Source of the DNA: Candidatus Harrisonbacteria bacterium
GTDB taxonomy: Bacteria > Patescibacteriota > Minisyncoccia > UBA6257 > 02-FULL-45-10c
Length of the DNA stretch: 64,000 bases
NCBI GenBank assembly: GCA_016214655.1
Contig: JACROC010000005.1
Span: 131,078-195,077, forward strand
Direction: 5' to 3'
In this document: one piece after another, positions 1 through 64,000 of the stretch
How the letters are laid out: each line of letters starts with the position of its first letter
How positions within the stretch are numbered: position 1 is the first letter of the stretch
The notes under the pieces: generated by a model
The model's database searches: none
What the model was told of the DNA's origin: nothing
Seen by the model: only the letters and a program-made list of their open reading frames with translations
Translations under genes and position numbers: made by a program

Positions 1-1054
1 CTAAGGCGCCGTGGAGCAAAAATAAGAAACGGAACAGCTAGCTGAATGAAAAACATTACCAATACCGATGATCTTTGGAACCATTCCGGCAATTGATGAG
101 CATACCAAGCTAGAATAGTAGGCAGGGGCTGAGTTTGATAATGATAGTTCAGAGCAGTTAAATTCCGCCAACTCGGATCACCACTCAATAATTTTACCGC
201 CCCCGATAAAAATATGAATTTAAACAATAATAGACGGAAAAGCCAGGTAACCGAAACCGAATAACTGAGTAAAATCGCTAAAAATCCGACTTCCAAAAGC
301 AAAATATCCCATTGATAAGACATAAAAATTTGACCTACTGGAACCAGCGACAAATAACTTAAAAACAAAACCAGCAAGGCCAGTTTTTCCCAAAATCCGG
401 TTATCAATACTAGAGAAAAAACCGCTCCAATAATACTTACAGCGACTAACAGCCAATCACCAGCATTCAGCCAAAAAATTGTCGGAGCCAGCCAATAGCC
501 CTCCAAACCGAAACGCTGCTGTATAATTTCTAAAAAAGAATTGGCCGGTAAAATGCCGCCTGCGCCGATTAATCCCAAAATCTGCCAGCCAAAAGAAACA
601 AAAGCGATTAAATAAATTACCCCAAAAATTCTCAAGAAAAGCCAGCGAACCAAAAAATACGTTGGCGGCTTAATTTCCTTACCCCAGAACCAGCGGGTTA
701 TTCTATAAAAGAATGCGCGGCGTCTAGAAATAAAATTATAAGCCAGTTCAGAAATCCAGGAGAATCCCGGCAAATAATTGTACAACCAGAGGATCCAGCT
801 TTTTTTACGGTTAACCGCCAAGGCGCGAAAAACCGCCTCGGCTCCCGCAAAAACTTCTCCGCCAGGCATTATTAAAATAACCGATTTTTGAAATTCTTCT
901 TTGGGTATGGCCGGAAATTTATCCGCTACCTCTTGAAAGGGTACATAAACTACTTTTGAGCCAGTCAAAACTTTCCAGTGATCAATCCAAATTCGGCAGA
1001 AGGCGCAATCGCCGTCATATATCAAAAATGGCTTGTCCAATTTCTTAATCTCCA
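1..1054 (-). CDS. Partial CDS: N-terminal DCC-family thiol-disulfide oxidoreductase domain (DUF393, YDGDCAFC) fused to an HTTM / vitamin-K-carboxylase-like polytopic membrane domain. Start ATG at 1054-1052; the gene runs off the left edge of the window.
   Basis: Translated by hand from the minus strand: MEIKKLDKPFLIYDGDCAFCRIWIDHW... followed by long hydrophobic segments. I met no in-frame stop before position 1. It is absent from the ORF track because it has no stop inside the window. Confidence 0.5.
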
Positions 1055-1065
1055 TAATAACTATT

Positions 1066-1093
1066 TTAACAAAAAAAATTTATATGGTATAAT
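1066..1093 (+). promoter_or_regulatory. Sigma70-like promoter for the cupredoxin gene: -35 TTAACA (1066-1071), 16-nt spacer, extended -10 TGGTATAAT (1085-1093).
   Basis: Consensus-like hexamers read directly, about 50 nt upstream of the ATG at 1143. Confidence 0.5.
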
Positions 1094-1142
1094 AGCCGTA
1101 TAGTCGCAAATTATAAATTACATTTAATTAACCAACAAGAAT

Positions 1143-1535
1143 ATGAGTAAAAAATTGCTTTGGGGTATTTTAGCTTTAATAGTATTATTAGTTGCAGTTT
1201 TCTTAATTCGCCGCCAGCAGCCAACTGAAACCCCTGCTACAACGGCCACGACTGCCCCATCTGCCCAAAGGATAACTGTTACCTATGAAAATAATGCCTT
1301 TAATCCGCCTGAAGTAAAAATCAAGGTTGGTGATACTGTTATATTCGACAACCAGCACTCAGTTGCTATCCGGGTATCATCTGATCCGCACCCAATCCAT
1401 ACCAGTTTCCCAGAATTAGAATCCGATACTCTTGAACCGGGAAATACTTATCAGTTGACATTTACAAAGCCCGGAACCGTAAACTATCATAATCATTTAA
1501 ATCCAAAAGCTGGGGGTAAAATTATAGTGGAGTAG
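1143..1535 (+). CDS. Membrane-anchored cupredoxin-like (plastocyanin/amicyanin-fold) protein.
   Basis: N-terminal transmembrane anchor. C-terminal region has beta-sandwich-like His/Asn-rich motifs (HTSFPE...NYHNHLNPKAGGKIIV). It lies within the copper-related neighbourhood. Confidence 0.5.
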   Translation: MSKKLLWGILALIVLLVAVFLIRRQQPTETPATTATTAPSAQRITVTYENNAFNPPEVKIKVGDTVIFDNQHSVAIRVSSDPHPIHTSFPELESDTLEPGNTYQLTFTKPGTVNYHNHLNPKAGGKIIVE

Positions 1536-1538
1536 GTC

Positions 1539-1565
1539 AAAAATCCGCCTAAGGCGGATTTTTGA
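1539..1565. terminator. Bidirectional rho-independent terminator (stem ATCCGCC / GGCGGAT flanked by A and T runs).
   Basis: Sequence aaaaatccgccttaggcggattttt sits between convergent genes. Confidence 0.6.
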
Positions 1566-1569
1566 TTTA

Positions 1570-1938
1570 TTAAACTAACTCTTTTTTCTTCTCCTCAAAT
1601 TCTTTCTTATCAATTTCTCCCTTAACATAACGCTCCTTTAAAATATTTAGCGCTGACTGGCTACCCATTTCTTTCCATGGTTCTGTGCGCCACAACCATT
1701 TTGCAAACCAAACAACAGCGGCAATTACCAATACCCACCAAGCAACCATCAATATAAAACCAAAAACTCCCATCCCCCAGCCGAACCCGCTATCCCCGTA
1801 TCCGGGATAACCATATCCCCACATATAACGCATCATAGATTTAGAATTAATAATTAATAATTGACCTTTAATCATATTATAGCAGAATATGCTATAATTA
1901 ATATGGTCGAAGAAGTTTAATAAATCATATATGAACAA
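1570..1938 (-). CDS. Membrane protein with a C-terminal SHOCT domain.
   Basis: Hydrophobic core plus the C-terminal motif ILKERYVKGEIDKKEFEEKKKEL typical of SHOCT. Confidence 0.45.
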   Translation of the reverse strand: MFIYDLLNFFDHINYSIFCYNMIKGQLLIINSKSMMRYMWGYGYPGYGDSGFGWGMGVFGFILMVAWWVLVIAAVVWFAKWLWRTEPWKEMGSQSALNILKERYVKGEIDKKEFEEKKKELV

Positions 1939-2131
1939 AAGAAAAGTTTTAGGTTTAATAGTTACTTTTTTTGGTCTAATAATGGTAGGCGGAGCGGCAC
2001 AAAGCGGTTATGGATTAGTTGCGCCATTGAGCATGTCCCTGATAGTCCTTGCCGGCTTGGCAATGATGTTTTGGGATAAAGTAAGCACCTGGATGGGCAG
2101 CGACCAATCACAAAAACCACCAATGCAGTAA
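1931..2131 (+). CDS. Small two-transmembrane membrane protein (hypothetical).
   Basis: 66-aa ORF with two hydrophobic helices. Confidence 0.3.
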   Translation: MNKRKVLGLIVTFFGLIMVGGAAQSGYGLVAPLSMSLIVLAGLAMMFWDKVSTWMGSDQSQKPPMQ

Positions 2132-2170
2132 TGAATAAAAACACTCCCTAGAGGAGTGTTTTTATTTCTG

Positions 2171-3769
2171 TTATTGTCCCGAAAGAACCCACTTCTTCCA
2201 CACCGCCTCTGCAGGTTTATTACGGATACTCGCCCCCAAATCGTTATAACGCACTGGCGTATACTCTGGTCCCATAAAATCATCCCACGCAAAAAATTGG
2301 GTTACCACGCCGGCAAAAGAAGTTCGTCCGGCTAGCGCCTGGAAAAACGCTTCGTAAGCATCAGCTTGCTCTTGCCAATTACGTTTGTATCCAGCTTGTT
2401 CAACCTCGATATAGTCCGCAAATTCCATGCCAGATTTCCCACTCGTGGCACCGTCATAACTCCCTGCTCCAACCTTCAAAAATATCGGCTTTTTGTAAGA
2501 TGCTAGATTCGCCTCAACTTGATTTAAAGCCCCTATCCATGCCTGGCGCATTTCAAGTATTGAGGCGTTAGGTCGTACTCTTATCCCAATAGAATAATAG
2601 AGTCCATCTACTACATCTCTAAATTTGGGATTTCCATCAAAATAAATTTTCCCTTTGTATACCTCGCGAATTGCCGTGATAATTTCTAGCCACTTTGCAT
2701 CAGCATAATCATTCAGCGGATCAACGGTTGGCGGCCTATAATGAGGATTAAGGTCAAAAGCGTCTATGCCAGCATTTTCTGCTCTTTTGGCCCAATCTAC
2801 CAAAACATTTTTCAACTGCCCGAAATACCTATCAAGCCATTCTTTCGTTTTTGACTCATATCTACCAAAATCTGTCCCCGCTCGGTTTTCTGCCGTGTTT
2901 CCTCCAGATCCCCTCGCCGCAAATGGATTAGGAGTAATATTAATATATTTTGTATAGTCAGCCCCCATATTGTAATAAAGCGTAGTTTTAAGTCCGTATT
3001 TTCGAGCCGTTTGCGCAATCATTTCCATTTCATCCGCGGTAATTGCGCCGTCACGCCCATATTTATGCTTCAACTGACCCCAAATAAATGTAGGCATTGG
3101 CGGATCTTCCTGAACAACAAAATTATCTTTATCGCCAAGCATTTCAATAAAACTATAAACACCGATTTCTTTACCACCCAAATCACGAATTCGCGCCATC
3201 GCAGAATCTAAATTCTTTCGAGTATCTTCAAAAAATTGAAAATTATAATTAATTGACCAGGTATCGTACATTTCAACACTGGGGAATAAAGCTTTTGAAA
3301 TAAACGGTATTTTCAGATCGCTCCAAGCTGACACATAATCATATATAGTTTTTTCAAACCATTTTACTTTGAGCTGTTTTTCTTCTGAAACAGAATTTTC
3401 ATTTTTTCGTAAATAGCGATAAACAAGATCTTCGCCAGTCGTAACTGGAACTGGAACTTCAAAAGTCGTACTATTTACTCGCTTCATTTCCGCCGGTTCT
3501 CTACCTTTAATTACTAGAAAGATTTTATCGGCAAGAGGAGTATTATACGGCACCGTTGTCCAAAAACTTAGCTTTGCCGGCTTCCCGACTGGCGCCTTAT
3601 CAAGCTTAGAAAACTCACAGACTTGCCGCGCCTGGGGGATTGGTAAAACCCCGCAGCTTGGCGGCCATACGTCAAAACGGATAGCCAAATACCCGAAAAA
3701 TATAAATATCAAAACCGGGCTAAGAAGAATCAGTGCCCAGCTTAATAAATTTAATAAGATTTTTTTCAT
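2171..3769 (-). CDS. Secreted or membrane-anchored protein, putative TIM-barrel glycoside-hydrolase-like. Likely start is MKKILL at 3769, not the upstream Met at 3847.
   Basis: N-terminal signal anchor and a long soluble domain. The start codon overlaps the stop of the upstream DoxX gene as ATGA, which supports the start at 3769. Confidence 0.35.
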   Translation of the reverse strand: MKKILLNLLSWALILLSPVLIFIFFGYLAIRFDVWPPSCGVLPIPQARQVCEFSKLDKAPVGKPAKLSFWTTVPYNTPLADKIFLVIKGREPAEMKRVNSTTFEVPVPVTTGEDLVYRYLRKNENSVSEEKQLKVKWFEKTIYDYVSAWSDLKIPFISKALFPSVEMYDTWSINYNFQFFEDTRKNLDSAMARIRDLGGKEIGVYSFIEMLGDKDNFVVQEDPPMPTFIWGQLKHKYGRDGAITADEMEMIAQTARKYGLKTTLYYNMGADYTKYINITPNPFAARGSGGNTAENRAGTDFGRYESKTKEWLDRYFGQLKNVLVDWAKRAENAGIDAFDLNPHYRPPTVDPLNDYADAKWLEIITAIREVYKGKIYFDGNPKFRDVVDGLYYSIGIRVRPNASILEMRQAWIGALNQVEANLASYKKPIFLKVGAGSYDGATSGKSGMEFADYIEVEQAGYKRNWQEQADAYEAFFQALAGRTSFAGVVTQFFAWDDFMGPEYTPVRYNDLGASIRNKPAEAVWKKWVLSGQ

Positions 3770-4152
3770 TTCCAAAGCCATTCTTTCCAATCTTTCGGCC
3801 AGCCGATGAACAGAAGCAGTGCAAGCGGAGCACCCCAATTTGCCCATCGTTCAACGAAATCCCAAACAGGCATTCCCACCAACGGACGCAAAAGCGCAGT
3901 CCAAAAACCCCAAAGAGTCATCCACAGAAGTGCAAGCGGCACTGGTCTAACTAAAACTAGAATTGCCAGCAAAACATCCATGACGCCAATCCAAAATAAT
4001 AAAGTTCCGGCAGTACCAGGATCCGCAACGCCAAATTGCGCAAACCAGCCAATCCAGTCTTTTTTGCCCTGCAAAGCAAACACGCCGTGACCTAAAAATT
4101 CTCCGGCCACAGCAACGCGTAATACCCACTCTGCCTTTTTGAATGAATCCAT
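3766..4152 (-). CDS. DoxX-family membrane protein.
   Basis: About 128 aa with four TM helices and DoxX-like composition. A TGATATAAT extended -10 lies about 40 nt upstream at roughly 4188-4197 on the minus strand. Confidence 0.5.
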   Translation of the reverse strand: MDSFKKAEWVLRVAVAGEFLGHGVFALQGKKDWIGWFAQFGVADPGTAGTLLFWIGVMDVLLAILVLVRPVPLALLWMTLWGFWTALLRPLVGMPVWDFVERWANWGAPLALLLFIGWPKDWKEWLWK

Positions 4153-4349
4153 GATTAAAAAATTGATTAATAATTTGTGACCTTTTATTATATTATATCA
4201 CTTTATTAAAAAAAATTCTCATCCCCAATAAGAACAAAATAATTGAGGTAATTGCAGAAAGCAGGCAATAAAGACAAAGCGCTTTTAATATAAAAACTTG
4301 TACAAAGACAAACTACAAAGATACAAGAAAACCGGCCATGGTTACGTCT

Positions 4350-6596
4350 TTATAATCGATGCCTACGGAGAAGAATAGCGTTGACGGCTACAATAACCGT
4401 TGAAAGCGACATAAAAACTGCGGAAATCGCCGGCTGAAGCAGAATACCTTTTGATACCAAAACTCCGGCCGCCAATGGCAAAGCTATAAGATTATAACCG
4501 GTAGCCCAAAAAAGATTTTGGATCATTTTATTATAGGTCAGACGGGAAAGTTTAATAATTTTTACGATATCCCGGGGGTCATTTCTCACTAGAATAATCC
4601 CTGCCGATTCAATCGCCACATTAGTACCGGCGCCGATTGCTATTCCCAAATCCGCCTGAGTAAGAGCCGGGGCATCATTAATGCCGTCGCCAACCATAGC
4701 AACTTTTAAAGCACGCGATTGAAGCCGCTTAACTCGATCAACCTTATCTTCCGGAAGCACCCTGGCAAAATATTCGTCTATCTGCAATTCATTGGCCACC
4801 CAATGCGCAACTTCTTCGGAATCACCGGTAAGCATTGCCGTTCTTACTCCCAAATTTTTTAATTCTTTGACTGCTTCTTTGGATTCTTCCCGGATTATAT
4901 CCGCCAGCACAATAACGCCAGCCGGCTGATCTCCGATTATTACATAATTAATCGTTTTGCCTTGCCGGGCTAAATCCAAAATCTGAGATTTCAATTCCTC
5001 CGGAATTTCCGCTTTAAACTCTTTTAAAATCTTTTCTCCGCCAACCGCCACTGTAATACTCTTCACCACCCCCCTGACGCCCTTACCCGGCAATCTCTCA
5101 AAATTTTCTACCGGCAATAATTCCACCCCCAATCTCTCAGCTTCTTTGACTATCGCCTTACTGGCAAAATGCTCAGACCGATTATCCACTGAAGCGGCGA
5201 ATTGCAGCAACTGGTATCCGGCAGCCGGAATATCCGTCCTCCTGGGCATAGTAAATTGCGACAAAGCAAATTTAAATATAGGAAACTGCGGATTGGGAAT
5301 TATTTTATCTATGCCATACTCGCCCCTGGTAAGAGTTCCGGTTTTATCAAAAAGCACGACATCAATCTTACGGGCGGCTTCCAGCGCCAGTCTTTGCCGC
5401 ACCAACAATCCATTTTGCGCGGATTTTGTGGTAGATATGGAAGCCACCAGCGGAACAGCGAGGCCCAAAGCATGCGGACAGGCGATTACCAGCACGGCAA
5501 CAAAACGCTCTAAGGCGAAAATCGCTCCCGCCCCGACGAAAATCCAATACCAAAAAGAGGATAGTCCGCTGACAATCGCTATAATAGTCAGATAGAATGC
5601 GGCGCGGTCGGATAAAATTTGAATACGCGATTTAGACGCTTGCGCTTCTTCCACCAATCTCATAACTCCGGATAAAAATGTATTTTCTCCTATTTTAGTT
5701 ATCCGTACCTTGAGGCTGCCGTCGCCATTGATGGTTCCGGCAATTACTTCGTCATTTTTTTTCTTTGCAACCGGCTTGGATTCACCGGTAACCATGGCTT
5801 CATTAATGTCCGAACTTCCATCAATTATCATCCCATCCGCCGGAATTTTTCCGCCAGGCCTGACCAAAACTACATTATCAACCCTCAATTCACTAATAGG
5901 AACGATCTTGGTTTTATCGTTCTTCATTAATATCTCCGCGGTATCCGGCAATAATTTAGAAAGTTCTTTAAGAGCGCGCTGCGCTCCCTGCACTGACCGC
6001 ATTTCTATCCAATGACCCAAAAGCATTATGGTAATCAAGCTTGTCAGCTCCCAGAACAAAGTGCTTGGCTCACCGGTAATGGTACCTAGCCGAATTAAAA
6101 GAATTTGTAAAACACTGTAAATATACGCCGCCCAGATTGCAATGCCAATCAAGGTCATCATCCCGGGAAGGCGTCCCTTAACCTCCAGCCATGCCCCGCG
6201 CGTAAATATCCAGCCGCCATAAAAAAATACAATTGTACTCAGGGCAAGCTGAATATAATCAGAACCGAGAAATGCCGGAGCTTGCCAACCCAAAAATCTT
6301 GCAGGAAGTTCCGAATAAAGCACTACCGGAATAGTCAGGGCTAAGCTAATCCAGAATTTCCGCAAAAACATCTGAGTACTGTGCCCAGCATGTTTGTCCG
6401 CAATAGATTCAGCATCGACGGATTTCCCTTCTTTTCTCTCTGCGGGTACCAGCTTCATTCCGCACTCCGGGCAAAGACCCGGTTTTTGCCGCTGAATCTC
6501 CGGATGCATCGGGCAGGTATAAATTATCCCCTCAGACACCTCTTTATCTTCATTCGCCATCTGATTATTTTTATTTTCCATATTGCAACAATCCAT
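4350..6596 (-). CDS. copB: Heavy-metal (copper) translocating P1B-type ATPase, CopB-like: CPH transmembrane motif and an N-terminal heavy-metal-binding domain (YTCPMHPE...CPECGMKL).
   Basis: DKTGTLT phosphorylation motif, CPH motif in TM6, GDGINDAP hinge and the TGES actuator-like region, plus 8 TM helices. Confidence 0.9.
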   Translation of the reverse strand: MDCCNMENKNNQMANEDKEVSEGIIYTCPMHPEIQRQKPGLCPECGMKLVPAERKEGKSVDAESIADKHAGHSTQMFLRKFWISLALTIPVVLYSELPARFLGWQAPAFLGSDYIQLALSTIVFFYGGWIFTRGAWLEVKGRLPGMMTLIGIAIWAAYIYSVLQILLIRLGTITGEPSTLFWELTSLITIMLLGHWIEMRSVQGAQRALKELSKLLPDTAEILMKNDKTKIVPISELRVDNVVLVRPGGKIPADGMIIDGSSDINEAMVTGESKPVAKKKNDEVIAGTINGDGSLKVRITKIGENTFLSGVMRLVEEAQASKSRIQILSDRAAFYLTIIAIVSGLSSFWYWIFVGAGAIFALERFVAVLVIACPHALGLAVPLVASISTTKSAQNGLLVRQRLALEAARKIDVVLFDKTGTLTRGEYGIDKIIPNPQFPIFKFALSQFTMPRRTDIPAAGYQLLQFAASVDNRSEHFASKAIVKEAERLGVELLPVENFERLPGKGVRGVVKSITVAVGGEKILKEFKAEIPEELKSQILDLARQGKTINYVIIGDQPAGVIVLADIIREESKEAVKELKNLGVRTAMLTGDSEEVAHWVANELQIDEYFARVLPEDKVDRVKRLQSRALKVAMVGDGINDAPALTQADLGIAIGAGTNVAIESAGIILVRNDPRDIVKIIKLSRLTYNKMIQNLFWATGYNLIALPLAAGVLVSKGILLQPAISAVFMSLSTVIVAVNAILLRRHRL

Positions 6597-6599
6597 ATA

Positions 6600-6869
6600 T
6601 TATTTTCGCTTTGAAAGTTTATAAATATCTAAAATCTCTTTCACTGACCTTGAAATGCTGCCCGACCTCATCTGATCCGCCGTATGCGTAGCAAGATGAT
6701 GCTCTAAAATCAGGTCCTCAATACCTGAAAGCGCCTGCTTTACCGCGGAAGATTGATGCAAGATCGTAACACAATATGCATCCTCATCGATCATTTTTTG
6801 AAGGCCGCGTATTTGCCCTTCAAGTATTTTTAATCTCCTCATGGCCCTTCTCTTTACCGCTTCTTTCAT
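6600..6869 (-). CDS. csoR: CsoR/RcnR-family metal-sensing transcriptional repressor (DUF156). Probable start is the ATG at 6869; the track's TTG at 6905 lies upstream of the promoter.
   Basis: [28 protein letters not shown]...LEHHL pattern with conserved Cys and His. Located directly upstream of copB. Confidence 0.75.
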   Translation of the reverse strand: [89 protein letters not shown]

Positions 6870-6875
6870 ATTCCC

Positions 6876-6905
6876 ATGATACCCTAGGGGGGTATTACTT
6901 GTCAA
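6876..6905 (-). promoter_or_regulatory. Promoter with an embedded CsoR-type operator: -35 TTGACA (6905-6900), 18-nt spacer, -10 TATCAT (6881-6876). Operator pseudo-palindrome ATACCC-TAGGG-GGGTAT at 6879-6895.
   Basis: The operator closely resembles the Bacillus subtilis copZA CsoR box (TACCCTACGGGGGTA). It is the only GC-rich palindrome in an AT-rich spacer. csoR is possibly leaderless. Confidence 0.55.
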
Positions 6906-6908
6906 GAC

Positions 6909-8123
6909 CTATTCATATCTTAATGCCTCCGCCGGTTCCATTTGAGCAGCTTGCCGAGCCGGCAACAAACCGGAAACTATACCGGTAATAAAAGTTATAA
7001 TTAAAATAACTAAAAATCCGAAGAGGTCTAAGGCGGCAAATGAAAATAATCCCCGAATACCAAATTGAGCTGCGATTAATCCGACCAAATAAGCTGCAGT
7101 CACACCTAAAATAATACCCAAAATTCCGCCAACTAAACCTATCATCCCGGACTCGATCAAAAAGAGCGACAGAATACTGTCGGAAGATGCGCCAATTGCT
7201 TTCATAACTCCTATTTGCTTTGTCCGTTCCAAAACCGCTGTGTACATCGTATTCATAATGCCGACAGCGCCAACTAATAACGAGATAAGGGCAATAACAA
7301 ACAGAACTGTTTCCACGATAGTTAAAACATCCCCGATAATATTGCCGATTTTCTCCGGAGTCAGCACAGAAAAATCTTCCACTGCTTTTTGCTGGCTTAA
7401 CTGAAATTCAATCTGCTTGGTAACTAAATCCGGATTAACACCCGGTTCAATTTTAATAGCGGCAGAAATAATCCCCGGCCGCGCACCAGTTAATTGACGG
7501 AACATATTTAAAGACGCATATACAACGTTATCCGCCATTTGCTCCCCAATCGGCGAAAGCACGCCCACCACCTTCATTCTTTTAGATTTTAAAATTATTT
7601 CCTCGCCAACTCTCATTTTATTTTTAAAAAGATCTTCCGCAATCCTATGGCCGATTACTACTTCATTGATATCTTCATTTTCCGGCCAGCGACCATCGTG
7701 TAATTTTAATCCCTGCGACTCTTCATAGATTAATTTATATTTACTCCATGGGGCACCGTGAATCATGACGGGTTTTTTCTCGCCTCGAAATTCGCTATTA
7801 ACAACCGCTATATCCATTGGCGCCACAAATCTGACGCCTCTTATATTCGCCAAAGCCAGGATATCCTGATCTCTGAATCTGGCTCCACCCACTAACGTAG
7901 CGACAGATTCTATAGGATTAGTAACCTTACCCGGACGGATAATAATTAAATCAGATCCAAACATTTGCAGGGTCTTAGCGATACTATTTTTAATTCCGGA
8001 ACTTAGGGAAAGTATAATAACTACCAGCATTATTCCGATAATAATGCCCAAAATCGTGAGCCAACCGCGGATCGGGCGGTAACGGATACTTTTTAAGGTT
8101 AAAGATAAAAATTTCTTTAGCAT
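6909..8123 (-). CDS. ABC transporter permease, MacB/FtsX-like.
   Basis: N-terminal TM helix, periplasmic domain and a C-terminal FtsX-like three-TM bundle. Co-operonic with the ABC ATPase and HlyD-like adaptor. Confidence 0.8.
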   Translation of the reverse strand: MLKKFLSLTLKSIRYRPIRGWLTILGIIIGIMLVVIILSLSSGIKNSIAKTLQMFGSDLIIIRPGKVTNPIESVATLVGGARFRDQDILALANIRGVRFVAPMDIAVVNSEFRGEKKPVMIHGAPWSKYKLIYEESQGLKLHDGRWPENEDINEVVIGHRIAEDLFKNKMRVGEEIILKSKRMKVVGVLSPIGEQMADNVVYASLNMFRQLTGARPGIISAAIKIEPGVNPDLVTKQIEFQLSQQKAVEDFSVLTPEKIGNIIGDVLTIVETVLFVIALISLLVGAVGIMNTMYTAVLERTKQIGVMKAIGASSDSILSLFLIESGMIGLVGGILGIILGVTAAYLVGLIAAQFGIRGLFSFAALDLFGFLVILIITFITGIVSGLLPARQAAQMEPAEALRYE

Positions 8124-8126
8124 AAA

Positions 8127-8984
8127 CTATTCGGTATAAATCTTTTGATGAACTTGGTGATTTCGCACTAAACGACCATCTTTTAAAGTAATGACTTGAT
8201 CCGCCTTTCCGGCAATATCTGCATCGTGAGTTATGATAATTAAAGTTTTTTTCTGAATTTTATTCAGATTAACCAGCATTTCTAAAATTTTATTGCCAGT
8301 TGCAGAATCCAAATTTCCAGTCGGCTCATCACCTAAAATTATTTTCGGGTCATTAGCCAAGGCCCGAAGCAACGCAGTCCGCTGCTGTTCGCCGCCAGAT
8401 AATTCAAAGGGGCGATGCGTCATCCGCTCCTTCAAGCCAGCCTCCCGGAAATTCGCCTCCAATCTGCTCTCATCAATCTTTGTCCCGGCAAATACCAGCG
8501 GCAAAATCACATTTTCATAAGCGGTCAGCCAGGGTATTAAATTATATTGTTGGAAAACAAAGCCAAAAACACTGGAACGAAGCTCAGCGCGTTCTTCATC
8601 CGAGAACAAAGAAATATCTTTTCCTTTAAAAAAAATTTTACCGGAAGTCGGGCGATCCAAGAGTCCAATCATATTCAAAGCTGTGCTTTTTCCGGAACCG
8701 CTGGCGCCAATGATAGAAACAAAATCTCCTTCCCAAACATGGAGATCCAATCCCTGCAATGCCATAGTTTCCGCCTTGCCGGTATTAAATACCTTCCACA
8801 CCGCACTTAGACGGATCAATGGTTCGCCCAGGAATTTTTCCGGATTTTTTTTAAACCGGCCCCCACATCCCCCGCTGCAAAAATAAACCGATTTCCCCTT
8901 ACGAATAATAGTAATAAGATCGGAAAATTCCGCGAGATCCATTCCGCAAACAGGATCAATTTTTTGATCAGACCATCCGCTCAT
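8127..8984 (-). CDS. ABC transporter ATP-binding protein with an N-terminal YHS/TRASH metal-binding domain.
   Basis: Walker A GASGSGKST, signature LSGGEQQR, Walker B ILGDEPTGNLD. N-terminus has CGM...YFCS..C (YHS-like). Confidence 0.85.
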   Translation of the reverse strand: MSGWSDQKIDPVCGMDLAEFSDLITIIRKGKSVYFCSGGCGGRFKKNPEKFLGEPLIRLSAVWKVFNTGKAETMALQGLDLHVWEGDFVSIIGASGSGKSTALNMIGLLDRPTSGKIFFKGKDISLFSDEERAELRSSVFGFVFQQYNLIPWLTAYENVILPLVFAGTKIDESRLEANFREAGLKERMTHRPFELSGGEQQRTALLRALANDPKIILGDEPTGNLDSATGNKILEMLVNLNKIQKKTLIIITHDADIAGKADQVITLKDGRLVRNHQVHQKIYTE

Positions 8985-9002
8985 AAATGAAATTTTTGTG
9001 TA

Positions 9003-10571
9003 TTATTCAGCCGAAACAGCAACCGTCTGTCCGTCTGTAAGTCCCTTGATTACCTCAACCAATTCTCCGTCAGATATTCCGGTTTCTATTTCGCTATCCA
9101 GTAAAACGCTTCCGGTACCCGCAGCTTTCTGTCCCGACGGCAACACTTTGACGAATTTTTTTCCTCCTTTTTCATAAACCGTCAAAGCTGGAATTTTAAT
9201 AACATCATTTTTAAAAGAAGTCATTATTTTAAGATCCGCACTCATGCCATTACGAACCGCTTCATCCGACTTCTCTAAATAAATAATAATCCGGTAATAT
9301 TTATCGCCTTCCTTGATAATTTCTTTCGGTTCAATAGAAAATACCTTGCCCTTAAAATCCTGCCCGGGAAACGCGTCAAACTGAACCGCAACATTATTGC
9401 CGTTAACTTCCCGGATTTTATATATATCCAACTCGGAAACATCGGCTTGAATTTTTTGACCCAAGGCATTCAAGGAAACTGCCGGCTGGCCCGGACGGAA
9501 AATTTCCCCCTCTTCCAGCCAGATCTTATTCAACATCCCCTGGGCCGGAGCAGATAATATTGATTTCCGCACTTTATCTCTTACTGAAGCAATCTGACTT
9601 TCTGCTTCTTTAATTCCAGCCTGAGCCGCGTCAAGATCTTCTTTTCGCGTACCAGATTTCTTAAAAATCAATTCATTCTCAGCGACCGATAAACTAGATT
9701 CGGCGCTCCGTAATTTTTCCTGCGCCGAAGAAAAATTGGTCAAAGCCGTATTGATATTGGCCCGAGCCGTAGATACATCTGATCGCCAGGAATCAATTGC
9801 AGTTTGGGTAAGATTAGCTCCGGGAGTAAGAGTGTTAATCGCGATTGCCGTAATATCCAAAAATTGTTTAGTTTGATTTAAATTCTTATTAGCCGTAAAA
9901 GCATAGTCACTTAAATTACTGCTTTTGTTAAGCAGAGACAGCGAAATATTCCAAGCAACCAGCATTGATTCAATTGCTACCCGCCCAGATTCCAAACTGG
10001 TTTTAAGCTGGCCATCCGATAATGAAAGGTTAACTTGCGGGTTAGAACTTCGCGGATTACTGAACCACTGATCGGTTTTACTTTTAATGGCATCGTCGGA
10101 TTTTGTATAAGCATCCTGAATTTTATCAATCAATCCCTGTTTGGCATCTTCTAATGCGATTTTAGCGCTGGAAACCTTTGCTTCCGAGATGTTTATCTCT
10201 TCCTGAGTTGCGCCCGATAAAAGCTTATTTAAATTCGCTTTTCTTTGATCCAAAACAGCTGATAATTTTTGTATTTCTATCTCCAAGTCGGTGGTTTCCA
10301 ATTTTACCAGCGGGGCACCCTTAGAAACGCTTTGTCCTTCCTTAACATAAATCTTTTCAATAATCCCGGAAAAGGGAAGCTCTAAGTTAAATTCTTTTTG
10401 TGACACGACTTCCCCCCTTACTCTCACCACTTCCTGAATACTTCCGCGTTCAACCGGGAATAACAAAAACGCCGGTTTTTCCTGCCGGAAATATTTCTGG
10501 TATACCCAAAAAGAGACAGTAGCCAACCCCGCAACTACAATTAAAATCAAATAATAAGATAGTTTTTTCAT
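9003..10571 (-). CDS. HlyD/MacA-family periplasmic adaptor with a long coiled-coil hairpin.
   Basis: N-terminal TM anchor, biotinyl-lipoyl-like and beta-barrel regions, and about 240 aa of coiled-coil. Confidence 0.75.
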   Translation of the reverse strand: MKKLSYYLILIVVAGLATVSFWVYQKYFRQEKPAFLLFPVERGSIQEVVRVRGEVVSQKEFNLELPFSGIIEKIYVKEGQSVSKGAPLVKLETTDLEIEIQKLSAVLDQRKANLNKLLSGATQEEINISEAKVSSAKIALEDAKQGLIDKIQDAYTKSDDAIKSKTDQWFSNPRSSNPQVNLSLSDGQLKTSLESGRVAIESMLVAWNISLSLLNKSSNLSDYAFTANKNLNQTKQFLDITAIAINTLTPGANLTQTAIDSWRSDVSTARANINTALTNFSSAQEKLRSAESSLSVAENELIFKKSGTRKEDLDAAQAGIKEAESQIASVRDKVRKSILSAPAQGMLNKIWLEEGEIFRPGQPAVSLNALGQKIQADVSELDIYKIREVNGNNVAVQFDAFPGQDFKGKVFSIEPKEIIKEGDKYYRIIIYLEKSDEAVRNGMSADLKIMTSFKNDVIKIPALTVYEKGGKKFVKVLPSGQKAAGTGSVLLDSEIETGISDGELVEVIKGLTDGQTVAVSAE

Positions 10572-11275
10572 GTTACTTTAATTCTATACCATTTTAGATG
10601 TTCATACACACTCGGCCAATAAAAGCCAAAGCTTAACGCGAAAATTAATTCTTCTATTGGCACGCCGAAGATTAAAATGCCAGAAATAGCGGACAAATTC
10701 CAAACTTGCTCAACATAACCAGGATAAAGAATGGTCAAGGTTAAAAAATATATGAAATATAAACCAATAAAAATAATAGCGCTGACAAACATCTTATTTT
10801 TAAGATCGGGGCGGCAATACCGGGTAAAAAGACCGGCCCCAACTAATGCCACAGACGCGGAATAAATATGATTCCAATCAGTGAAAATTAAAAGCAAGAC
10901 AAAAATTATCGGCCCAGAAACTAATGCCCAAAAATGATATCGGTGACGGGAATGCCGGCGCTCCTCATCAGACATCGCTTCATGCAAGGTTGGGAAAAAA
11001 TTCTCATAGATAACTACTGCCAATCCGCCTATTCCGAAAGAAAATAAAAAACTTTCAATATCAAATCCTGTTCTCAACGCTAAATCAAATAAAGACGGCG
11101 GGCTCCAATATTCCGGAACAAAAAGCGGCTCAGTTGCGCCAAGAAGCGATGTCCACAAGCTAACCCTCAACATCTCTTTACGGCTTTCTTGATTCCGCAA
11201 AAAAAAGTAGACCGCGAGCCAGATGGCCAAAAGCATTAGACTCCATACCAGCCAAGCGTAGTGCTGATCAAACAT
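10568..11275 (-). CDS. Polytopic membrane protein. May be a lycopene-cyclase-domain-like family member (two P-x-E-E/Y containing repeats); this assignment is uncertain.
   Basis: 235 aa with about 7 TM helices, and motifs FVPEYW and GVPIEELIF. Confidence 0.3.
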   Translation of the reverse strand: MFDQHYAWLVWSLMLLAIWLAVYFFLRNQESRKEMLRVSLWTSLLGATEPLFVPEYWSPPSLFDLALRTGFDIESFLFSFGIGGLAVVIYENFFPTLHEAMSDEERRHSRHRYHFWALVSGPIIFVLLLIFTDWNHIYSASVALVGAGLFTRYCRPDLKNKMFVSAIIFIGLYFIYFLTLTILYPGYVEQVWNLSAISGILIFGVPIEELIFALSFGFYWPSVYEHLKWYRIKVT

Positions 11276-11280
11276 AATTT

Positions 11281-11541
11281 TTATAAACGGTTATATAACG
11301 AAGCAAAAAGCCAGCCGCCTAGGTAAGAATAAACTACCGCCTGAATAAGTCCAGCCACAAATCCCCCGAAGGTTACAGCTACATCACCGGCAAACTTATC
11401 TACATTTACCAGATGAACTAACCAACCGAACGATTGCAAAGAAAACTCTGGCCATAAATACACAAATGCGGCGCAAATTAAATAGACAATACCCATTCCT
11501 AATGCAGCGGCTTTCGCAAATTTTGAAACATCTAATTGCAT
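11281..11541 (-). CDS. Small membrane protein (hypothetical).
   Basis: 86 aa with three hydrophobic helices. Confidence 0.3.
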   Translation of the reverse strand: MQLDVSKFAKAAALGMGIVYLICAAFVYLWPEFSLQSFGWLVHLVNVDKFAGDVAVTFGGFVAGLIQAVVYSYLGGWLFASLYNRL

Positions 11542-11557
11542 AAATATTTTTTTAAAA

Positions 11558-12706
11558 TTAATTTAACGACCCTTTATTTAATACTTTTAAGACAAGTGAG
11601 GCGATATAATGGCCGTTAATAAAAGCATCCTCTGTGCCGGCCACATTGTGGTCATTAGCTAAAAATAGATTAGGTTCGGGATTTTCGTTTATATATTCAT
11701 TCCCATGGAAGAAAAGCGCCGGCCGCCACTCGCCCTTAGCAATGATCTCCCGTTCATCGAAATATTTGGCAATATTATCTTTGCTCCCGTAAAAATAGAG
11801 ATAGGTGCCATTTGGTTCACGAGAAATCGCCGCCTCTTCTTCTATCGGAAAAAAATTATACCAGGGAACATTGTATTCTTTTTTAATCCTTCCCCGTAGA
11901 TGGTAATAATTTACATTAATTCCGTCTTTAATTCTTTGCGGCTTTACTAATTGATTAGCAATATTCATCGGCGTGGCAAGGACTAAAATATCACCACCGT
12001 AGGCTTTGCCGGATTTGGTTTCGATTTTAAATTTTTGATTATCCAACCGCCTTACTTTTACAACTGAATCCAAAGTTATTTTATCCCGAAAAGGCGCCGT
12101 AAGCTTTCCAAAATTGAATTTAAAAGACCAGCTCGGGACAATAATTGTGTCCAAAACAGCGAGAAAGATAGCCGCAGAAACTTCCCGCGGATTAGTAAAA
12201 TACGCTGCCCATAAAAATTGCTCCAAATATTCCTTAGTTAGATCTTCCAATCCCTTTTCTTTTATATAATCCGCAGCTTTTTGATGATAGAATTTTTTAA
12301 GATAGGGGTCGGCTTCTATTAATTTTTGATAAGAAACATCCAGCGCTTGCTTGCGAATTTTTTGCACGTGGCTGCGGAATTTAAAAAGTTCCCGCAATAA
12401 TTTTATTCCAGCCGGAATATGCTTCAGCATCCGCAAAGAATAAGCATGATAATGCTCCTGGCCGCGATGAAAATGTGCCTTGGCAAAATGCATCAAATTC
12501 ACCTTTTCAATGTAAGGCAGAATATTATGGCAATCAGCGGTAACGTAATAAGCTCCATAATTCGTCTCGCCATCCGGAGAAGTCTTGATGCGCCCACCGA
12601 TATCTTCGGTAATTAATCTAAAATCGGCGCCATTCTCCTGAAAACGCTTGGCGCATCCGAGACCATTCAATCCGCCGCCAACAATTATGATCTTATAATG
12701 CTCCAT
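11558..12706 (-). CDS. FAD/NAD(P)-binding oxidoreductase (amine-oxidase or desaturase-like Rossmann protein).
   Basis: N-terminal IIIVGGGLNGLGCA dinucleotide-binding motif. Confidence 0.55.
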   Translation of the reverse strand: MEHYKIIIVGGGLNGLGCAKRFQENGADFRLITEDIGGRIKTSPDGETNYGAYYVTADCHNILPYIEKVNLMHFAKAHFHRGQEHYHAYSLRMLKHIPAGIKLLRELFKFRSHVQKIRKQALDVSYQKLIEADPYLKKFYHQKAADYIKEKGLEDLTKEYLEQFLWAAYFTNPREVSAAIFLAVLDTIIVPSWSFKFNFGKLTAPFRDKITLDSVVKVRRLDNQKFKIETKSGKAYGGDILVLATPMNIANQLVKPQRIKDGINVNYYHLRGRIKKEYNVPWYNFFPIEEEAAISREPNGTYLYFYGSKDNIAKYFDEREIIAKGEWRPALFFHGNEYINENPEPNLFLANDHNVAGTEDAFINGHYIASLVLKVLNKGSLN

Positions 12707-12716
12707 AGCTCATTTA

Positions 12717-12971
12717 TTATCTTAAGCCCTCAAACTTTTTCCGAAACTGGTCTTCGGTCGCTCCGCCCATCATAAAAAATTCATCATTAACCAAAATGCC
12801 AGGGCTTGAAAGAATGCCATGCTTCTGAACCAGCGCCTGTCCTTCCGGCGTAACCATATCTATTTCCTCAACAACTAAATTTGAATTTTCTTTTAACAAT
12901 TTTTCTAAGACTTTCTTGACTGCAATGCAATGGGTACACCCCTTTGGCCTGATCAACGTTACTTTAATCAT
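12717..12971 (-). CDS. Small thioredoxin-fold redox-active disulfide protein (glutaredoxin or thioredoxin_3-like).
   Basis: 84 aa with a CTHC active site and the GILSSPGILVNDE motif. Confidence 0.6.
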   Translation of the reverse strand: MIKVTLIRPKGCTHCIAVKKVLEKLLKENSNLVVEEIDMVTPEGQALVQKHGILSSPGILVNDEFFMMGGATEDQFRKKFEGLR

Positions 12972-12989
12972 AATTTTTTTATTAATTTA

Positions 12990-13181
12990 TTAGCCGACCT
13001 TATTCTCGGAAGAATCTTCTGTAATATATTTATTGGGATTTTTATCAAACTCTGCCGGACAGCTATCACAACAAAAATAATACTTTTTTCCTTTATATTC
13101 CCGAACCCACCCCATTTTTTCCGCAAACTCCTTGTCCGCAGGAATTTTCATAACCGGACAAATTATCTGGTCTTCCTTCAT
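12990..13181 (-). CDS. Standalone YHS/TRASH-domain metal-binding protein.
   Basis: ICPVMKIP...YYFCCDSCPAEFDKNP motif. Confidence 0.65.
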   Translation of the reverse strand: MKEDQIICPVMKIPADKEFAEKMGWVREYKGKKYYFCCDSCPAEFDKNPNKYITEDSSENKVG

Positions 13182-13199
13182 AAAAGTTATTTAAATCTA

Positions 13200-13397
13200 T
13201 TAATTTTTGATATTCATTGACCTTTTGTGACGCATCCGCCGCGAAATAATAATTGTAAAAACAATAATAAGCAATGCTGTAATCGGGCCTGCCAATTCAG
13301 CTTCGGCCAAATTAGTTATTTCCTCTTCCGCCTCGCCGAGTTCATGAGCAAACGCGGATATCGGCACTAAAAAAAGATAAGTAATAAAAAATTTCAT
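13200..13397 (-). CDS. Small secreted or membrane protein (signal peptide plus C-terminal TM).
   Basis: 65-aa ORF with hydrophobic N- and C-terminal segments. Confidence 0.3.
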   Translation of the reverse strand: MKFFITYLFLVPISAFAHELGEAEEEITNLAEAELAGPITALLIIVFTIIISRRMRHKRSMNIKN

Positions 13398-13404
13398 TTT
13401 TGTT

Positions 13405-14394
13405 TTATTGATCTAAATTATTATATTCCTTATTATAAGCCGCATCCCATAAAATAATTGCGCTAATGATGGCGGCAAAAACAATCCAGGGAATAATCCC
13501 GCCAATCCCCTCCGGCAAATTCAATGACGCTTCAATGATGGATGATTCGGCAATTTTCGGGAAAATAATTTCCAGCGCCCTATTCCAAGACTGATGAATG
13601 ATTGAGTTTTCGAACCAGGCCATTCCAAATGCGCCATAAGTGAAAATAAACGATCCTAATCCAACCAATGCCCAAGCAACCCAATGTTTAACTTTTATCT
13701 GGTAAGCACTCAGCCAATTCATGGCATTAACTCCCAAAACCGCCAAGACTACAAAAAATAATAGCGGCACCATTCTTCCTAAGCCATGCAACGCGCCCAG
13801 CGATGCGCCAATAACCGGATTTCCCAGCGTAGCGACATAACCAAAAATAATATAAAAAGCCGGGTTAGGACAACCCACTCCGGCGTTACCAAGGAAAAAC
13901 CCCAAAAAGAAACTGCGGATATAATCATTTTTATCCTGTAAAAAAACCGGGAGGATTGTTTGCTTAAAGGGTAATTTGAATTTAATCAGATCAAGTTCTG
14001 AAAGACCGAAAATCAACGCCGCCATCCCGCCGGCAATAAGCATATAACTGATGATCTTATATAACTCAATAAAACCGCCGAGCCAACCCAAGGCCATGCC
14101 ATAGATAGTAAAAGTTAACGTTAGTCCTGCTCCAAAAAGCAATGCCATTAGAATCCCCTTGCCATTTTTTTTAGAAAGCGCAAGTGGCACAATGATAAAT
14201 ATCAATGGGAAAGTGCATGGCAGAAAAATCATGGAAATGCCGGCAAGAAATGCCAGAGACAAGCCGGGAATAAACTGCGGCGAGGTCCAAAGGCTAAAAA
14301 GACCGATTAGAATAATCGAAAAAAGGATAAAGGCAGCAGCCACTAGCCATATTTTTATGCTATTCACTGGCATATTTATAATTATATACCACAT
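13405..14394 (-). CDS. CcdA/DsbD-like transmembrane thiol-disulfide electron transporter (paralog 1).
   Basis: Polytopic protein with Cys in TM segments (FLPCTFP, GVGCPNP). Sits in the thiol-redox gene neighbourhood. Confidence 0.5.
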   Translation of the reverse strand: MWYIIINMPVNSIKIWLVAAAFILFSIILIGLFSLWTSPQFIPGLSLAFLAGISMIFLPCTFPLIFIIVPLALSKKNGKGILMALLFGAGLTLTFTIYGMALGWLGGFIELYKIISYMLIAGGMAALIFGLSELDLIKFKLPFKQTILPVFLQDKNDYIRSFFLGFFLGNAGVGCPNPAFYIIFGYVATLGNPVIGASLGALHGLGRMVPLLFFVVLAVLGVNAMNWLSAYQIKVKHWVAWALVGLGSFIFTYGAFGMAWFENSIIHQSWNRALEIIFPKIAESSIIEASLNLPEGIGGIIPWIVFAAIISAIILWDAAYNKEYNNLDQ

Positions 14395-14564
14395 CCCCCG
14401 CCGCCTTTTATCGGCGTTGAAATTTCTTTTTGATCAGCCTGCCGAACCCCTTGCGTCTTGGCAGAAACTTGTTTACTGACCGAATAAATCCAGGAAGCAG
14501 AAACCAATAACGCGGCCATGACTATGCTTGCCGCTAAAAGATTATTCGCTGAATTATTCTTCAT
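14382..14564 (-). CDS. Small N-terminally anchored protein ending in GGGGCGI.
   Basis: 60 aa with a single TM. Its C-terminus matches the C-terminus of the gene immediately downstream. Confidence 0.4.
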   Translation of the reverse strand: MKNNSANNLLAASIVMAALLVSASWIYSVSKQVSAKTQGVRQADQKEISTPIKGGGGCGI

Positions 14565-14583
14565 AATTTTTAGTTATTGATTC

Positions 14584-15501
14584 CTATAACCCGCAACCAC
14601 CTCCGCCGCCACCTTGAACCGGCTGTACTTGGGAAAGAATTCTTTGAAAACCAAGTGCGCTGGAAAAATCAGCCCCCAAAACTTCCCGGGGGTTAACAAC
14701 ATCCCAAGCAACCCCTTTTTGTTTAAAGTATTGCGCAATCGTCAAATAAGTATCCGGAAACCAATAAGAATTTACCCGGAGCGCAACCTTATACATCTCG
14801 GCTTCAGAAATTCCCTGCGAAGCCATAAGCTCCAAAAGACCAAGCATGGCCATGCCGTGATTGCAATCGGGAAAATAAGTTGAATTTCCACAGCACGGGC
14901 GATAAACATTTTTTGAAACTCTTTCCACTAAAGCCTTCTGCTCCGTAGTCAGCCGTAAAAATTCATGCGCGGAATAATGGTCCATCGCATCACCGACGGC
15001 CGCTGTCCATCCTCCGGTAGAAGCAAACCTGCCGGCGCCGCCGTAACGCGGATCTGACATCGGCCCCTCCTCCAAAACTTCACTTTTATTGCCGAGCCCC
15101 AAACCCCACAGCAAATTCAAAAGAAAACCTGAATTTTCCGGGGTAATCTTCAATCTTCCATTATCGGCTCCGTAAAGCAGTTTTCTTTCTTCTTCATTTA
15201 TTCCGCCCCGCTGGGAATAAATTTCCTCAAATTTTTCTTGATCCATCACGCCGCTTTCCGCCAGCCGCCTGCCCAGATCTCCCCACACTACTGGCAACTC
15301 TACGCCGTTGGACGGCAAAACCCGCTCCTCAAATTCCGTTTGTGAACCGATTTGCTTTGTAATCGCTGCCGTCTGGCGGCTAACCGGAGCCCCCAAACCA
15401 TTAGTGTATATCCATGCAAAAGCCATAATCACTAATGATAAAATCAGGCTAAACGGTAAATAATTCTTTTGATTTTCTATATTTTGATTTTGTTCTTCCA
15501 T
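14584..15501 (-). CDS. N-terminally anchored, Cys-rich extracytoplasmic protein ending in GGGGGGCGL (hypothetical).
   Basis: Signal-anchor helix, PCCGNSTYFPDCNHG cysteine cluster, and a C-terminal Gly-run followed by CGL. Confidence 0.45.
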   Translation of the reverse strand: MEEQNQNIENQKNYLPFSLILSLVIMAFAWIYTNGLGAPVSRQTAAITKQIGSQTEFEERVLPSNGVELPVVWGDLGRRLAESGVMDQEKFEEIYSQRGGINEEERKLLYGADNGRLKITPENSGFLLNLLWGLGLGNKSEVLEEGPMSDPRYGGAGRFASTGGWTAAVGDAMDHYSAHEFLRLTTEQKALVERVSKNVYRPCCGNSTYFPDCNHGMAMLGLLELMASQGISEAEMYKVALRVNSYWFPDTYLTIAQYFKQKGVAWDVVNPREVLGADFSSALGFQRILSQVQPVQGGGGGGCGL

Positions 15502-15508
15502 AAATTTA

Positions 15509-15898
15509 TTAATTGTTTAATTTACACCTGCTCTCTTTAGCTAAATTCTCCAAGCCCTGTTCTCCGACTAATTTTTTGCCATCCGGAAAAATCCAAGTCG
15601 GGAAAGACTCAATTCCCGCAGCCAAACAACGCTTTGGATCTTTTGGACATTCAACATAAGGCACGAACCGGAAAGAGCGTCCGAATTGTTTTTTCTCGTT
15701 CTGGCAATGCGAACACCAATTCGCTCCATACATTACAATTTTTTCATCCGCTAAACATTGCGCAAATGAATCCATGATAGTATCGGTATTTCTATTATTC
15801 CATGAAATCCACCAAATGGAAAAGGCGGAAACTAAAACTATAATTGAAGCAATATAAGTTTTCTCAAGAAAATTATATTTATTCATCGCAGCAATCAA
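15509..15898 (-). CDS. Membrane-anchored thioredoxin-like thiol:disulfide oxidoreductase (DsbA/ResA-like).
   Basis: N-terminal TM helix and a WCSHC active site. Confidence 0.6.
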   Translation of the reverse strand: MIAAMNKYNFLEKTYIASIIVLVSAFSIWWISWNNRNTDTIMDSFAQCLADEKIVMYGANWCSHCQNEKKQFGRSFRFVPYVECPKDPKRCLAAGIESFPTWIFPDGKKLVGEQGLENLAKESRCKLNN

Positions 15899-16376
15899 CC
15901 AATTTATTTACGATATCCTGCAACGTCCATGGCTTCTCTTCCGCCGCGGCCTTTTTAAAACCGGAAACATCTATCAGCTTCAGCCGCAGACCCCAGAACA
16001 TTGAATAAATTTTATAGGCTTGCGAAAAGACTTCTTGCGCCTCGGTTTTTTTATTTTCCGAGTGAAGTTTAGTGCCGACTTCAATAAGTCTCATGGCAGT
16101 TGCAAGTAAATGCTTAGAAATACACCAGGTTTCTCCCTCGTGTTTATCAATCATCTTTCCTAGCAATACCTTTCTGATCGCGCGGGCATCATTTAGCAGA
16201 TCAAAATATTCCGGCTTACCAGTTTTAGCTCCCGTGAAAAAGAAATGTTCTTCCAAACTAATCAGGTTCATGACCGCAATACTCAAATCCTCTTCCGTTG
16301 ATAAATCGATTTGTCCAGATTTCTTCAATGCTTCAATTTTTTTAATCAATGCTTCCAAATTTTTTTGATTATCCAT
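15879..16376 (-). CDS. Hypothetical cytoplasmic helical protein.
   Basis: 165-aa ORF in the operon; no recognised motif. Confidence 0.3.
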   Translation of the reverse strand: MDNQKNLEALIKKIEALKKSGQIDLSTEEDLSIAVMNLISLEEHFFFTGAKTGKPEYFDLLNDARAIRKVLLGKMIDKHEGETWCISKHLLATAMRLIEVGTKLHSENKKTEAQEVFSQAYKIYSMFWGLRLKLIDVSGFKKAAAEEKPWTLQDIVNKLVDCCDE

Positions 16377-16382
16377 ATCAAT

Positions 16383-17210
16383 TTACAAAAAGAAAATTAA
16401 TAAACCCAAGACGACCATTGCTATGCCTCCCCAAAGACGCATATTATGGGTTTCTGCCTTTTTCCATTCCTGCACCTTAGCCAAAAGCAATTGATTGCTT
16501 GCAATCAGCAGAATGATAACTAATGGCAAAATGAAAATCGCGTTATATAGAAGGAGATAGCCAAGACCGCTGATAAATGTCGCTTTATCATGCAGCAAAC
16601 CAAGAATCATCAGATACGGTCCTCCAGTACAAGGAAACTCGCATAACCCGACTAAAACACCAAGTAAAAAGGCCGTTGGCGAAGACGCCTTTTCCATTAA
16701 TTCTGCCATTTTATGATGCGCCGCCTGCGGTATCCGCAATTTGACCGGAAAAGCCGGGAAAAACTCATTCATCAGATTAATCAATCCTAAAACCACCAGC
16801 AATCCCGCCCCTACTTTTGCCATAAAATGCGGGGTGTTAAAAAGATGAAGAACCTGCAAAATCCCGAGGCCGATCAAGATATAAACCAGAAAAATGCCGA
16901 ATATGTACATTCCGCCAATCTTAAGGATACCCGACCGCAGTTTACCGATACTAAGCAAAAAAGCGATCGTTAAAATTAGAATCGAAAAAGCGCAGGGATT
17001 AATACTATCTAGCAAGGAAGACACCAATACCAGAGGCAGCAGCCATTTCCCGCCATTGCTGAAACTCCACAAAAATGCCGTGCCGGCTCCGGTAAAACGG
17101 AAAAAGAAAAATAATCCGGCCAGCAAAATAACCGCCCCAACCAAAAATCCTAATTTTGATTTTGCATTATTGCCGCTTTGATTATTAAGCGGCTCATGAC
17201 AATTAGACAT
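16383..17210 (-). CDS. ccdA: Cytochrome-c-biogenesis CcdA-family (DsbD transmembrane domain) protein (paralog 2).
   Basis: NPC and FPC cysteine motifs in TM helices, and about 6 TM segments. Confidence 0.65.
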   Translation of the reverse strand: MSNCHEPLNNQSGNNAKSKLGFLVGAVILLAGLFFFFRFTGAGTAFLWSFSNGGKWLLPLVLVSSLLDSINPCAFSILILTIAFLLSIGKLRSGILKIGGMYIFGIFLVYILIGLGILQVLHLFNTPHFMAKVGAGLLVVLGLINLMNEFFPAFPVKLRIPQAAHHKMAELMEKASSPTAFLLGVLVGLCEFPCTGGPYLMILGLLHDKATFISGLGYLLLYNAIFILPLVIILLIASNQLLLAKVQEWKKAETHNMRLWGGIAMVVLGLLIFFL

Positions 17211-17231
17211 AGTTTTCGCAAAGATTAATTT

Positions 17232-17807
17232 CTACGGCCGGACCACTGCCGTAAATCCCAATTCAACTTCTCCGGAATCGGTTTCTACATAAACCGAGCG
17301 CTGGATCGGACCCACGCCAGCCGGACCATGCGCCGCCGGATCAAAAGTGGCTTCAATTCTTACTTCCTCGTCTCCGGAAATAACTTGGTTAATACGCGGC
17401 ACAACTCCATGCCCGGGCATGCCGAACGGCCCGCGAGCCTTCCCATCCTTCAGCATCAGCGTCGCCGTGGTGCACATGCAGGAAGTATAAATTTTATTGA
17501 TCGTCAGCGGATTCTCCGATCTATTTTTAAGAGTGAATACCTTGCTCACTTTGCCATCAGCCATAGAAATATCGCCAAAATCAAAATTAGACTCATCAGC
17601 AACTAATTTATTTTCCGAAACCGATGACACGGATGCCGTCTGAAGATTCTTGCTTGAAGAATCTGAAGATGCCAACCAAATAATTCCGCCAAAAACCAAG
17701 AAAGTAACGAGGGTGATTATAATGACTTCTTTGTAATGTTGCATAATAACTAAAAAATTAATTTTAAAAAAATAAAATGCCCCGTAAAAGGGGTTAGAGG
17801 ACGGCAA
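17232..17807 (-). CDS. Anchored extracytoplasmic beta-sandwich protein, DUF1573-like (SCMCT motif).
   Basis: N-terminal TM helix and a TSCMCTTA motif resembling the DUF1573 SCGCT signature. Confidence 0.4.
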   Translation of the reverse strand: MPSSNPFYGAFYFFKINFLVIMQHYKEVIIITLVTFLVFGGIIWLASSDSSSKNLQTASVSSVSENKLVADESNFDFGDISMADGKVSKVFTLKNRSENPLTINKIYTSCMCTTATLMLKDGKARGPFGMPGHGVVPRINQVISGDEEVRIEATFDPAAHGPAGVGPIQRSVYVETDSGEVELGFTAVVRP

Positions 17808-17836
17808 AACCGGAAGCTGTCGACAAACAACTCCGA

Positions 17837-18244
17837 TTAAGCGCCCGAAACTAACGCCGGACTATTCTCATGCAAAGCAATCCAACTGAGTAAAGGTTGA
17901 TTGATACTGCCCAGAACCACTGCCGCGCCCAATCTCCAAAAAGAATCTGAATGCGGCGAGACTAGAGATGCCGTAAAAGCTAAGCCAAGCAAAATAAAGG
18001 CCAATGCAGTTAGAAAAATCGAAGCCCAGCCCGCCACCGCTCTAGTAAAGGTGTGAAATGCCTGCATATGGAATCCAACCACCGCAAAAGGGTTGTTGCT
18101 TGTGCAAATCTTACCCTGAAGCATTTCGGCAACGCAGCCATGCCCATGAGCCATTGTAGAAAAACCAAAAATAGCAATAGCGGCAAGAACTACAATAAGA
18201 AGAATGGCCAGTATCGATTTCATATGATTAAAGTATACCACCAA
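17837..18244 (-). CDS. Membrane protein (hypothetical).
   Basis: 135 aa with 3-4 TM helices. Confidence 0.3.
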   Translation of the reverse strand: MVVYFNHMKSILAILLIVVLAAIAIFGFSTMAHGHGCVAEMLQGKICTSNNPFAVVGFHMQAFHTFTRAVAGWASIFLTALAFILLGLAFTASLVSPHSDSFWRLGAAVVLGSINQPLLSWIALHENSPALVSGA

Positions 18245-18264
18245 ATTAACTGTGACGCAAATTA

Positions 18265-19479
18265 CTATTCTTGCGCCTGATATTTTACCAAATAAACAAC
18301 TCCCGCTTTATCGTCGGAGATATAGATTTTTCCTCCGGGTTGGACTAAAATATCCACCGGCCGGCCGACTGCTGTCCCATCCGGGCGCAACCAGCCGGTA
18401 ATAAAATCTTCTTCGCCAAAATAAGCTTCCTGATTATCAAATTTATAACGCACAATCTTATAACCAGTCGGGACGCTGCGATTCCAAGATCCATGGTAAG
18501 CAACCAATAAATTGTGCCAATATTGCTGAGACCACCCCTCTTCTGGAATAAAAGCCAACCCCAATGGCGCCGAGTGCGCCGGAATATCTATATAAGATGC
18601 CGCCTCAAACGGCTCTGTACACGGGTTCCTAATATATACATTCCTATCAAACTCCGCGTCATGAACGTTTTTCCCGTAACAAATTGGCCAGCCGTAATTT
18701 TTCCCCTTTTCAATAATATTAATTTCATCCGGCGGCAAATCATCTCCCAATAGATCGCGTCCCATATCAGTTGCCCAAACCTTTCCGCTAACAGGATGCA
18801 AGGCCATAAATACCGAATTTCTGAGACCGGCCGCAAACCCCTTTAAATTGCCCCCATCCGCATCTGCAACCAAAATTTTTGCCCGCCGCCAATCACTTTC
18901 ATTGCACACATTACAGCCGGAACCGACAGAAATCAAAAGCTTATCATCGTTTGGCGGCGGTAAAAACATCAAAGTTCTGGTTACATGATTCCCGCCGCCC
19001 GGCAAATCGATAATTTTCCTTTTATTAATTGCTTTTAAGTCTTTATCATCGTAGTCATAAATTGCCACTTGGTCAGTTTCAGCGATATACAGCTTGCATT
19101 TTTCAGCGCATTTAAAAGCAAGCCCGTGCGGACGATTTAAATTTTCTATAACCGTTACAGCTTCATCCGCCAATCCATCTCTATTTTTATCAGGCAAAGC
19201 TACTACTTTCCCGGCCGAAGGAATGCTAACTAATAAATTTCCCCCTGGATCCCAAGCCATAACTCGCGGAGATTCCAAGTTTTGCGCAAAAACGGAAATA
19301 GAAAATCCGGGCGGCAATTGCAATGGCATACCGGTAGTATTAATAATTTTTGAAATATCCTCCGCCGGCTTATTAATAGCCGGGCCGATGCCGCGCAAAT
19401 TGCGCCAATAAAATATCCCAATCCAGACAACTAAAAACAATAAAATTATTCCAATTGCAATAAGAGAAAATCTTTTCAT
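18265..19479 (-). CDS. PQQ-dependent sugar (glucose/sorbosone) dehydrogenase family beta-propeller protein, membrane-anchored.
   Basis: KNYGWP motif and propeller-like repeats after an N-terminal TM helix. Confidence 0.7.
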   Translation of the reverse strand: MKRFSLIAIGIILLFLVVWIGIFYWRNLRGIGPAINKPAEDISKIINTTGMPLQLPPGFSISVFAQNLESPRVMAWDPGGNLLVSIPSAGKVVALPDKNRDGLADEAVTVIENLNRPHGLAFKCAEKCKLYIAETDQVAIYDYDDKDLKAINKRKIIDLPGGGNHVTRTLMFLPPPNDDKLLISVGSGCNVCNESDWRRAKILVADADGGNLKGFAAGLRNSVFMALHPVSGKVWATDMGRDLLGDDLPPDEINIIEKGKNYGWPICYGKNVHDAEFDRNVYIRNPCTEPFEAASYIDIPAHSAPLGLAFIPEEGWSQQYWHNLLVAYHGSWNRSVPTGYKIVRYKFDNQEAYFGEEDFITGWLRPDGTAVGRPVDILVQPGGKIYISDDKAGVVYLVKYQAQE

Positions 19480-19482
19480 GAT

Positions 19483-20082
19483 TTAACTTAGGTATTCATA
19501 AAACTCCGGCCAAGAATGAATTTTTTTATAAAAGTCTGTTTCCGGGAAAACCCGGTGGCGGTCAAATAAAAATCTATGCCTCACATCTGCCAATTTTTCC
19601 AATACCCGCCTTTCATCGTCTATATAATGAGTTACCCCGAATTCAGCGGCCTTAATATTTTTGTCTTCCGGCTCAACTACAAAAAAAGTATTTTTATCAT
19701 TGAAATATTCAGGCCATAAACCACGCTTTTCCAAAAGCTTCAGCGCTTGAACGGTGCTTTTTCTCCTGGAAATCAGCAGATAATCAATCTTATTTTTTTG
19801 GAAATTATTAAGCATGGATTTTGCGCCCCGCATTAAAGGAGACAAAAGCGATAATTTCGGATCTGAATATAACAAATGCTGCAATTCCCGCCAGCGCCCT
19901 TCAGGCAAAATCTTATTCATTACCTCGGTTGGAGTGTCTTTTGGCAACAAATTAAAACCCAATCTTTTCGCCAAACGGATTTTTAAATCAGTATGGTCAA
20001 CTAATACCCCATCCAAATCAAGCCCAATAACCATATTGATATTCCTCTTTGACATAAATGAATTTTGCCTTAATATTAACAA
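19483..20082 (-). CDS. HAD-superfamily 5'(3')-deoxyribonucleotidase-like hydrolase.
   Basis: N-terminal VIGLDLDGVLVD HAD motif I. Confidence 0.5.
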   Translation of the reverse strand: MLILRQNSFMSKRNINMVIGLDLDGVLVDHTDLKIRLAKRLGFNLLPKDTPTEVMNKILPEGRWRELQHLLYSDPKLSLLSPLMRGAKSMLNNFQKNKIDYLLISRRKSTVQALKLLEKRGLWPEYFNDKNTFFVVEPEDKNIKAAEFGVTHYIDDERRVLEKLADVRHRFLFDRHRVFPETDFYKKIHSWPEFYEYLS

Positions 20083-20110
20083 TAAATCAGCACCTTAACA
20101 AAACGGAAAT

Positions 20111-20830
20111 ATGGAGAGAGAAGCTGCCTTTGAAGAAAAGGCCAAGAGAATACTCGCATATCTGAAAACCGATCTCCGCTATGACGAAAAATTCCTGCCT
20201 CGGCCGTTTTTCCTGGAATTCACAGGGTCTCCTTCGGCCGGAAAAACCACTACCATTACCGAACTAGATAAATTTTTCCGGCGGCAAGGTTTCCGCGTGC
20301 TACGACCACAGGAAGGCGCTGAAGTTATCCGTCACATTTCCAGAACCACTCCGCTTTATAATATACGGACCGGCTTATATGCTCTGGAACTCTTAATTGA
20401 CCTGTCCAGCAGCCACCAGTATGACATTGTCATTTTCGACCGCGGAATATTCGATGTTTATTGCTGGATGATGTACTGGGAAGAAAAATTAAGGCTAGCT
20501 GGAAATCAAAAAAAATTAATCCAGTCATTTTTTCTGTCCCAGTTCTGGGTGGATAAAATCGATGTCGCCTATTTCATGATCGCCGATCCGAAAATCGCAA
20601 TGGAGCGCGAACTCCGCATTGCGCTTTCTAGCAAGCTAGGAGAAACCACCAATCCCAAAACTATTCAAACTCTGGTAGAAAGATACCGAATTGCCTATGA
20701 ACAGCTTTCGCCCCAATATCCTCAGCTCCACCTTCTGAATACCACCGAGATATCGGAACAAGAAATGATAGAACGGGTTGCTATCAATGTTTTGAATATC
20801 CTGGAACAAAAAGCAAAAAACAGCCGCTAG
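20111..20830 (+). CDS. P-loop NTPase, deoxynucleoside/nucleotide kinase-like.
   Basis: GSPSAGKTT Walker A and the DRG hydrophobic motif. Confidence 0.5.
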   Translation: MEREAAFEEKAKRILAYLKTDLRYDEKFLPRPFFLEFTGSPSAGKTTTITELDKFFRRQGFRVLRPQEGAEVIRHISRTTPLYNIRTGLYALELLIDLSSSHQYDIVIFDRGIFDVYCWMMYWEEKLRLAGNQKKLIQSFFLSQFWVDKIDVAYFMIADPKIAMERELRIALSSKLGETTNPKTIQTLVERYRIAYEQLSPQYPQLHLLNTTEISEQEMIERVAINVLNILEQKAKNSR

Positions 20831-20842
20831 GCTGTTTTTTAA
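20817..20842. terminator. Rho-independent terminator (AACAGCCGCTAGGCTGTTTTTT).
   Basis: Hairpin plus T-run immediately after the kinase gene stop. Confidence 0.5.
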
Positions 20843-20844
20843 AT

Positions 20845-21027
20845 CTATCTGGACTCTCGCCACAAGCCCCAGCCAAGAACCGCCGCCGCTAAAAAAGCGG
20901 CTGCGCTGGCCCAAAGCGGAATTTCCACGCCGCCGATTACCGCCTCCCAGCCATAAACTAAGCGCAGTCCATGTAATAAAGCGATAATTCCAAAAATAAC
21001 GGCAGTTAATTTTAAAAATGTTCTCAT
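20845..21027 (-). CDS. Small two-TM membrane protein.
   Basis: 60-aa hydrophobic ORF. Confidence 0.25.
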   Translation of the reverse strand: MRTFLKLTAVIFGIIALLHGLRLVYGWEAVIGGVEIPLWASAAAFLAAAVLGWGLWRESR

Positions 21028-21105
21028 AATATATTAATTAGAAATCAATTTTCCGGCCTTTATTTAATTTTAACACTAATTTCTCTAATCCTGTTATTAA
21101 TATAA

Positions 21106-21948
21106 TCAAGACAGAATCACAAAAAGATAAGAAAGCAGGGCAGCCAAAAAATATAATAACAAACCGGCTGACCAGCGGGATGGAATAAAATTCTTAGCCA
21201 GGATATACAATGCGACAGTACTCATGGCAAAAGGTATAAAACCTATATAGCCGTAAACCGGCATCTCAAAAATATGCGGCGCATCCGGAAGAATAATATA
21301 TTGCCATTTCCCGCCAGCCCAATAATTTAAAAATTCCCAAAGAAAACCGCCGGTTAATCCGGTAGCTACCGCCAGCCACCAAAAATCTTTGTTGATAGAT
21401 TCCCTTGGGCCGCTGACAAACGGCAACAGCATAAAAAGAGGCCCTAACCACATCAGCTGATTCAAATAAAAATTGTTGCTGAAAAGCGGCAGAACTAAAA
21501 AAATCCATCCGATGGACATAAAGACAACCGGATATCTTTTTATTAAACTCAAATTTTTCTCGGAAAACGGCAACCGTTCCACCGGACCGTTTAAAAACCA
21601 AAGAATCTCTACGATAATCGGTATCACTGTTCCAAATGATAAAATCGAAAGCGGAACCCGGATCCAAATTCCGGAAATTATCCCCGCATAACCCCATTGC
21701 GGATATACAACATTGACTAATTCATAATAAAGCCAAAAAAGCGTGGATAACGGTAAAAGAATTAAAAAGAATTTTTTTGTTTGATTATGAATAATAGATT
21801 GCTTCCACTTCCAGAAATTAAGCGCATCAATAATAAAAATAATCCCCCACCAAAGGATGGGGTACACTACCGCCGAAATCACGCCGAAAGAAAATAACAA
21901 AACTGCAACGCCAAAAGTAACTAGAATCAAACCGGCTAGAAATTCCAT
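21106..21948 (-). CDS. Polytopic integral membrane protein (hypothetical).
   Basis: 280 aa with about 8 TM helices. Confidence 0.4.
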   Translation of the reverse strand: MEFLAGLILVTFGVAVLLFSFGVISAVVYPILWWGIIFIIDALNFWKWKQSIIHNQTKKFFLILLPLSTLFWLYYELVNVVYPQWGYAGIISGIWIRVPLSILSFGTVIPIIVEILWFLNGPVERLPFSEKNLSLIKRYPVVFMSIGWIFLVLPLFSNNFYLNQLMWLGPLFMLLPFVSGPRESINKDFWWLAVATGLTGGFLWEFLNYWAGGKWQYIILPDAPHIFEMPVYGYIGFIPFAMSTVALYILAKNFIPSRWSAGLLLYFLAALLSYLFVILS

Positions 21949-21958
21949 CTTAATTTAA

Positions 21959-23347
21959 TTATACCCCAAATTTATTTTTATCTTCCCGGTTATAAAGCAA
22001 AGCCCAATCCTGCGAAGCATTTCGCAAAAAATCGCCTAATTTTAAGCTGGACGGCTTTTCAAAATCTTCTTTACTGATAGTATGTAATTCAATGTTACGG
22101 AAAGGATAAGATGAAGAAGGGCCTAAATAACTGCCAATCGCATCATGAATTAACTTTTCCTCCTGGCCATGCGGACCTTTTAAAAACCCATTTAAAGATT
22201 GCAATAAATCCCATCTAGTTTCTACCACTGCCAAAATATCAATATCCGATTGCAATTGCTTATAGCCGCGCGGGATACTCCCATAAAAATAAACTTTAAC
22301 CAGACTCCGGCCAAAAGAAGATTTTAACTTTTCCAGGATGGAATGCAAATCTTTATCCACCTCCGGATCCACCAATATTTCTGAACCTAAATTTATATCT
22401 TCTTGTCTTTGGATTTTCACTCCGCCAGCCCACCTGGTTGGCCGGCCGCTGGCCAAATCTTCCATCACCCTCCTTTCATTAAGCTTTTGCGGTAATTGTA
22501 AAACCACCTTCCCGTCCGCCAGCGATAATTCTTTCGGGACCTCTTCAGCTGGCGCCTGCTCCAAGACTTTCAGTAGCGACTCCGGATTCTCCCGTAAAAT
22601 TTCTTCAAAGATGGGGAGATTCTCCAGTAAAATTGTCCTGCTGATAATTCTTAATAAATTGCCGTCCTGATATTCACCGGCAACAAAAATCGTCTCATTA
22701 TTTCTATCGCGCGACTGGACTTTAATAAAAGAAACTAATCTGGAAGGATCTTTTTTAGAGACTACAATGCCATGCGTGACATAATCAATAGATTTTTCTC
22801 CAAACTCCGGCTGGGCATCTTCCCGGAAAACAGTCTCAATAATCGGATCTTTCTGGCCAACATTTAAATAGTTATATTGCTTATGTTCTTCTCCTTTGAG
22901 ATTAGATCCGGTTACAATCCGCGAAAGCCACACTTCCCGCTTCTCCTTAACTAAATCCGAAAACTGGGACTTCTGCCTAATCTGAAGATTTTTAACATCA
23001 AAGCCCGCATCGAATTCGGGCGGATTTCCTTCAGCCGCTCCCAGAAAAGAAAAAAATAAGTGCGGGGAATCGCCGCGATTGCTCTTAATAATCACGTATT
23101 CCCTTTGGGAAAGCGGGTTAATAAAAGACTTGCGATTAACTTTTCTGCCCACATACTGATACGGATGCCTTTCGGAACCTGTCTCCTGGGCCATTTCTGC
23201 CCTGGTAACCAATTGACGGGCTGGCAAAGCTTCATAAGGAATTTTAAAATCAGTGCCAGCTAAAACTTCCGGCATTAATTTTTTATTAAGCTTTTCCCAA
23301 AGATTCTCTTCGGGTGATTCTTTTATTAAAGTTTCTTCTTTAAACAT
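21959..23347 (-). CDS. Protein with a C-terminal Pol-beta-type nucleotidyltransferase (minimal NTase) domain.
   Basis: GSIPRGYKQLQSDIDILAVVE matches the GS...D.D NTase signature. The N-terminal 300 aa are unassigned. Confidence 0.5.
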   Translation of the reverse strand: MFKEETLIKESPEENLWEKLNKKLMPEVLAGTDFKIPYEALPARQLVTRAEMAQETGSERHPYQYVGRKVNRKSFINPLSQREYVIIKSNRGDSPHLFFSFLGAAEGNPPEFDAGFDVKNLQIRQKSQFSDLVKEKREVWLSRIVTGSNLKGEEHKQYNYLNVGQKDPIIETVFREDAQPEFGEKSIDYVTHGIVVSKKDPSRLVSFIKVQSRDRNNETIFVAGEYQDGNLLRIISRTILLENLPIFEEILRENPESLLKVLEQAPAEEVPKELSLADGKVVLQLPQKLNERRVMEDLASGRPTRWAGGVKIQRQEDINLGSEILVDPEVDKDLHSILEKLKSSFGRSLVKVYFYGSIPRGYKQLQSDIDILAVVETRWDLLQSLNGFLKGPHGQEEKLIHDAIGSYLGPSSSYPFRNIELHTISKEDFEKPSSLKLGDFLRNASQDWALLYNREDKNKFGV

Positions 23348-23350
23348 AAA

Positions 23351-26300
23351 TTAGCCGGCCGTTAATTTACGGAATATGGCTAAAATATCATCTCGCCTTT
23401 GCGATAGGGCTTTTTTTAAATAACCGGCCTCACCGCCCGCTTGTATTGCTTTAGAATAAGTATTAATAGCGGCCTCAGTTCTTATCCTGTCAGCGCCGGA
23501 CAAATCAGGCAGATCATTTTTTAAATCCCCGATTCTTTCCTGCAATGCCTTGATAGACCCTTCACCGTCCAAAAAACCCGCTTCGTCAATTACTGAATGA
23601 ATAAACGCGTCATCGATTTCCTCAAAACGCTTTAATATATTCTCTAATAACAATTTATTTTTTACAGTCACCTGGCCGTTTTTAATCTCAATTAAACTAT
23701 AGTATGCCTCGTTAACCGGTTTGCCCGCAAATTGCGGATTCGCTAAAATCTCTTCCAGCTGCTTAATGGTGAAATGCTCATCAAAGCCCTTATGTCCGCC
23801 CCGCGCCCGGGAAAAAAGACTGGCGCCATTATCAATAAAAGCTACTCCGCCATCCTTAGAAAATAGCAGGTTCCAGGGAGTCCGGTCGTATTGTCCAAGC
23901 AAGGCATCCACCAGCAGCCCCGCTTGAATTTTAGGATTGTTATGATGCTCTTCGGGCAAAGTAATCCCGCCCTCTCTCCAGCCTTCTAAAAATTCCATTT
24001 TTAATTTTAACTTTCTCTCTAAAGAAATCAATTCGGTTTTGGGAACCCTTATTCCAACTCGCTCCAAAAACCTCTGGCCGACAAAATCTGCCCGCACTGT
24101 ATGTTCCGGCCCGCCTTTTAAGAGAAATTTCCTTTTCTGGACATCCTCCCAAACTTGAATCATGTGCGTTCCGATATAATTGCCCCTCAACTCCTGAATA
24201 AAATGAAGGCCCTTAATCGGATTTTCCCGGTCATACTTAATCCGCATTTCCGGATTCAAACGCGGCGCAAAATTCCGAAAAGAAGAATGTTCCGCGGTCC
24301 AGGCTTTTAATTGCTCGTTAACTGCCCTGGGTTTTAATTCCGGCTGCAACTTCCCTTTTTCATCCAGTACTAACATTCTAGGCTTATCAATTGCTTTTGG
24401 CCGGTTCTCAAAACGTTCGATTGAATGAACTTGCTCACTGCTACCGCGTCGTTTTCTTGAGAGTTCTTTTCTCCCCATCATGGCGGAAGAAAATAATTTA
24501 ATTTTTTCATCAATAGCCTCGCGCGATAAAGATACTCCACCGGCTTCTGCCAATGATTTAATTGCGATTTCCGGCACCGATCCCCGAAAACCGGAATCCA
24601 CAAAGGTAAATTCCAAGGTCACGCCGTTTTGCTTTAAATATTCCGCGATAATTTTCATCTCTTGAATATCCTCGCGAGCCCTCTCTTTCATCGGACTGGT
24701 AATAACAACATACTTAATCTTTTTAGTTTTTAATCCCAATTCGCCGGCTTTAAGCGCGGTAAAAAAATAACGGCCGTCTCTTCCAAAAATAGCCAGCCGA
24801 TCCGCTCCAAAATTCTCCAGTTTTTCTTTGGCTTCCCAATAAAGCGGCACGTCTTCTTCTTCCAAAGTTTGGTATAAATTTAAATTTACCTGATATTGCC
24901 TGGCAATTTCCTGTAATCTTGCAAATGACGGTCCGGTAATCGGCAAAATATTTTCTCTTTCCCGCGAAAGCTGCAGATCGGTAAGATTATGAGAAAGATC
25001 ATTGGCAAGATACCAGCGGATTTTTTCTGCCAATAATTGCCGGAAGTCCGGTATTTGCCGGCTTTTTTCCAGAGATGGGTGATAAAGCATAAATGCCTTA
25101 GCGCTTTCCGGAAGCTTTGGCTCTTCCGCTATTCCCTTTTCCGAAATCTGGCCCTGCAATTCGCTTAACTGCCGGAAAAGCCCGATCATAAAACCGATTT
25201 CTTTCGGATCGGCAAGTTTTTCCGCCGAAACGCTTAAAAATTCTTTTAAGAATCCGATTTCAGCCACTGCGTCATTCGGACGATTTTCTAAATTCGCCAA
25301 ACTTAAAGCTCTGGCAAAAGCCAGCGCGGCCATACGATAGCCATCTTCAGAACTAATTTGTTCCGGAAGCTTAGTTTCCGCAAATTCTTTAGAAATGATT
25401 CCTGAAAGAAAATTTAAATAATCTTCCTGCTTCTCCTTGCCAGCGGCAGAAACCGTTGCCAAAAGCCCGGCTAAATAGGTATCACGATTTACCTCCGCCC
25501 CCTGTTCCGCCCTGGAAGTAAAACGGCCGTAAAAATTAAGAAATTTTCCTCTTTCCCATTCGCGTGACCGGGCGGCAAGGCCAAAACTAGATTCGGAAAA
25601 ACCAGTTGGCTCTTCTTTTTCCGGCATCCCTTGAATAACATCTCCGTGATAAATCTGCTCCGGTTCCAATTCCTGCCCCCAACTCCAATCGCTCTGTTCT
25701 ACAGACTTTTTCGGCTCTCCGGCCGCCACTGCTTTTTTATACTCTTCCTCTAAATTCTTTAATCTTTGCGCCTCTGCTTTTTCATTAAATTCATCAAATA
25801 CTAATTTGAGGGGGGCGTAATATGATTGTTCGCTAAATAAAGCCGCTTTTCTTTTTTCAAACCATCCGGAAAAAGTCTGATCTTCGTTAGCCAGCGTTTC
25901 TAAAATTTCTTTAGCCCCGTCTCCGAGAACTGACTTTAAGGCGCGGGCGGCTTCTCCTAAATCGCCGTCTAAAAATACTTTTCGTTTATATTCTTCCGAA
26001 GTGGCATTTTTTATAAAGCGGGTAATCGCTTCAGTGACAGCCGGATCTTTTTGGCTCGCAAAAAATTCTAAAATAACGTGCTGAGCGCTTCCATCCGCAC
26101 CAGCCCAGACAGTCTTATGATTCAATAATCCTCCAAGGGTAACCGGCGCATTTTTATATCCTAAAGATTTATAAATCCTAATATGTTCACACAGACTATA
26201 ATAACTAGCTTCACTGCCCTGGTCAGCGATTTTTTTAATTTTATCTTCAAAAAATGTTTCAAAAGCCGCTCCGCTTTTTTTCATTTCAAACCATAACCTT

Positions 26301-26536
26301 CGCGCCTCCAAAAGCTTTCCCGCGCCATATATATTGGAATGGCTCCAACTAGCCAAAAAACTATCAAAATTGCTTTGCTTCTCCAACTTTACCGATACAG
26401 GATAATGAAGAGAGTCGGCTACTAAAAATTCAAATTTTCCGATTTCTTCTGGAGACAATATCCCGGCTTCCAGTTTCTGCTTTTCAGATTTTTCTTTCTT
26501 GCCCGCTCTTTCTAAATTAAACGATCTGGTAGTCAT
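23351..26536 (-). CDS. Large (1061 aa) protein with a C-terminal protein-kinase-like (PKL/APH-type) catalytic domain.
   Basis: The C-terminal region has a catalytic-loop-like D-R-T-P-W-N-L-L (compare DLKPENLL) and a DFG-like IDNG, with an upstream KFLLKGG Lys candidate. Confidence 0.45.
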   Translation of the reverse strand: MTTRSFNLERAGKKEKSEKQKLEAGILSPEEIGKFEFLVADSLHYPVSVKLEKQSNFDSFLASWSHSNIYGAGKLLEARRLWFEMKKSGAAFETFFEDKIKKIADQGSEASYYSLCEHIRIYKSLGYKNAPVTLGGLLNHKTVWAGADGSAQHVILEFFASQKDPAVTEAITRFIKNATSEEYKRKVFLDGDLGEAARALKSVLGDGAKEILETLANEDQTFSGWFEKRKAALFSEQSYYAPLKLVFDEFNEKAEAQRLKNLEEEYKKAVAAGEPKKSVEQSDWSWGQELEPEQIYHGDVIQGMPEKEEPTGFSESSFGLAARSREWERGKFLNFYGRFTSRAEQGAEVNRDTYLAGLLATVSAAGKEKQEDYLNFLSGIISKEFAETKLPEQISSEDGYRMAALAFARALSLANLENRPNDAVAEIGFLKEFLSVSAEKLADPKEIGFMIGLFRQLSELQGQISEKGIAEEPKLPESAKAFMLYHPSLEKSRQIPDFRQLLAEKIRWYLANDLSHNLTDLQLSRERENILPITGPSFARLQEIARQYQVNLNLYQTLEEEDVPLYWEAKEKLENFGADRLAIFGRDGRYFFTALKAGELGLKTKKIKYVVITSPMKERAREDIQEMKIIAEYLKQNGVTLEFTFVDSGFRGSVPEIAIKSLAEAGGVSLSREAIDEKIKLFSSAMMGRKELSRKRRGSSEQVHSIERFENRPKAIDKPRMLVLDEKGKLQPELKPRAVNEQLKAWTAEHSSFRNFAPRLNPEMRIKYDRENPIKGLHFIQELRGNYIGTHMIQVWEDVQKRKFLLKGGPEHTVRADFVGQRFLERVGIRVPKTELISLERKLKLKMEFLEGWREGGITLPEEHHNNPKIQAGLLVDALLGQYDRTPWNLLFSKDGGVAFIDNGASLFSRARGGHKGFDEHFTIKQLEEILANPQFAGKPVNEAYYSLIEIKNGQVTVKNKLLLENILKRFEEIDDAFIHSVIDEAGFLDGEGSIKALQERIGDLKNDLPDLSGADRIRTEAAINTYSKAIQAGGEAGYLKKALSQRRDDILAIFRKLTAG

Positions 26537-26580
26537 TTTTTTATGATAATACCATAAATTTTATTAATTGGCAAATTTAT

Positions 26581-26901
26581 TTAGCTGATTTTAGTTCCGG
26601 GCAACACTTCTTTGTCCGGCATAAGTATAACCGGACCGCCTTCATCACTTGCCGCCAAAAGCATCCCCTGGCTTTCCAATCCCATCAGCATTCTTGATTC
26701 AAGATTGGCAACGATCACTATTTCCCTGCCAAGCAAAGATTCCGGTTCATAAACCCTGCCTACGCCGGCAATAATCTGCCTTTTTTCCTCGCCTAAATCA
26801 ACCTGCAATTTTAACAACTTATCCGAACCCTCAACCTGTTCTGCCCCCAATATTTTTGCCACCCTTAACTCTACTTTTTGAAAGTCTTCAAAATTAATCA
26901 T
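26581..26901 (-). CDS. csaA: tRNA-binding domain protein (CsaA/Trbp111, EMAP/Myf-like).
   Basis: KVELRVAKIL...SDKLLKLQVDLGEE...VANL pattern of the OB-fold tRNA-binding domain. Confidence 0.75.
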   Translation of the reverse strand: MINFEDFQKVELRVAKILGAEQVEGSDKLLKLQVDLGEEKRQIIAGVGRVYEPESLLGREIVIVANLESRMLMGLESQGMLLAASDEGGPVILMPDKEVLPGTKIS

Positions 26902-27262
26902 TATTAATTTTATAACAAAAAATTTGCCTTAATTCAAAAGTTAGAAAACTATATTCGCCTAACAAAAAACTTAATACGCATTAAAATTCATACCCTGTCA
27001 ATTAAACAAATTTGCTTTATAAGATAGTCAGCACTCCAAACTCAAATTAAGAGCAGGTCATGAAGCGCCTCTCCGGACTGAAAATAGCTTCATTCGGACC
27101 GACCGCAGAAGATAAACTGGAATTATAAAGCCCTTCGAGGCTTTTTATTTATGTCCTTAGATTATTAAGGCCTATTGCCAAAAATAATATACTGGCATAT
27201 AGTAATATGCTTGCTCGGGTAATACGGGCAAGCGTACGTTGACAAAACAAGGAGGCAACAAA

Positions 27263-28336
27263 ATGACGGAAAAGGAAAATATTGAGGTAGTTTTCTCATT
27301 TGATACCACCGGTTCAATGTATCCCTGCCTTAGCCAAGTAAGACAAAGAGTTGAATGGGCGGTCAGAAAACTTTTCAGCGAAGTTCCGAATATCCGTATC
27401 GGAATTATCGCCCATGGAGATTACTGCGATAAAAACAGCACATATGTCGTTAAAAAGCACAATCTTTCCAGAGATGCGGAAAGCCTTTGCAGATTTGTAA
27501 GAAACGTTGAGCCGACCGGTGGCGGCGACGCCCCCGAATGTTATGAGCTGGTGCTTCACGAAGCGCGGTCGCTTGACTGGACTCACGGTAAATCTAAAGT
27601 CGTAGTACTGATTGGCGACGATGTGCCCCATGGCCCGAATGAAGCCCAAAATTATAAAAAACTGGATTGGCGGAACGAAATCAATTTGCTCCTGGAAATG
27701 GGAGTAAATGTTTATGGCGTCCAAGCGCTTAACCGCTCTCATGCTACCCAATTCTATCGGGAAATCGCCCATAAAACTGGCGGCTATCATCTTACTCTTG
27801 ACCAATTTGCCAGCGTGACGGATATGCTTCTTGCGATCTGCTATAAGCAGGCCGGATCCGCGCAACTACAGGCATGGGAAAGCGAAGTTGAAAAAAGCGG
27901 CCGTATGAACCGCAATCTGGACAGCGTCTTTGCAACCCTCTCTGGACGAAAAGCCAAAACCCGCTATGCAAGAGCAAGAGACTTGGAAGCTGTGCCGCCT
28001 GGGCGATTTCAGGTCATGACCGTTGATGAAGACCAGGTTATTCGCGACCTCGTGGAAGATAATGGACTTCTTTTCCAAAAAGGACGAGGATTCTATGAAC
28101 TCACTAAGGCCGAAACAATCCAAGGATACAAAGAAGTTGTTCTTATGGATAACGCGACTGGCGATTTATACACCGGCGCCAAAGCGCGCCAAATGCTAAG
28201 TTTACCCGAAGGCGAGACGGCCAAAATAAGGCCAGTAGTGCCGGATGGATTCACTGCCTTTGTACAAAGCACTTCATATAATCGCCGGTTGGTCGGTGGA
28301 ACCAGATTCCTATACGAAGTTGATCTATCAAGATAG
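27263..28336 (+). CDS. Cytoplasmic von Willebrand factor type A (vWA) domain protein with an intact MIDAS motif. The ATG at 27263 is preferred over the TTG at 27239 because GGAGG lies 7 nt upstream.
   Basis: DTTGSM (DxSxS) MIDAS motif with downstream T and D residues. No signal peptide. Confidence 0.65.
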   Translation: MTEKENIEVVFSFDTTGSMYPCLSQVRQRVEWAVRKLFSEVPNIRIGIIAHGDYCDKNSTYVVKKHNLSRDAESLCRFVRNVEPTGGGDAPECYELVLHEARSLDWTHGKSKVVVLIGDDVPHGPNEAQNYKKLDWRNEINLLLEMGVNVYGVQALNRSHATQFYREIAHKTGGYHLTLDQFASVTDMLLAICYKQAGSAQLQAWESEVEKSGRMNRNLDSVFATLSGRKAKTRYARARDLEAVPPGRFQVMTVDEDQVIRDLVEDNGLLFQKGRGFYELTKAETIQGYKEVVLMDNATGDLYTGAKARQMLSLPEGETAKIRPVVPDGFTAFVQSTSYNRRLVGGTRFLYEVDLSR

Positions 28337-28364
28337 AAAAATATTAGCTCGACTCTGTGTCGGG

Positions 28365-28712
28365 CTATTTTAATTCCATCGCAATCAAGCCGGACTTTCT
28401 AATTTTTTCTTTATAGTCCGGGAAGGTGTAATACATTTTTTCTAATTCTTCCCCCGATCTTACATTCGGATTTATTTGCTTGGCTTTGTATTTTTTAAGA
28501 AGCGCAGTAATAGTCTTAAAAACTTTGACTCTCTTAATTTTCTTTTCCAGTTTATTTTTACCGCAAATTAGTATCAGCGTATCCCCCACTTTTATATTTT
28601 TGTATCTTTCGGTCGCGGCCCGGGTTTCCACAGTCTTTCGTCCGCTTTTAACCGCCTCAAAAATATCCCTATCCACTTCACGAAATTTTAATTTTATTTT
28701 TTTATATTCCAT
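28365..28712 (-). CDS. ASCH (ASC-1 homology, PUA-like) domain protein.
   Basis: KIKLKFREVDRDIFEAVKSGRKTVETR...YKNIKVGDTL, typical of ASCH. Confidence 0.5.
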   Translation of the reverse strand: MEYKKIKLKFREVDRDIFEAVKSGRKTVETRAATERYKNIKVGDTLILICGKNKLEKKIKRVKVFKTITALLKKYKAKQINPNVRSGEELEKMYYTFPDYKEKIRKSGLIAMELK

Positions 28713-28740
28713 AACATTATTGTAATTATGATCTCACACA

Positions 28741-28770
28741 TTGACAATAACCGGAAATTTTGATAATATA
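28741..28770 (+). promoter_or_regulatory. Sigma70-like promoter: TTGACA, 17-nt spacer, GATAAT/TATATA.
   Basis: Near-consensus hexamers 45 nt upstream of the AGGAGA RBS of the orphan ORF at 28815. Confidence 0.5.
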
Positions 28771-28814
28771 TAGTCACGTTCGTTAAAATCACTAACCTAA
28801 CAAAGGAGAATGAA

Positions 28815-29093
28815 ATGGAACATGAACGCTGGCCGAAAGATACAAAAGATACGCTCTACATCGAGAGTAGCTACAACAGCATTAATCTCGGAGAACTCTG
28901 GGGAAAAATCCAACTTAAATGGCCCAGCATCACTATGAAGGAATTGGAAATCACTGCGGAACACATCCATACCGACCATCTAAGTTATGACTTGTACGAC
29001 TCGAGCGATTATACTAACTTCCTCTGCATCACTGCTTCTCCGGAGTACTTCAAACGAACCGCCAAGCCGGAGGTCCTGACCGCGACAAAATGA
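28815..29093 (+). CDS. Orphan small acidic protein (hypothetical) with its own promoter and terminator.
   Basis: Strong RBS AAAGGAGAATGAAATGG. An intrinsic terminator follows at 29103-29140. Confidence 0.45.
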   Translation: MEHERWPKDTKDTLYIESSYNSINLGELWGKIQLKWPSITMKELEITAEHIHTDHLSYDLYDSSDYTNFLCITASPEYFKRTAKPEVLTATK

Positions 29094-29102
29094 TATTCAC
29101 CC

Positions 29103-29140
29103 AAGCACCCGTTGCATACGCAGCGGGTGCTTTTCATTTC
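29103..29140 (+). terminator. Rho-independent terminator (GCACCCGTTGCATACGCAGCGGGTGC plus TTTTCATTTC).
   Basis: GC-rich hairpin and T-rich tail read directly. Confidence 0.6.
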
Positions 29141-29151
29141 TAAATGAATAA

Positions 29152-29736
29152 CTAACTATCTAAAACCTCACCAAGTAATTTTTTAAGTAACGCCTTAGGT
29201 AAGCCCATAACGCTGTCTTTAGTTCCCTTAAACCCTTTAAGATATGGATCTAAAAGCGGATGTTCGGTGATAAAAGCCCCGGCGGAATTAAGAATATCTT
29301 CATCTTGAGATAATTTTTCTATAACCTCATCCGGAATCGGGTCAAAATACGCCGTGGCAATATCCGTGCCCTTAGCACTTTTACCGTTTGCGGTATTGGT
29401 AACCAGTACCGAACTGTAAGTCGAGGGCGGATACTGCGCATAACTTTTTAAAAATTCCTTCGCCTGCTCCGGATCATTCGGCTTTTCCCGGATTTCTCCG
29501 CGGCACACCACCACCTGATCGGCAGTTATTAAAATATGCGGTTCCTTTACCCGCCTCTTCAGCTCCTCTGCCTTTGCCTCGGCTAATGCCTGAGTTAATT
29601 TAGTCGGATCATCAAAACGTATCATCTTCTCATCAATTCCGGGCGAAATAGCCTCAAACTCGTAACCCATTTCTTCAAGCACTTTTTTCCGCCACTTAGA
29701 AGAAGAACCTAAAATTATTTTCATATCCATACTCAA
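29152..29736 (-). CDS. maf: Maf-like nucleoside triphosphate pyrophosphatase.
   Basis: KIILGSSSKWRKKVLEEMG N-terminal Maf signature. Confidence 0.8.
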   Translation of the reverse strand: MSMDMKIILGSSSKWRKKVLEEMGYEFEAISPGIDEKMIRFDDPTKLTQALAEAKAEELKRRVKEPHILITADQVVVCRGEIREKPNDPEQAKEFLKSYAQYPPSTYSSVLVTNTANGKSAKGTDIATAYFDPIPDEVIEKLSQDEDILNSAGAFITEHPLLDPYLKGFKGTKDSVMGLPKALLKKLLGEVLDS

Positions 29737-30515
29737 TATTTAAATTCTAAAAATAACGGTGCGTGGTCAGAAGCCATATCCGGCAAAACTTCAAATCGCT
29801 CTACGTTAATATCAGGCGAAGTCAGAACATAATCTGCGAAATTCGGTTCACTGGGATTTTCATAATGCCGATATAAAGGCGTGCGCGTAGATTTAATTTT
29901 ATAATCTTTCACCAGATTACGCATTCCTTTTTCTAATATCTTCAGCGATTCAGTATCAGGAAGCAGATTAAAATCGCCGCATAATATTTTAGGCCCATCA
30001 AAGCCGTCTAAAAATTGCTTAATCCGTTTGGATTGGCCGATCCGTTCAGGAGTATCAGTTTTTGGGCCATTATTCCAAAGACCGTGATAATTCGCAATCA
30101 GCATCTCGCGACCATTTAAGTCTAAAGTAATATATTGCAACTTGCGCGCTGAAAATACGGCGCTACCCGTTTCTTTGGGCTGTTCCGGTTTATAAACTAT
30201 AAAATCTTCGATTGTCTTAAGCGGTACATCCTGGCGCGCAAACACTGCCAAACTCATCCGATTCGGGTCGTCATCAAAATAAGCAAATGACCCCTCAAAA
30301 CCCTTCAGCTCTGCAGAAATTTTATCAAATAGCGGACCGTGTAAATGCTCATCCGGATGCCGCTGATCAGCAACCGCTTGCGGACTATTCCGAACTTCCT
30401 GCAGACAAAATATATCCGCATCCCCTGCCCGCCTGCGAAAAAATCGCATCAGCGGATGCAACGCCCGACCGCTCCAAGTATTCAAAGAAATTAGTCGTAT
30501 AGATTTATTTTTCAT
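29733..30515 (-). CDS. Endonuclease/exonuclease/phosphatase (EEP) family nuclease (ExoIII-like).
   Basis: LISLNTW..., C-terminal SDHAPL motif. Confidence 0.7.
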   Translation of the reverse strand: MKNKSIRLISLNTWSGRALHPLMRFFRRRAGDADIFCLQEVRNSPQAVADQRHPDEHLHGPLFDKISAELKGFEGSFAYFDDDPNRMSLAVFARQDVPLKTIEDFIVYKPEQPKETGSAVFSARKLQYITLDLNGREMLIANYHGLWNNGPKTDTPERIGQSKRIKQFLDGFDGPKILCGDFNLLPDTESLKILEKGMRNLVKDYKIKSTRTPLYRHYENPSEPNFADYVLTSPDINVERFEVLPDMASDHAPLFLEFKY

Positions 30516-30711
30516 TTTTCTTTCTCTTTATATATCGCGCCAATTCAATGACCAATCCGATTGGTAAACTGACTGCCATCATTATTCCAAAAAAATTAGA
30601 CGCCAGCTTAAAATGCCCTCCGGTTATAACCGCGAAAACCACAAAAACGACCCAACCCGCTGCTCCTATTATCGTTAAAATTGTCCAAAATAATAAGTTC
30701 CGCATTTCCAA
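30505..30711 (-). CDS. Small two-TM membrane protein.
   Basis: 68-aa hydrophobic ORF. Confidence 0.3.
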   Translation of the reverse strand: MEMRNLLFWTILTIIGAAGWVVFVVFAVITGGHFKLASNFFGIMMAVSLPIGLVIELARYIKRKKNEK

Positions 30712-30978
30712 CTATTCCAGCGAAATAATCTGGATTCCATTTTGTTTAATCTGCTCTTCTGGCCAAAACAACTTATCAATCTTAAATTTCCCGATATAAG
30801 TGACTTTCTTTTCCTTTTTCCTGCCGGTATATTTTCCTATCTTGGGATCCCATTCTTCTAAAACCAGAACGTCGCCTTCTCCTACTTCAAAGTCATCTAA
30901 TCTCAATTCATATTTCTTTTTCCCGGAAGCTACCGCATCAAAATACTCCGGCCAGATTTTTTTCTTTATAATAGACAT
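30712..30978 (-). CDS. Small ASCH-like / DUF3850-type PUA-fold protein.
   Basis: KKKIWPEYFDAVASGKKKYELRLDDFEVGEGDVLVLEE pattern. Confidence 0.45.
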   Translation of the reverse strand: MSIIKKKIWPEYFDAVASGKKKYELRLDDFEVGEGDVLVLEEWDPKIGKYTGRKKEKKVTYIGKFKIDKLFWPEEQIKQNGIQIISLE

Positions 30979-31069
30979 ATTATTTACACTATAATATTAC
31001 ACGATTCTTGATTGTTACGGCAAAATTTTATTATAATTAAAATTAGTTAATTGGCATTACTCGATAAAA

Positions 31070-31276
31070 ATGAAGAAGCGATGTCCGCGATGTAAGAGAG
31101 CCTTAATTGATGTCACCGCTGTCCGAGGAGTGTTATATTGCGAAGAATGTCCCTATTATCAATGTCCGAAGTGTAATAGCAAAATGACGGAGACTGGTAG
31201 AAGAGTGTGTGGTCATGCAGATTACCTAAAACTGAGGTGTACTAGGTGTGGCCACAGAACGGAGATCGAAAGTTAA
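31070..31276 (+). CDS. Zinc-ribbon protein with four CxxC pairs.
   Basis: CPRC...CEEC...CPKC...CTRC spacing. Confidence 0.45.
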   Translation: MKKRCPRCKRALIDVTAVRGVLYCEECPYYQCPKCNSKMTETGRRVCGHADYLKLRCTRCGHRTEIES

Positions 31277-31316
31277 CGTAACCCCCCACAGAAGCCCAAA
31301 CGGGCTTTTTCTTTTC

Positions 31317-31667
31317 TCAGCGGCCTATGGCCCATAACATTCTGTCCGCATTGATTATCTGTTTCCCTATAGCTCCCGCAAAAAGTCGGTAGGCCGGACG
31401 CTTTTCTTTTTGATAAATGACTCGGATCCCTATCAAAGTTTTACACTTTTTACAGACCAAATCCTTTCCGTAGAACTCCGGGTTTACAATTCGGTCAATA
31501 TATAAACGCTTTAATATTCCGGGACCGTCTTTTTGATATGTCAATAATGGCTTTTTGCATTTTTCACAAAAAATGAGCAGCCATCTAGAATAACTGCCTC
31601 TGACTCTCTTAAATCTGTCATTCTTGAATTTTAGTGCTCTATTTTTCATAACATTTTTATACCTCAC
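31317..31667 (-). CDS. Basic Zn-binding hypothetical protein (CEKC...CKKC).
   Basis: 116-aa ORF with two CxxC pairs. Confidence 0.3.
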   Translation of the reverse strand: MRYKNVMKNRALKFKNDRFKRVRGSYSRWLLIFCEKCKKPLLTYQKDGPGILKRLYIDRIVNPEFYGKDLVCKKCKTLIGIRVIYQKEKRPAYRLFAGAIGKQIINADRMLWAIGR

Positions 31668-31873
31668 AGCATTTTAAACAAAAGCTCATTTAATTCGCGC
31701 AATCGGGATTCTAAAACATAAAGCTCAGAATTAGCCTGGTCGAATGCCGAGTTCTCGTGCCAGCCGCCGCCTTCACGTATTGCCTCTCCCCTTTCCCGTA
31801 ATTTATTTTTTATCTTATCTTTTAAATCTTTTATTTGATTTTCTAAATCTATCCTATTATTTATATTTTCCAT
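31664..31873 (-). CDS. GreA/GreB N-terminal coiled-coil-domain-only protein. The start at 31873 (MENINN...) is preferred, because the track start at 31990 would overlap secA.
   Basis: AIREGGGWHENSAFDQANSELYVLESRLRELNELL aligns to GreA AREHGDLKENAEYHAA...RI..IE. No FKBP-like C-terminal domain follows. Confidence 0.45.
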   Translation of the reverse strand: MENINNRIDLENQIKDLKDKIKNKLRERGEAIREGGGWHENSAFDQANSELYVLESRLRELNELLFKML

Positions 31874-31925
31874 GGCACTTTTTATCCCGCAAAATTCGCT
31901 TCGCTTATCGCGGGATTGCGAGATA

Positions 31926-34289
31926 TCACTTGCCGTGACATCTCTTATATTTCTTTCCACTACCGCAAGGACACGGATCATTGCGCCCAACTTTGCCCGC
32001 CGTGGCCTTAACGAAAGCAGGCTTTATATTCATTTGTAAGTCTCCCGAGTGCTGTTCCTGTGTCTGGATTGGCTTTGGTGCGTGTTTATGTTCTGCTGCA
32101 GCTTGCGCAATGCGTTCTTTATTTTCTTCCATCCATTTATCAAAATCGGCTAACAATTGATCATATAACATCCGGCTTTCTCGGCGATATTCTACCAGAG
32201 GATCATGCTGGCCATAAGCTCTCAAACGTACGGATTCCCTAAGCGCCTCAATATTTTCCAGATGATTCATCCAAAGCATATCCAGCATCATCAGCACTTG
32301 AGGTTGCGTACCGTCTTCCAGCATTTTTTGTCTTTTTTCATAAATAGCCGTACGTTGTTTATTAAAAATATCATCATATTCAAGCAAGTGCTTACGCGCA
32401 TCAAAATTAAAACCCTCCACCCTACTTTGCGCCTGCGTAACAGCTTTAGACACCAATCCTGATTCAATCGGCATATCCTCCGGCACATCCAAAGTTTCCA
32501 TCAGGCTTTTAATCCGGTCCCCGCCGAAAATACGCATAAGATCATCTTCTACCGACAAAAAGAATTGAGAGGAGCCAGGATCGCCTTGGCGCCCGGAACG
32601 GCCGCGAAGCTGATTATCAATGCGCCGCGCGTCATGCCTTTCCGTACCAATCACATGAAGCCCGCCAAGCGTTTTCACTTTTTCTGATTCTAAAATATCC
32701 GGCGGATTCCCGCCTAAAATGATATCCACGCCCCGGCCGGCCATATTAGTTGCAACCGTCACTGATCCGGCTCTGCCAGCCTGCGCAATAATTGCGCCTT
32801 CACGTTCATTGTTTTTGGCATTCAACACTTCATGCCGCACCCCTTCTCGATTCAAATACTGCGACAATAATTCGTTTTTCTCTATTGAGATAGTACCGAT
32901 AAGAACCGGTTGTCCCTGTTTCTGTTTTTCTTTTACTTCCTTGGCTACGGCCTGAAATTTGGCATCGGCGGTTTTATAAATAACATCCGGCAAATTTTTA
33001 CGCTGAACGGGCTTATTAGTCGGAATCGTCACTGCCGGAAGCCCATAAACTTTATCAAACTCTTCAGCTGAAGTTTGGGCAGTGCCAGTCATGCCGGCCA
33101 ATTTTTTATACAAACGAAAATAGTTTTGAATAGTGATCTGCGCGTAAGTACGCGATTCTTGCTGAACTCGCACTCCTTCCTTAGCTTCAATCGCCTGATG
33201 CAATCCGCCGGAATAGCGCCGGCCGAGCATCAAACGGCCAGTATTTTGATCAACAATAATAATTTCGTTATCTTTAACTACGTAATCCTTATCACGCTTG
33301 AAAAGAGCATGTGATTTTAAACTTTCTTCCAGATAATGCGTCAATCTCAAATTTTCCGGCGCGTAAATATTATCTATCCGCAACGCCTTTTCAACTCTAT
33401 CAATTCCCGCTTCGGTAATATCCACCGAACGGTACTTCTCGTCCACAATATAATCTTCGTCTTTTTGCAATGAAGCGGCTAACCGTGAAAAAGTTTTATA
33501 AAGTTCGCTGGATTCTGTGTCCGGCGCGGAAATAATAAGCGGAGTGCGCGCTTCATCAATCAAAATACTGTCAATTTCATCAACGATCGCATAGTTATTT
33601 CCTCGGTATTGTACCTGCTGTTCTTTGGAATACGCTAAATTATCCCTTAAATAATCGAACCCAAATTCATGGTTAGTTCCGTAAGTAATGTCCGCAAAAT
33701 AGGCATCTCTCCGGGAGATCGGCCGAAGATATTCCTGCTGGACTAAAAAACTGCCGGTGGTATCCCGTTCTTTATCCACTAACTTTTCTGCATCTTGGGC
33801 AATGTATGCCGGATCATAGATAAAAGCTCCTTCGTGCACCAGACAGGCCACACTTAATCCCAGAAAATTATAAATCTGTCCCATCCACACCGCGTCTCTT
33901 TTAGCCAAATACTCGTTTACTGTTACTACGTGTACTCCTTTACCCTCAAGCGCATTCAAATAAACCGGCGCCGTAGAGGCCAAAGTCTTACCTTCACCAG
34001 TAGACATCTCGGCAATTTTTCCTTCATGCAAAACCATGCCGCCTATCAATTGAACGTCAAAATGCCGCTGGCCCAAAGTGCGCTTAGCGGCTTCCCGGAC
34101 TAAAGCAAAAGCCCTTGGCAAAAGACCATCTAAGTCAGAACCACCCTGCGCTGAATTCCGCAGTTTATTGCCTTCCTCCCGGATTTGAACATCAGTTAGT
34201 TTTGATATTTCCAGCTCCAGTGCATTGATTTCCCCAACTTGTTTCTCTAATTTTTTTGTCGGATTAAACAGAAAATTCAACAATCGCAT
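31926..34289 (-). CDS. secA: Preprotein translocase ATPase SecA, with a C-terminal zinc-binding tail ([14 protein letters not shown]).
   Basis: Walker A GEGKT, DEAD-like DEID motif, IRA and preprotein cross-linking regions, and the C-terminal Zn finger. Confidence 0.95.
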
Positions 34290-34388
34290 ATTAAGATACT
34301 TTAATACAAAAAACTCTTAACTTAAAGTGGTTGCGCCGATCTGTCCAGTGTAGTACCCTGTATATAGCTAATTTACAACTATGAGTCA

Positions 34389-35156
34389 GTGGTGAAACAG
34401 CTCGAAGGCGGATTTATTAATAAAGTATATCTAGAAAATGGCATAGTTATAAAAGTTTTTGGCAACGATGAGCTGGTGGGCATACCTTCCGCAGAACGGC
34501 TTAAAAGAGAAAAAACAGCGCTGGAAATTTTTGGAGGTATGGTAGCGCCTCGCCTGTTGCATTCCGAAGGACTTATTCTGCATCAAGAATATATTGAGGG
34601 AGAAACGTACGAAATCAAAGCCCGGCGCGGTGAACAAGTATTTGAAGTAGCCGGAAAAATTTTAGCAAGAATTCATCGGCACCAAATAAACCGTGATCAA
34701 ACTTCTCAATCTTACTATGAAGCACGGTTTGCCAAGGCCTTGGCAATCGCAAAACCAATACTAGACACGGAACAACTGCCGGTAAAATTTGAGGTAGATT
34801 GGAAACTGGTACGCGCCTTTGGCGCATGCTACATTCACGGAGACTTTTGGCTGGCAAACATCATCGGCAAAGAAGAGGCGCCGAAAGTGATCGATTGGGA
34901 GTTTTCCGGCCCCGGATCCCCATATGAAGATTTCGCTATTGCTGATCTCTGGATACTTCGTGAATTTCCAGGATCAGAAACCAACTTCTGGAAGGGATAC
35001 GGCAGGAAGCCAGACCCAAAAACGGTCAATGCCTTCCTAGTTTTGAGGTGCATAGAATTCTTGGCAACAACAACGCTTGATAAATATCTTCTGGAAGAAA
35101 AAGACGGATTCTATCATAATAAAGTTGCTACCCTACATGAAATTAATCAAAGATAA
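34389..35156 (+). CDS. Aminoglycoside-phosphotransferase / choline-kinase-like small-molecule kinase (APH family).
   Basis: CYIHGDFWLANII (HGD....N) catalytic motif and IDWEF (DxE-like) motif. Confidence 0.6.
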   Translation: MVKQLEGGFINKVYLENGIVIKVFGNDELVGIPSAERLKREKTALEIFGGMVAPRLLHSEGLILHQEYIEGETYEIKARRGEQVFEVAGKILARIHRHQINRDQTSQSYYEARFAKALAIAKPILDTEQLPVKFEVDWKLVRAFGACYIHGDFWLANIIGKEEAPKVIDWEFSGPGSPYEDFAIADLWILREFPGSETNFWKGYGRKPDPKTVNAFLVLRCIEFLATTTLDKYLLEEKDGFYHNKVATLHEINQR

Positions 35157-35697
35157 TCACATAGACAGCGGCCACTTTCATGCCTGGTGCCGGTATGATC
35201 CGACTTCCTGGAAGCACTACGCCTATCTTTTCGCAAGTATCATGGTTTGTAAAATCCGCAGATTTAAAAGTGTAACTACCCACTTGCCACTGGAGCTGCA
35301 GCATCACATTTATCCTCGCCGAAAAAAAGGAGAAAGGTTAATAAAATTCGGTGAGTTTTTAGCGGCGCTTATCCAAGTAAATTTATACTGGGAGAATGCG
35401 CCGCTTTTTAATTTTGGAACCTGGGATTTAAAACATGGCCAAATCGAATGGGAACTTGTGCCAAAAAACATTCCTCTATGCTTTGATACCGGTCATGCCA
35501 TGCTCGGCGCGAAATCATCCGAAAAAGCAAGGGAATCGATACTGACTATTTTCAAAAAGCGGGCGGGGCAAATTAAACACCTCCATGTTCACGAAAATGA
35601 CTTAATACATGATACGCATACTACGCCAAATAAAATAATTACCAAAGAACTACTCCTAGAAATAACAAAAGGCAAAACTTATATTTTTGAAAAATAA
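35137..35697 (+). CDS. Hypothetical protein (possibly a sugar-phosphate isomerase-like TIM-barrel fragment).
   Basis: The ORF overlaps the upstream gene, and the alternative start MKLIKDN is used. Only weak similarity cues (FDTGH). Confidence 0.25.
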   Translation: MKLIKDNHIDSGHFHAWCRYDPTSWKHYAYLFASIMVCKIRRFKSVTTHLPLELQHHIYPRRKKGERLIKFGEFLAALIQVNLYWENAPLFNFGTWDLKHGQIEWELVPKNIPLCFDTGHAMLGAKSSEKARESILTIFKKRAGQIKHLHVHENDLIHDTHTTPNKIITKELLLEITKGKTYIFEK

Positions 35698-35706
35698 AAA
35701 GAAATT

Positions 35707-36027
35707 TCAATGATCCGCCAGCTTTTCTTTATACTTGCTTAATTCTTTCTTCAATCTGTCCTTCAGCTTGTCTATGGCGGCATGCATTTCTTCATTTGTT
35801 TCTTCTATCCGCAAAACCTTCATTGGCAAATCCAGATTCGCCTCGGCATAAAATATATTTCCTTTATTGTGATGCTTAGTATTCTTGGCTAGTTCTACTC
35901 TTAAAAGAACTTCGGATTTTCTCTCCCACCGCGCCAATAACTTAGCTATTCCGCTCAGTTTCTGCTCAACTAATTGATTCAGCGACGGGGTCAAATCAAA
36001 TCCGGTTGCCTTAACTTGAATTTTCAT
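35707..36027 (-). CDS. hpf: Ribosome hibernation promoting factor (HPF/RaiA family). Start taken at MKIQVK.
   Basis: MKIQVKATGFDLTPSL...VLLRVELAKN...YAEANLDLPMKVLRIEE is a typical HPF beta-alpha-beta fold sequence. Confidence 0.8.
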   Translation of the reverse strand: MKIQVKATGFDLTPSLNQLVEQKLSGIAKLLARWERKSEVLLRVELAKNTKHHNKGNIFYAEANLDLPMKVLRIEETNEEMHAAIDKLKDRLKKELSKYKEKLADH

Positions 36028-36247
36028 AAAAATGCTATTTGCCTGTCCCGCACCAAAATTGAGCACTGAATCACTCTATGGAGTCATAATGGTGACCTCC
36101 AAAATGCTATTTGTATTTAGTGAGTGCTCTCTTATGACTCCAGAGAGCAATCCAATTTTTGGTGCGGGATATTTAGTGAGTGCTCTCCTACCACTCAAAA
36201 ATAAGTATAAAGTATAAGGTAAAAAGTGAAAAGAGGGTTAAAAACCA

Positions 36248-36272
36248 AAAGCCCCTTGCGGGGCTTTTGGCT
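36248..36272. terminator. Bidirectional intrinsic terminator (AAAAGCCCCTTGCGGGGCTTTTGG).
   Basis: Perfect GC hairpin flanked by A and T runs. Confidence 0.5.
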
Positions 36273-36459
36273 ACAAATAGCGGAGCATTCCTTAGTCGAT
36301 ATCATCGCTGAGGAACGGACTTCTGCTTTCGCCGAAGCCAAGACTTCTACTTGCGTAGAAACCTCACACTCACTATAAATAGTATAGCATATACATATTT
36401 AAAAAGCAATAGTTTTAAGAAGCAATAATTTATGTATCATATATAAAAACGCCTCTTAA

Positions 36460-36735
36460 TTAAAGGCGTTTCCGCGGCTCGCAAAGTTCTTTCGGCATCC
36501 GGTAACAAAAGCCAAGCTTATCTTCCCACATTGATACAACAACAATCAACAATCCGATTAGTCCACAAAAAACCAGTGCAAGACACGATAACTCCTCCAT
36601 CCATGTATAACCAAAATTTCTGAATCTAAGAAGATATAAATTTTTTAAATGATTCTTAACTAAACCATAAGCCAAAATACCACAGACTAGCCAAAACACA
36701 AGCAATACAAGCACGACTCCGATATCAAACATCAC
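36460..36735 (-). CDS. Small three-TM membrane protein.
   Basis: 91-aa hydrophobic ORF, followed by a terminator hairpin at 36441-36466. Confidence 0.35.
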   Translation of the reverse strand: MMFDIGVVLVLLVFWLVCGILAYGLVKNHLKNLYLLRFRNFGYTWMEELSCLALVFCGLIGLLIVVVSMWEDKLGFCYRMPKELCEPRKRL

Positions 36736-36904
36736 CCACCCCCTTCCTGCAAGTTTTAACTGCCAACGATCTGGAAATATTATATATCAAAATCACGTAT
36801 TCGTCAAACCCCCGCTCACTCATCTCAAAAAAACACCCTAACTTTAAAAGCTGGGGTTCGGTATTATAGTATATTCAAATTTTTGGCTGATTTTCCGTGT
36901 TGTC

Positions 36905-37035
36905 GTAGAGAAACTACGGAACGCCGGCGCAGCTTGGTACTCCGACTTTAGTCGGAGACCGCCGGCGTGAGGCGTAGCGGGCTCTCGCCGCTGGAGCGAG
37001 AGAACCGCGGTTCTCATAGACAATCCGGTAAAGCA
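36905..37035. other. GC-rich island with multiple hairpins, a candidate structured ncRNA or 3'UTR element of unknown class.
   Basis: Nested stems: CGCCGGCG...CTCCGAC-TTTA-GTCGGAG...CGCCGGCG; CTCTCGC-cgctgga-GCGAGAG; GAGAACCGCGGTTCTC. There is a partial AAGCAGCC match, but no convincing SRP RNA fold. Confidence 0.25.
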
Positions 37036-37056
37036 GCCATCTTCAATAATCGAACA

Positions 37057-37650
37057 CTACCTCTTAAAAACAACAAACTTCATACCGATAAAATTCCAAA
37101 AAAGCGCAGTAACAGATGCAGTTACCGCACCCACATTTGCCCAAATCGTTTCGCTGATTCCCGGCGGCGCCCCAACCAAATTAACCACTGCCGAAGCTAC
37201 GCTGACATTAATTCCAAAGCCAATTAAGTTAACAGCAATAAACTTAGTAAATTCAACTGCTTGCGGCGCGCCCTCCACGTGAAAAGTCCAATACTTATTC
37301 CAGAAATAACTGTTAATAACAGCAAGAACAAACGAAGTTGCCTTAAAAGCGGTGTAGAAGTAACCAACGCTGATACCCGACAGAAAAATCAAAAAATTCA
37401 GCACCGCAAGATCAATAGTAAAATTCAGTCCGCCGACAATCGCAAATTTGATAAATTGCAGCATTACTGGCCACCATTGGCTTAACCAATAAGCCGCCGC
37501 ATAACCAGCGGGAGTAAGTACTGTTAAACCAACAATACTAATAGCTACAGAAGATAAATTAAATTGGACACCAAGGTTGCGCAACGTCGGCAAAAGCAGA
37601 ACGCCAGCCATGAAACCAACCAGCACGCTGATCTGAAAATCTTTTTTCAT
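37057..37650 (-). CDS. GtrA-family polysaccharide-synthesis membrane protein.
   Basis: FIKFAIVGGLNFTIDLAVLNFL and C-terminal WNFIGMKFVVFKR motifs of GtrA. Confidence 0.6.
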   Translation of the reverse strand: MKKDFQISVLVGFMAGVLLLPTLRNLGVQFNLSSVAISIVGLTVLTPAGYAAAYWLSQWWPVMLQFIKFAIVGGLNFTIDLAVLNFLIFLSGISVGYFYTAFKATSFVLAVINSYFWNKYWTFHVEGAPQAVEFTKFIAVNLIGFGINVSVASAVVNLVGAPPGISETIWANVGAVTASVTALFWNFIGMKFVVFKR

Positions 37651-38426
37651 TTCATTAAAAATTCTTTAATTGCTTCAGTTAAATCTGGCTTCTCACTGAA
37701 GCCAAGTAAATCAGTTCCGTGTCCGGCGCTCTCATATAAAATCAATTGCTTATCAGAGGTCGGAGCCGAATCGTAATACTGCTGATTTTGAACCGCATTA
37801 TTTCCGGCTGCCCGATCATCTTTCTTACTGGCCACAAATAAAACTTTCTGATTTAGGCGTAATTTTCCCACCAAATGGCCGCTATCCAATCCTCGATAAT
37901 CGCCAGCCGACAATAAAACACCCCTCTGGACTTCCGGATTTTTGATCAAAAATTGGAGACTAAGATTTGCGCCTATTGATGCTCCGATAACGGTTAATTT
38001 ATCCGGAGTTGCGCCTCGCGACTTTAGAAATTCCCAAGCGGCCATTAAGTCTTGAATGCTCACTTGGTGTTCGGTGTCAGAAAATTTTTGATATCCATTC
38101 GGTCCCCCGTCTGATTCTCCGTGACCGCGAAGATCGATCGCTATACTCTCATATTTTTCTTTCTGCATTGCCGTGGCAAAATCCTTCCAAGATTCTTTAG
38201 TAGCCGGCATCATATGCACCAGAAAAAGCCATTCCTTGGGATTGCTAACCGGATACAAAGATCCAACTATTTTCACGTCATCCGAAGTGGTTAAATTAAT
38301 TTTTTCTATCATAAAATCAATTTCCCTTGCCCTTTGCCCATAATTAAGTAATAGAATCAATGCCAAAATCGCCGCAACAATCGATATAATAACGCCTGCC
38401 ACTTTACCTAATTTCATAGGTAACAC
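37647..38426 (-). CDS. Membrane-anchored alpha/beta-hydrolase (dienelactone-hydrolase or S9-like).
   Basis: GASIGA nucleophile elbow (GxSxG) and D/H catalytic candidates. Confidence 0.6.
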   Translation of the reverse strand: MLPMKLGKVAGVIISIVAAILALILLLNYGQRAREIDFMIEKINLTTSDDVKIVGSLYPVSNPKEWLFLVHMMPATKESWKDFATAMQKEKYESIAIDLRGHGESDGGPNGYQKFSDTEHQVSIQDLMAAWEFLKSRGATPDKLTVIGASIGANLSLQFLIKNPEVQRGVLLSAGDYRGLDSGHLVGKLRLNQKVLFVASKKDDRAAGNNAVQNQQYYDSAPTSDKQLILYESAGHGTDLLGFSEKPDLTEAIKEFLMK

Positions 38427-39165
38427 TCACATTCACAGTCACCTCTTGACTGCCCGATTCAATACTCGGGGCCTTGGCTGCCGCAAAAGCGCCTCCGCGG
38501 CCAAATGTCTCATAAACAGGTATTGGGGGCGGATACCCGCCGGCAGACTCGGAAAAAGTCACTACCCGGCCTATCCGGACCCGATTTTGTTTTGCCATCT
38601 CTTTAGCTTTGATAGATGCTTTTTCAAAAGCTTCTTCCCTGGCTACTTTCAGATATTTATCCGGCTCATCAATATTAAAGTTCAGCGATCCAATCTGGTT
38701 AATACCCAATTCCGGCAAGGAGCCTAAAATTTTACCAATTTTAGAAAAATTGCGTATCTTCACCAAAACGGTTTGCGTTAAAGTATAGCCGCTGATAAAA
38801 GTTTTCTTCGCCTTTTCATCATATTCATAACGCGGAAACAAATTATATCCGACAGTCTTTACATCTTTATCCGCAACGCCTTGTTCTTTTATAAATTGAA
38901 TTGTGGTATTCATTGTTTTATTATTCTCATCCGCAATTTTCTCAGGATCTGCTCCCTCGCTTACTACCGAAAATGTAAAAGTTGTTACATCCGGAGAAAC
39001 CGTGGTTTTACCTTCCGCGCTGACTATTAAAGTCCGTGACGGATATAAAGATCCCTGATATTTATAAAGCGTTTTCAAAGAAGACAGCCCTAATAAAATT
39101 AATACTAATAAAGACGCGTTGACCAACCACCAAAACCAATTTTTTAATTTCTCTGGATTAAACAT
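38404..39165 (-). CDS. SIMPL/DUF541-domain secreted protein.
   Basis: N-terminal anchor and an alternating beta pattern resembling SIMPL-family proteins. Confidence 0.4.
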   Translation of the reverse strand: MFNPEKLKNWFWWLVNASLLVLILLGLSSLKTLYKYQGSLYPSRTLIVSAEGKTTVSPDVTTFTFSVVSEGADPEKIADENNKTMNTTIQFIKEQGVADKDVKTVGYNLFPRYEYDEKAKKTFISGYTLTQTVLVKIRNFSKIGKILGSLPELGINQIGSLNFNIDEPDKYLKVAREEAFEKASIKAKEMAKQNRVRIGRVVTFSESAGGYPPPIPVYETFGRGGAFAAAKAPSIESGSQEVTVNVSVTYEIR

Positions 39166-39877
39166 AAGAAATCATTTTTTTTACTTCTTCTTTTTTCAGA
39201 CTGGCGCCGCCGACAAGGGCGCCGTCCACCTCCTTATATTTTAAGTAGTCTCTTAGATTTCGGGAATCAACTGAACCGCCGTACAATATTTTAGGGTTTA
39301 GGGTATAGGGTTTAGCGTTCAGGATCTTTCTGATATATTTTATAGTTTCTAATGCTGATTCTGGGGTTTCGGGATTGCCAGTGCCGATTGCCCAAACAGG
39401 TTCATAAGCTACGATAAAAGGGTTTAGGGTATAGGGTCTAGGGTATAGAAAGAGGCCAATTTTTAATTGGCGCTCGATTACTGCTTCTTTTTTGCCAGCA
39501 TTTTTTTCTTCAATAGTTTCGCCAACGCAAAGAACCGGGATCAGTTTATTCTCGGCGGCGGCTTTCATTTTTTTAGCTACCATTTCATCTGTTTCATCAA
39601 ACTTATGCCGGCGCTCTGAATGGCCAATGATAACGTATTTCACCCTAACGCTTTTAAGTTCTTTTGCTGAAACTTCTCCGGTAAAAGCGCCTTTTTCTTC
39701 GTAAAAAAGATCTTGGGCTCCCAGCCGAGATTTTTTTAAAACTTTTCCTACTTCTTCCAAAAAAGGAAATGGCGGCGCCACTACGACATTTTTATAATCA
39801 CTGGCTTTTGCCAAAGAAAGCGCCTCTTTGAGAGTGGCTGGATTCATTTTCCAGTTTAAAATCAGCAGCTTTGTCAT
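39158..39877 (-). CDS. tpiA: Triosephosphate isomerase.
   Basis: VIIGHSERR and AYEPVWAIGTG signatures, plus YGGSV. Confidence 0.9.
   Translation of the reverse strand: MTKLLILNWKMNPATLKEALSLAKASDYKNVVVAPPFPFLEEVGKVLKKSRLGAQDLFYEEKGAFTGEVSAKELKSVRVKYVIIGHSERRHKFDETDEMVAKKMKAAAENKLIPVLCVGETIEEKNAGKKEAVIERQLKIGLFLYPRPYTLNPFIVAYEPVWAIGTGNPETPESALETIKYIRKILNAKPYTLNPKILYGGSVDSRNLRDYLKYKEVDGALVGGASLKKEEVKKMISYV
39291..39314. repeat. G-tract repeat copy 1 (TAGGGTTTAGGGTATAGGGTTTAG) inside tpiA. It contains the 18-nt core that encodes PYTLNP on the minus strand.
   Basis: The identical 18-mer also occurs at 39426-39443. Confidence 0.6.
39422..39451. repeat. G-tract repeat copy 2 (GGGTTTAGGGTATAGGGTCTAGGGTATAG) inside tpiA, a canonical G3-N4-G3-N4-G3-N4-G3 motif on the plus (template) strand.
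   Basis: Four GGG runs with 4-nt spacers. Shares AGGGTATAGGGT with the rpsD-rpoA intergenic repeat. Confidence 0.6.
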
Positions 39878-39926
39878 TGCCTAAATTATATAATTTTATC
39901 TATAAAAAGGGAAAGTTAAAAAATAT

Positions 39927-41001
39927 TTAATTTCGTAAAGAAAACCAAACCTCATTTAAAAGTCTCTCGCGTAACTCATAAGTGTTAGCATGAGACAAAG
40001 CGCCAAGATAAGATTGTAATGATTGTTCAAGTGTTATTTTAGTAATATATCCTAGGTTATATTCTTTGATGCGTTTCCGTATTTTTGTAAATATGCGATG
40101 TTTTGTCTTGATTCGTATCAACCGATACTTTGGAAATATCACATGGCCAAGAAAATCAATGCCTTGATGTAACTTACGAATTATGATTTTCTTTGGATGT
40201 AGCTCCAAAGCAAGTTTCGTCTCAAGAAACTCATTGATCTGCGGCAAAAATTTTTCTAAATAATCCTGATTTTTCGAAACAATAACAAAATCATCGGTAT
40301 AGCGAATATAGTATTTTACTTTTAACCTATGTTTCATAAACTGATCAAATTCGTTCATATAGATATTGGCGAAAAGCTGCGAAGTCAAATTCCCTATCGG
40401 AATACCTTGCGCGGCGATTCTACTCTCTCTCTCTCTCTCTCTCTCGGGCAAACGTCACGCTTTTATAACTTTCAATAATAGATTCCAGAAGCCAAATGGT
40501 GTCACTATCTTTGATACGCTTTTTGATGATGGAAAGCAGGGTTACGTGATCAACGCTGTCAAAAAACTTCCTAATATCGCATTTCAATATAAAGCAAGGA
40601 TTGGCGCCATTCTTACTGACCTTTCTCACTGCTCTTTCCAAAGCTTCCACGCCTCTATGAGTTCCGTAACCGATGCGACAGGAAAACGAGGTAGAAATAA
40701 AGGTCGATTCAAAAATCGGATTGATAATCGAGAAAATAGCATGGTGCAGAACACGATCCCGAACTACCGCTTTATGAATGTGCCGTTGTTTCGGATCCTG
40801 TATATAAAAACCGGTATATGGACCGTGTTGGTAAGTTTTATTTTTCAATTCTCGTTGAAGCTGAAAAATATTTTCCTCCAGATTCCATTCAAACCGAAGC
40901 GCATCAGATTTTTTCCGCTTATCGATTTTAAAAGCCTCCCAGGCTGAAAAAAGATTCTCCGATGAAATAATTTTTGTAAACAGATTTTTATAAATTTTCA
41001 T
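39927..41001 (-). CDS. DGR-type reverse transcriptase in two ORFs: 40420-41001 (RT motifs 1-3) and 39927-40451 (motifs 4-7). The break is a frameshift inside an (AG)11 tract. One extra AG unit, or two fewer, restores a single frame.
   Basis: YACRIGYGTH, LKCDIRKFFDSVDH, the GIPIGNLTSQ hallmark of DGR RTs, and YTDDFV (YxDD). The N-terminal ORF ends ...FARERERERE* and the second ORF begins (M)PERERERESRIAAQGIPIGNLTSQ. Confidence 0.85.
40423..40445. repeat. Perfect dinucleotide microsatellite (CT)11C on the plus strand, which is (AG)11 in the RT sense. It is the site of the RT frameshift.
   Basis: Read directly; this is the only long dinucleotide tract seen in the window. Confidence 0.9.
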
Positions 41002-41015
41002 AAATAATTACCACT

Positions 41016-41366
41016 ATGGATGACTTCGATATACCAATCTTTAAAAAATCATATGAGCTCTATAAGACCTTTTACGGATATCGGCTCATGGTCTCCAAAC
41101 AAGATCGCTATACCCTGTGGCAGCGCTGTGAAAATACTATTTTGGATCTCTTGGAAAACATCTTATTGGCCAGCCAATTATCCAAAGAAGCTAAATTGCC
41201 GGCATTGGAAAAATCCAGCCTGAAATTGAATCTCCTTCGGATTCTCCTCAGGCTTTCCAAAGAAACCAAGGCAATCGACAATAAAAAATATCTTTACTTG
41301 GAAGAAATAATAGATGAAATAGGCAGGATGCTCGGCGGCTGGATCAAATCCACCAAAGATCGCTAA
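41016..41366 (+). CDS. avd: Accessory variability determinant (Avd), a four-helix-bundle DGR component.
   Basis: C-terminal EEIIDEIGRMLGGWIKSTKDR closely parallels Bordetella phage bAvd (...AEVGRILGSWIARVNRK). Size is 116 aa. Confidence 0.8.
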   Translation: MDDFDIPIFKKSYELYKTFYGYRLMVSKQDRYTLWQRCENTILDLLENILLASQLSKEAKLPALEKSSLKLNLLRILLRLSKETKAIDNKKYLYLEEIIDEIGRMLGGWIKSTKDR

Positions 41367-41416
41367 ACAAAACGCTCTCCAATTATTGGAGAGCGTTTTT
41401 AGCGATGGGAGAAATG

Positions 41417-41535
41417 ACTTCCGAGAGGCACCGAGACCAATGTTGTTCCACCTGTTGTCATCCCAGTTGTTGTTGACGTTCAGGCCATTGCCGTCGAAGT
41501 TGCCCACATTGACGCGGTTGCCGTCCGACGTGACA
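41417..41535 (-). other. DGR template repeat (TR).
   Basis: 118-bp match to the 3' end of the target gene (41952-42070) with 22 mismatches, 21 of them at adenines of the TR sense strand. The TR sense translation is Asn-rich (NRVNVGNFDGNGLNVNNNWDDNRWNN). Confidence 0.85.
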
Positions 41536-41820
41536 AATTTGCTCGCCCCCGTCTTTGGCACTGAAAGTCGAGGTTTGCTGTCGCCTAAGGCGACTTATAT
41601 CCTCTTCTTTCTGAATTTTATTTAGGAGCACTCCGATGTTCATCGGAGACCTCCGCTAGAAGCAAGCAAGAAGTTCTGTTCTCCATCTTTATTCACACGC
41701 TATCGCACTCCGTAGAGATGCGACACTCTGGTGACGTCTCAAAGATGAGACATCTTGCGGGATTAAACCGTGGCCTAATCTACATTAGCAAGATATTTAT
41801 ATTGTAATAAATTTGTAGAA

Positions 41821-41860
41821 ATAAAAAAAGAAGCCCCCGGCGCAAAAATCGCGCCGGAGG
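41821..41860 (-). terminator. Rho-independent terminator downstream of the DGR target gene (CCGGCGC-GATTTTTG-GCGCCGG, then a T-run).
   Basis: Hairpin and U-tract on the minus strand. Confidence 0.5.
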
Positions 41861-41946
41861 CTCAAGAGTTCAAGAGAGACAATCCCTCCAGAACTCAAAC
41901 TTCATCCTTCGACTTCGCTCAAGATGACCCTGAGCTTGTCGAAGGG

Positions 41947-42774
41947 TCAGAACTTCCGAGAGGCACCGAGACCAAGGGAGCCCCCCCTGCCGTCATCCCA
42001 GCCGCGGAAGACGAACAGGCCATCGCCGTCGAAGAAGCCCACAACGACGCGGTAGCCGTCCGACGTGACATCCGTGGTTCGCGCATACCTCGTCGGGTTC
42101 AGATAGATGCCGTTTTTCCGGTAATAGAGAATGTCCTTGAGGACTTCCTCTACTGCGGTCGGCACCTCGTACCCTTGAGGCAGCATAGCCACTTGGTCCT
42201 GGTAGGTCTTAGACTCGGAGTTCGGAACGATCTCCAGAGGCATCAGATACCACCGGAACTTCGCGGTCAGCTTGGTTGCCCAGGTTTGCTGAGAATACCA
42301 CGAACTGGGCGCGTAGCTTGCGAACTTTGGCTGGCCGTTTTGCGGATGCAGCTCCTGCAAGTGGAGGATGGTGAGCGGTTTCCCGTTCACGTTCTCGAGC
42401 CCCAGAAACGCGAAGTGCGTTTCTTTGACTGTCTTGCCTTTGACGAGCGGGCAAGGGGCGTTGAGAACATCCTCTCCCCACGGGAACTCAGCCACTTCTC
42501 GGAGCTGCTTCTTGGTGAACTTCACGCTGTACAGCGCGGTCCACTCTTCCACTCCGAAGAAGTTCTTGCCCTGAATGGCGCGAACCACCTGGTGATTCGC
42601 CGAACCCGACGCTTTGCCGCGAAGCATGAACTCGGCTACGCGTTTCGCGTAATCCGGCTCAGCCCGCAAGCGAGCGAGGTGCTCGGTTGAGACTCCGTGA
42701 TCCTGGAGCGCTTTCAAGGTCGCTCCGACTTCTCCGTAACTGGCTTTCCAGAGACCGCCTGGGTTTGTGCTCAT
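41947..42774 (-). CDS. DGR target (variable) protein with a C-terminal variable region (...YRVVVGFFDGDGLFVFRGWDDGRGGSLGLGASRKF).
   Basis: The C-terminal 40 codons correspond to TR-encoded Asn positions. RBS AGGAGGTAA. The GC-rich 3' end (GGTCTCGGTGCCTCTCGGAAG) is IMH-like, and an 8-bp inverted repeat (41906-13 / 41938-45) abuts the stop. Confidence 0.8.
   Translation of the reverse strand: MSTNPGGLWKASYGEVGATLKALQDHGVSTEHLARLRAEPDYAKRVAEFMLRGKASGSANHQVVRAIQGKNFFGVEEWTALYSVKFTKKQLREVAEFPWGEDVLNAPCPLVKGKTVKETHFAFLGLENVNGKPLTILHLQELHPQNGQPKFASYAPSSWYSQQTWATKLTAKFRWYLMPLEIVPNSESKTYQDQVAMLPQGYEVPTAVEEVLKDILYYRKNGIYLNPTRYARTTDVTSDGYRVVVGFFDGDGLFVFRGWDDGRGGSLGLGASRKF
41952..42070 (-). other. DGR variable repeat (VR) at the 3' end of the target CDS.
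   Basis: See TR above. All but one difference map to TR adenines. Confidence 0.85.
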
Positions 42775-42854
42775 GACACTTACCTCCTTTGTTTTCCGTC
42801 TTTCTCTCTTTGTCTTTTGGAGACTTTAGAGAGTTTGCCCTGTCCGGGGCACGG

Positions 42855-42990
42855 CCTCATCTCGGTAATGAGACGAGTATTTTAAAAACCAATTTTTGAT
42901 TTCCAAAATACTCGTCTCATATGTTTCAGTTTCAAGGTACATCAATCCCGCACTTTGCGAGAATTAAAACAAAGATAGCATATTTAGTGC
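42855..42990 (-). promoter_or_regulatory. Promoter (TTGACA-N18-TATCTT) and structured 5' leader of the DGR target gene. Holds a 16-bp perfect inverted repeat (42868-83 / 42905-20) with an alternative 8-bp pairing.
   Basis: About 60 nt of the leader is shared with the upstream region of the gene at 55158-55759. Confidence 0.4.
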
Positions 42991-43634
42991 TATTTTGTCA
43001 ACCTCTCAGTCAAAAATTTCTTCTTCACTAAACCCCAAATCCTCTGTCGTTCATCCTTCTCCCGCCAGATATGTACCAAACTCGGCAAAATAGACAAGAA
43101 AATTATAAGCAGTATTATCGGCAATAAATATTGGTCAATGCCGGGAATCGTACTGCCAAGATAATATCCGAGTAACGGCAAACCCGCCCCCCAGAGTAAT
43201 CCGCCAATCAAGTTATATACAAAAAAAGTCGGGTAATGCATTTCCCCTACTCCGGCAAGAATCGGCGCAAAAGTCCTAATGCCAGGCATAAAACGCGCAA
43301 GAACAATTGCTTTTTTACCGTATTTTTCATAAAAAATCCGCGCCTTTTCTAAATGATCTTTATGAAACAAAATTGATTCTTCCCGGCTAAAAATCATCGG
43401 ACCGACTTTTTGACCGAAAGCGTAGCCGACGTTATCTCCCAAAACCGCACCAATAAAAACTAAAAGCGAAAGTGCCCAGATATTCAAGAATCCTTGCGAG
43501 GCTAAAAATCCGGCGGTAAAAAGCAAACTGTCTCCGGGCAAAAAAAATCCGATAAAAAAACCGGATTCGGCAAAGACAATGCCGAATACTCCAAGATAAC
43601 CGGCGGTTTTAATTAGAGATATTAAATCAAACAT
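42990..43634 (-). CDS. dedA: DedA/TVP38-family membrane protein.
   Basis: FFLPGDSLLFTAGFLASQG DedA signature. Confidence 0.75.
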   Translation of the reverse strand: MFDLISLIKTAGYLGVFGIVFAESGFFIGFFLPGDSLLFTAGFLASQGFLNIWALSLLVFIGAVLGDNVGYAFGQKVGPMIFSREESILFHKDHLEKARIFYEKYGKKAIVLARFMPGIRTFAPILAGVGEMHYPTFFVYNLIGGLLWGAGLPLLGYYLGSTIPGIDQYLLPIILLIIFLSILPSLVHIWREKDERQRIWGLVKKKFLTERLTK

Positions 43635-43638
43635 TCAA

Positions 43639-44634
43639 TTATTTCCTTAATAAATCGGCTGCTTCATCCGGATCCACGACATTAATAGTCACTCCGGTGC
43701 CAAGCTCAAATCCCGCTCGAATGGTCACCTTAGGAATCACTTCCAAATGCCAATGGTAATGGTTATATTTTTCTTTATCCCTGATTGGCGCAGTATGAAT
43801 AAAAAAATTATAATCTGGATCTTTCAAATTCTTTTTCATCTTTTTTAGAGACTTTTGCAATGCCTCAACCACATAATCCAAATCAACATCCAGGGTATTT
43901 TCAAAATACGGCAAATGTTTCTTGGGAAAGACCCGGAACTCAAACGGCTCCTTAGAAACAAACGGCACGAAAACCGCCGCTCCCTCATTTTGATAGATAA
44001 CCCGCTTACGATGCCTTAATTCCCAATCCATCATCACGCAATGAACGCATTGTTTATTTTCCCCAAAATACCTGCCGGAACCGTTTAAAGAGTGTTGGAC
44101 ATCCGGAGGCACTACCGGGATAGCGACAATCTGATAATGAGGGTGATAAACCGATGCGCCTGCCTTTAATCCCCAATTAAAGAAAATGGAAATATAAGCC
44201 ACGCAAGGATCATTAAGAAGCATCAAATAGCGGTCCCGAAAAGATTCAAACACCTGCTGGGCTTCATTTAAAGTCAAATCTGCCAAAGTTTTATCATGGG
44301 CTCTGGTTATCACCAGATCATGATGGCCGTCGGCTCCGCTAACCGAAAACGGGCCGTTTTTGGAAATAACCGAACAAACGTCCTGGTGCACAAAAGCCGG
44401 ATATTTATTCTCTATCACTTGGAGCTGCCAATCATTATTATTGCCGTAACTTAAAATCGGCCGCCCTTGGCCGGTCTTTTGTAAATCTTCAAACGGACAG
44501 TTTCTCTTAGGCGTCCCAATCCGAGGCTCAGTTTTTTTAATAATCGCATATGGACGCTTAGCCCGGCCAGGCGCAATTACAATCCAATCGCCGGAAACCA
44601 AATCCTGACGAAGTTGAGATTTCGATTTAGACAT
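43639..44634 (-). CDS. GalT-like HIT-superfamily nucleotidyltransferase (galactose-1-phosphate uridylyltransferase / ADP-glucose phosphorylase family).
   Basis: HPHYQ (HxHxQ) active-site motif and an N-terminal Cys/His cluster. Confidence 0.5.
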   Translation of the reverse strand: MSKSKSQLRQDLVSGDWIVIAPGRAKRPYAIIKKTEPRIGTPKRNCPFEDLQKTGQGRPILSYGNNNDWQLQVIENKYPAFVHQDVCSVISKNGPFSVSGADGHHDLVITRAHDKTLADLTLNEAQQVFESFRDRYLMLLNDPCVAYISIFFNWGLKAGASVYHPHYQIVAIPVVPPDVQHSLNGSGRYFGENKQCVHCVMMDWELRHRKRVIYQNEGAAVFVPFVSKEPFEFRVFPKKHLPYFENTLDVDLDYVVEALQKSLKKMKKNLKDPDYNFFIHTAPIRDKEKYNHYHWHLEVIPKVTIRAGFELGTGVTINVVDPDEAADLLRK

Positions 44635-44650
44635 AATATCCTCAAAAATC

Positions 44651-44896
44651 TTATTTGAGTCCCAATTTCGCTTCTACTCTTTTAAGTCTTCGCTCCAGCC
44701 CCTGAACCTCAAAACGAAAGGCGGCTTGGCTAACACGTAACTTGAGATCTTCTAATTCCATTTTGATAGCCGAAACTTCTTCGCGTAATAAAGCAATATC
44801 ATTTTCTACCTTATCAAATCTCCCAGACATTTCATCAAATCCTTTTTGTACCATTCTAGCCAATTTTTCAATTGTCATATCTTTTTTCTTAGCCAT
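44651..44896 (-). CDS. Small coiled-coil protein (hypothetical).
   Basis: 81-aa heptad-rich ORF. Confidence 0.3.
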   Translation of the reverse strand: MAKKKDMTIEKLARMVQKGFDEMSGRFDKVENDIALLREEVSAIKMELEDLKLRVSQAAFRFEVQGLERRLKRVEAKLGLK

Positions 44897-44986
44897 GCTG
44901 AAATTATATCATGACTAAACTTTAAAAACAAAAACCCGATCTATAAAAGCATCGGGCACCCAGTGAAACGCTGGGATTTTACATAT

Positions 44987-45208
44987 TTATCGAGCAATCT
45001 TCTGCTTAATACTTGAAACATCCAAATCAATACTGCTTATCTTTCGCTCAACATTGCTAAGCTTTTGTTCCGCACTGCAACTGGCCATCATAGTTATGAA
45101 AAGCCAAAATATGATCAGGCCATGACCCTTGTCAGACGCCTCCTTCTTAACCTGGCCAATATCATCGCGAATATTCTTTAATTCCCTCCGCAGTTCACTG
45201 TCGTCCAT
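44987..45208 (-). CDS. Small hypothetical protein with one TM helix.
   Basis: 73-aa ORF. Confidence 0.25.
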   Translation of the reverse strand: MDDSELRRELKNIRDDIGQVKKEASDKGHGLIIFWLFITMMASCSAEQKLSNVERKISSIDLDVSSIKQKIAR

Positions 45209-45257
45209 TGCTCCCCCTGGTTAAATTCAACCTAGGATGATAATAACATATGAATCC

Positions 45258-47132
45258 TTATTTTGTCAAGCGATTCCAGTAATACCAATTCAGAACATCT
45301 TTACCCACCGGAACTGCGTTCAAGCTCCCCTCTTTGGCATTTTCAATAAGAACTAAAATCGCGATCTGCGGATTATCTGCCGGCGCATAAGCAACAAAAA
45401 AAGCGTTTGTCCTGGTATTGTTGGCAACCTGGGAGCTGCCGGTCTTACCGGCAACGCTAATTGGAAGATCAGCAAGCAGGTGCGCGGTGCCGTATGGTTT
45501 ACGCACTGTATCTTTCATGCCCTCCCGCACCTCCTTCAGATAATTCCCTAAGTAAGAAAAATCCCTTGATAATTCCGGCTGAACTTCTCGCAAAACCATA
45601 TCTTCTTTTCCCTTTTCGCTTTTTACTATCTTCTTAATGATGTGCGGCTTAAAATACTTTCCCCCGTCTGCGAACGACGCAATATAAGCGATAAGCTGAA
45701 TCGGGGTCACCTGAAAATCTCCCTGGCCGATTGAAACGTTATAAGTATCGCCAAGCCGCCAAATATCTTTGGTGCGAATTTCTTTTTCTTCCGGATCAGG
45801 CAGAAAACCAACGCTCTCTGCGTCAAGATCAATGCCGGTTTTCTCTCCAAAACCGAACTTCTGCCAATATTCTTTTAATTTGTCAATGCCCAGACCTTTT
45901 ATACTTTCAGATCCCTGACCAGGCAGACCGCCGCCGACTTCATAAAAATACACATTACTGGAACGGGCGATCGCCGACCGTAAATCAACCCAGCCATGCG
46001 CCTTCCAATCAAGGAAACGGCCTGGCTGATCGGGAAAATAAGGATTGGGGATTTCTATAAAACCAGCAGAGTAAATTTGTTTTTGGGGAGTAATCACCTG
46101 CTCATTCAGCGCCGCCAGCGCCACCATCGGCTTTACAGTTGACCCAGGAGTGTACACGCCGGAAACCGCCCGGTTAAAAAGCGGCTCAAAAGATGCATTC
46201 AATAATGCGGCCCGCTTTTTACTTTCCTCAGTTCTAGTAAATACGTTATTATCAAAACTGGGCGCGTTTACCATAGCCAGAACTTCTCCGTTTTGCGGAT
46301 TAAGCGCAATTCCGACTCCCGCATTTCGGCCCAAAGAGCGCAAGGCTTCGCTCAAGCGATTATAAAAATATTCCTGCAAACCAGCGTCAATCGTCGTATA
46401 AACATGCGCGCCGTTTTTCGGCTCATCTAATAATTTTTCATCTAAAATATTTCCCCTCGCATCGCGATACATCAGCCGTACTCCATCTGACCCGGACAAA
46501 ACTTCATCGTAATATTTTTCCAGCCCTGCTTTGCCGCGCAGATCGTTAAATTTTGCGAGCCCGGTGTAGCCAAGCACATGCGAAAATGCCGGACCTTTAA
46601 TATAATTCCTCCGGTAATCATCCTGTATTTCCAGAGCTTTAACTTTAATCTTTTTAATTGCCTCCACTTGTTCACTGGATAAATTGCGTCCCAAAGTTAT
46701 CAAACCGCTTTTTTCCAAATCAGCTTTAGTAACGGCAGATAAAAGCTCGGCTTTATCTATTTCTAAAACCTCAGACAGATCTTCAAGAACCGTATCTAAA
46801 TCAAAGCTATCCCTTTTTGCCAAGCCCACATTTAACACGACCCGATAAGAAGATTCGTTCCCAGCTAACAATTCACCAAACCGATCATGAATAGATCCGC
46901 GAATTGCAGGGATGGTAATCGGATCTTCTACGTTCATATCTGCACGAGTTTTATAAAAATCCCCTCTTTCTCCTGCTAAATAGAAAACCCGCAACAAAAC
47001 AATACCGCTAAGAACAACTGCAGTAACACCCAAAAGCTGAAAAGTTTGCCTGGAAAGAGGCAACTCCAAAACTTCATAATGTTTCGTATTGCTTTCTATT
47101 ATGGCATGCTCTAAATCAAATTCGTCTCGCAT
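45258..47132 (-). CDS. mrdA: Penicillin-binding protein 2 / FtsI-type transpeptidase.
   Basis: STVKP (SxxK), SSN-like SNVY and AGKTGSS (KTG) motifs, plus an N-terminal TM helix. Confidence 0.85.
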   Translation of the reverse strand: MRDEFDLEHAIIESNTKHYEVLELPLSRQTFQLLGVTAVVLSGIVLLRVFYLAGERGDFYKTRADMNVEDPITIPAIRGSIHDRFGELLAGNESSYRVVLNVGLAKRDSFDLDTVLEDLSEVLEIDKAELLSAVTKADLEKSGLITLGRNLSSEQVEAIKKIKVKALEIQDDYRRNYIKGPAFSHVLGYTGLAKFNDLRGKAGLEKYYDEVLSGSDGVRLMYRDARGNILDEKLLDEPKNGAHVYTTIDAGLQEYFYNRLSEALRSLGRNAGVGIALNPQNGEVLAMVNAPSFDNNVFTRTEESKKRAALLNASFEPLFNRAVSGVYTPGSTVKPMVALAALNEQVITPQKQIYSAGFIEIPNPYFPDQPGRFLDWKAHGWVDLRSAIARSSNVYFYEVGGGLPGQGSESIKGLGIDKLKEYWQKFGFGEKTGIDLDAESVGFLPDPEEKEIRTKDIWRLGDTYNVSIGQGDFQVTPIQLIAYIASFADGGKYFKPHIIKKIVKSEKGKEDMVLREVQPELSRDFSYLGNYLKEVREGMKDTVRKPYGTAHLLADLPISVAGKTGSSQVANNTRTNAFFVAYAPADNPQIAILVLIENAKEGSLNAVPVGKDVLNWYYWNRLTK

Positions 47133-47139
47133 AATGTCG

Positions 47140-47466
47140 TTGTTAGTTTAAAACAAAAAAGCCCCTCTTTAAAGGGGCTCTCGGGTATTTTAATAAACCG
47201 CATTAAAACCCTACCTATTTATCTGCCGGCACCGGCGTTCGTCCCGTCCAGCGCGGGACGCCGCCCATGTCTCGGCGCCAAAAACCTGGTTTTGCTAAAG
47301 CAAAAACTCCGCTTCGCGGAGTACGGTTCCTAGCTTTTGGCGCCTCCGAAATTGCCGTACAACAAACAGATAGGGTTTCTAAAGAATTTCTATTTCGGTT
47401 TAATAAAATAACCTCACTTAACTATATAAAAAGCCCTCACAAAGAAGGCTTTCAGACAATTACCGC
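47140..47466 (-). other. GC-rich hairpin-dense region ending in an intrinsic terminator (AGCCCCTTTAAAGAGGGGCTTTTTT on the minus strand). Candidate sRNA or structured 3'UTR.
   Basis: Stems GGCGCCAAAA...TTTTTGGCGCC enclosing CTCCGC-GAA-GCGGAG and TTTGCTTTAGCAAA, plus GTCCCG-cgctgga-CGGGAC. Class not recognised. Confidence 0.25.
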
Positions 47467-48210
47467 TTACCTAAGGACGCTTTCTAGATTTCTAAGCAAT
47501 CGCAGACCCTGACCAGCGCGAACGGGATTGGCATTTTTAAAATTATTTATTAGAGTTCCAAAAAGTTTGGAAATACGAACCCGTTCTCTCTTATCTACGC
47601 CACGCCAACGCTTACGAAAAGATTTTGATTGAGCTAAAATCTTTAAGGCATTAGTCCTTTTTGCTAGTCCCCACAATAACTCAAAAATTTTCTTATCAAT
47701 CTTATCAATAAATGCATGGTCAAGTTTCTCATCCAATGTTTCATCTCCTTCCACCTTTACACAATTAGGACAAACATAAATTGTTTGACCGACAGATTCC
47801 CCGAAATCCGGCATCACCAACCCTCCATAATGATAAGGATAATGACTTTGCCTCAACTCTGTTTCTACAAATTGAACGGGCGGTTGCGGGTTTAATTTTT
47901 CGCCAGAATAAGTGGGGTTTGCCACCTCCATCGGTCTAATTTCAAACAATCTGGCGTTTGACAATTTTTCAGCCAATTTTGCATCTAGCGGTGGCCAATG
48001 CGGTTCAATACATGCACGGGCATCCAGAGATTGACCACCGTGGCCGTAGTCTGGCCTATAAACGCGAAATTTTAACGGGTCGCCATTACAAATAAAACAC
48101 GGAATCTCGCGCCTATCACCAAAGCCTGTCGAATCTAGCGCCATATGATATATCCTCATATTCTTTAAATGTTCTGAACAGAGCTTAACAACGATTATAG
48201 ATTTTGTCAA
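47467..48210 (-). CDS. Hypothetical Cys-rich (CFIC...CPNC) protein.
   Basis: 247-aa ORF; no confident family assignment. Confidence 0.3.
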   Translation of the reverse strand: MTKSIIVVKLCSEHLKNMRIYHMALDSTGFGDRREIPCFICNGDPLKFRVYRPDYGHGGQSLDARACIEPHWPPLDAKLAEKLSNARLFEIRPMEVANPTYSGEKLNPQPPVQFVETELRQSHYPYHYGGLVMPDFGESVGQTIYVCPNCVKVEGDETLDEKLDHAFIDKIDKKIFELLWGLAKRTNALKILAQSKSFRKRWRGVDKRERVRISKLFGTLINNFKNANPVRAGQGLRLLRNLESVLR

Positions 48211-48395
48211 TAATCAAAAAACGAAAACCCCTCGGTTAAAGGGGTGTTAATCTCCAAAAATCAGCCAATAGAGAAAAGTAGATGCGACTGAGATCAAAAC
48301 CGCGACAGAACTAAAGACAATCAGTTCTTTCCACATTCAATCTTCCCCTTTCATGAACCAAATATATAATACAATATTTTAACTAAAAAAGCAAC

Positions 48396-49445
48396 TTAGA
48401 TCTTTATATCGCGAGGCCGTAAAGGATTGTTGACTACTTGGTAGTACTTATCAAATTGCTCAACTGCAATGCCGCAGCCGCGAACTACGGCGGTAAGCGG
48501 GTCGTCAATAATTCTCACCGGAACCATCAATTCTTTTTCTAATAATTTATCTAGTCCCCTCAACAGCGATCCGCCGCCGCACATATGAATTCCATTTTTC
48601 AAAATATCGCCGACCAATTCCGGCGGAGTTGCCTCAATAACTTCCCGGATAGATTCCAACATTATTCTTAACGAGCGGGCTAACGCAGTCCGAACGTGTG
48701 TTTCTTTTAGTAAAACTTCTTTAGGAAGACCAGTAGCCATATCCCGTCCCCGGATAGCCATTTCCAATTTCTGATCAACCGGCAAAGCACTGCCAATCGT
48801 AATTTTCACCTCTTCCGCAGTCGGCTCGCCAATAGCTAATTTAAATTCGTCACGGACAAACCTGATAATATCATCATTTAACTTGTCACCTGCTAACTTT
48901 AGGCTCTTAGAAGTAACAATGCCACCCATGGAAATAATGGCAATTTCCGTAGTGCCGCCGCCAATATCAATAACCGCGTTAGCAGTTGGAGCGTCGATCG
49001 GCAATCTGGCTCCAATCGCTGCCGCTAACGGTTCTTCTAATACATAGGCTTTATTCGCACCAGCGCCAATAACCGCGTCTTCCACAGATTTTCTTTCTAC
49101 TTCGGTTAAATTGCTAGGCGCGCCAATCACAGCGCGATGATAATGAAAAAGACTATTAGTAGCTCCAATTTTCCTAAAAAAATACTTCAACATTTCCTGA
49201 GTCATTTCAAAATCAGAAATAACCCCGTTAATCAGCGGGCGGATAACAGTAATATGCGCCGGGGTCCGTCCAACCATTTTTTTTGCTTCATCGCCAATTG
49301 CCAGCACTTGGCCGGTCTTATTGTTTACTGCGGCAACTGACGGCTCGCTGATGACAATTCCGCGACCGGCTACATAAACCAGCGAATTGGCGGTTCCCAA
49401 ATCAACTCCGATACTTTTTGAAAAATAATTGGATAAATTTGCCAT
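48396..49445 (-). CDS. mreB: Rod-shape-determining actin homolog MreB.
   Basis: DLGTANSLVYV phosphate-1, and DIGGGTTEIA phosphate-2 / adenosine motifs. Confidence 0.9.
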   Translation of the reverse strand: MANLSNYFSKSIGVDLGTANSLVYVAGRGIVISEPSVAAVNNKTGQVLAIGDEAKKMVGRTPAHITVIRPLINGVISDFEMTQEMLKYFFRKIGATNSLFHYHRAVIGAPSNLTEVERKSVEDAVIGAGANKAYVLEEPLAAAIGARLPIDAPTANAVIDIGGGTTEIAIISMGGIVTSKSLKLAGDKLNDDIIRFVRDEFKLAIGEPTAEEVKITIGSALPVDQKLEMAIRGRDMATGLPKEVLLKETHVRTALARSLRIMLESIREVIEATPPELVGDILKNGIHMCGGGSLLRGLDKLLEKELMVPVRIIDDPLTAVVRGCGIAVEQFDKYYQVVNNPLRPRDIKI

Positions 49446-49449
49446 GAAA

Positions 49450-49659
49450 TTATTCTCCGCTTTCTTCTTCAGATCCCTTAAATCCGGCTGCTGGCTGACG
49501 CCCTTCTATTGGCAAACCGGTTCCAAAATGTTTCCGTCCCCGGAGACGCGGGTTATTTTTCTGCAGCTTCTTCTCCGCAAGCGTCCTTATCTCCTCTAAA
49601 GTTTTTTCGTAGTCCAATTTTTTTGGATTTTTTTCTTTTTTAAATTTAGGATTTTCCAT
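49450..49659 (-). CDS. Small basic hypothetical protein.
   Basis: 69-aa Lys-rich ORF. Confidence 0.25.
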   Translation of the reverse strand: MENPKFKKEKNPKKLDYEKTLEEIRTLAEKKLQKNNPRLRGRKHFGTGLPIEGRQPAAGFKGSEEESGE

Positions 49660-49660
49660 T

Positions 49661-50914
49661 TTATGCCGCTAGTTTAAAAAACTCCTTAATACTCACCAAT
49701 TTAGCAGTTTTTTCCGATCGCCTTTTTACTTCAACCCTTTTTTCCGCCATAGTCTTCTCGCTAACTACTATCCTCCACGGCGCGCCTAAAAGATCGGCGT
49801 CATTAAGTTTCTCTCCCGCCGATGCATTTCTTTCGTCATATAATACCTCCAGTTCCCCGAAATGTCTAACCAAGTTTTCATAAGTCTTATCGGCTTCTTT
49901 TTGTGCCTTGGCTGAATCTCCAAGAACGATTAAATGAACCTTGAAAGAAGCAACTGAATCCGGCCAAATAATGCCTTTTTCATCATTGTATTCTTCAACT
50001 AATGTTCCCATTAATCTGGTCGGGCCAATGCCGTAAGAACCCATAACTACCATTTTTTTCTCCCCATTCTGATCAAGATAATTCAAGTTAAAGTCTTTGG
50101 AAAATTTCGTGCCTAAACGAAAAACATTGGCGACTTCAATCCCCCGATCTGATTTAACAACGCCCCCGCACTTCGGACATTTTCCGCCTTCCGCAACTTG
50201 CGTAATTTCTTTATTTTGAGCCCAGTCACATTTCTCGCAATGCATAACCGTATCCTCGCCGGCAGAATTTAAAACTTGAAATTCGTGAGTAAACTCTTTA
50301 GTAAATGCGCCGCCGCTGGCTTCGGTAACCAATGCCTTAAGGCATAACCGGTCCATTATTTTTTTATAAGCGTCAATTACCTTCCGGTAAAAATCGTTTA
50401 AATCTTTTTCATCCAGATGAAAACTATATAAATCTTTCATCAGAAACTCTCTGCCGCGCAAAAGTCCCGCCTGAGCTCTTGGTTCTGCCCGGAATTTTGT
50501 CTGAATCTGATAAACTGCCTTTGGCAAGTCCTTATAAGAATTAATAAAATGTTTTGCAATGGCGGAAATTACTTCTTCATGAGTCCATCCGAGTCCATAC
50601 TGCAAATCCTTCTCTGACTTTATCGTCTCACCGGTTTTATAAATTACATCAACGCCCCACCTTACAGACTGCTCCCAATATTTTTTCTGAACAAGCGATG
50701 GCATCAATAATTCCTCTCCGCCGATAGCATTCATTTCTTCCCGGATAATCTGATTAATCTTATTTAAAACCTTCAGCCCCAATGGCAGCATTGAATATAC
50801 GCCGGCAGAAGATTTATTAACAAAACCGCCCTTAGTTAAAAGCTGGGCATTTTTAGACTCCTCCCCCTCCGGGAGATTTTTAGTAGTCCGGCTGAATAAC
50901 TTGGATTGTAACAT
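49661..50914 (-). CDS. proS: Prolyl-tRNA synthetase (class II), compact form without the large INS editing domain.
   Basis: The N-terminus parallels bacterial ProRS (SKLF..T.K..P...LL.K.GFV...GVYSMLPLG.KV). It also has class II motifs and a C-terminal anticodon-binding region with a Zn-binding CxxC...CxxC. Confidence 0.75.
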   Translation of the reverse strand: MLQSKLFSRTTKNLPEGEESKNAQLLTKGGFVNKSSAGVYSMLPLGLKVLNKINQIIREEMNAIGGEELLMPSLVQKKYWEQSVRWGVDVIYKTGETIKSEKDLQYGLGWTHEEVISAIAKHFINSYKDLPKAVYQIQTKFRAEPRAQAGLLRGREFLMKDLYSFHLDEKDLNDFYRKVIDAYKKIMDRLCLKALVTEASGGAFTKEFTHEFQVLNSAGEDTVMHCEKCDWAQNKEITQVAEGGKCPKCGGVVKSDRGIEVANVFRLGTKFSKDFNLNYLDQNGEKKMVVMGSYGIGPTRLMGTLVEEYNDEKGIIWPDSVASFKVHLIVLGDSAKAQKEADKTYENLVRHFGELEVLYDERNASAGEKLNDADLLGAPWRIVVSEKTMAEKRVEVKRRSEKTAKLVSIKEFFKLAA

Positions 50915-51948
50915 TACAGTAATGTTAATATATCTTTCACGGTTATCGCAAGAATAAGCAAAAGCAAAAATGCAAAGCCGGCGGCATTTACAATCATTTC
51001 TGTCCTTTGATTAATCGCCTTGCCTTTAATTTTTTCTATCAGCAAAAAAAACAATCTTCCGCCATCTAAGGCTGGTATCGGAATCACATTAAAAACGGCG
51101 AGATTCAAAGAAATCAAAGCTAGCAGCTGCAAAAAATGCGCCACTCCCAGTCTGGTACTCTGGATAGCGACATTCACTATACCAACCGGGCCTATAAAAC
51201 GCTCTAAAATACTGATGTCTGTAAAAATGCCGACAACCAGATCGATAATACCAACAAAAATGGCTCCCGTCATTTTAAGCGAAGTTTTCAAGCCGTCCCA
51301 AAAACTCCGGAAAAATCCGGTCTTCGGCAAACCGGATTCCACAATAAAGATCCCCAAATTACCCTCGCCTTCTGGGACATCAGCGCGAGGAATTACATTA
51401 ATGGTTAACTTTTCCTTACCTCGTTCGACATTCAAAATCATTTCTCCGCCCTTATTCTGTTCGACTGCCCCTAATAACTCCGGGATAAGCTTGAAATCAA
51501 CCAATCTATCGCCTTTTTGAATCCCAGCCAGCGCCGCAATACTGCCCTCCTTGATATCAGTAACCAAAACTGCCTGCGGAATACCAACCATAAAAACAAT
51601 GGTTATCAAAAGCCATCCCAGCAAAAAGTTCATCAAGACGCCGGCGACAATGATCAATGCTCGCTTAAAAATACTTTGATGGCTGAAGCTTCTCTGGACA
51701 TCCGCATAAGAAGTTTCATCCGCATGCCGCTCGCCGTAAATTTTTACGAAACCGCCAAACGGCAGCCAATTAAAACTGTAAATCGTCTCGCCGATTTTCT
51801 TGCCCCAAAAACGGGGCGGCAATCCAAAACCGAATTCTTCCACCAAAAGCCCGAACCACTTGGAGGCAAAAAAATGTCCGGCTTCATGAATAACTACTAA
51901 TACAGAAAGGCCGACAACTATTAAAATAACGGAAAGCACTTCAAACAT
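50914..51948 (-). CDS. rseP: RIP metalloprotease RseP (site-2 protease, M50) with a PDZ domain.
   Basis: HEAGHF (HExxH) in TM1, a PDZ segment and a C-terminal LDGG motif. Confidence 0.85.
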   Translation of the reverse strand: MFEVLSVILIVVGLSVLVVIHEAGHFFASKWFGLLVEEFGFGLPPRFWGKKIGETIYSFNWLPFGGFVKIYGERHADETSYADVQRSFSHQSIFKRALIIVAGVLMNFLLGWLLITIVFMVGIPQAVLVTDIKEGSIAALAGIQKGDRLVDFKLIPELLGAVEQNKGGEMILNVERGKEKLTINVIPRADVPEGEGNLGIFIVESGLPKTGFFRSFWDGLKTSLKMTGAIFVGIIDLVVGIFTDISILERFIGPVGIVNVAIQSTRLGVAHFLQLLALISLNLAVFNVIPIPALDGGRLFFLLIEKIKGKAINQRTEMIVNAAGFAFLLLLILAITVKDILTLL

Positions 51949-52029
51949 TGCTTCTAATTATAACCTTGCCGCATTGATCTGGCTACATCAAAAACAAAAT
52001 CCTCCTGGCACACAGGAGGAATAATCCTA

Positions 52030-53247
52030 TTAAGACAAGAGGAAGAGATATGTCTTAAAAACTTCGGGGCTACTCTTCACGTACATACAAAACCAATAAG
52101 TCAGTCCGGACATCACCAATCCCAACATCGCATAACCCCTCATACTTTCTACTGGTATCTCGGAAAGCTTCGTTAAAATGTAGAGAACAAAGAAAGTCCC
52201 TCCGATCTTCTGCAACTCGCCAATTCCATAAACTGAACCGAAGAACAGCGCCGCTACGCCCGCAGCAATAGTTATCATCTGAAACAGGATGTAATTGTAC
52301 CTCCGGTGGTCATACCACCGGGTAGAAGCAATCAAAAGACCCAGATAACCAACAAAACTGCCTAGAAAAAGAGAACCTCTTTCAAATATCTGAAACAATT
52401 GCGGATCTGCACCCGTCACTTTCACTGCCACGAAAAAAGTCAAAATAGCAAAAGCCACGGTTGTTGCCCGCCCCATAGCATCCTTATCATCAAATCCCAT
52501 TATTACTACAAACGGAAGAACAATCACCGCAAAACCAAGTAAGCCCATTAAGGCGCCGACAGAGATGAAACCGATAATCGCACTTTTATAAAGAAGTGCT
52601 ACGGCTGTCCATACCGCGAACAATATAGAAAAAACACCGGTAGGACTTCCTTTCCATTTACGGACACTGCGGGTAAAGAGCACTGCTCCGCCAAAACCAA
52701 GGCAACCAGTCAGTCCAACATATTGACCCACATCCGCTCCTAAGCTAGTGCCGTACCAAACCAGACCCAAACTCAACGCATAGAAAACTGATTCGTAAAG
52801 AATGGCAGGAATCTCCATTAACAACATCATTAAATCTTTAACAATCAATCCGAATAAATAAGAAAAACAAGCTACTCCGATGACAATTGCCAAGACCCAA
52901 AGGATATTTACAAAAGTGATCAGGCCAGCAAATCTCTGCAGCGGAGTAAGTTTTTGAACCGGCGCTAAAGTCGCATCTTCTAAAGAAAGTAAGTCTTCCA
53001 AAGATACCCGCTTCTTAACGAGTTTGGATGCTTGATCTAAATATTTCGCCGTGGCCAGAACTGACTCTTTCTGCGTGATTACTCCCGCGTCCGAAATTTC
53101 CTTAAGCACCAAAACAGACTGCTTCAGCGGAAGAAGCTGGCTGACTTCATATTCGCTAAATTGTGTTTTTTCCTGACCGGCAAAGCTATTACCGGTTATC
53201 AACAATAAAGCAATAAGCCACCCGCTCACTATCTGGATCGCCTTCAT
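52030..53247 (-). CDS. Signal-peptide-bearing polytopic membrane protein (hypothetical).
   Basis: 405 aa with an N-terminal soluble segment and then about 9 TM helices. Confidence 0.35.
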   Translation of the reverse strand: MKAIQIVSGWLIALLLITGNSFAGQEKTQFSEYEVSQLLPLKQSVLVLKEISDAGVITQKESVLATAKYLDQASKLVKKRVSLEDLLSLEDATLAPVQKLTPLQRFAGLITFVNILWVLAIVIGVACFSYLFGLIVKDLMMLLMEIPAILYESVFYALSLGLVWYGTSLGADVGQYVGLTGCLGFGGAVLFTRSVRKWKGSPTGVFSILFAVWTAVALLYKSAIIGFISVGALMGLLGFAVIVLPFVVIMGFDDKDAMGRATTVAFAILTFFVAVKVTGADPQLFQIFERGSLFLGSFVGYLGLLIASTRWYDHRRYNYILFQMITIAAGVAALFFGSVYGIGELQKIGGTFFVLYILTKLSEIPVESMRGYAMLGLVMSGLTYWFCMYVKSSPEVFKTYLFLLS

Positions 53248-53388
53248 CGACTACCTCCTCTCAGTTTTCAACCGAGCTATCAACTCTGTTCTGGCTAGAT
53301 ATTATCATATAATTCTTCAGTTGTCAAAAATAAAAAACTGTGGTAATATACAAAACATTCACTTTAACAACCCGCGGAAAGGAGAAAT

Positions 53389-53712
53389 ATGATCCCAATC
53401 GAACCAAAATGGCTTTCTGCCCTGCCAGTTGTTGGTAACGATGTCAAAGTCCTTTTAAAAACCGGCGGCTATCTCCGCTCACCCCAAGCTCGAATCCGTC
53501 ATGACACCGTAAAACTTCATGTCGAGACTATTTCGACACCCCATACAACCAATAAATATCCCTATATTAGGCACACCGCCGAACTGCCAATTTCACTTTT
53601 ATTACTAATTCGGTTCACGGATCAAAATAACGAAATACAAACTCTAAGAAGTCCTTGTGTTGATTCAATTATCGATCTCGAATCACAAAATTTACAACTT
53701 ATAACATTATAA
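53389..53712 (+). CDS. Orphan hypothetical protein with a strong promoter and RBS.
   Basis: TTGTCA-N17-TAATAT upstream; RBS GGAAAGGAGAAAT. Confidence 0.4.
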   Translation: MIPIEPKWLSALPVVGNDVKVLLKTGGYLRSPQARIRHDTVKLHVETISTPHTTNKYPYIRHTAELPISLLLLIRFTDQNNEIQTLRSPCVDSIIDLESQNLQLITL

Positions 53713-54247
53713 TTTCTTTAATCTTATTTAGTAAAAGTATTTCGATTTCACTATTTATCTCATCTACTAATTTTTGAACCTCTTCTTTTTGCTTAAAAGC
53801 CGCGTCCTCGGATAAATTTTTACCCTCCTCCATCTTTTTTATTTCTTTATTAGCCTCGTCCCGCGCGCCCCTTATCCTGATTCTAATTTCTTCCGTCATT
53901 TTGCGGACTACTTTTTCAAACTCCTTCTTACGCTCATCGGTTAAAGATGGGAGGTTAATTCTTATCAGATTGCCGTCAGTATTTGCCGGGACATTAAGAG
54001 ATGAGGTTTCAATGGCTTTTGCAACCGCAGCCACGACCGACTTATCCCAGACGCTTATCTGAATTTCCCGCGGCGGCACCACTGAAATAGAACCAAGCGC
54101 TTTCACCGGCATCTGCTGGCCATATACTTCAACTTTAATATCCTCCACCATCCGCGGAGACGGCCTCCCGCTCCGGATAGTCTGGAATTCGGTTCTAAGA
54201 GACTCCACTGCAGATTTTAATTTTTGTTCTAATGGTTTTAAGTCCAT
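53699..54247 (-). CDS. frr: Ribosome recycling factor.
   Basis: Typical RRF length (182 aa) and sequence (LRTEFQTIRSGRPSP...VEVYG...). Confidence 0.9.
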   Translation of the reverse strand: MDLKPLEQKLKSAVESLRTEFQTIRSGRPSPRMVEDIKVEVYGQQMPVKALGSISVVPPREIQISVWDKSVVAAVAKAIETSSLNVPANTDGNLIRINLPSLTDERKKEFEKVVRKMTEEIRIRIRGARDEANKEIKKMEEGKNLSEDAAFKQKEEVQKLVDEINSEIEILLLNKIKEIIML

Positions 54248-54410
54248 TTTCTTATTTTAATTGATAAAAATTTTATTGTCATCAATACTTATCGCTTTAC
54301 CTGTTTATCTATCAACCACAAACTTTATTCAAATTCTGCCCAATAAACCAGCTAACCCTACTATCCTATCAGATAGCGATTCAAATATAATATAATTTTA
54401 AATTTTCTTT

Positions 54411-54869
54411 TTATAAAACTCGTCTTTTATTTAAAAATTTCCACCGCGGCCCATTTTTCTGTGGCATATTGTCAAACATAAATGCAATGTGATTAAACCA
54501 ATCATCCAAGAAAGAGCTAGCTTCAATTTTAAAATGGCCGGACTTTGGTTTTCTTATATTTTCTTTTTTACTGCGATGATAGCTTTTATATTTACCGTTA
54601 CCAAGTATAGATTTTTTAATGGCGCTAATGGTAAGAGGAGAAACCCACAATTTTCTGCTAATTTCTTTATAACTGACGTCTTTTCTTATAAGTGAGATAG
54701 TAGCCATGCGCCTTGCCATGGTTTCCCTTTCTTGATCCGTTGTAAATAAATTAAATAATCGTTCAATTTCTTTTGACGATTTCGCCTTAAAAAACTCCTC
54801 TATCAGCTTTTGCCAAATCAAATTTTCTATATCTTTAGCCGTTCTAATTATTCTTCTATCCACCTTCAT
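54411..54869 (-). CDS. TrpR/YerC-YecD-like helix-turn-helix protein with a basic C-terminal extension.
   Basis: LFTTDQERETMARRMATISLIRKDVSYKEISRKLWVSPLTISAIKKS parallels YerC/TrpR (LLTPDEREAL..R..IV.ELL.G..SQREI...LGVSIATITRGS). Confidence 0.5.
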   Translation of the reverse strand: MKVDRRIIRTAKDIENLIWQKLIEEFFKAKSSKEIERLFNLFTTDQERETMARRMATISLIRKDVSYKEISRKLWVSPLTISAIKKSILGNGKYKSYHRSKKENIRKPKSGHFKIEASSFLDDWFNHIAFMFDNMPQKNGPRWKFLNKRRVL

Positions 54870-55099
54870 AATATTTTTACTACCCCACTATCTTATAAGA
54901 TAGTATTTATAAAATACAAATAAAATTTATAGTAAAAGTAATTTTTACTCTCGGAGTTGAATCTTATTTGGGATATTTAATCCTCCAGTTTTGCGCACCA
55001 ACTCTTATTTTTTAATCTGAAATCATGACACAAAAGCCGTAGCCGTTGCGTGATGCATAACTTCCTAATCAAGATATCAAATTAATGTAAAATAGAAAA

Positions 55100-55127
55100 C
55101 CCCTGCATACGCAAGCGTATGCAGGGG
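55100..55127 (-). terminator. Rho-independent terminator (CCCCTGCATACGC...GCGTATGCAGGGG, then a U-run on the minus strand).
   Basis: 12-13 bp GC-rich stem followed by TTTTCTATTTT in the minus sense. Confidence 0.55.
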
Positions 55128-55157
55128 TCTGTCCTAGGAACCAAAGTCCCAAGGTTC

Positions 55158-55759
55158 CTAAGAGTTGCGGGAGAAGACCTGGAAGCCGTCGTACCACACG
55201 TACGGATTCTCAACCGAGATGGCATCGACGCTCCAGCCAGCGCTGCGCCAGCGGACGCTCACCGCCCAGAGAACTCCTTTGGCATCGCGGACATAGAAGA
55301 TGTTCGCGTAGCCATTGGTAAGGAGTTTTCCGGACTCGCCTTTGGGCTGCTTTTTGAGAAGCTCCCAGATGCTGGCTAGGGTGGTCTCCGCCTTATCTCC
55401 CAGTTCTGCCAGGATCGGCGCCTCCGGAGAGGCCTTCTTGAGCTTACTGATGCGGAGCTCGGTTTCGGCTTGCGGCTCCTCCACTTTAGCGAGGAAGTGC
55501 TGCCGGAAGTTGTCTCCGAGGTAGGCGATCTTTACCTTTTTGTTGGTCGTAGTGAGGTGGTCGCTGGCGACGAACCTGCCAGCAGACATAAGCCTAAACG
55601 CGCTAACGAATTCCAAGAACAGCGAGTCCCAAGTCTTCTCCTTGCGGAGAAACTTCTTGAACTCTCTCAGCCACTGCGCGCCTTCTTCGCTCACCAGCTT
55701 CGTTAAGAAGTCTGTGAACGGTCAACTACGTCTTGGAGCGTCAACCGAGTGTCTTCCAT
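55158..55759 (-). pseudogene. Hypothetical gene with a disrupted N-terminus. An ATG at 55759 with RBS AAGGAG opens an 18-codon frame that stops, and the main 178-aa ORF (55158-55694) is in another frame. It shares a promoter/leader module with the DGR target gene.
   Basis: Shared blocks: TTGACAAAATAGC, and GATTGATGTACCTT(A/G)AAACTGAA before the RBS. An inverted repeat TAGGAACC...GGTTCCTA abuts the stop. Confidence 0.35.
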
Positions 55760-56024
55760 GACAGTCAGTCTCCTTGCTTCAGTTTTAAGGTACATCAATC
55801 AAGCCTAAGCCTGATCAAAATAATAATAGCACGTTTTTAGCTATTTTGTCAAATCTGAAACTAGCCCTAAACCCTACAAACGTACGGCAAAAAATAGAGT
55901 AAGATACCCAAGAAAATTACCATTACTATGAGAAAAAAAGCCTTATCCATTGCGGAGGACGCAGTACGTAGAACGTAGCCCGTAGAATAAATAAACCTAT
56001 GAACTACTGCCTATGACCCGCGGA

Positions 56025-56870
56025 CTAAATAGCTTCCAACTGAAGCCGTTTATTTACATTATAACTCTTTATCAAAAATAATCTATGCAGAACCGACTTT
56101 AACGCATCTAAATTTTTAACCGGATCCTGGCGCAGTTTTAAGATTAACGATTCAAAAAATTTATCCAATAATTCCGGCTTTTCTTTCTGTTCTTCCACCA
56201 GTTCCTTAATAAGATCAGATTTTGCTTTACCGTTCATTCTTAAAAAATTATTTACATAACCTTCGGCTTGTTTCATAAGATCATCGCTTAATAAGCGCAC
56301 TGCTCTCCCTGGCCTCCCCAGAGATAATTTCACAATTTTTTGGTCATCCGATGACCCAAAATTATCACTCTCAATATTAAGGTCATCCGATGACCTTATA
56401 TTTAGACATTTATATATCTCTTCATCGCTAAGGCGCCCAAAATAGATCTTCTGCATACGAGACAATAATGGCAGTAATAAATTATCCAATTGATTTACTA
56501 TTAAAATAATCAGAGAATGCTCCGGCGGCTCTTCGGTAATTTTCAAAATAGCATTCTGCGCCTGCGGAGTCAGATTTTCCGCGTCATTGATTACCACTAA
56601 ACGCTTTGAAGAAATATTTGGTTTCTGCCATAAAAAATTTTTAATCTCCCGCATGGCATCTATCCCACTTGAATCCGCCAAAATTAAAGCGTCGCTTAAC
56701 GGTCTAGCCGACAAATTTAATTCCCCGCTTTCCAATAAATTAGCCAAATGTTTTGCAAAATAGAACTTCCCCACCTCCGGCTCGCCAAAAAAAATATAGC
56801 CATGAGCTAACTTTCCGGATTTAACCAGCGTCTTAAAATCTTTAACTAAGTGTTCGTGGCCAACAAACAT
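56025..56870 (-). CDS. holB: DNA polymerase III delta-prime subunit-like AAA+ protein.
   Basis: HGYIFFGEPEVGKFYFAKHLANLL (degenerate Walker A, typical of delta-prime) and overall clamp-loader layout. Confidence 0.55.
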   Translation of the reverse strand: MFVGHEHLVKDFKTLVKSGKLAHGYIFFGEPEVGKFYFAKHLANLLESGELNLSARPLSDALILADSSGIDAMREIKNFLWQKPNISSKRLVVINDAENLTPQAQNAILKITEEPPEHSLIILIVNQLDNLLLPLLSRMQKIYFGRLSDEEIYKCLNIRSSDDLNIESDNFGSSDDQKIVKLSLGRPGRAVRLLSDDLMKQAEGYVNNFLRMNGKAKSDLIKELVEEQKEKPELLDKFFESLILKLRQDPVKNLDALKSVLHRLFLIKSYNVNKRLQLEAI

Positions 56871-57880
56871 TATCGTTTATTAAGCAAAGTCCTTTTATAT
56901 ACATCTAAATGATTCAAGATAATGCCGGCGCCTTTGGCTACGCAGAAGATCGGTTCTTCGGCTATATAAGTTTCTACGCCGGTCATGCGCTTAAAAAATT
57001 CATCAATATAGCGGAGCTGAGCGCCGCCGCCGGATACGATAATCCCCTTTTCCATAATATCCGCCACCAATTCCGGAGGAGTTTCGTTAAACACATTTTT
57101 AACCGATCCGGCAATATCAATAAGATGCTGATTCAAGGCATCGGCGACCTCGTTGGAATTGACAATAATATCCTTCGGCAATCCGGAAACCATGTCCCGG
57201 CCCCGTATCTGCAATTCCAGCTTGTCTTTAGAGGGAAGCGCGGCGCCAACTTCAATTTTAATCAGCTCGGCAGTTTGTTCACCTATGTGAAGCGCGTATT
57301 TCTTTTTAATATAATCTGTAATAGCTTGGTCAAATTTATTACCGGCCACCCGCAAACTGGACCAAGATACAATACCACCAAGAGAAATAACCGCAACTTC
57401 CGATGTGCCCCCGCCGATGTTAATAATCATATTTCCGGAAGAATTATTAATAGGAATACCAGCTCCAAGCGCAGCCAGCAGCGGTTCTTTAACGATATAA
57501 GCCTCTTTAGCGCCTGCTTCTTTAGCGGCATTCATAATTGCCCGCCGTTCAGTCGGCGTAATGCCCGCCGGAGCGGAAATAACCACATCCGGCCTGACTA
57601 AATTAAATCGCCCGGTGGCTTTAGCAATGAAATATTTAAGCATTGCTTTGGTAATGTAATAATCAGCAATCACGCCGTCCTTAAGCGGCCGATAAGCGGC
57701 AATGTCGCCTGGAGTTTTACCAACCATATCTTTGGCTTCTCGGCCGACAGCTAAAACACCGTTATCAGGCAAACTAAGCGCAACAATAGTCGGCTCATTG
57801 ATAATAAATCCTTTCCCCGGAACAAATACGATTGTATTTGCCGTACCAAGGTCTATGCCTATTTTTCTAGTAAACATCAA
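56870..57880 (-). CDS. mreB: Second MreB/Mbl-like actin homolog.
   Basis: IGIDLGTANTIVFV, NIGGGTSEVAV motifs. Confidence 0.85.
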   Translation of the reverse strand: MMFTRKIGIDLGTANTIVFVPGKGFIINEPTIVALSLPDNGVLAVGREAKDMVGKTPGDIAAYRPLKDGVIADYYITKAMLKYFIAKATGRFNLVRPDVVISAPAGITPTERRAIMNAAKEAGAKEAYIVKEPLLAALGAGIPINNSSGNMIINIGGGTSEVAVISLGGIVSWSSLRVAGNKFDQAITDYIKKKYALHIGEQTAELIKIEVGAALPSKDKLELQIRGRDMVSGLPKDIIVNSNEVADALNQHLIDIAGSVKNVFNETPPELVADIMEKGIIVSGGGAQLRYIDEFFKRMTGVETYIAEEPIFCVAKGAGIILNHLDVYKRTLLNKR

Positions 57881-57942
57881 TTTAGTGGACTAGCCACTAG
57901 CGATTAGCCACTAGTATTTTTCTAGTCGCTAATCACTAAACA

Positions 57943-59202
57943 CTAGTCGCTTCTTATAATGTCCGCTCCTAACTCTCTTAATCGTTCATCAAATTTTTCA
58001 TACCCCCTGTCGATCTGTTCAATGCTGCCAATCGCGCTCTGTCCTTTGGCAACTAAAGCGGCTATTACCAAAGTAGCGCCTGCCCTTAGATCTAAACTTT
58101 GAATTTCCGCGCCATGAAGCACTGTCGGGCCGTTAATTATCGCGCGATGCGGATCTAAAATTACCGCGTCTGCTCCCATTTTTCGGAGCTCATCAATGTA
58201 TTTTAATCTACCCTCATACATTATGTCAAAAATTAATGATGATCCCTTAGCCTGAGTAGCTAAAACCCCAAAAGGCGCTTGCAAATCCGTCGGCAAACCA
58301 GGATAAGGCAAGGTCTGAATTTTAGCCGCATGCAATCCAGATCTCATGCCATCAATCCCCAATACACTGCCCCTCAAATTAAAAACAACCCCGAATTCTT
58401 TGAGTTTGCGCAACGGCAATTCCAGATGACTTTCCTCAACGCCAACAATATTAATATTACTTCTGGTTGCCGAAGCCAGAACCGCAAGCGTCCCAGCTTC
58501 AATGGGATCATTAATAATGGTGTGTTCTATTGCGCCGCTTAATCCCTTACCGCTGTTAACTTTAAAAGTGTGGCTTTTGTCGCCGGCAACCGTAACTCCT
58601 AATTTAGCCAAAAAATCAATCAAATCCAGAACATGGGGCTCAATTGCCGCCAAAGCAATAGCGAAGGGGTGCGCTTTTGCCAGCATTAATAAATTTTCCG
58701 TAGCCGTAACGCTAAACTCTTTTAAACAAACCCGGTCATTTTTAAAATTTTTCAAAAAGATAGTATGTATTCCGGATCCATCATCAAATTCCACTATCGC
58801 ACCCAAATCCCGGAAAGCTTCCAAGTGTGTATCTATAGGACGACTCCCAATCTTACATCCTCCAGGAGTTACAAAACTCACCTTTCCAAACCTGGCTAAC
58901 AATGGACCCACTAATAAAATGGATGACCTTATTTGGCACATTAGGTTTTGATCCAGTTTTTCGGGATTAATATCGCTATTATCGATTTCTATACTGTGTC
59001 CCGAAAGCCATTTTTGTCTTGAACCGATGCTCTTTAATATTTCCAGAATAACCAGGACGTCACCTATCCGTGGAATATTGTGAAGGATGCAAGTTTGATC
59101 AGTTAATAAAGTAGCGGCGATAATCGGGGTAGCGGAATTCTTACAGCCGCCGACCCGAATATCCCCATCCAAAGCTTTCCCGCCATTGATAATAAACTTC
59201 AT
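57943..59202 (-). CDS. murA: UDP-N-acetylglucosamine 1-carboxyvinyltransferase.
   Basis: N-terminal KFIINGGKALDGDIRVGGCKNSA, including the catalytic Cys (C-K-N) loop. Confidence 0.9.
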   Translation of the reverse strand: MKFIINGGKALDGDIRVGGCKNSATPIIAATLLTDQTCILHNIPRIGDVLVILEILKSIGSRQKWLSGHSIEIDNSDINPEKLDQNLMCQIRSSILLVGPLLARFGKVSFVTPGGCKIGSRPIDTHLEAFRDLGAIVEFDDGSGIHTIFLKNFKNDRVCLKEFSVTATENLLMLAKAHPFAIALAAIEPHVLDLIDFLAKLGVTVAGDKSHTFKVNSGKGLSGAIEHTIINDPIEAGTLAVLASATRSNINIVGVEESHLELPLRKLKEFGVVFNLRGSVLGIDGMRSGLHAAKIQTLPYPGLPTDLQAPFGVLATQAKGSSLIFDIMYEGRLKYIDELRKMGADAVILDPHRAIINGPTVLHGAEIQSLDLRAGATLVIAALVAKGQSAIGSIEQIDRGYEKFDERLRELGADIIRSD

Positions 59203-59243
59203 GGAAACTAAGATGATGCTAAGTTATAATTCAATTATATATC

Positions 59244-60578
59244 ATGACCCTTCGAACTAGAAGAATCTTATTCTACGGATTAACGCTGGTTTTCATATTT
59301 ATCGGTACAATCGTTATTTTCTACTCCAGCGGCTGGAGGTTTGATCTGGAAACCATGCAAATCAATAAATTGGGGGCACTATTTTTTGAAACCATAACCC
59401 CCACCGACGCAACTATCACTATCGACAAAAACAAATTCGAATTCCACCAAGGGTTTCTGCAATCCGGAATTTTAATCGCCAATCTCTTTCCCAAAACCTA
59501 CACAGTCAGAATCACCAAGGAAGGCTATCAAAATTGGATCAAAGAGCTGGAAGTTTTTCCTTCATTAGTGACCACGGCCCCGCCAATCGTCCTTCTTCCG
59601 GAAAAACCGGATTTAAATAAACCGCTGGTGAACAAAATCGCTGATTTTTGGGTTACTCCTGAACATTTAATTACTCTTGCCAGTGACGGAACACTTGAAT
59701 TCGGAGGGCAAAAAATTATCGGCAACCAAATTTATAAATGGTCAAAAACCGAAAATTTAATTATCACCACCCAAAAAAAAGGTTCTTATTTTCTAATAGA
59801 TCTAGACCATCCAAGCAGCGCCACCAATCTCAGTTTAATATTCGCTAATCTTAAACCGGCAAAAATGCGGCGCGCGCAAATTCAAAGCATTGATTTTCAT
59901 CCGCTTAACGAAAATCAATTTATAATTTCTACCACCGAAGGACTTTTTATTTTAAATATTGACAAATTAGCCCTTGCATCTATTCACGAAAATCCGGTCA
60001 GCTCTTTAGATATAAATAATGCCGAGATTATTTTTACCGACAAAAATAAAATCTTTTTATACAATCTAACCATAGACACCAAAGAATTCCTGACTGATAA
60101 AGAATTTCAGGACATAAGAGACATTCAAATCTCTCCCTCGAAATATTTGGTGTCCTTACTGGAAAAGAACGGCCAGCTTTATATTTTCGACCGTAAATCT
60201 CTGAATTTAACAGAAATCGCGGAAAATATTTCTAAAGCGATCTTTGCTCCGGACAGTAAAAAAATCGCGGCGATCGGTAATAATAAAGAATTATCCATTT
60301 ATTATCTTGCGGACCCAAATCAAGAAAGTGAAAAAAATGAAAAACCGGCTCATTTCAACATCGGCTCCATCCAGGAAGAAGCCCTGAGCTGGCATAAAAA
60401 TTCTAATTATCTTTTTATTAAATATCCGTCCAATCTTTATCTCCTAGAGGCTAATAACTTATTGCCGATAAATTTTCAAATGATTGACCTGGAAAATAAG
60501 AAATATCAGTATGGCGCCGGAGAAAATTCCGTCTACCTATTAAAAAATGGCAGTTTATACAAACTGCCGTTAAATTGA
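59244..60578 (+). CDS. Anchored protein with a PEGA-like domain followed by a beta-propeller-like repeat region (hypothetical).
   Basis: TM helix, then ITPTDATITIDKNKF...TYTVRITKEGYQNW (PEGA-like), then repeated beta-strand-rich segments. Confidence 0.35.
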   Translation: MTLRTRRILFYGLTLVFIFIGTIVIFYSSGWRFDLETMQINKLGALFFETITPTDATITIDKNKFEFHQGFLQSGILIANLFPKTYTVRITKEGYQNWIKELEVFPSLVTTAPPIVLLPEKPDLNKPLVNKIADFWVTPEHLITLASDGTLEFGGQKIIGNQIYKWSKTENLIITTQKKGSYFLIDLDHPSSATNLSLIFANLKPAKMRRAQIQSIDFHPLNENQFIISTTEGLFILNIDKLALASIHENPVSSLDINNAEIIFTDKNKIFLYNLTIDTKEFLTDKEFQDIRDIQISPSKYLVSLLEKNGQLYIFDRKSLNLTEIAENISKAIFAPDSKKIAAIGNNKELSIYYLADPNQESEKNEKPAHFNIGSIQEEALSWHKNSNYLFIKYPSNLYLLEANNLLPINFQMIDLENKKYQYGAGENSVYLLKNGSLYKLPLN

Positions 60579-60968
60579 TCGTTGAGAAAAAAGATAAGTG
60601 ACGCCACCCAATATTCCCCCGACTAGATCAAAAAATAAATCAGATAATGTGTCAGTCAGGCTAAGTTCCAAGGTTTGTAAAAAATAATTAGTTGAATATT
60701 CATAAAATTCCCACAGCACTCCGATAAGCATCACAAAAGATACAATAAAAAGAAAGTTGGCATACCTGTTTCCGTTTGGCAGTAAGTTAAAATATTCAGC
60801 GGAAAAATTTAAAAACAGAGATGCAGTCAATAGTCCGCCAAGAAAATGCATAACCATATCCAGCCACCAAATTGCCTCAAGATCCGCAATTGAACTATTA
60901 GAATAGATCTGCCCGGCAATTAATAATAGAGCCGAAGCTAAAATAAATTTTTTATCAGCGAGAAACAT
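60570..60968 (-). CDS. Small four-TM membrane protein (VanZ-like?).
   Basis: 132-aa hydrophobic ORF. Confidence 0.3.
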   Translation of the reverse strand: MFLADKKFILASALLLIAGQIYSNSSIADLEAIWWLDMVMHFLGGLLTASLFLNFSAEYFNLLPNGNRYANFLFIVSFVMLIGVLWEFYEYSTNYFLQTLELSLTDTLSDLFFDLVGGILGGVTYLFSQRSI

Positions 60969-61418
60969 TTACCTCTTTGCCCATTGCGGAGCTCTTCTGG
61001 CCTTTTTAAGTCCGTACTTCTTACGTTCTACCATCCTGGCATCGCGAGTTAAAAATCCATGCCGCCTTAATCGCTTCCTGAAATCTGCATTAAAAAGCAC
61101 TAAAGCTCTAGAGATACCGTGGCGCACGGCCTCTGCCTGGCTGCTTAGTCCCCCGCCACTTACCTTAACCGTACCGCCAAGTTTATCTATAATATTCATA
61201 GTCTCCAAAGGTTTTAAAACCTCCTTCTGGAGATAGCTATCCTTAAAATATTCTTTATAATCCTTACCATTAATAGTCACGCCTTGATATTTGGTAGATA
61301 ATCTTACCCGCGCTACAGCAGTCTTTCTCCCGCCCCTGGCTTCGAAATACCTGGTCGGCTTAACCTCCGCCGGCCTCGCTGTTATTTTTTTTGTGGTTGT
61401 AGTTGATTTTTTCACCAT
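60969..61418 (-). CDS. rpsI: 30S ribosomal protein S9.
   Basis: GGGLSSQAEAVRHGISRAL...RRHGFLTRDARMVERKKYGLKKARRAPQWAKR C-terminal signature. Confidence 0.9.
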   Translation of the reverse strand: MVKKSTTTTKKITARPAEVKPTRYFEARGGRKTAVARVRLSTKYQGVTINGKDYKEYFKDSYLQKEVLKPLETMNIIDKLGGTVKVSGGGLSSQAEAVRHGISRALVLFNADFRKRLRRHGFLTRDARMVERKKYGLKKARRAPQWAKR

Positions 61419-61423
61419 ATAAC

Positions 61424-61762
61424 TTATTTTATTGTTAATCTTTTCATCCTTTTCGGCTTTAATGAATTCTTCGGCAGCATATGCCCTACCGCATCCCGCA
61501 AAACTTTGCCGGGATTCTTTTCAAATAATTCTTTAAGAGTCGCAGACTTAAGATGGCCCATATAACCGGTATGCCAATGATATTGCCTCGTTATGGGCTT
61601 ATTTCCGGAAAACGCCAATTCTTTGACATTCTCCACTACGACTTTATCCGCGCCAGCAAGACGAGGTTCGTAGTACGCGCTTTTCTTACCCTGCAAAATA
61701 CAAGCTATCTCTGAAGCCAACCGTCCTAGTCTTTTATTTTTAGCATCTAATCGATATTCCAT
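61424..61762 (-). CDS. rplM: 50S ribosomal protein L13. It is short at the N-terminus: the in-frame rplQ stop 8 codons upstream limits any extension.
   Basis: RLGRLASEIA..LQGK...HWHTGYMGHLK...LPKN L13 pattern. Confidence 0.85.
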   Translation of the reverse strand: MEYRLDAKNKRLGRLASEIACILQGKKSAYYEPRLAGADKVVVENVKELAFSGNKPITRQYHWHTGYMGHLKSATLKELFEKNPGKVLRDAVGHMLPKNSLKPKRMKRLTIK

Positions 61763-61786
61763 AAACCAGATAAGTCCGATAGGACC

Positions 61787-62122
61787 TTATTGAACAAACT
61801 CAATTACTGCTTGTTGCGCCGCATCTCGTTTACGGCGAAGCGCTGTTTTTAAAATCCGCAAATATCCACCGGCGCGATTCTGATATTTCGGAGCGATATC
61901 ATAATAAAGTTTGGTAGCCGATTTTTTAGGAAGCTTGGACAACAAACGCCGCAGACTGGCTAAATTCTGCTCTTTAGCAATAGTTACCAGCTTTTCCACT
62001 AATGGCCTAACCTCTTTAGCGCGAGCCTCGGTTGTCTGCATTTTTTCTTTCATTATTAAATTATGTACAAGGGTTTGAACAAATAATTTTCTTCGCCCCC
62101 GAATTCTGTGGAATTTTCTCAT
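61787..62122 (-). CDS. rplQ: 50S ribosomal protein L17.
   Basis: RAGGYLRILK...DAAQQAVIEFV C-terminal L17 signature. Confidence 0.8.
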   Translation of the reverse strand: MRKFHRIRGRRKLFVQTLVHNLIMKEKMQTTEARAKEVRPLVEKLVTIAKEQNLASLRRLLSKLPKKSATKLYYDIAPKYQNRAGGYLRILKTALRRKRDAAQQAVIEFVQ

Positions 62123-62896
62123 CTATTTTTTCTTTTTTGAAGTCTTCTTTTTCGCGATTTTCTTTTCTTTTTCTGCTTCAACTGGTTTCACTTCTAATTC
62201 CTTGACTTCGATATTGGAAATTTTTTCAAAATGATCCTTCAGGATATTACTGGCTTTATGCAGGGCCGCCGAAGGAGTGATACTGCCATCCGTGGTAATG
62301 GAAACAATCAAACGATTATAATCGGTCCGGTCTCCAACGCGCATGTTTCCTACCGAAAAATTAGCCTTTACTACCGGAGAAAAAGAGGCGTCCAAAGCGA
62401 TTGCGCCAATTGGCAACTTTTCAGATTTAGCCGATTCAACTGGAACAAAACCCAATCCCCGTTCAACTCGTAATTCCATTTCCAATTCAGATGACTTACT
62501 GGTTAAAGTAGCAACTTTGACATCCGGAGTGATCAAGTCTACTTCAGAATTTAATTCGATATCAGAAGCCGTAACAGCTTTCCCGCCTTTTACTTTAAGA
62601 GTCAAAGTCTGCGGCTCGTCAGTATGCAGGCGGAAACGGATCTTTTTCAAATTCAATCCCATTTCTACCATGTCCTCCATAACGCCACTCAAACTGGAAA
62701 ATTGATGCTGTACATTTTTAACTTTAAATTGAGTTATGGCTGCGCCGGGCAAAGACGAAAAAAGAACCCGCCTCAGAGCGTTTCCGACAGTCAAACCATA
62801 ACCAGTATAGAGACCCTCAATTTCAAAAACTCCCTCGGTATCCGTCTCCGAAACCTTTTTAATAGTTACCGACTCACTTAAATAAGCAAATTGCAT
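62123..62896 (-). CDS. rpoA: DNA-directed RNA polymerase alpha subunit with the N-terminal domain only. It has a Lys-rich tail and no alpha-CTD.
   Basis: GYGLTVGNALRRVLFSSLPGAAIT (alpha-NTD dimerisation motif). The protein ends at about 257 aa with KKIAKKKTSKKKK, compared with roughly 330 aa for typical bacterial alpha. Confidence 0.85.
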   Translation of the reverse strand: MQFAYLSESVTIKKVSETDTEGVFEIEGLYTGYGLTVGNALRRVLFSSLPGAAITQFKVKNVQHQFSSLSGVMEDMVEMGLNLKKIRFRLHTDEPQTLTLKVKGGKAVTASDIELNSEVDLITPDVKVATLTSKSSELEMELRVERGLGFVPVESAKSEKLPIGAIALDASFSPVVKANFSVGNMRVGDRTDYNRLIVSITTDGSITPSAALHKASNILKDHFEKISNIEVKELEVKPVEAEKEKKIAKKKTSKKKK

Positions 62897-62968
62897 TTTA
62901 GTTAGGGGTTAGGGGTTAGGGGTTAGGGGTTAGAAATTTACTAAACCCTCAACCCTATACCCTCGACC
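62891..62968. repeat. Telomere-like G-tract repeat with an inverted copy. (TTAGGGG)x4 sits at 62891-62920, and the C-rich counterpart (AAACCCTCAACCCTATACCCTCGACCCTCA) at 62937-62968. G-quadruplex motifs occur on both strands and the two halves can form a long imperfect hairpin.
   Basis: Read directly. It lies between the rpsD stop and the rpoA ATG; the G-run starts 2 nt after the ATG on the plus strand. Confidence 0.7.
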
Positions 62969-62982
62969 CTCAATTTATTAAT

Positions 62983-63594
62983 TTATTTAGAATAATAATC
63001 GACGACCATATTTACATCAAACAAAACCTCCATATCTTTAGGCAAGGAAACCACTTCGCCTTCAAATTTTTCCTTGTCCAATTTTAGCCAAATTGGCGCT
63101 TCGTATTTTTTTAATCGTTCTCCCAAATCTTTTAATTGCGCGATATCTTTAGATTGCGGTCGGATACCAATTTTATCTCTAACCCGCACCAAATAAGAAG
63201 GGATACCGACTTTTTTTCCGTTAACAACAATATGCCCGTGGCTGACCAATTGGCGCGCCAGAGATCTCGACGGAGCAAGGCCTAACCGAAAAACCGCATT
63301 ATCCAGTCTGCGCTCCAATAATTGAATGATCATCTGTCCGGTTACACCCGGATTCTTAACGGCAGTGACAAAAATCTTTTTCATCTGTGCTTCCCGGATG
63401 CCATAACTGTATTTAATTTTTTGCTTTTCCTGCAGCTGTTGGCCAAATTCCGAATAAGCATGCCGGTCTTTACCATGCAATCCAGGCCGATATGCTTTTT
63501 TGATCATTACACATTTTGGTGAATTACAACGATGCGCTTTCAAGAAAAGCTTAGTTCCCAATGACCGTTCTTTTTTTTCTCTGGTATCAAACAT
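62983..63594 (-). CDS. rpsD: 30S ribosomal protein S4.
   Basis: N-terminal Zn-ribbon-like CNSPKC and an S4 RNA-binding domain (GHIVVNGKKVGIPSYLV). Confidence 0.9.
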   Translation of the reverse strand: MFDTREKKERSLGTKLFLKAHRCNSPKCVMIKKAYRPGLHGKDRHAYSEFGQQLQEKQKIKYSYGIREAQMKKIFVTAVKNPGVTGQMIIQLLERRLDNAVFRLGLAPSRSLARQLVSHGHIVVNGKKVGIPSYLVRVRDKIGIRPQSKDIAQLKDLGERLKKYEAPIWLKLDKEKFEGEVVSLPKDMEVLFDVNMVVDYYSK

Positions 63595-63612
63595 GTTGAA
63601 AAAATTAATTTA

Positions 63613-64000
63613 CTAAACGCGCCGAACCTTTGGCGGCCTAGGTCCATTATGCGGGATAGGGGTCATGTCTTTGATTGATAATATGTTAAAACCTTGATTC
63701 GCGAAAGAGCGGATTGCAGAATCCCGTCCACTGCCAACGCCATTCACAAAAACGTCTAAATCCGCTAAACCGGTTTTCTTCAATTTTTCGGCAATTGCCG
63801 AAACCACCCTAGAAGCGGCAAAAGGAGTCGCCTTTTTCGGTCCGGAAAAACCAAGTGATCCGGCAGATGCCCAAGCCAAAGTATTACCCTGCTGATCGGT
63901 AACAGTAATGATAGTATTATTGTACGAAGCGCCGATATAAACATTACCGCGCATCAATTTCTTTGCACCGGAAACAACCCTGGCTGATGTCTTGGCGATA
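63613..64000 (-). CDS. rpsK: 30S ribosomal protein S11, partial. The 5' end lies beyond the right edge of the window; the track's TTG at 63957 is internal.
   Basis: In-frame upstream translation continues ...IAKTSARVVSGAKKLMRGNVYIGASYNNTIITVTD, matching the S11 N-terminus. C-terminal TPIPHNGPRPPKVRRV. Confidence 0.85.
   Translation of the reverse strand, partial: IAKTSARVVSGAKKLMRGNVYIGASYNNTIITVTDQQGNTLAWASAGSLGFSGPKKATPFAASRVVSAIAEKLKKTGLADLDVFVNGVGSGRDSAIRSFANQGFNILSIKDMTPIPHNGPRPPKVRRV

Follow-up and report, generated by a model that had tools for sequence, protein, structure and literature searches.

Why a gene for a core glycolytic enzyme should carry the same 18 nucleotides twice, in frame and in two different loops of its product, is the question raised by the tpiA gene of this Candidatus Harrisonbacteria contig. 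We addressed it in the window (the whole 64-kb stretch of DNA analysed), in the tpiA genes of relatives, and in other genomes that carry the same sequence.

The repeated 18-mers are segments of heptanucleotide arrays

The tpiA product matches a Ca. Harrisonbacteria TpiA with the PF00121 domain at 100% identity, and both plus-strand copies of the exact 18-mer AGGGTTTAGGGTATAGGG lie inside the gene (Table 1). Translation of the ORF bears out the first-pass annotation in that the 18-mer occurs twice and each copy encodes PYTLNP, one on either side of AYEPVWAIGTG; the positions given there, 39297-39314 and 39426-39443, are 4-7 nt off, and the distance between the copies is 126 bp, not 129 bp. With up to three mismatches allowed, the window contains 9 matches to AGGGTTTAGGGTATAGGG, where shuffled sequence would be expected to give 0.04.

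The two copies are not a discrete 18-bp element, as had been supposed, but parts of tandem heptanucleotide arrays of four to five units, of the type (TAGGGTW)n, which belong to a period-specific class with many unrelated units. On the G-rich plus strand, the units of the first array (S1) read GGGTTTA GGGTATA GGGTCTA GGGTATA, and those of the second (S2) TTTAGGG TTTAGGG TATAGGG TTTAGCG TTCAGG. Both consist of head-to-tail 7-nt copies, with a sliding period-7 score of 18/21 at each. This 7-bp tandem structure, which TRF resolves as the copy numbers given in Table 1, had been overlooked in the first reading.

Table 1. Coordinates of tpiA, its heptamer arrays and the related features of the window.
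Feature	Position	Strand	Details
tpiA (triose-phosphate isomerase, 239 aa)	39158-39877	-	ORF; host gene of both arrays
Array S1	39419-39448	+	TRF period 7, 4.3 copies; 18-mer at 39419-39436
Array S2	39290-39323	+	TRF period 7, 4.9 copies; 18-mer at 39293-39310
Perfect (GTTAGGG)x4.7 array	62901-62933	+	TRF 100% matches; G4Hunter 2.56
Inverted partner array	62941-62973	-	GAGGGTC GAGGGTA TAGGGTT GAGGGTT TAG (minus strand)
Intergenic hairpin, two inverted arrays (TAGYGAY / CTAGTGG units)	57880-57943	-	TRF 57889-57914
Intergenic hairpin, inverted arrays (NNCRTAG / CTACGNN)	55950-56030	-	TRF 55966-55987
Intergenic AAGTATA-type heptamer array	36203-36233	+	period-7 class member
Candidate K+-dependent G4 oligonucleotide			d(GGGTTTAGGGTATAGGGTCTAGGG); predicted

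Period 7 is specific to the class, in this window and elsewhere

Period-7 arrays were counted with a sliding score of 21 comparisons; a strict tandem scorer (+1/-4) caught only the perfect array at 62.9 kb and missed the imperfect ones. The window contains 5 period-7 arrays, against none for periods 4-6 and 8-12 and approximately none in Markov-2 shuffles of the 64 kb. The same preference is found in CPR tpiA loci (14 period-7 arrays versus 0 for other periods) and in the loci of other genomes that match the 18-mer (264 versus 0-12). The unit sequences are highly diverse, with dozens that are unrelated to one another. The arrays thus represent a period-7-specific repeat class with many units, present in this genome, in its relatives and in many other uncultivated bacteria.

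Arrays in spacers are usually inverted pairs that fold into hairpins. The perfect array forms, on the minus-strand mRNA, a C-rich arm (CUAACCC)n adjoining the rpoA start codon, and pairs with its inverted partner in the spacer between rpsD and rpoA (both assigned by Pfam) to give an intergenic hairpin with a predicted RNA fold of -29.7 kcal/mol (z -3.35). The partner array shares the core GGGTATAGGGT with the tpiA arrays, at 62952-62962 of the minus strand, so that the link drawn earlier between tpiA and the rpsD-rpoA repeat holds. The hairpin at 57880-57943, flanked by an EPSP_synthase-family (PF00275) gene and mreB, has a fold of -34.1 kcal/mol (z -6.91), and its arrays belong to the same repeat class as those of tpiA, with another unit; the hairpin at 55950-56030, downstream of a DNA pol III delta'-like gene, folds at -22.1 kcal/mol (z -2.17). 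On their own, the tpiA array RNAs show no more folding than shuffled sequence does (0 and -0.6 kcal/mol). No Rfam families were found anywhere in the window.

In other genomes, the exact 18-mer occurs in at least 119 stretches from many phyla, always within arrays. The array encoding KPYTLNP is found in frame in TypA, a Mur ligase, SecA, the 5'-3' exonuclease of Pol I, asparagine synthase, LigA and UvrA, and (TAGGGTW)n arrays also occur in spacers. Together with the rpsD-rpoA copy, the in-frame copies in other proteins agree with the earlier proposal of a dispersed repeat family able to sit in coding sequence. A scan of viral contigs gave a single match, and hence no link to phages.

The arrays fill two loops and can be read in one register only

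Both arrays encode loops in a confident AlphaFold model of TpiA (mean pLDDT 93.2). Read on the minus strand, S1 encodes LYPRPYTLNP (residues 144-153), in the α5-β6 loop directly before AYEPVW, between helix 130-141 and strand 155-158; S2 encodes LNAKPYTLNP (residues 186-195), at the end of α6 and in the α6-β7 loop directly before LYGGS, where the model has helix 172-187 and strand 196-199. By the standard topology of the TIM barrel, αβ loops lie on the non-catalytic face, where nearly any hydrophilic, proline-rich peptide should be tolerated. Insertion of a short element had been one of the routes suggested earlier, but there is no net gain in length: GET-to-AYEP spans 38 residues and GTG-to-YGGS 34, where the median among the distant TpiAs listed is 37 for each segment.

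The G-rich strand of the array has TAG every 7 nt and therefore stop codons in all three frames, so the array can be coding only with the C-rich strand as sense; its orientation is forced by stop codons, not chosen. The frame logic, verified by translation, leaves the CCCTATA/CCCTAAA array just one stop-free register, which reads PYTLNP(K). The recurrence of the same 18-mer and peptide at both loops and in orthologs is a consequence of this single register, and the identity is thus partly forced.

Relatives carry heptamer arrays at the same two loops, often with other units

We compared 15 tpiA genes of at least 50% identity with an outgroup control of 81 distant tpiA genes, the latter taken from the matches listed by a metagenome scan for the AYEPVWAI pattern and nearly all 40-47% identical. 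A period-7 score of at least 16/21 was reached at S1 in 9 of the 15 close genes and at S2 in 8, and in these genes nowhere outside S1 and S2 and for no other period. The 81 distant genes, among the matches listed, reached it once at S1 and once elsewhere. At the same loops, relatives have units unrelated to that of the window (ACTTTNN, WGTYAAA, TCATNRG, KAAAATT, NNGTCAA, CTAAATC, CTAAACG and CAATTAC). The arrays also turn over among relatives: S2 has more units in locus L004 than in the window, and arrays have decayed in some lineages, for example at S1 in L002 and at S2 in L003.

The codons separate a DNA repeat from a conserved peptide. The array employs rare codons, with CTA accounting for 3% of Leu codons, CCC for 11% of Pro and AAC for 20% of Asn. 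A 30-nt coding-strand stretch of S2 is identical in L002 and L023, and at conserved residues of S2 the codons are identical at 9 of 10 positions in L002 and 7 of 8 in L004, versus 54-55% in the remainder of the gene. The corresponding figures for L023 and L075 are biased, both loci having been found via the exact 18-mer, and for this reason the codon test was run on relatives chosen by peptide: two picked by peptide alone, at 57% and 54% identity, have the same array codons. Orthologs therefore encode the loop peptides with the same rare codons rather than with unrelated ones, as proposed earlier for a DNA repeat as opposed to conservation of the protein.

PYTLNP-type peptides occur among 120 relatives at S1 only in 8, at S2 only in 8, at both in 2, and elsewhere in none. 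These peptides have a scattered distribution on the tree: with 10 tips each, 8 and 9 Fitch changes are needed, against shuffled means of 9.8 and 9.7. Conversion between the two loops, suggested in the first-pass annotation, is plausible because another Harrisonbacteria TpiA (P0078) has ASGYTLNPIII at both, so that its S1 and S2 are identical over 11 residues.

Truncated alleles suggest changes by whole units

Array length is constant within clusters of 90% identity, with the exception of truncated alleles, and putative OFF alleles number one or two among approximately 90 cluster members. One of these, P0128, matches the L005 gene at 98.6% identity as far as the array, continues past it in the frame expected from an exact deletion of 14 nt (two units) relative to L005, and is then truncated. 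In P0166, a stop lies inside the S1 array, as the loss of one unit would give. Errors of sequencing or assembly could also have produced the truncated alleles. Phase-variable contingency loci contain SSRs within ORFs whose unit is not a multiple of three, and there, as in the putative two-unit-deletion allele here, gain or loss of units shifts the frame of the gene. They differ in that they concern surface and virulence genes, whereas the tpiA arrays are short and imperfect and lie in a core glycolytic enzyme.

Origin and maintenance of the arrays

The tpiA arrays are probably a coding variant of the known heptanucleotide repeats of bacteria, one that changes through slippage and conversion and that loops can accommodate. 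Whole repeat units would be gained and lost through slipped-strand events, units would be homogenised within arrays and sequence converted between arrays, with selection acting only as a filter for frame, loop length and the absence of stops. Given the single stop-free register and the tolerant loops, the loop sequence would be dictated by the dynamics of the DNA repeat. The data show the periodicity of the arrays, their position, the identity of their codons, their turnover among relatives and one allele that fits a deletion of whole units; from these we infer that slippage and conversion are the generating process and that the encoded peptide is neutral. Some observations sit less easily with slippage, which predicts changes in length, yet the loops are of normal length; slippage alone does not account for 7 nt over other periods, and it leaves the replacement of one unit type by another at the same position unexplained. 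For TpiAs of 50-57% identity to have near-identical arrays, the arrays must have been converted or re-acquired repeatedly, or their nucleic acid must be under purifying selection.

It is unlikely, although worth weighing, that the arrays are instead copies of a mobile or copied (TAGGGTW)n cassette, installed at preferred sites by ectopic conversion, template switching or an enzyme, in the manner of the Rickettsia palindromic elements or the small dispersed repeats of cyanobacteria. Such a cassette would agree with the wide occurrence of the exact 18-mer, always in arrays, with its in-frame copies in many unrelated housekeeping proteins, and with its patchy, tree-independent presence at two fixed loops with identical codons, as well as with the matching loops of P0078 and with P0130 and P0005, which differ at S1 within one 90% cluster. 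The arrays, however, have no terminal inverted repeats, target-site duplications or net insertion; they are direct repeats, unstructured on their own, and specific in period rather than in sequence, with the dozens of unrelated units arguing against a single element. The one viral-contig match and the failure to find an associated gene point the same way, and the neighbouring reverse transcriptase, missing from the tpiA loci of relatives, is that of a DGR that has a TR/VR pair of its own.

Selection of the (TAGGGTW)n arrays as a nucleic-acid element is likewise improbable. The element would be a G4 on the G-rich template strand, an i-motif on the C-rich strand or the site of a protein that binds in heptamer register, and in any of these forms it would modulate transcription or replication through tpiA, in line with the pausing suggested in the first-pass annotation. 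The earlier claim of a G4 motif on the tpiA template strand holds for one array: the plus strand, from which tpiA is transcribed, has a G3-N4-G3-N4-G3-N4-G3 motif at 39420-39443, the sole canonical G4 motif in the gene (S1 G4Hunter score 1.40, with a regex match, both sequence-based). The other copy lacks the fourth G3 tract, S2 having three intact tracts and GCG in place of the fourth, and the same is true of S2 in L002 and L023. A G3 tract in at least four consecutive units is found at 39420-39443 and 62905-62929, but not at 39290-39323. Three of the four G4-motif sites in the 64 kb are heptamer arrays, and across genomes the (TAGGGTW)n arrays with four G-tract units (57) exceed those with three (32) or five (26). 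This four-unit peak, which hints at family-wide selection for G4 capacity, matches the four-unit preference and in vitro G4 formation of GGGNATC/GGGGAYT heptamers (PMC4692102), and the DNA of the arrays is conserved beyond what the protein requires. Pausing at a G4 is nevertheless unlikely to be the general function of the arrays, since one tpiA array is without a fourth G-tract and the same two loops of relatives are filled by arrays free of G-tracts. The scattered presence on the tree, the decay in L002 and L003 and the orientation forced by stop codons also speak against such an element, and no regulatory role of such repeats was identifiable in PMC4692102.

Also unlikely is that the arrays are written and maintained by an unrecognised period-7-specific process common to CPR and other uncultivated phyla. 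Candidates would be a dedicated polymerase, recombinase or repair pathway, or a nucleic-acid-binding protein with a heptamer register. Such a process would write over particular sites again and again, the same two TpiA loops among them; whole-unit frameshifts could then act as a reversible tpiA switch. What this reading has in its favour is that ordinary slippage is not a full explanation, given the rare-codon identity at 50-57%, the independence from the tree, the replacement of units, the four-unit mode and the frameshift alleles.

Protein-level selection, with PYTLNP as a favoured loop peptide of the TpiA clade and the DNA repeat as a by-product, is very improbable. The peptide occupies two loops, 18 of 120 relatives have it, and proline-rich peptides fit loops, but the same rare codons recur everywhere, including in relatives at 54-57% identity, many relatives have other peptides, also heptamer-encoded, at the same loops, and the same DNA array is found in spacers and in unrelated proteins. 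The codon data essentially refute it. An assembly or sequencing artefact is scarcely credible: although the source of the window is a metagenome-assembled genome, in which tandem repeats can be put together wrongly, arrays lie at the same codon positions in independent ENA, JGI, NCBI and Logan assemblies and keep the reading frame of a well-folded enzyme.

Other candidates were considered and set aside. The arrays are not a DGR variable region, as the TR/VR pair (41417-41535 / 41952-42070) lies in a different gene; a link to the adjacent reverse transcriptase fails because the latter is absent beside tpiA in all relatives examined; and the features of a HutP-like UAG-N4 protein site or a Rho rut site are absent from the other units at the same loops.

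Relation to known repeats

Bacteria have been known since 1990 to carry heptanucleotide repeats, which are considered largely non-coding; a 2007 study reportedly found them to be the commonest class of long SSR. The repeat class is known, but in tpiA the DNA repeat, in place of selection on the protein, probably sets the loop sequence, and relatives have other 7-base repeats at the same loops. In our literature search, no paper was found that combined heptamer repeats with CPR/Patescibacteria. In the passages of PMC4679880 and PMC4692102 that cite Mrazek 2007, heptanucleotides are described as outnumbering the other long-SSR classes in most bacterial genomes, and polymerase slippage is proposed as their origin.

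The tpiA arrays resemble the heptanucleotide long SSRs/STRRs (such as those of the cyanobacterium Calothrix PCC 7601, cited in PMC4692102) in their short arrays of head-to-tail 7-nt units, period-7 excess, many units, sporadic phylogenetic distribution and the slippage proposed for them. Those repeats are known mainly from large cultured genomes and non-coding DNA, and SSR units in coding regions are usually reported to be multiples of three, whereas the present arrays belong to a small CPR genome, lie in frame in an essential enzyme, recur at the same two loops and show turnover of units.

Xanthomonas and Nostoc have G4-forming GGGAATC / GGGGA(C/T)T repeats (Rehm et al. 2015, PMC4692102). Like these GGGNATC repeats, the tpiA arrays are long period-7 SSRs, here (TAGGGTW)n, a family with one G3-4 tract per unit and, across genomes, four units as the commonest array size, and both families include direct arrays and inverted, hairpin-capable ones between co-directional genes near ORF ends (here rpsD-rpoA). 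The unit here is TAGGGTW, and the repeats of Rehm et al. are under-represented in ORFs, whereas the tpiA arrays are internal to one; the repeats of Xanthomonas and Nostoc form G4 in vitro, while here a G4 is predicted from sequence scores and S2 is without a fourth G-tract.

The TAACTGA repeats of marine Beggiatoaceae, cyanobacteria and Bacteroidetes (MacGregor 2015, PMC4679880) also have stops in three frames in the forward direction and can be coding only in reverse, show a puzzling distribution across phyla, and occur in 2-6 copies directly before start codons that lack an obvious ribosome-binding site, comparable to the array at the rpoA start (62896). They have another unit, and where that study found them within ORFs, it was chiefly in hypothetical proteins or at the ends of proteins rather than in the internal loops of conserved enzymes. 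The Rickettsia palindromic elements (MITE-like, PMC10969869) are likewise repetitive DNA translated in housekeeping proteins at tolerant positions, but are palindromes of ~150 bp that add peptide, whereas the tpiA arrays are tandem, ~30 bp, without a palindrome and without added length.

Implications

Across a CPR clade, heptamer repeats would set the sequence of two loops in a core enzyme, and elsewhere that of loops or linkers in TypA, SecA, LigA, UvrA and others. Parts of conserved proteins in streamlined genomes would then owe their sequence to mutational repeat dynamics and not to selection acting on residues. For annotation and phylogenetics, similarity among the loops of array-bearing proteins would be homoplastic and driven by DNA, and changes of 7-nt units would be a built-in source of frameshifts in essential genes. 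Orthologous sites occupied by different units offer a natural system in which to ask what favours a period of 7.

Heptanucleotide arrays in two loops of TpiA

Two exact plus-strand copies of the 18-mer AGGGTTTAGGGTATAGGG are found in the window, at 39293-39310 and 39419-39436. The pair described in the first-pass annotation is therefore real, although its coordinates had been placed 4-7 nt too high and the copies are 126 bp apart, not 129 bp as claimed. With up to three mismatches allowed, the 18-mer is matched at nine places in the window, where 0.04 would be expected. Both copies are contained in a minus-strand ORF (39158-39877), whose product is identical to the triose-phosphate isomerase (TpiA) of a Candidatus Harrisonbacteria MAG (CPR/Patescibacteria), and both are portions of 7-bp tandem arrays, here called S1 and S2 (see table). 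As had been proposed, both are translated as PYTLNP and flank the AYEPVWAIGTG segment on either side, and GGGTATAGGGT also occurs in the rpsD-rpoA spacer (62952-62962).

In an AlphaFold model of TpiA (52 homologs, mean pLDDT 93.2), S1 and S2 are αβ loops, which the standard TIM-barrel topology places on the side of the barrel away from the active site. In 75 distant TpiAs the median GET-to-AYEP interval, which spans S1, is 37 residues, and here it is 38; for GTG-to-YGGS, which spans S2, the median is likewise 37 and the value here is 34. The idea that the arrays are inserted elements is not borne out; no length has been added at either site, and the loop sequence has been replaced. MITE- or RPE-type insertion is ruled out, there being no palindrome and no added length. 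Two relatives, P0039 and P0064, have long extra segments at S2 (P0039, for instance, carries PTLSVGVPTPLGVEIVRPDAFGRGPDPFGRRDCS, within which PDxFGR is repeated); the S2 loop therefore takes larger repetitive insertions too in some lineages.

Features of the window discussed in the text
Feature	Position	Strand	Description
tpiA S1 array	39419-39448	plus	TRF, period 7, 4.3 copies; residues 144-153, LYPRPYTLNP; loop from helix 130-141 to strand 155-158 (model)
tpiA S2 array	39290-39323	plus	TRF, period 7, 4.9 copies; residues 186-195, LNAKPYTLNP; end of helix 172-187 and loop before strand 196-199 (model)
rpsD-rpoA spacer			TRF, perfect (GTTAGGG)x4.7, then inverted (ACCCTNN)x4; predicted hairpin, fold z = -3.35
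Between EPSP_synthase-family (PF00275) gene and mreB			predicted hairpin, fold z = -6.9
Downstream of pol III delta'-like gene			predicted hairpin, fold z = -2.2
Diversity-generating retroelement (DGR)	39927-42774	minus	complete; immediately upstream of tpiA
DGR reverse transcriptase (RT) ORFs	40420-41001, 39927-40451	minus	RVT_1, IGNLTSQ motif
DGR template repeat (TR)	41417-41535	minus	
DGR variable repeat (VR)	41952-42070	minus	3' end of target gene 41947-42774

The same loops hold different units in relatives

We compared the window's tpiA with the DNA of 14 relatives of at least 50% identity and of 81 distant genes, scoring period-7 matches of at least 16/21. Among the 15 close genes (window included), this score is reached at S1 in nine and at S2 in eight, and nowhere outside these loops; no other period reaches it. 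The distant genes reach it once at S1 and once elsewhere. Where relatives lack the CCCTAWA-type repeat, that is, the C-rich sense strand of (TAGGGTW)n arrays, the loops hold different heptamer arrays. At S1 these are TCATNRG x4 (L004), KAAAATT x4 (L023), NNGTCAA x4 (L205 and L206), CTAAATC x5 (L207) and a CTAAACG type (L211); at S2 they are ACTTTTG ACTTTCC ACTTTCG (L001), WGTYAAA x6 (L005) and CAATTAC x2 (L210). A PYTLNP-type peptide is present at S1 alone in eight of 120 TpiA relatives, at S2 alone in eight and at both in two, with none outside S1 and S2. On a neighbour-joining TpiA tree built with the two loops excluded, the positive tips are scattered: 10 of them for each loop require 8 and 9 Fitch changes, close to the means after shuffling (9.8 and 9.7).

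The peptide as a product of the repeat

The codons of the arrays are rare in this genome: CTA accounts for 3% of Leu, CCC for 11% of Pro and AAC for 20% of Asn codons. The window, L002 (75% amino acid identity) and L023 (50%) share one and the same S2 coding-strand 30-mer, CTAAACGCTAAACCCTATACCCTAAACCCT, and the Saccharibacteria gene L075 (53%) has a nearly identical one, codon identity in L023 and L075 being partly guaranteed by their retrieval via the 18-mer. At S2 residues conserved with the window, 9 of 10 codons are identical in L002 and 7 of 8 in L004; over the remainder of the gene the figure is 54-55%. Because of the partial guarantee for L023 and L075, two further genes were picked by peptide alone; L210 (57% identity, at S1) and L211 (54%, at S2) both read exactly CCC TAT ACC CTA AAC CCT. 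The first-pass reading of a DNA-level repeat would have been refuted by orthologs that encode the same peptides with unrelated codons, and these genes show the reverse; the loop peptide is a product of the DNA.

Reading frame constrains what such arrays can encode. On the G-rich strand, a TAG every 7 nt places a stop in all three frames, so the arrays are codable only with the C-rich strand as sense, and those located in long ORFs among the public matches have this orientation. An array of CCCTAAA units alone runs into TAA whichever frame is read, while CCCTATA/CCCTAAA/CCCTAAA has a single open register, reading PYTLNPK. Given such an array in a gene, identity between copies is therefore partly forced.

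A possible role of G-quadruplexes

The S1 array does contain the canonical G3-N4-G3-N4-G3-N4-G3 motif that had been noted (39420-39443), on the plus strand, which is the tpiA template, and G4-mediated pausing of tpiA transcription is possible for this one array. The four-unit mode among the 18-mer matches listed (see below) parallels the G4-forming GGGNATC/GGGGAYT repeats (PMC4692102). However, the S2 array has just three G tracts in the window, L002 and L023 (in the window copy, three G3 tracts are followed by GCG), relatives carry non-G units in the same two loops, and strand orientation is set by stop codons; for these reasons G4 pausing is unlikely to be the common denominator. Nearly all G4Hunter blocks in the window (magnitude at least 1.2) are C-rich on the plus strand, hence G-rich on the strand bearing most genes; only three are plus-strand G-rich, among them the S1 array and the 62.9-kb array.

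Period-7 arrays as a class

Repeats were also scored over 21 comparisons of a position i with position i+p, 17 matches being taken as the threshold. In the window, five arrays score for period 7, with nothing for periods 4-6 and 8-12 and approximately none in Markov-2 simulations. The loci surrounding tpiA in related CPR genomes yield 14 for period 7 against zero for the others; for 18-mer-bearing loci from other phyla the figures are 264 versus 0-12; and 460 kb surrounding distant tpiA genes show a weaker excess (13 versus 0-4). Since unit sequences are highly varied, this repeat class is defined by its period and not by one sequence.

In the spacers of the window, heptamer arrays occur as inverted pairs predicted to fold as hairpins with periodic internal loops; the tpiA arrays are direct repeats with no predicted mRNA structure. 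A C-rich (CUAACCC)x4 mRNA array (62897-62933) abuts the rpoA start codon (…CUAACUAAAAUG), which has no recognisable Shine-Dalgarno sequence, a placement similar to that of Beggiatoaceae TAACTGA repeats upstream of start codons (PMC4679880). The spacer upstream of mreB holds arrays of unrelated units in the window (57880-57943) and in L002, a recurring position with differing units, like the tpiA loops; mreB of L002 has (ATTAGAA)n on its upstream side and, some 1 kb from it, the reverse complement (TTTCTAA)n on its downstream side (arrays at 3395-3433 and 4485-4516). Gene 55158-55694 has a TTGACA-N17-TATTAT promoter-like site, immediately preceded by a two-unit minus-strand mini-array of the same family as the tpiA arrays (GGGTTTAGGGC, 55864-55874). 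A strong terminator-like hairpin, AAAAGCCCCGCAAGGGGCUUUUGG, closes a GC-rich, structured-looking minus-strand stretch (36240-36400) that is downstream of a promoter-like region and adjoins an AAGTATA heptamer array; the stretch is a possible unannotated small RNA, and Rfam gave no family match there or anywhere else in the window.

The (TAGGGTW)n family in other genomes

At least 119 stretches of GTDB species-representative genomes contain the exact 18-mer; by our estimate, chance would give about 17 for any random 18-mer when both strands of the 596 Gb are counted. Viral contigs gave one match only. The matches listed come from CPR groups, Acidobacteria, Planctomycetes, Elusimicrobia, Methylomirabilota, Gammaproteobacteria, Omnitrophica and others, and all lie within arrays, most often of four G-tract units (57 arrays; three units in 32, five in 26). 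An inverted C-tract partner lies within 90 nt in 36 of 128 listed arrays. About 20 of those listed sit in long ORFs and read KPYTLNP; in seven hosts confirmed by Pfam (TypA/BipA, Mur ligase, SecA, Pol I 5'-3' exonuclease, asparagine synthase, LigA and UvrA), domain matches flank the array on both sides. Besides its KPYTLNP array, the UvrA ORF of locus L115 has two copies of the 23-residue peptide VSVNRLAQPVSSNVRRKTANETG separated by about 370 residues, which suggests that a repeat element of another kind has entered this gene in-frame at two sites.

Variant alleles and array turnover

Array length is steady within 90%-identity TpiA clusters; four cases, exceptions or variants, are informative. 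P0128 (13-kb contig) matches the L005 gene at 98.6% identity as far as ...SLYPKPY and then continues YRLRTGLGNRHRQS to a stop, in the frame that follows an exact 14-nt (two-unit) array deletion (L005 frame-2 translation, YRLRTCLGNRHRQS and then a stop). P0166 (21-kb contig), seen as protein sequence only, ends ...GNRKSEI inside an S1 peptide with the 7-residue repeat IGNRKSE, as expected from the loss of one unit. The S1 peptide of P0130, KLPITNYQL, would fit (AATTACC)n when back-translated, and P0005 of the same 90% cluster has a CCCTAWA array there, which points to recent array replacement. In P0078/P0176, ASGYTLNPIII is common to S1 and S2 and the identity extends past the array, pointing to conversion between the loops.

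These variants are consistent with slipped-strand and conversion dynamics as the origin of the arrays; a slipped-strand origin has been proposed for heptanucleotide SSRs (Mrazek 2007, as cited in PMC4679880 and PMC4692102). They do not account for the preference for 7 nt or for the swap of unit type at a fixed position.

A link to the adjacent DGR was rejected; the arrays are unrelated to it. The DGR has 21 of 22 TR/VR mismatches at TR adenines, and the cassette is missing from the relatives' tpiA loci. A (CT)11.5 tract (40423-40445), read RERERERE, divides its RT into two overlapping ORFs; it may reflect a frameshift, perhaps an on/off switch, or a sequencing error.

Relation to known repeats

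In the literature searched, we found no earlier description of in-frame arrays that recur, with changing unit types, at two fixed loops of an essential enzyme across a CPR clade, of a cross-phylum (TAGGGTW)n family translated as KPYTLNP in many housekeeping proteins, or of whole-unit frameshift alleles of tpiA. The arrays qualify as heptanucleotide long simple-sequence repeats (STRR-like). They resemble the G-rich heptamers of Xanthomonas and Nostoc and, in their three-frame stops and placement next to start codons, the TAACTGA repeats of the Beggiatoaceae.

Follow-up and report, generated by a model that had tools for sequence, protein, structure and literature searches.

The diversity-generating retroelement (DGR) of the Bordetella phage BPP-1 (mtd-VR / avd / TR / brt) combines adenine-specific transfer from a template repeat (TR) to a variable repeat (VR) with a reverse transcriptase (RT), bRT, that carries the I/LGxxxSQ motif, a four-helix Avd protein, a VR at the C-terminus of a protein with the C-type-lectin (CLec) fold, and an inverted repeat after the VR. 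For the DGRs of CPR bacteria, Wu et al. 2018 (PMC5758913) defined the architecture B3, TR-(avd)-RT, in a survey that compiled ‘putatively functional’ elements. What keeps DGR mutagenesis in check is still an open question. In contingency loci, phase variation is brought about by a simple-sequence repeat within the open reading frame (ORF), the number of units setting the frame. Phasevarion methyltransferases are among the genes that vary in this way. Further examples are Mycoplasma mycoides MmyCI mod, with 12 AG repeats (PMC3498834), and the CT repeats of Helicobacter pylori oipA (PMC10564699). In the literature searched, which did not extend to Paul et al. 2017, we found no earlier description of a DGR RT gated by a repeat.

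We analyzed a stretch of 64 kb (the window) from Candidatus Harrisonbacteria, an ultra-small groundwater bacterium. By its sequence features the element in this window is a real, chromosomal DGR of the CPR/Patescibacteria B3 type; its parts follow one another as target-VR, TR, inverted avd and RT (Table 1). As the B3 architecture demands, avd lies on the reverse strand between TR and RT, and the same holds in 181 of 182 relatives. The element shares with the CPR elements treated in PMC5758913 this gene order and orientation, the host phylum, a target family lacking a Pfam domain and the spacings, which are conserved at about 500 nt between VR and TR and about 45–50 nt between TR and avd. The accessible parts of that survey contain no passage on an RT frameshift borne by a repeat, a GA tract, a GC-rich target and TR, or a CTTG array. 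Two of the proteins are identical to NCBI entries HZB99_02530 and HZB99_02540 of a Candidatus Harrisonbacteria MAG, in which the N-terminal RT half and the target gene are both annotated as ‘hypothetical protein’; the DGR relatives likewise come from CPR MAGs. Look-ups by exact sequence with Avd, TPI and P0123 of the window matched no other contig. An earlier sequence-only reading had described the element as a complete DGR. Its identification as a DGR stands, but its completeness does not: the RT consists of two ORFs in different frames, split at a (GA)11 tract. That split had been overlooked, as had the position of avd on the strand opposite to TR, RT and target.

Table 1. Features of the DGR locus (window coordinates; strand as given in the analysis)
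Feature	Position	Strand	Remarks
RT, C-terminal part	39927..40451	-	motifs 4-7 and thumb; IGNLTSQ, YTDDFV; out of frame with N-terminal part
RT, N-terminal part	40420..41001	-	fingers, motifs 1-3; 193 aa; TAG stop directly after repeat; HZB99_02530
(GA)11G simple-sequence repeat in RT ORF	40423..40445	-	23 nt; frameshift site; (GA)11 at 40424-40445
avd (accessory variability determinant)	41016..41366	+	116 aa; divergent from RT, start codons 14 nt apart
Perfect hairpin	41369..41399	.	15-nt arms, 100% complementary; between TR 3' end and avd stop codon
Template repeat (TR)	41417..41535	-	119 nt; 11 AAY codons in target frame
Promoter-like site TGAACA-16-TAAAAT	41615..41642	-	about 80 nt upstream of TR; consensus match only
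Intrinsic-terminator-like hairpin	41831..41863	-	15 pairs, 10 G-C, T-run; putative end of target transcript
Three CTTG motifs TCTTGAGC, TCTTGAAC, TCTTGAGC	41863..41923	-	downstream of VR
Inverted repeats TGACCCT/AGGGTCA and CCTTCGAC/GTCGAAGG	41906..41949	-	begin at target stop codon
Target gene	41947..42774	-	275 aa; helical N-terminal part, C-terminal predicted CLec fold bearing VR; GC3 0.73
Variable repeat (VR)	41952..42070	-	spans last 40 codons of target gene
Inverted repeat	42868..42920	.	25-nt arms; upstream of target; overlaps promoter-like site 42879-42906 (minus)

A repeat search recovered exactly the TR/VR pair that had been proposed (119 nt, 82% identical), and a realignment tabulated by TR base reproduced the reported adenine bias. 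On the sense (minus) strand, 21 of the 22 mismatches fall at TR adenines: nine A>T, nine A>G and three A>C. With 31 adenines in 119 nt, the probability of at least 21 of 22 mismatches falling at A is 8.9e-12. The sole other mismatch is a T>G (TR 41450, VR 41985), leaving 87 of 88 non-adenine positions identical between the repeats. The pair is limited at 41535 and 42070, the next three nucleotides (to 41538 and 42073) being mismatched. The asparagine-rich TR frame noticed earlier is entirely recoded in the VR: all 11 AAC/AAT codons are changed and, together with one ATT codon, they now specify Y, V, F, D, F, F, R, G, G, G, S and L. TR and VR do not differ in the last 24 nt at their 3' end, and hence no IMH/IMH* difference is visible. 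A second VR was not found in the 64-kb window.

The VR occupies the 3' end of the target ORF and lies in a predicted variation-tolerant CLec fold, in agreement with the CLec-like C-terminus that had been suggested before; the target was also rightly said to lack a signal peptide. Compared with DGR variable proteins with solved CLec folds (Treponema TvpA 2y3c, Thermus TaqVP 5vf4, Mtd 1yu0) and with the C-terminal domain of Legionella Lcl (8q4e), the identity of the target is only 6–15%. The target differs from these proteins in that its helical N-terminal part has no assigned relative and that it carries neither a signal peptide nor a membrane anchor.

The ORF that had been called Avd-like is Avd according to profile searches, with matches to Pfam bAvd (1.6e-15, 57.9 bits against a cut-off of 40) and phrog_3206 ‘Avd protein of DGR’ (8.1e-19), and with an NCBIfam DivGenRetAVD score of 76.3 bits, just under the cut-off of 80. 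The IGNLTSQ and YTDDFV motifs are present in the C-terminal RT ORF, as had been read, and that part aligns to residues ∼180–311 of bRT (8ub7). Among solved structures bRT is the best match of the RT (152 bits, E 1.5e-43), whereas the best group II RT reaches 88 bits. One could still imagine a group II intron or retron RT lying beside a chance repeat, as the best-scoring NCBIfam RT model is group_II_RT_mat (153.9 bits) and some sources name the relatives ‘retron-type RT’. However, that score is far under the model's cut-off of 300, the retron St85 model scores 61.6 against 235, and Avd, the adenine-specific TR/VR pair and the CLec target are all adjacent to the RT. By the very tests that the sequence-only reading had put forward, the RT groups with DGR RTs and the intron or retron reading is refuted; we give it practically no credence.

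The locus departs from the BPP-1 DGR in several respects. Its avd is inverted, starting 14 nt from the RT start; it resides on the chromosome of a CPR bacterium and not in a phage; the IMH/IMH* difference is not visible; the target resembles Mtd in its fold alone; and the RT contains a loop of 18 aa encoded by (GA)n and is out of frame.

The frameshift at the GA tract is the only lesion of the window's RT. A tract of (GA)12 or (GA)9, that is, a change of +1 or -2 units, restores the frame and yields an RT of 358 or 356 aa. The (GA)11 tract is the only dinucleotide repeat of at least six units in the 64 kb. Relative to bRT it is an insertion just before RT motif 4, and residues 183–196 of the encoded loop are modelled as disordered (pLDDT <50). 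The tract is made up of minority codons, GAG accounting for 29% of Glu codons and AGA for 21% of Arg codons. Separate translation of the C-terminal RT half was considered and rejected for want of a consistent start codon: direct reading of the window reveals no ATG, GTG or TTG between the tract and IGNLTSQ, and an ATG in the right frame after the tract is present in only 18 of 154 out-of-frame loci.

We propose that the tract is probably a slipped-strand phase-variation switch in the RT gene which gates DGR mutagenesis, and that the copy in the window is OFF. When the RT is made, the TR transcript would be reverse-transcribed into cDNA, random nucleotides being placed opposite adenines of the template, a step suggested by the behavior of the family and visible here as its sequence footprint. 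The cDNA would then replace the VR and recode 12 codons of the CLec-fold surface, with about 3.5e13 possible variants. The hypermutable (GA)n in the disordered loop would gate RT production: slipped-strand mispairing would add or remove GA units, and one length in three (n = 9, 12, ...) would give the full-length enzyme. With n = 11 the copy is OFF, and its present VR allele would therefore be locked, while rare ON cells would restart diversification. For the window's own lineage, switching is suggested by relatives that are ∼81% identical and by more distant ones; the nearest of them carry (GA)10 and (GA)8, both OFF.

Using a frame-blind DNA pattern scan, we sampled related loci with at least five pure GA units. 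The same tract in the same RT loop occurs in at least 239 loci, nearly all from CPR bacteria. Among the matches listed, 183 non-redundant loci could be classified: 40 are in frame (22%), 78 show one shift and 65 the other, in a census outside which RT alleles locked ON by tract decay would fall. The sample draws on about a hundred representatives of CPR species and on some 85 additional metagenome loci; about three quarters of its loci are OFF. The in-frame and out-of-frame translations of relatives were checked by eye. Three contig pairs (L046/L165, L066/L189 and L192/L213) are identical over 3.6–4.9 kb except for one GA unit, and in one of the three the difference toggles between in frame and out of frame. 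In another pair, L002 has an out-of-frame (AG)9 and L025 an in-frame (AG)10; the two share an identical TR, and of the 19 sites that distinguish their VRs, 18 are at TR adenines. In 1.44 Mb of related loci there is one other dinucleotide repeat of at least seven units, against 221 RT tracts of at least 14 nt. The tract is also long-lived: it is kept in RT clades that are less than 55% identical to one another, and for 189 of 195 tract-bearing RTs the nearest neighbour bears a tract as well, forming coherent clades. In the relatives the tract is hypermutable, found in ON and OFF frames and conserved over long times, which suggests a gating function.

A different view is that the element is decaying, the RT being a pseudogene created by a chance frameshift and the VR a frozen relic. 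As assembled, the locus encodes no full-length RT, one TR/VR mismatch is not at an adenine, and cases of inactivated DGR RTs beside TR/VR pairs that are still intact have been described (PMC3521204). Against this view, the GA frameshift is the sole lesion, and the out-of-frame half of the RT is under purifying selection: in comparison with the nearest relative, whose RT is also split (L240), dN/dS is 0.17 in the N-terminal half and 0.11 in the out-of-frame C-terminal half (dS 0.64–0.95). Once the tract is repaired, out-of-frame RTs of relatives attain full-length HMM scores (median 516 bits versus 451 for in-frame RTs), and YxDD is kept in 126 of 130 of them versus 37 of 37 in-frame RTs. The retention of the tract across the diverged RT clades and the near-complete identity of TR and VR outside adenines speak against decay as well, and we regard it as improbable.

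An error of sequencing or assembly at the dinucleotide repeat could also make an intact gene appear split. PCR stutter is common at such repeats, and one related record (L063) is mis-scaffolded at its GA tract. However, the 23-nt tract is far below read length and assembly k-mer length. A split RT, shifted into one or the other of the two wrong frames, is met again in more than 140 independent loci, whose sequences stem from many projects and were obtained with many assemblers and platforms. Moreover, of 117 database matches to the N-terminal half examined among the matches listed, 110 are truncated, and 94 have an (ER)n run at about residue 184. We judge such an error very improbable, even more so than decay.

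A further alternative is that the frame in the DNA is irrelevant, the RNA polymerase or the ribosome slipping on the GA tract so that every allele yields some in-frame product; in that case the tract would act as a rheostat that keeps RT expression low. Several observations are compatible with slippage. Of the classified loci among the matches listed, 78% are out of frame, including those of species-representative genomes, while both RT halves are under purifying selection. Of the short tracts (12–15 nt) among the matches listed, 19 are likewise out of frame and 4 in frame, which would fit a route of expression independent of the DNA frame. VRs are equally diversified at OFF and ON loci, with a median of 17 and 16 mismatches at adenines, respectively. 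On the other hand, the two shifted frames are about equally frequent (78 versus 65) and accompanied by 40 in-frame loci. Because both offsets occur, a single programmed ribosomal frameshift cannot serve all loci. Homopolymer runs are established sites of transcriptional slippage; dinucleotide repeats, to our knowledge, are not. The length of the tract changes at the DNA level between otherwise identical contigs, and in-frame alleles are depleted below the expected one third (binomial p=0.001 for the 183 loci among the matches listed), indicating that the DNA frame is visible to selection. Slippage is therefore unlikely in our estimate, though it is the least unlikely of the four alternatives.

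The phase-variation switch that we favor resembles known contingency loci in its main traits. The coding region contains a repeat whose unit length is not a multiple of three and whose unit number determines the frame; apart from the repeat, the gene is intact and evolves under purifying selection; the repeat number is polymorphic among relatives, varying between otherwise identical genomes; and such repeats are rare elsewhere in the genome. Unlike in those loci, the gated gene is the polymerase of a targeted hypermutation system and not a surface protein or methyltransferase, the hosts are environmental ultra-small bacteria and not host-adapted pathogens, and the tract sits mid-gene, in a loop of the catalytic domain, and not near the 5' end. 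We lean, with some reserve, towards the broader view that the (GA)n tract was already present in the ancestors of large Patescibacteria DGR clades and is under selection as a contingency switch, by which a small ON fraction would rewrite the lectin-fold protein and the OFF majority would lock in successful variants. A heritable, reversible frame switch in the RT offers a concrete and testable mechanism for controlling DGR mutagenesis. If it operates as proposed, one stochastic mutator gates another in a natural two-tier mutation system, episodic DGR activity has a genetic explanation, and the biology of contingency loci extends beyond host-adapted pathogens to ultra-small bacteria of the environment. 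Most such elements will be missed or mislabelled by annotation pipelines and by any DGR survey in which an intact RT ORF is required.

Several non-coding features accompany the genes. The perfect hairpin between TR and avd is the dominant stem of the RNA fold (z -3.9), and a hairpin of differing sequence occurs at the same place in nearly all relatives. It is a candidate Avd-binding stem-loop and/or bidirectional terminator; stem-loops just 3' of the TR were reported in 207 of 278 DGRs (bioRxiv 10.1101/2023.10.23.563531). The promoter-like site upstream of TR is a candidate start of the TR RNA. In the promoter and terminator scan the placement of sites is sensible, while their number in the region is not above chance. 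A scan of the 64 kb returned no Rfam match at the gathering threshold and no tRNA. [quoted passage not shown] An inverted repeat starting at the target stop codon had been noted earlier and is indeed present. It folds stably within 60 nt (-25.8 kcal/mol, z -4.9) and less so within 91 nt (z -1.1), and this hairpin is not conserved in the relatives (median z -0.9 versus -0.79 in the control).

The target gene and TR are GC-rich throughout the family, at a GC content nearly independent of the host. We rejected adenine depletion as an explanation of the high GC content of the target, whose sense strand contains 25% A and 18% T; a single horizontal transfer was likewise discarded, since the relatives systematically show the GC offset as well. 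The GC content of target and TR, like the CTTG array that follows the VR, may reflect additional cis requirements of this DGR family that have so far gone unrecognised. The CTTG motifs of the window are a weak copy of the array of the relatives, in which CTTG units are spaced about 8 nt apart; over 97 loci, CTTG is enriched 4.3-fold, in a strand-specific manner, in the 150 nt that follow the VR.

The window carries the footprint of a diversity-generating retroelement (DGR): its template repeat (TR) and variable repeat (VR) lie exactly where the sequence-only reading had placed them. On the minus strand, the two 119-nt copies differ at 22 positions, 21 of which are adenines of the TR (9 A>T, 9 A>G and 3 A>C). 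As only 31 of the 119 TR bases are A, the chance of at least 21 of 22 mismatches falling at A is 8.9e-12, and the reported adenine bias holds. TR and VR agree at 87 of 88 non-A positions; the sole exception, a T>G at TR 41450 / VR 41985, turns TGG into GGG (W264G), and may stem from a point mutation acquired later or from rare misincorporation at a non-A base. Read in the target frame, the TR is as rich in Asn codons as had been described: besides one ATT it has 11 AAC/AAT codons, and the VR recodes all 12, with about 3.5e13 proteins possible from these codons. The final 24 nt are identical between the repeats, so that no IMH/IMH* difference is visible. An A-tolerant scan of the 64 kb found no second VR.

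The reading's Avd call is supported by matches of the avd ORF to Pfam bAvd (57.9 bits, cut-off 40) and to the PHROG family 'Avd protein of DGR'; against NCBIfam DivGenRetAVD it scores 76.3 bits, under the cut-off of 80. The closest solved structure to the rejoined reverse transcriptase (RT) is 8ub7 (E 1.5e-43), a 328-aa chain deposited as 'Reverse transcriptase', which from its sequence and Handa et al. we take to be bRT, the Bordetella phage DGR enzyme. Grouping with group II intron or retron RTs, which would have spoken against a DGR-type enzyme, is ruled out: bRT is closest, the best group II intron RT reaches E 4e-24, and the group II and retron family models give scores far short of their cut-offs. 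HZB99_02530 and HZB99_02540, from a Candidatus Harrisonbacteria MAG, have the same sequences as window proteins, the neighbours are housekeeping genes (SecA, PBP2, triosephosphate isomerase, a DedA/VTT protein), and the element is chromosomal. Its gene layout is B3, TR-(avd)-RT, shared by 181 of 182 relatives among the loci listed and, according to Wu et al. (PMC5758913), by 90% of CPR DGRs; as a DGR, it is typical of the CPR B3 group.

The same reading had called the DGR complete. The repeat pair, Avd and DGR-type RT stand; the RT, however, is split between two frames at a (GA)11 tract. Both the two RT ORFs and the position of avd on the opposite strand had been overlooked. Adding one GA unit restores a 358-aa RT, and removing two a 356-aa RT. 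No other dinucleotide repeat in the window reaches 6 units, and no homopolymer reaches 9. The tract falls within an 18-aa insertion relative to bRT, between motifs 3 and 4. In a model of the repaired RT (pLDDT 84.1), residues 183-196 have pLDDT below 50 and are predicted to form a disordered loop.

Features of the element and its surroundings (window positions)
Feature	Position	Strand or frame	Details
RT N-terminal ORF	40420-41001		193 aa; motifs 1-3; TAG end directly after GA tract
(GA)11 tract	40424-40445		inside RT; junction of two frames
RT motif-4-to-thumb part	extends to 39927	other frame	carries IGNLTSQ, YTDDFV
avd	41016-41366	opposite strand to RT	profile matches
Divergent RT/avd starts	41001-41016		14 nt gap
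Perfect hairpin	41369-41399		15-nt arms; between TR and avd stop codon
TR	41417-41535	sense = minus	119 nt, 82% identical to VR
VR	41952-42070	sense = minus	inside target gene 41947-42774
Promoter-like site	41615-41642		upstream of TR
Promoter-like site	42879-42906		upstream of target
Promoter-like site			upstream of avd
Strong terminator (predicted)	41831-41863		after target
CTTG motifs	41863-41923	minus	3 copies
Inverted repeat	42868-42920		25-nt arms, 88% complementary, 3-nt loop; between DedA-like and target genes
AGGGTWT repeats	39293-39332, 39419-39458		3-4 units; in triosephosphate isomerase CDS
Third AGGGTWT repeat	62945-62970		23 kb away

Relatives whose RT is full-length (best 70% identity) often have, at the same loop, (ER)n runs that differ in length. 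We therefore scanned DNA irrespective of frame for (GA)5 followed, after 8-38 nt, by back-translated PIGNLTSQ, which recovered at least 120 loci from public metagenome contigs and at least 119 from species-representative genomes. Almost all of these at least 239 loci belong to Patescibacteria. Seven (L130, L131, L147, L151, L185, L189 and L192) are on contigs labelled as Gammaproteobacteria, Bdellovibrionales or Actinomycetota bins; they are probably mis-binned CPR contigs rather than true non-CPR occurrences. After removal of near-duplicates, 183 of the loci listed could be classified: the RT halves are in frame in 40 (22%), and shifted one way in 78 and the other way in 65. In-frame alleles are thus below the random expectation of 1/3 (p=0.001). 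The occurrence of both offsets excludes a single programmed ribosomal frameshift. Separate translation of the C-terminal half is unlikely, since an ATG follows the tract in only 18 of 154 listed out-of-frame loci.

Readings of the out-of-frame genes as pseudogenes or as assembly errors are contradicted by the presence of both offsets, the intactness of the genes, the truncated database hits and the dN/dS values. Among the loci listed, repaired out-of-frame RTs score a median of 516 bits against an RT profile, compared with 451 for in-frame RTs, and YxDD is retained in 126 of 130, which shows them to be without decay. A protein database search with the N-terminal half of the window RT provides an independent check: among the 117 listed hits that were examined, 110 fall short of 280 aa and so are truncated, and an (ER)n run near residue 184 is present in 94. 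In the two nearest relatives, at about 81% DNA identity, the flanks are the same and the tract is (GA)10 in one and (GA)8 in the other, out of frame in both. Between the window and its nearest relative, L240, dN/dS is 0.17 in the N half and 0.11 in the half beyond the frameshift (dS 0.64-0.95). These ratios indicate purifying selection on both halves, and the latter half must have been read in its correct frame for most of the time since the divergence. The nearest neighbour of a tract-bearing RT also bears a tract in 189 of 195 cases among the loci listed, and clustering of these RTs at 55% identity gives groups of 149 and 32, so that the tract has persisted through deep divergence.

The tract is hypermutable in the relatives, which carry both ON and OFF frames. 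Tract length varies within 6 of the 15 listed locus groups whose 500-nt flanks are at least 95% (nearly all 100%) identical. Three pairs are identical save for one GA unit across 3,660 nt (L046/L165, one in frame and the other out), 4,108 nt (L066/L189) and 4,863 nt (L192/L213). In a further pair with identical TRs, L002 has (AG)9 and is out of frame, L025 has (AG)10 and is in frame, and 19 sites separate their VRs, with an adenine in the TR at 18 of these; both RT phase and VR content have therefore changed there recently. In 1.44 Mb of fetched CPR DNA we found one other dinucleotide repeat of at least 7 units, against 221 RT tracts of at least 14 nt. The tract uses minority codons (GAG, 29% of Glu codons; AGA, 21% of Arg codons), so that it is the DNA repeat rather than the peptide that is conserved. 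One public scaffold (L063, 580-730) joins two different RT alleles or paralogues at the GA tracts, with an NN gap between them; such tracts can thus cause mis-scaffolding.

We propose that slipped-strand mispairing at the tract would make RT synthesis phase-variable. The window copy, with n=11, would be OFF and its VR allele locked, and rare cells with n=9 or n=12 would resume A-mutagenesis. OFF alleles may be in excess because mutagenesis, if it continues, is costly, or because they hitch-hike with VR variants that have succeeded. The main rival is slippage at the RNA level, which would allow RT expression whatever the DNA frame and would account for even short tracts being mostly out of frame. 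Phase variation by dinucleotide repeats within ORFs is well known. Examples are the 12 AG repeats within the MmyCI methyltransferase gene of Mycoplasma mycoides (PMC3498834) and the CT repeats of H. pylori oipA (PMC10564699); the window tract differs in that the gene it sits in encodes the polymerase of a targeted hypermutation system. Taken as a DGR, the element is routine, and we could not find a repeat-borne switch in a DGR RT described in the literature searched, whose coverage is incomplete. A switch this widespread and mostly OFF would come as a surprise to specialists, and it opens the regulation of DGRs to direct tests.

The avd and RT genes are inverted relative to each other, with start codons 14 nt apart. 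Each must therefore have its promoter within the other, unless transcripts that start at the TR promoter read on through the hairpin and the antisense strand of avd into the RT. Transcriptional interference between the two genes is possible in this layout. Promoter-like sites are not above chance in the region. Nearly all listed relatives also have a hairpin at this TR-avd position, with a sequence unrelated to that of the window. The window hairpin may correspond to the Avd-binding stem-loop reported for 207 of 278 DGRs immediately downstream of the TR (bioRxiv 10.1101/2023.10.23.563531), act as a bidirectional terminator, or do both. The inverted repeat noted earlier at the target stop codon is a strong hairpin here (z -4.9 on 60 nt), and is not general among the relatives listed. 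The inverted repeat upstream of the target overlaps its promoter-like site and may serve as an operator or terminate transcription of the gene before it. No tRNA genes or Rfam families at gathering threshold were detected in the 64 kb.

The target gene forms a GC island (57% GC, GC3 0.73), compared with a GC3 of 0.34-0.40 for the RT within its own cassette and 0.36-0.45 for 13 genes of the host. This excess is systematic: the target body exceeds the RT by more than 5 GC points in 69 of 79 listed relatives, and the reverse occurs in none. Across a host GC range of 0.30-0.67 in the relatives listed, RT GC follows host GC with a slope of 0.83, whereas target and TR GC are nearly independent of the host (slopes 0.43 and 0.31, means 0.54 and 0.56). 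A-depletion was rejected as the source, the sense strand showing none. Between the target stop codon and the terminator lies a strand-specific array of tandem ~8-nt units (NNNCTTGR). Across 97 related loci, CTTG occurs 271 times against an expectation of about 64, a 4.3-fold enrichment, and is concentrated in the 60 nt that directly follow the VR, its complement CAAG being at 0.38-fold; the array may act in cis in homing or bind a protein. The heptamer-like AGGGTWT repeat has 6 matches, with 0.01 expected; its two occurrences within the triosephosphate isomerase gene encode 'PYTLNP' in two loops of the protein.

Follow-up and report, generated by a model that had tools for sequence, protein, structure and literature searches.

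The reverse transcriptase (RT) gene of a diversity-generating retroelement (DGR), a system of targeted hypermutation, in a genome of Candidatus Harrisonbacteria breaks frame within a perfect dinucleotide repeat, (AG)11, and this repeat is probably a hypermutable switch of the phase-variation type acting on DGR activity. The window analysed here is a stretch of 64,000 nucleotides (64 kb) from contig JACROC010000005.1 of assembly GCA_016214655.1. At the length assembled, the tract leaves the RT reading frame interrupted (OFF, in this case the +1 state), and one added unit restores it (ON). The same tract is conserved at the same place in RT genes of many other Patescibacteria, where it differs by single units between near-identical contigs. 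In the literature searched, the coverage of which ended short of the main 2017 paper on DGRs of the Candidate Phyla Radiation (CPR, the Patescibacteria), we found no DGR RT described as having a repeat, a frameshift or phase variation.

The DGR locus and its interrupted RT gene

The locus is a complete DGR, with a template repeat (TR) and variable repeat (VR), an Avd gene, a target gene and an RT gene, the last of which is split as assembled. The Avd-type accessory gene, a four-helix bundle protein encoded at 41016..41366 on the plus strand and divergent from the RT gene, was identified through Pfam bAvd (E=1.6e-15). It passes the cut-off of this family, while its score of 76.3 bits against NCBIfam DivGenRetAVD falls just below the cut-off of 80. 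Comparison of the two repeats places the TR, which is AAC-rich and 119 nt long, at 41417..41535 on the minus strand and the VR, 82% identical to it, at 41952..42070 on the same strand. The VR forms the 3' end of the target gene, an ORF of 275 aa (41947..42774, minus strand), and ends 3 nt ahead of its stop codon. Of the 22 mismatches between TR and VR, 21 are found at TR adenines and one elsewhere. A family search with the target gene gave no match to a known family, and with 55-59% G+C the gene stands out from its surroundings at about 40%. Avd, TR, VR and target ORF are all intact. This layout was named architecture B3 by Wu et al. (PMC5758913) and accounts for 90% of their CPR set; a DGR clade restricted to Patescibacteria was defined by Roux et al. 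(PMC8144416).

The RT gene lies on the minus strand and is annotated by NCBI as two separate proteins. In this MAG the locus tags take the form HZB99_0253x, with proteins MBI4992070-72. From ORF and HMM analysis, the N-terminal half (40420..41001; 193 aa; MBI4992071.1) carries RT motifs 1-3 and covers HMM positions 1-183, and the C-terminal half (39927..40451; 174 aa; MBI4992070.1) carries motifs 4-7 (GIPIGNLTSQ...YTDD) and covers positions 184-347. With the family HMM the two halves reach 350 and 279 bits and, the tract aside, show no lesion. Between them the minus strand reads ...TTTGCCC-G(AG)11-TAGAATCGCC..., which corresponds to (CT)11C on the plus strand at 40423..40445; the context of the tract is AGCGTGACGTTTGCCC-G(AG)11-TAGAATCGCCGCGCAAGGTATTCCGATAGGGAATTTGACTTCGCAG. 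Tandem Repeats Finder and a regular-expression scan placed 11 perfect AG units there. No other dinucleotide repeat of five or more units occurs across the 64 kb, mononucleotide runs of nine or more are absent from the window, and none of 100 dinucleotide-preserving shuffles produced a match to the tract with two mismatches tolerated.

The ORF of the N-terminal half terminates at a TAG (40422-40420) immediately past the tract. The ORF of the C-terminal half is in the +1 frame relative to it, and both ORFs overlap across the tract, which encodes (RE)n and would serve as the frame switch. Since one unit measures 2 nt, a length not divisible by 3, every one-unit change alters the reading frame. 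When the tract was edited in silico, (AG)12 gave a single ORF of 358 aa and (AG)9 one of 356 aa, reading ...SVTFARERERERESRIAAQGIPIGNLTSQ... at the junction, while with (AG)10 and (AG)13 the halves stayed unjoined. An earlier sequence-only reading of this DNA had located the two ORFs and proposed that they are joined by adding one AG unit or removing two; the ORF analysis and the edits bear out its coordinates, its frames and the join itself.

The joined RT protein

Translated as one ORF, the RT matches RVT_1 (7.1e-22) and contains both GIPIGNLTSQ, which is DGR motif 4, and the catalytic motif YTDD. It aligns at 99% coverage with more than 7,900 RTs of Patescibacteria, of 340-360 aa, at identities of up to 70%. 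Among solved structures its nearest chain is 8ub7_A, the DGR RT of Bordetella, to which the alignment is full-length (E=2.9e-60). This protein is 9 residues shorter than the joined RT, and exactly at the site of the tract.

AlphaFold2, run on the family alignment, gave a model with a mean pLDDT of 84.9 and a pTM of 0.79, in which low confidence is confined to residues 65-70 and 184-195. The latter are the residues encoded by the tract and form the sole long segment with a pLDDT below 50. Among the 120 best homologues the length of this linker is highly variable, and about 10 of them carry (RE)2-6 at the position of the tract. The tract falls between RT motifs 3 and 4, probably in a surface loop that is disordered.

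Distribution of the tract in Patescibacteria

Further tracts were sought with the pattern GAGAGAGAGA-N15-45-CCNATHGGNAAYYTNAC, the second part of which is the back-translated PIGNLT motif. It matched at least 119 loci in species-representative genomes and at least 120 in metagenomes, giving at least 239 RT genes with the tract; since at least five GA units were demanded, these counts are uninformative on the prevalence of the repeat among all DGR RTs of Patescibacteria. The same pattern had zero matches in 2.9 million viral contigs, and the tract-bearing RTs appear to be cellular and not viral. Among the matches listed, the host names span many lineages of Patescibacteria, including Wolfe-, Nomura-, Taylor-, Yanofsky-, Lloyd-, Uhr-, Falkow-, Magasanik-, Moran-, Berkel-, Doudna- and Peregrinibacteria and Saccharibacteria. 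Over the at least 239 loci, all tracts are perfect (GA)n of 11-71 nt, with a median of 21 nt. The gene catalogues likewise include many N-half proteins whose closing RERERE runs on into a tail read out of frame. Complementarity between the flanks of the tract is visible by eye in some families.

The frame state of each locus was called by comparing the family HMM with ORF fragments in the three forward frames, and the calls were verified by direct translation. In every split RT the interruption maps to HMM positions ~181-190, the site of the tract. Among the at least 239 loci, 51 were ON, 95 were in the +1 and 82 in the +2 state, and 11, mostly at contig ends, were unclassifiable. The out-of-frame state accounts for ~77% of the 228 classifiable loci among the matches listed, which come from many independent studies and assemblers. 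Grouping the loci by their flanks at 97% identity left 209 clusters, with 23% ON, 42% +1 and 35% +2, and the genome and metagenome collections agree on this distribution. ON is therefore rarer than the one third expected under an unbiased random walk (binomial p=0.0012, a value that ignores phylogeny). All of the sequences are consensus assemblies, and the loci are phylogenetically non-independent.

When the C-terminal halves are compared, the nearest neighbour of a tract-bearing RT is another tract-bearing RT in 206 of 227 cases. This grouping indicates that the repeat is inherited and maintained over long periods, and is not a scattered accident. Nor are these genomes generally repeat-rich, as the 1.45 Mb of DNA flanking the 239 loci contains a single unrelated dinucleotide tract of six or more units. 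Three relatives that are 94% identical carry tracts of 13, 25 and 31 nt and share the +1 frame. The tracts of another related pair measure 71 and 35 nt; these differences are all multiples of 6. In this small sample there are hints that the OFF frame is conserved in some relatives.

Length differences between near-identical contigs

In five independent sets of near-identical contigs, each drawn from different assemblies, the tracts are exactly one GA unit apart, and in four of the five the difference separates ON from OFF. Over 4,863 nt without a mismatch, L076 has a tract of 29 nt (OFF) and L099 one of 27 nt (ON). L045 (18 nt, OFF) and L165 (20 nt, ON) are likewise identical over 3,660 nt (0 mismatches), as are L073 and L187 over 4,108 nt (0 mismatches), the pair in which both members are out of frame, at 25 nt (+2) and 27 nt (+1). 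A fourth set opposes L241 and L242 (29 nt, OFF) to L243-L246 (31 nt, ON); four comparisons gave 0 mismatches over 828-997 nt, and the longer overlaps of 1,367-1,747 nt contain 4-5 mismatches. In the protein catalogue this set is represented by a 357-aa RT and a 190-aa C-half ORF that fall into one 90% cluster. In the fifth set, L145 (20 nt, ON) is 97.8% identical to L121 and L155 (18 nt, OFF). Direct translation of natural ON/OFF pairs confirms that repeat length switches between a truncated and a full-length product. Mixed frame states also occur within eight flank clusters at 97% identity or above, among the matches listed.

The fifth set is informative for another reason. Between L145 (ON) and L155 (OFF) the TR is identical; the VR shows 19 differences, and 18 of these fall at TR adenines. 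Outside the VR, only one substitution and the repeat unit distinguish them in ~2.9 kb. Retrohoming has thus taken place in a tract-bearing lineage, and the differences in VR and tract indicate that both retrohoming and tract switching occurred since these populations separated. For the window itself, a comparison of its own flanks with the metagenomes gave no match, and in clusters at 90% the two RT halves and Avd each stand alone.

Selection on the split genes

The split RT genes are not pseudogenes, as purifying selection acts on both halves. We calculated dN/dS for 14 related OFF-OFF pairs, with each half translated in its own frame. In 13 of the 14 pairs it was 0.03-0.19 in both halves, at dS values of 0.17-2.4. 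The exception is the pair L214/L217, with values of 0.29 and 0.51, where the N half is of low divergence and the C half comprises 41 codons only. Disruptions other than that at the tract are found in only ~3 of the at least 119 genome loci.

Among loci of at least 4 kb, adenine-biased TR/VR pairs were found at 68 of 122 OFF loci (56%) and 20 of 34 ON loci (59%), and the numbers of TR/VR mismatches are similar at OFF and ON loci.

Other repeats at the same position

In more distant RTs the loop is interrupted by repeats of other kinds, namely (AC)18 in L240, G10 in L247 and G9 in L248. Two loci, L050 and L098, have a GA tract that is immediately followed by G9. That three kinds of repeat share one loop would clearly exemplify selection acting on mutability itself. 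A further locus, L249 (protein P0178), holds a truncated RT in which the scan found neither the motif-4 pattern nor a repeat.

Proposed switching and alternative explanations

The sequence-only reading had proposed a reversible ON/OFF switch driven by slipped-strand mispairing, and it had looked to related genomes and to differences in repeat length for its check. This proposal gains support from the tract in the RT family, from its frame states, from the length polymorphism and from the purifying selection on the halves. Polymorphism of the expected kind exists, in the form of one-unit differences among near-identical contigs of relatives. As for the same locus in relatives, the perfect tract recurs in all frame states at the at least 239 loci, although the RTs of many relatives are without a repeat at this position.

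In the switch that we propose, slipped-strand mispairing during DNA replication would gain or lose one 2-nt unit and thereby change the frame, replication slippage being the presumed mechanism. Each OFF length would be one step from ON, and here one unit more would yield the 358-aa RT. In ON cells, the RT together with Avd would copy the TR into the VR and introduce errors at adenines specifically, while OFF cells, in which presumably no RT is made, would retain their current VR. In such a population most cells would be stable and only a minority would diversify. Switching within a clone may be both reversible and frequent, and the Harrisonbacteria population sampled here may be heterogeneous in tract length.

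Could the out-of-frame arrangement be the functional norm instead? In such a case of programmed recoding, RNA polymerase or the ribosome would slip by one GA unit and produce a small fraction of full-length RT, which we consider an unlikely though serious alternative. The tract would then resemble a dimmer that keeps a mutagenic RT scarce, as frameshifting does with the transposase of IS elements, its length changes shifting expression between leaky and high. The strongest form, in which the out-of-frame state is the designed default, RT is made mainly via 2-nt slippage and DNA length has only a tuning role, strikes us as rather improbable, as does the accompanying idea that lineages convergently recruited (GA)n, (AC)n and G-runs to throttle a self-mutagenic RT. 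Several observations are nevertheless what recoding would predict. ON is under-represented (23% against 33%), strong purifying selection acts on both halves in OFF-OFF pairs, including lineages that are sampled only as OFF, and adenine-biased TR/VR pairs are as frequent at OFF as at ON loci. Some relatives have kept the OFF frame through tract changes in multiples of 6. This and the rarity of ON leave recoding some plausibility as part of the explanation. Each OFF class lies exactly one unit from ON, and on a GA tract a tRNA or an RNA-DNA hybrid can re-pair perfectly after a 2-nt shift. Moreover, no window of the gene is richer in G+C or folds more stably than the 45 nt past the tract (mean -9.3 kcal/mol), although the signal is weak when composition is controlled for, the mean z of this downstream fold against shuffles being -0.75 compared with -0.1 to -0.44 in control windows (-0.98 for the flank in our own window). 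Against recoding, the frame relation is unfixed, with +1, +2 and in-frame arrangements all occurring, often within one near-identical set. A stop follows right after the tract in only 25 of 96 +1 loci and 6 of 82 +2 loci, or 31 of 178 split loci overall. The bacterial transcriptional slippage known to us concerns homopolymeric A/T runs, not dinucleotide repeats, and we know of no established case of programmed 2-nt recoding on a dinucleotide tract in bacteria. The polymorphism observed at the DNA level is, in addition, already enough to explain expression.

Two further explanations were both raised with the original proposal. One is an assembly or sequencing error in the window, where the true tract would be (AG)12 or (AG)9 and the RT intact. 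There is a single assembly of this organism, repeats are prone to stutter and indel errors in some sequencing technologies, and a few of the related loci derive from long-read assemblies. Yet the same out-of-frame state is found in most of the classifiable loci from independent studies and assemblers, the remainder of each RT gene is almost never disrupted, and tracts of 20-30 nt are well inside the length of a short read. Even if the call were wrong, the locus would keep a repeat that is one step from OFF. We therefore judge such an error to be improbable here, and the one-unit differences and the selection in relatives make it an unlikely general explanation. The other is a dead RT, a decaying DGR remnant in which the repeat is a chance breakpoint, and its probability seems to us very small indeed. 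The gene is split as assembled into two NCBI proteins, and one TR/VR mismatch lies off adenine. But both halves are complete, with the HMM scores given above and no other lesion, and Avd, TR, VR and target ORF are intact. The tract is perfect, whereas decaying repeats gather interruptions, and purifying selection on out-of-frame halves in the family (the low dN/dS of 13 of the 14 OFF-OFF pairs) argues strongly against this view.

We also considered a split RT that functions as two polypeptides and rejected it, since no conserved start precedes the C half; mostly NNC stands ahead of the tract, and ATG, GTG and TTG are absent there. A role as a polypurine tract, serving as a primer or cis element by analogy to retroviruses, is unlikely because (AC)n and G-runs share the site and because the length and frame of the tract vary freely.

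Significance

To our knowledge, DGRs are the only natural system of targeted protein hypermutation known in bacteria, and a switch would bear on how cells restrain or schedule it. If the conserved RT switch is real, these bacteria would hedge on whether to mutate at all, beyond which variant to display. A stochastic switch would suit Patescibacteria, with their tiny genomes, few regulators and many DGRs. With a switch at work, the speed of VR turnover in a population should be predictable from its share of ON alleles. There is a practical consequence as well. About three quarters of these RT genes, among the matches listed, are annotated as two short ORFs, and surveys that need a full-length RT therefore probably under-count the DGRs of Patescibacteria or misclassify them as inactive.

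Comparison with known systems

The nearest parallels to the tract are the SSR contingency loci of bacteria with small genomes, which include the tetranucleotide repeats of Haemophilus influenzae, the poly-G tracts of Campylobacter and Neisseria and the CT dinucleotide repeats of oipA in Helicobacter pylori. The RT tract shares with them a perfect in-gene repeat whose unit is not a multiple of 3, a reading frame toggled by one-unit changes, the coexistence of ON and OFF alleles among near-identical genomes and a gene that is otherwise conserved. Hosts with few regulators are typical of such loci, which fits Patescibacteria. Their products are, however, mostly surface structures and restriction-modification systems of host-associated pathogens, whereas here the gene is a DGR RT and the hosts are free-living or episymbiotic groundwater bacteria. 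It is a mutagenesis machine that would be controlled, and the phenotype only indirectly. The position of the RT tract differs too: it lies mid-gene, in a loop of the catalytic domain that reads (RE)n when ON, and its conservation extends to the level of the phylum. Phase-variation contingency loci are covered by two reviews (PMC11868660, PMC11475388) and a survey (PMC3315296).

Phase-variable DNA methyltransferases, or phasevarions, are mentioned in one of these reviews (PMC11475388). As in phasevarions, the repeat would switch an enzyme that acts on nucleic acids, and would do so stochastically and with population-wide consequences. The methyltransferase reversibly changes the expression of many genes, in contrast to the DGR RT, which permanently changes the sequence of one target.

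With the DGR of Bordetella phage BPP-1, the present locus has in common the full-length alignment of the RT, the presence of Avd, adenine-specific differences between TR and VR and a VR at the 3' end of the target. Unlike this locus, the BPP-1 system has an RT (bRT) without a repeat, whose linker is 9 residues shorter; here, moreover, avd is on the opposite strand.

IS elements of the IS1 and IS3 families keep transposase levels low via programmed frameshifting or transcriptional slippage. The resemblance lies in a potentially harmful DNA-modifying enzyme that is encoded in two frames and is rarely full-length. However, IS elements use a fixed -1 shift, a slippery heptamer or A-run and a stimulatory structure, whereas the tract-bearing RTs are found in the 0, +1 and +2 relations and no clearly conserved stimulator was found in them.

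Finally, repeat switches that toggle a mutator state have been reported in mismatch-repair genes, for mutL in Salmonella and others. There, too, repeat length turns a mutation-generating state on and off, a form of second-order evolvability. The mutL switches raise the mutation rate genome-wide through loss of repair, whereas the hypermutation controlled by the RT tract would be targeted, directed by a template and limited to one gene.

Sequence flanking the repeat

The repeat that separates the two halves of the RT is embedded in a recurrent sequence context. Among the 239 related loci listed, the consensus around the tract is C-(GA)n-G-TAA, with C almost always the 5' neighbour base, and TAA forms the 3' flank at 78 of the 240 loci among the matches listed. 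RTs that are in frame translate this 3' flank in differing frames, as ESK in some and RVN in others, and for this reason its conservation seems to act at the level of the DNA.

Frame and tract length among relatives

Tracts of very different length can share one reading state. In the related loci L101, L119 and L106 the tracts measure 13, 25 and 31 nt, and in L001 and L044 they measure 71 and 35 nt; within each set the lengths lie multiples of 6 apart, and therefore the +1 out-of-frame state is unchanged. This spacing could be chance, at about 1 in 27, or could hint, from the sequences compared, that an OFF frame is itself maintained. The tracts are also evidently points where assemblies break or mis-join, since in locus L184 an NN scaffold join (703-704) falls exactly at the start of the (GA)n tract and unites two different RT fragments. 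A further matter is that of labelling. Twelve contigs with Patescibacteria-type DGR RTs (L011, L012, L027, L031, L068, L073, L076, L092, L099, L108, L111 and L119) are found in MAGs labelled as Gammaproteobacteria, Bdellovibrionales, Actinomycetota or Syntrophorhabdaceae. In these MAG sets, built by co-assembly, the contigs were probably binned or labelled wrongly.

Target gene and other variable or repetitive regions

The DGR target gene of the window (41800-42850) has a G+C content of 55-59%, against about 30-45% for the RT, avd and neighbouring genes, and its comparison with Pfam, NCBIfam and PDB sequences gave no match. The pair L145 and L155 has a second hypervariable stretch upstream of the VR: where the two contigs begin to overlap (L145 1-440, L155 3631-4070), they show about 50 differences, together with several indels, within 440 nt; the next 2.9 kb are nearly identical except for the VR.

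Heptamer repeats occur elsewhere in the window. At 62901-62987, in the intergenic gap between rpsD-like and rpoA-like ORFs, 4.7 telomere-like GTTAGGG heptamers are followed 7 nt on by an imperfect complementary CCCTNNA-type run, an arrangement that could form a long hairpin or, with its four GGGG runs, a G-quadruplex. Two direct copies of TTTAGGG/TATAGGG repeats (39290-39323 and 39419-39448) lie within a tpiA-like ORF on the minus strand (39158..39877); both are translated in frame as 'PYTLNP' and look like repeat insertions into a housekeeping enzyme.

Other repeats at the same loop

Two loci have a GA tract immediately followed by a G9 run, so that two repeats abut in one linker (L050, ~1530-1570; L098, ~1213-1235). 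In DGR-type RTs of more distant kinship, repeats of other kinds interrupt the gene at this same motif-3/motif-4 loop: (AC)18 in L240 (1357-1392), G10 in L247 (779-788) and G9 in L248 (967-975). That these different repeats all split distant RTs at one loop suggests convergent recruitment of a frame-switch repeat to this position.
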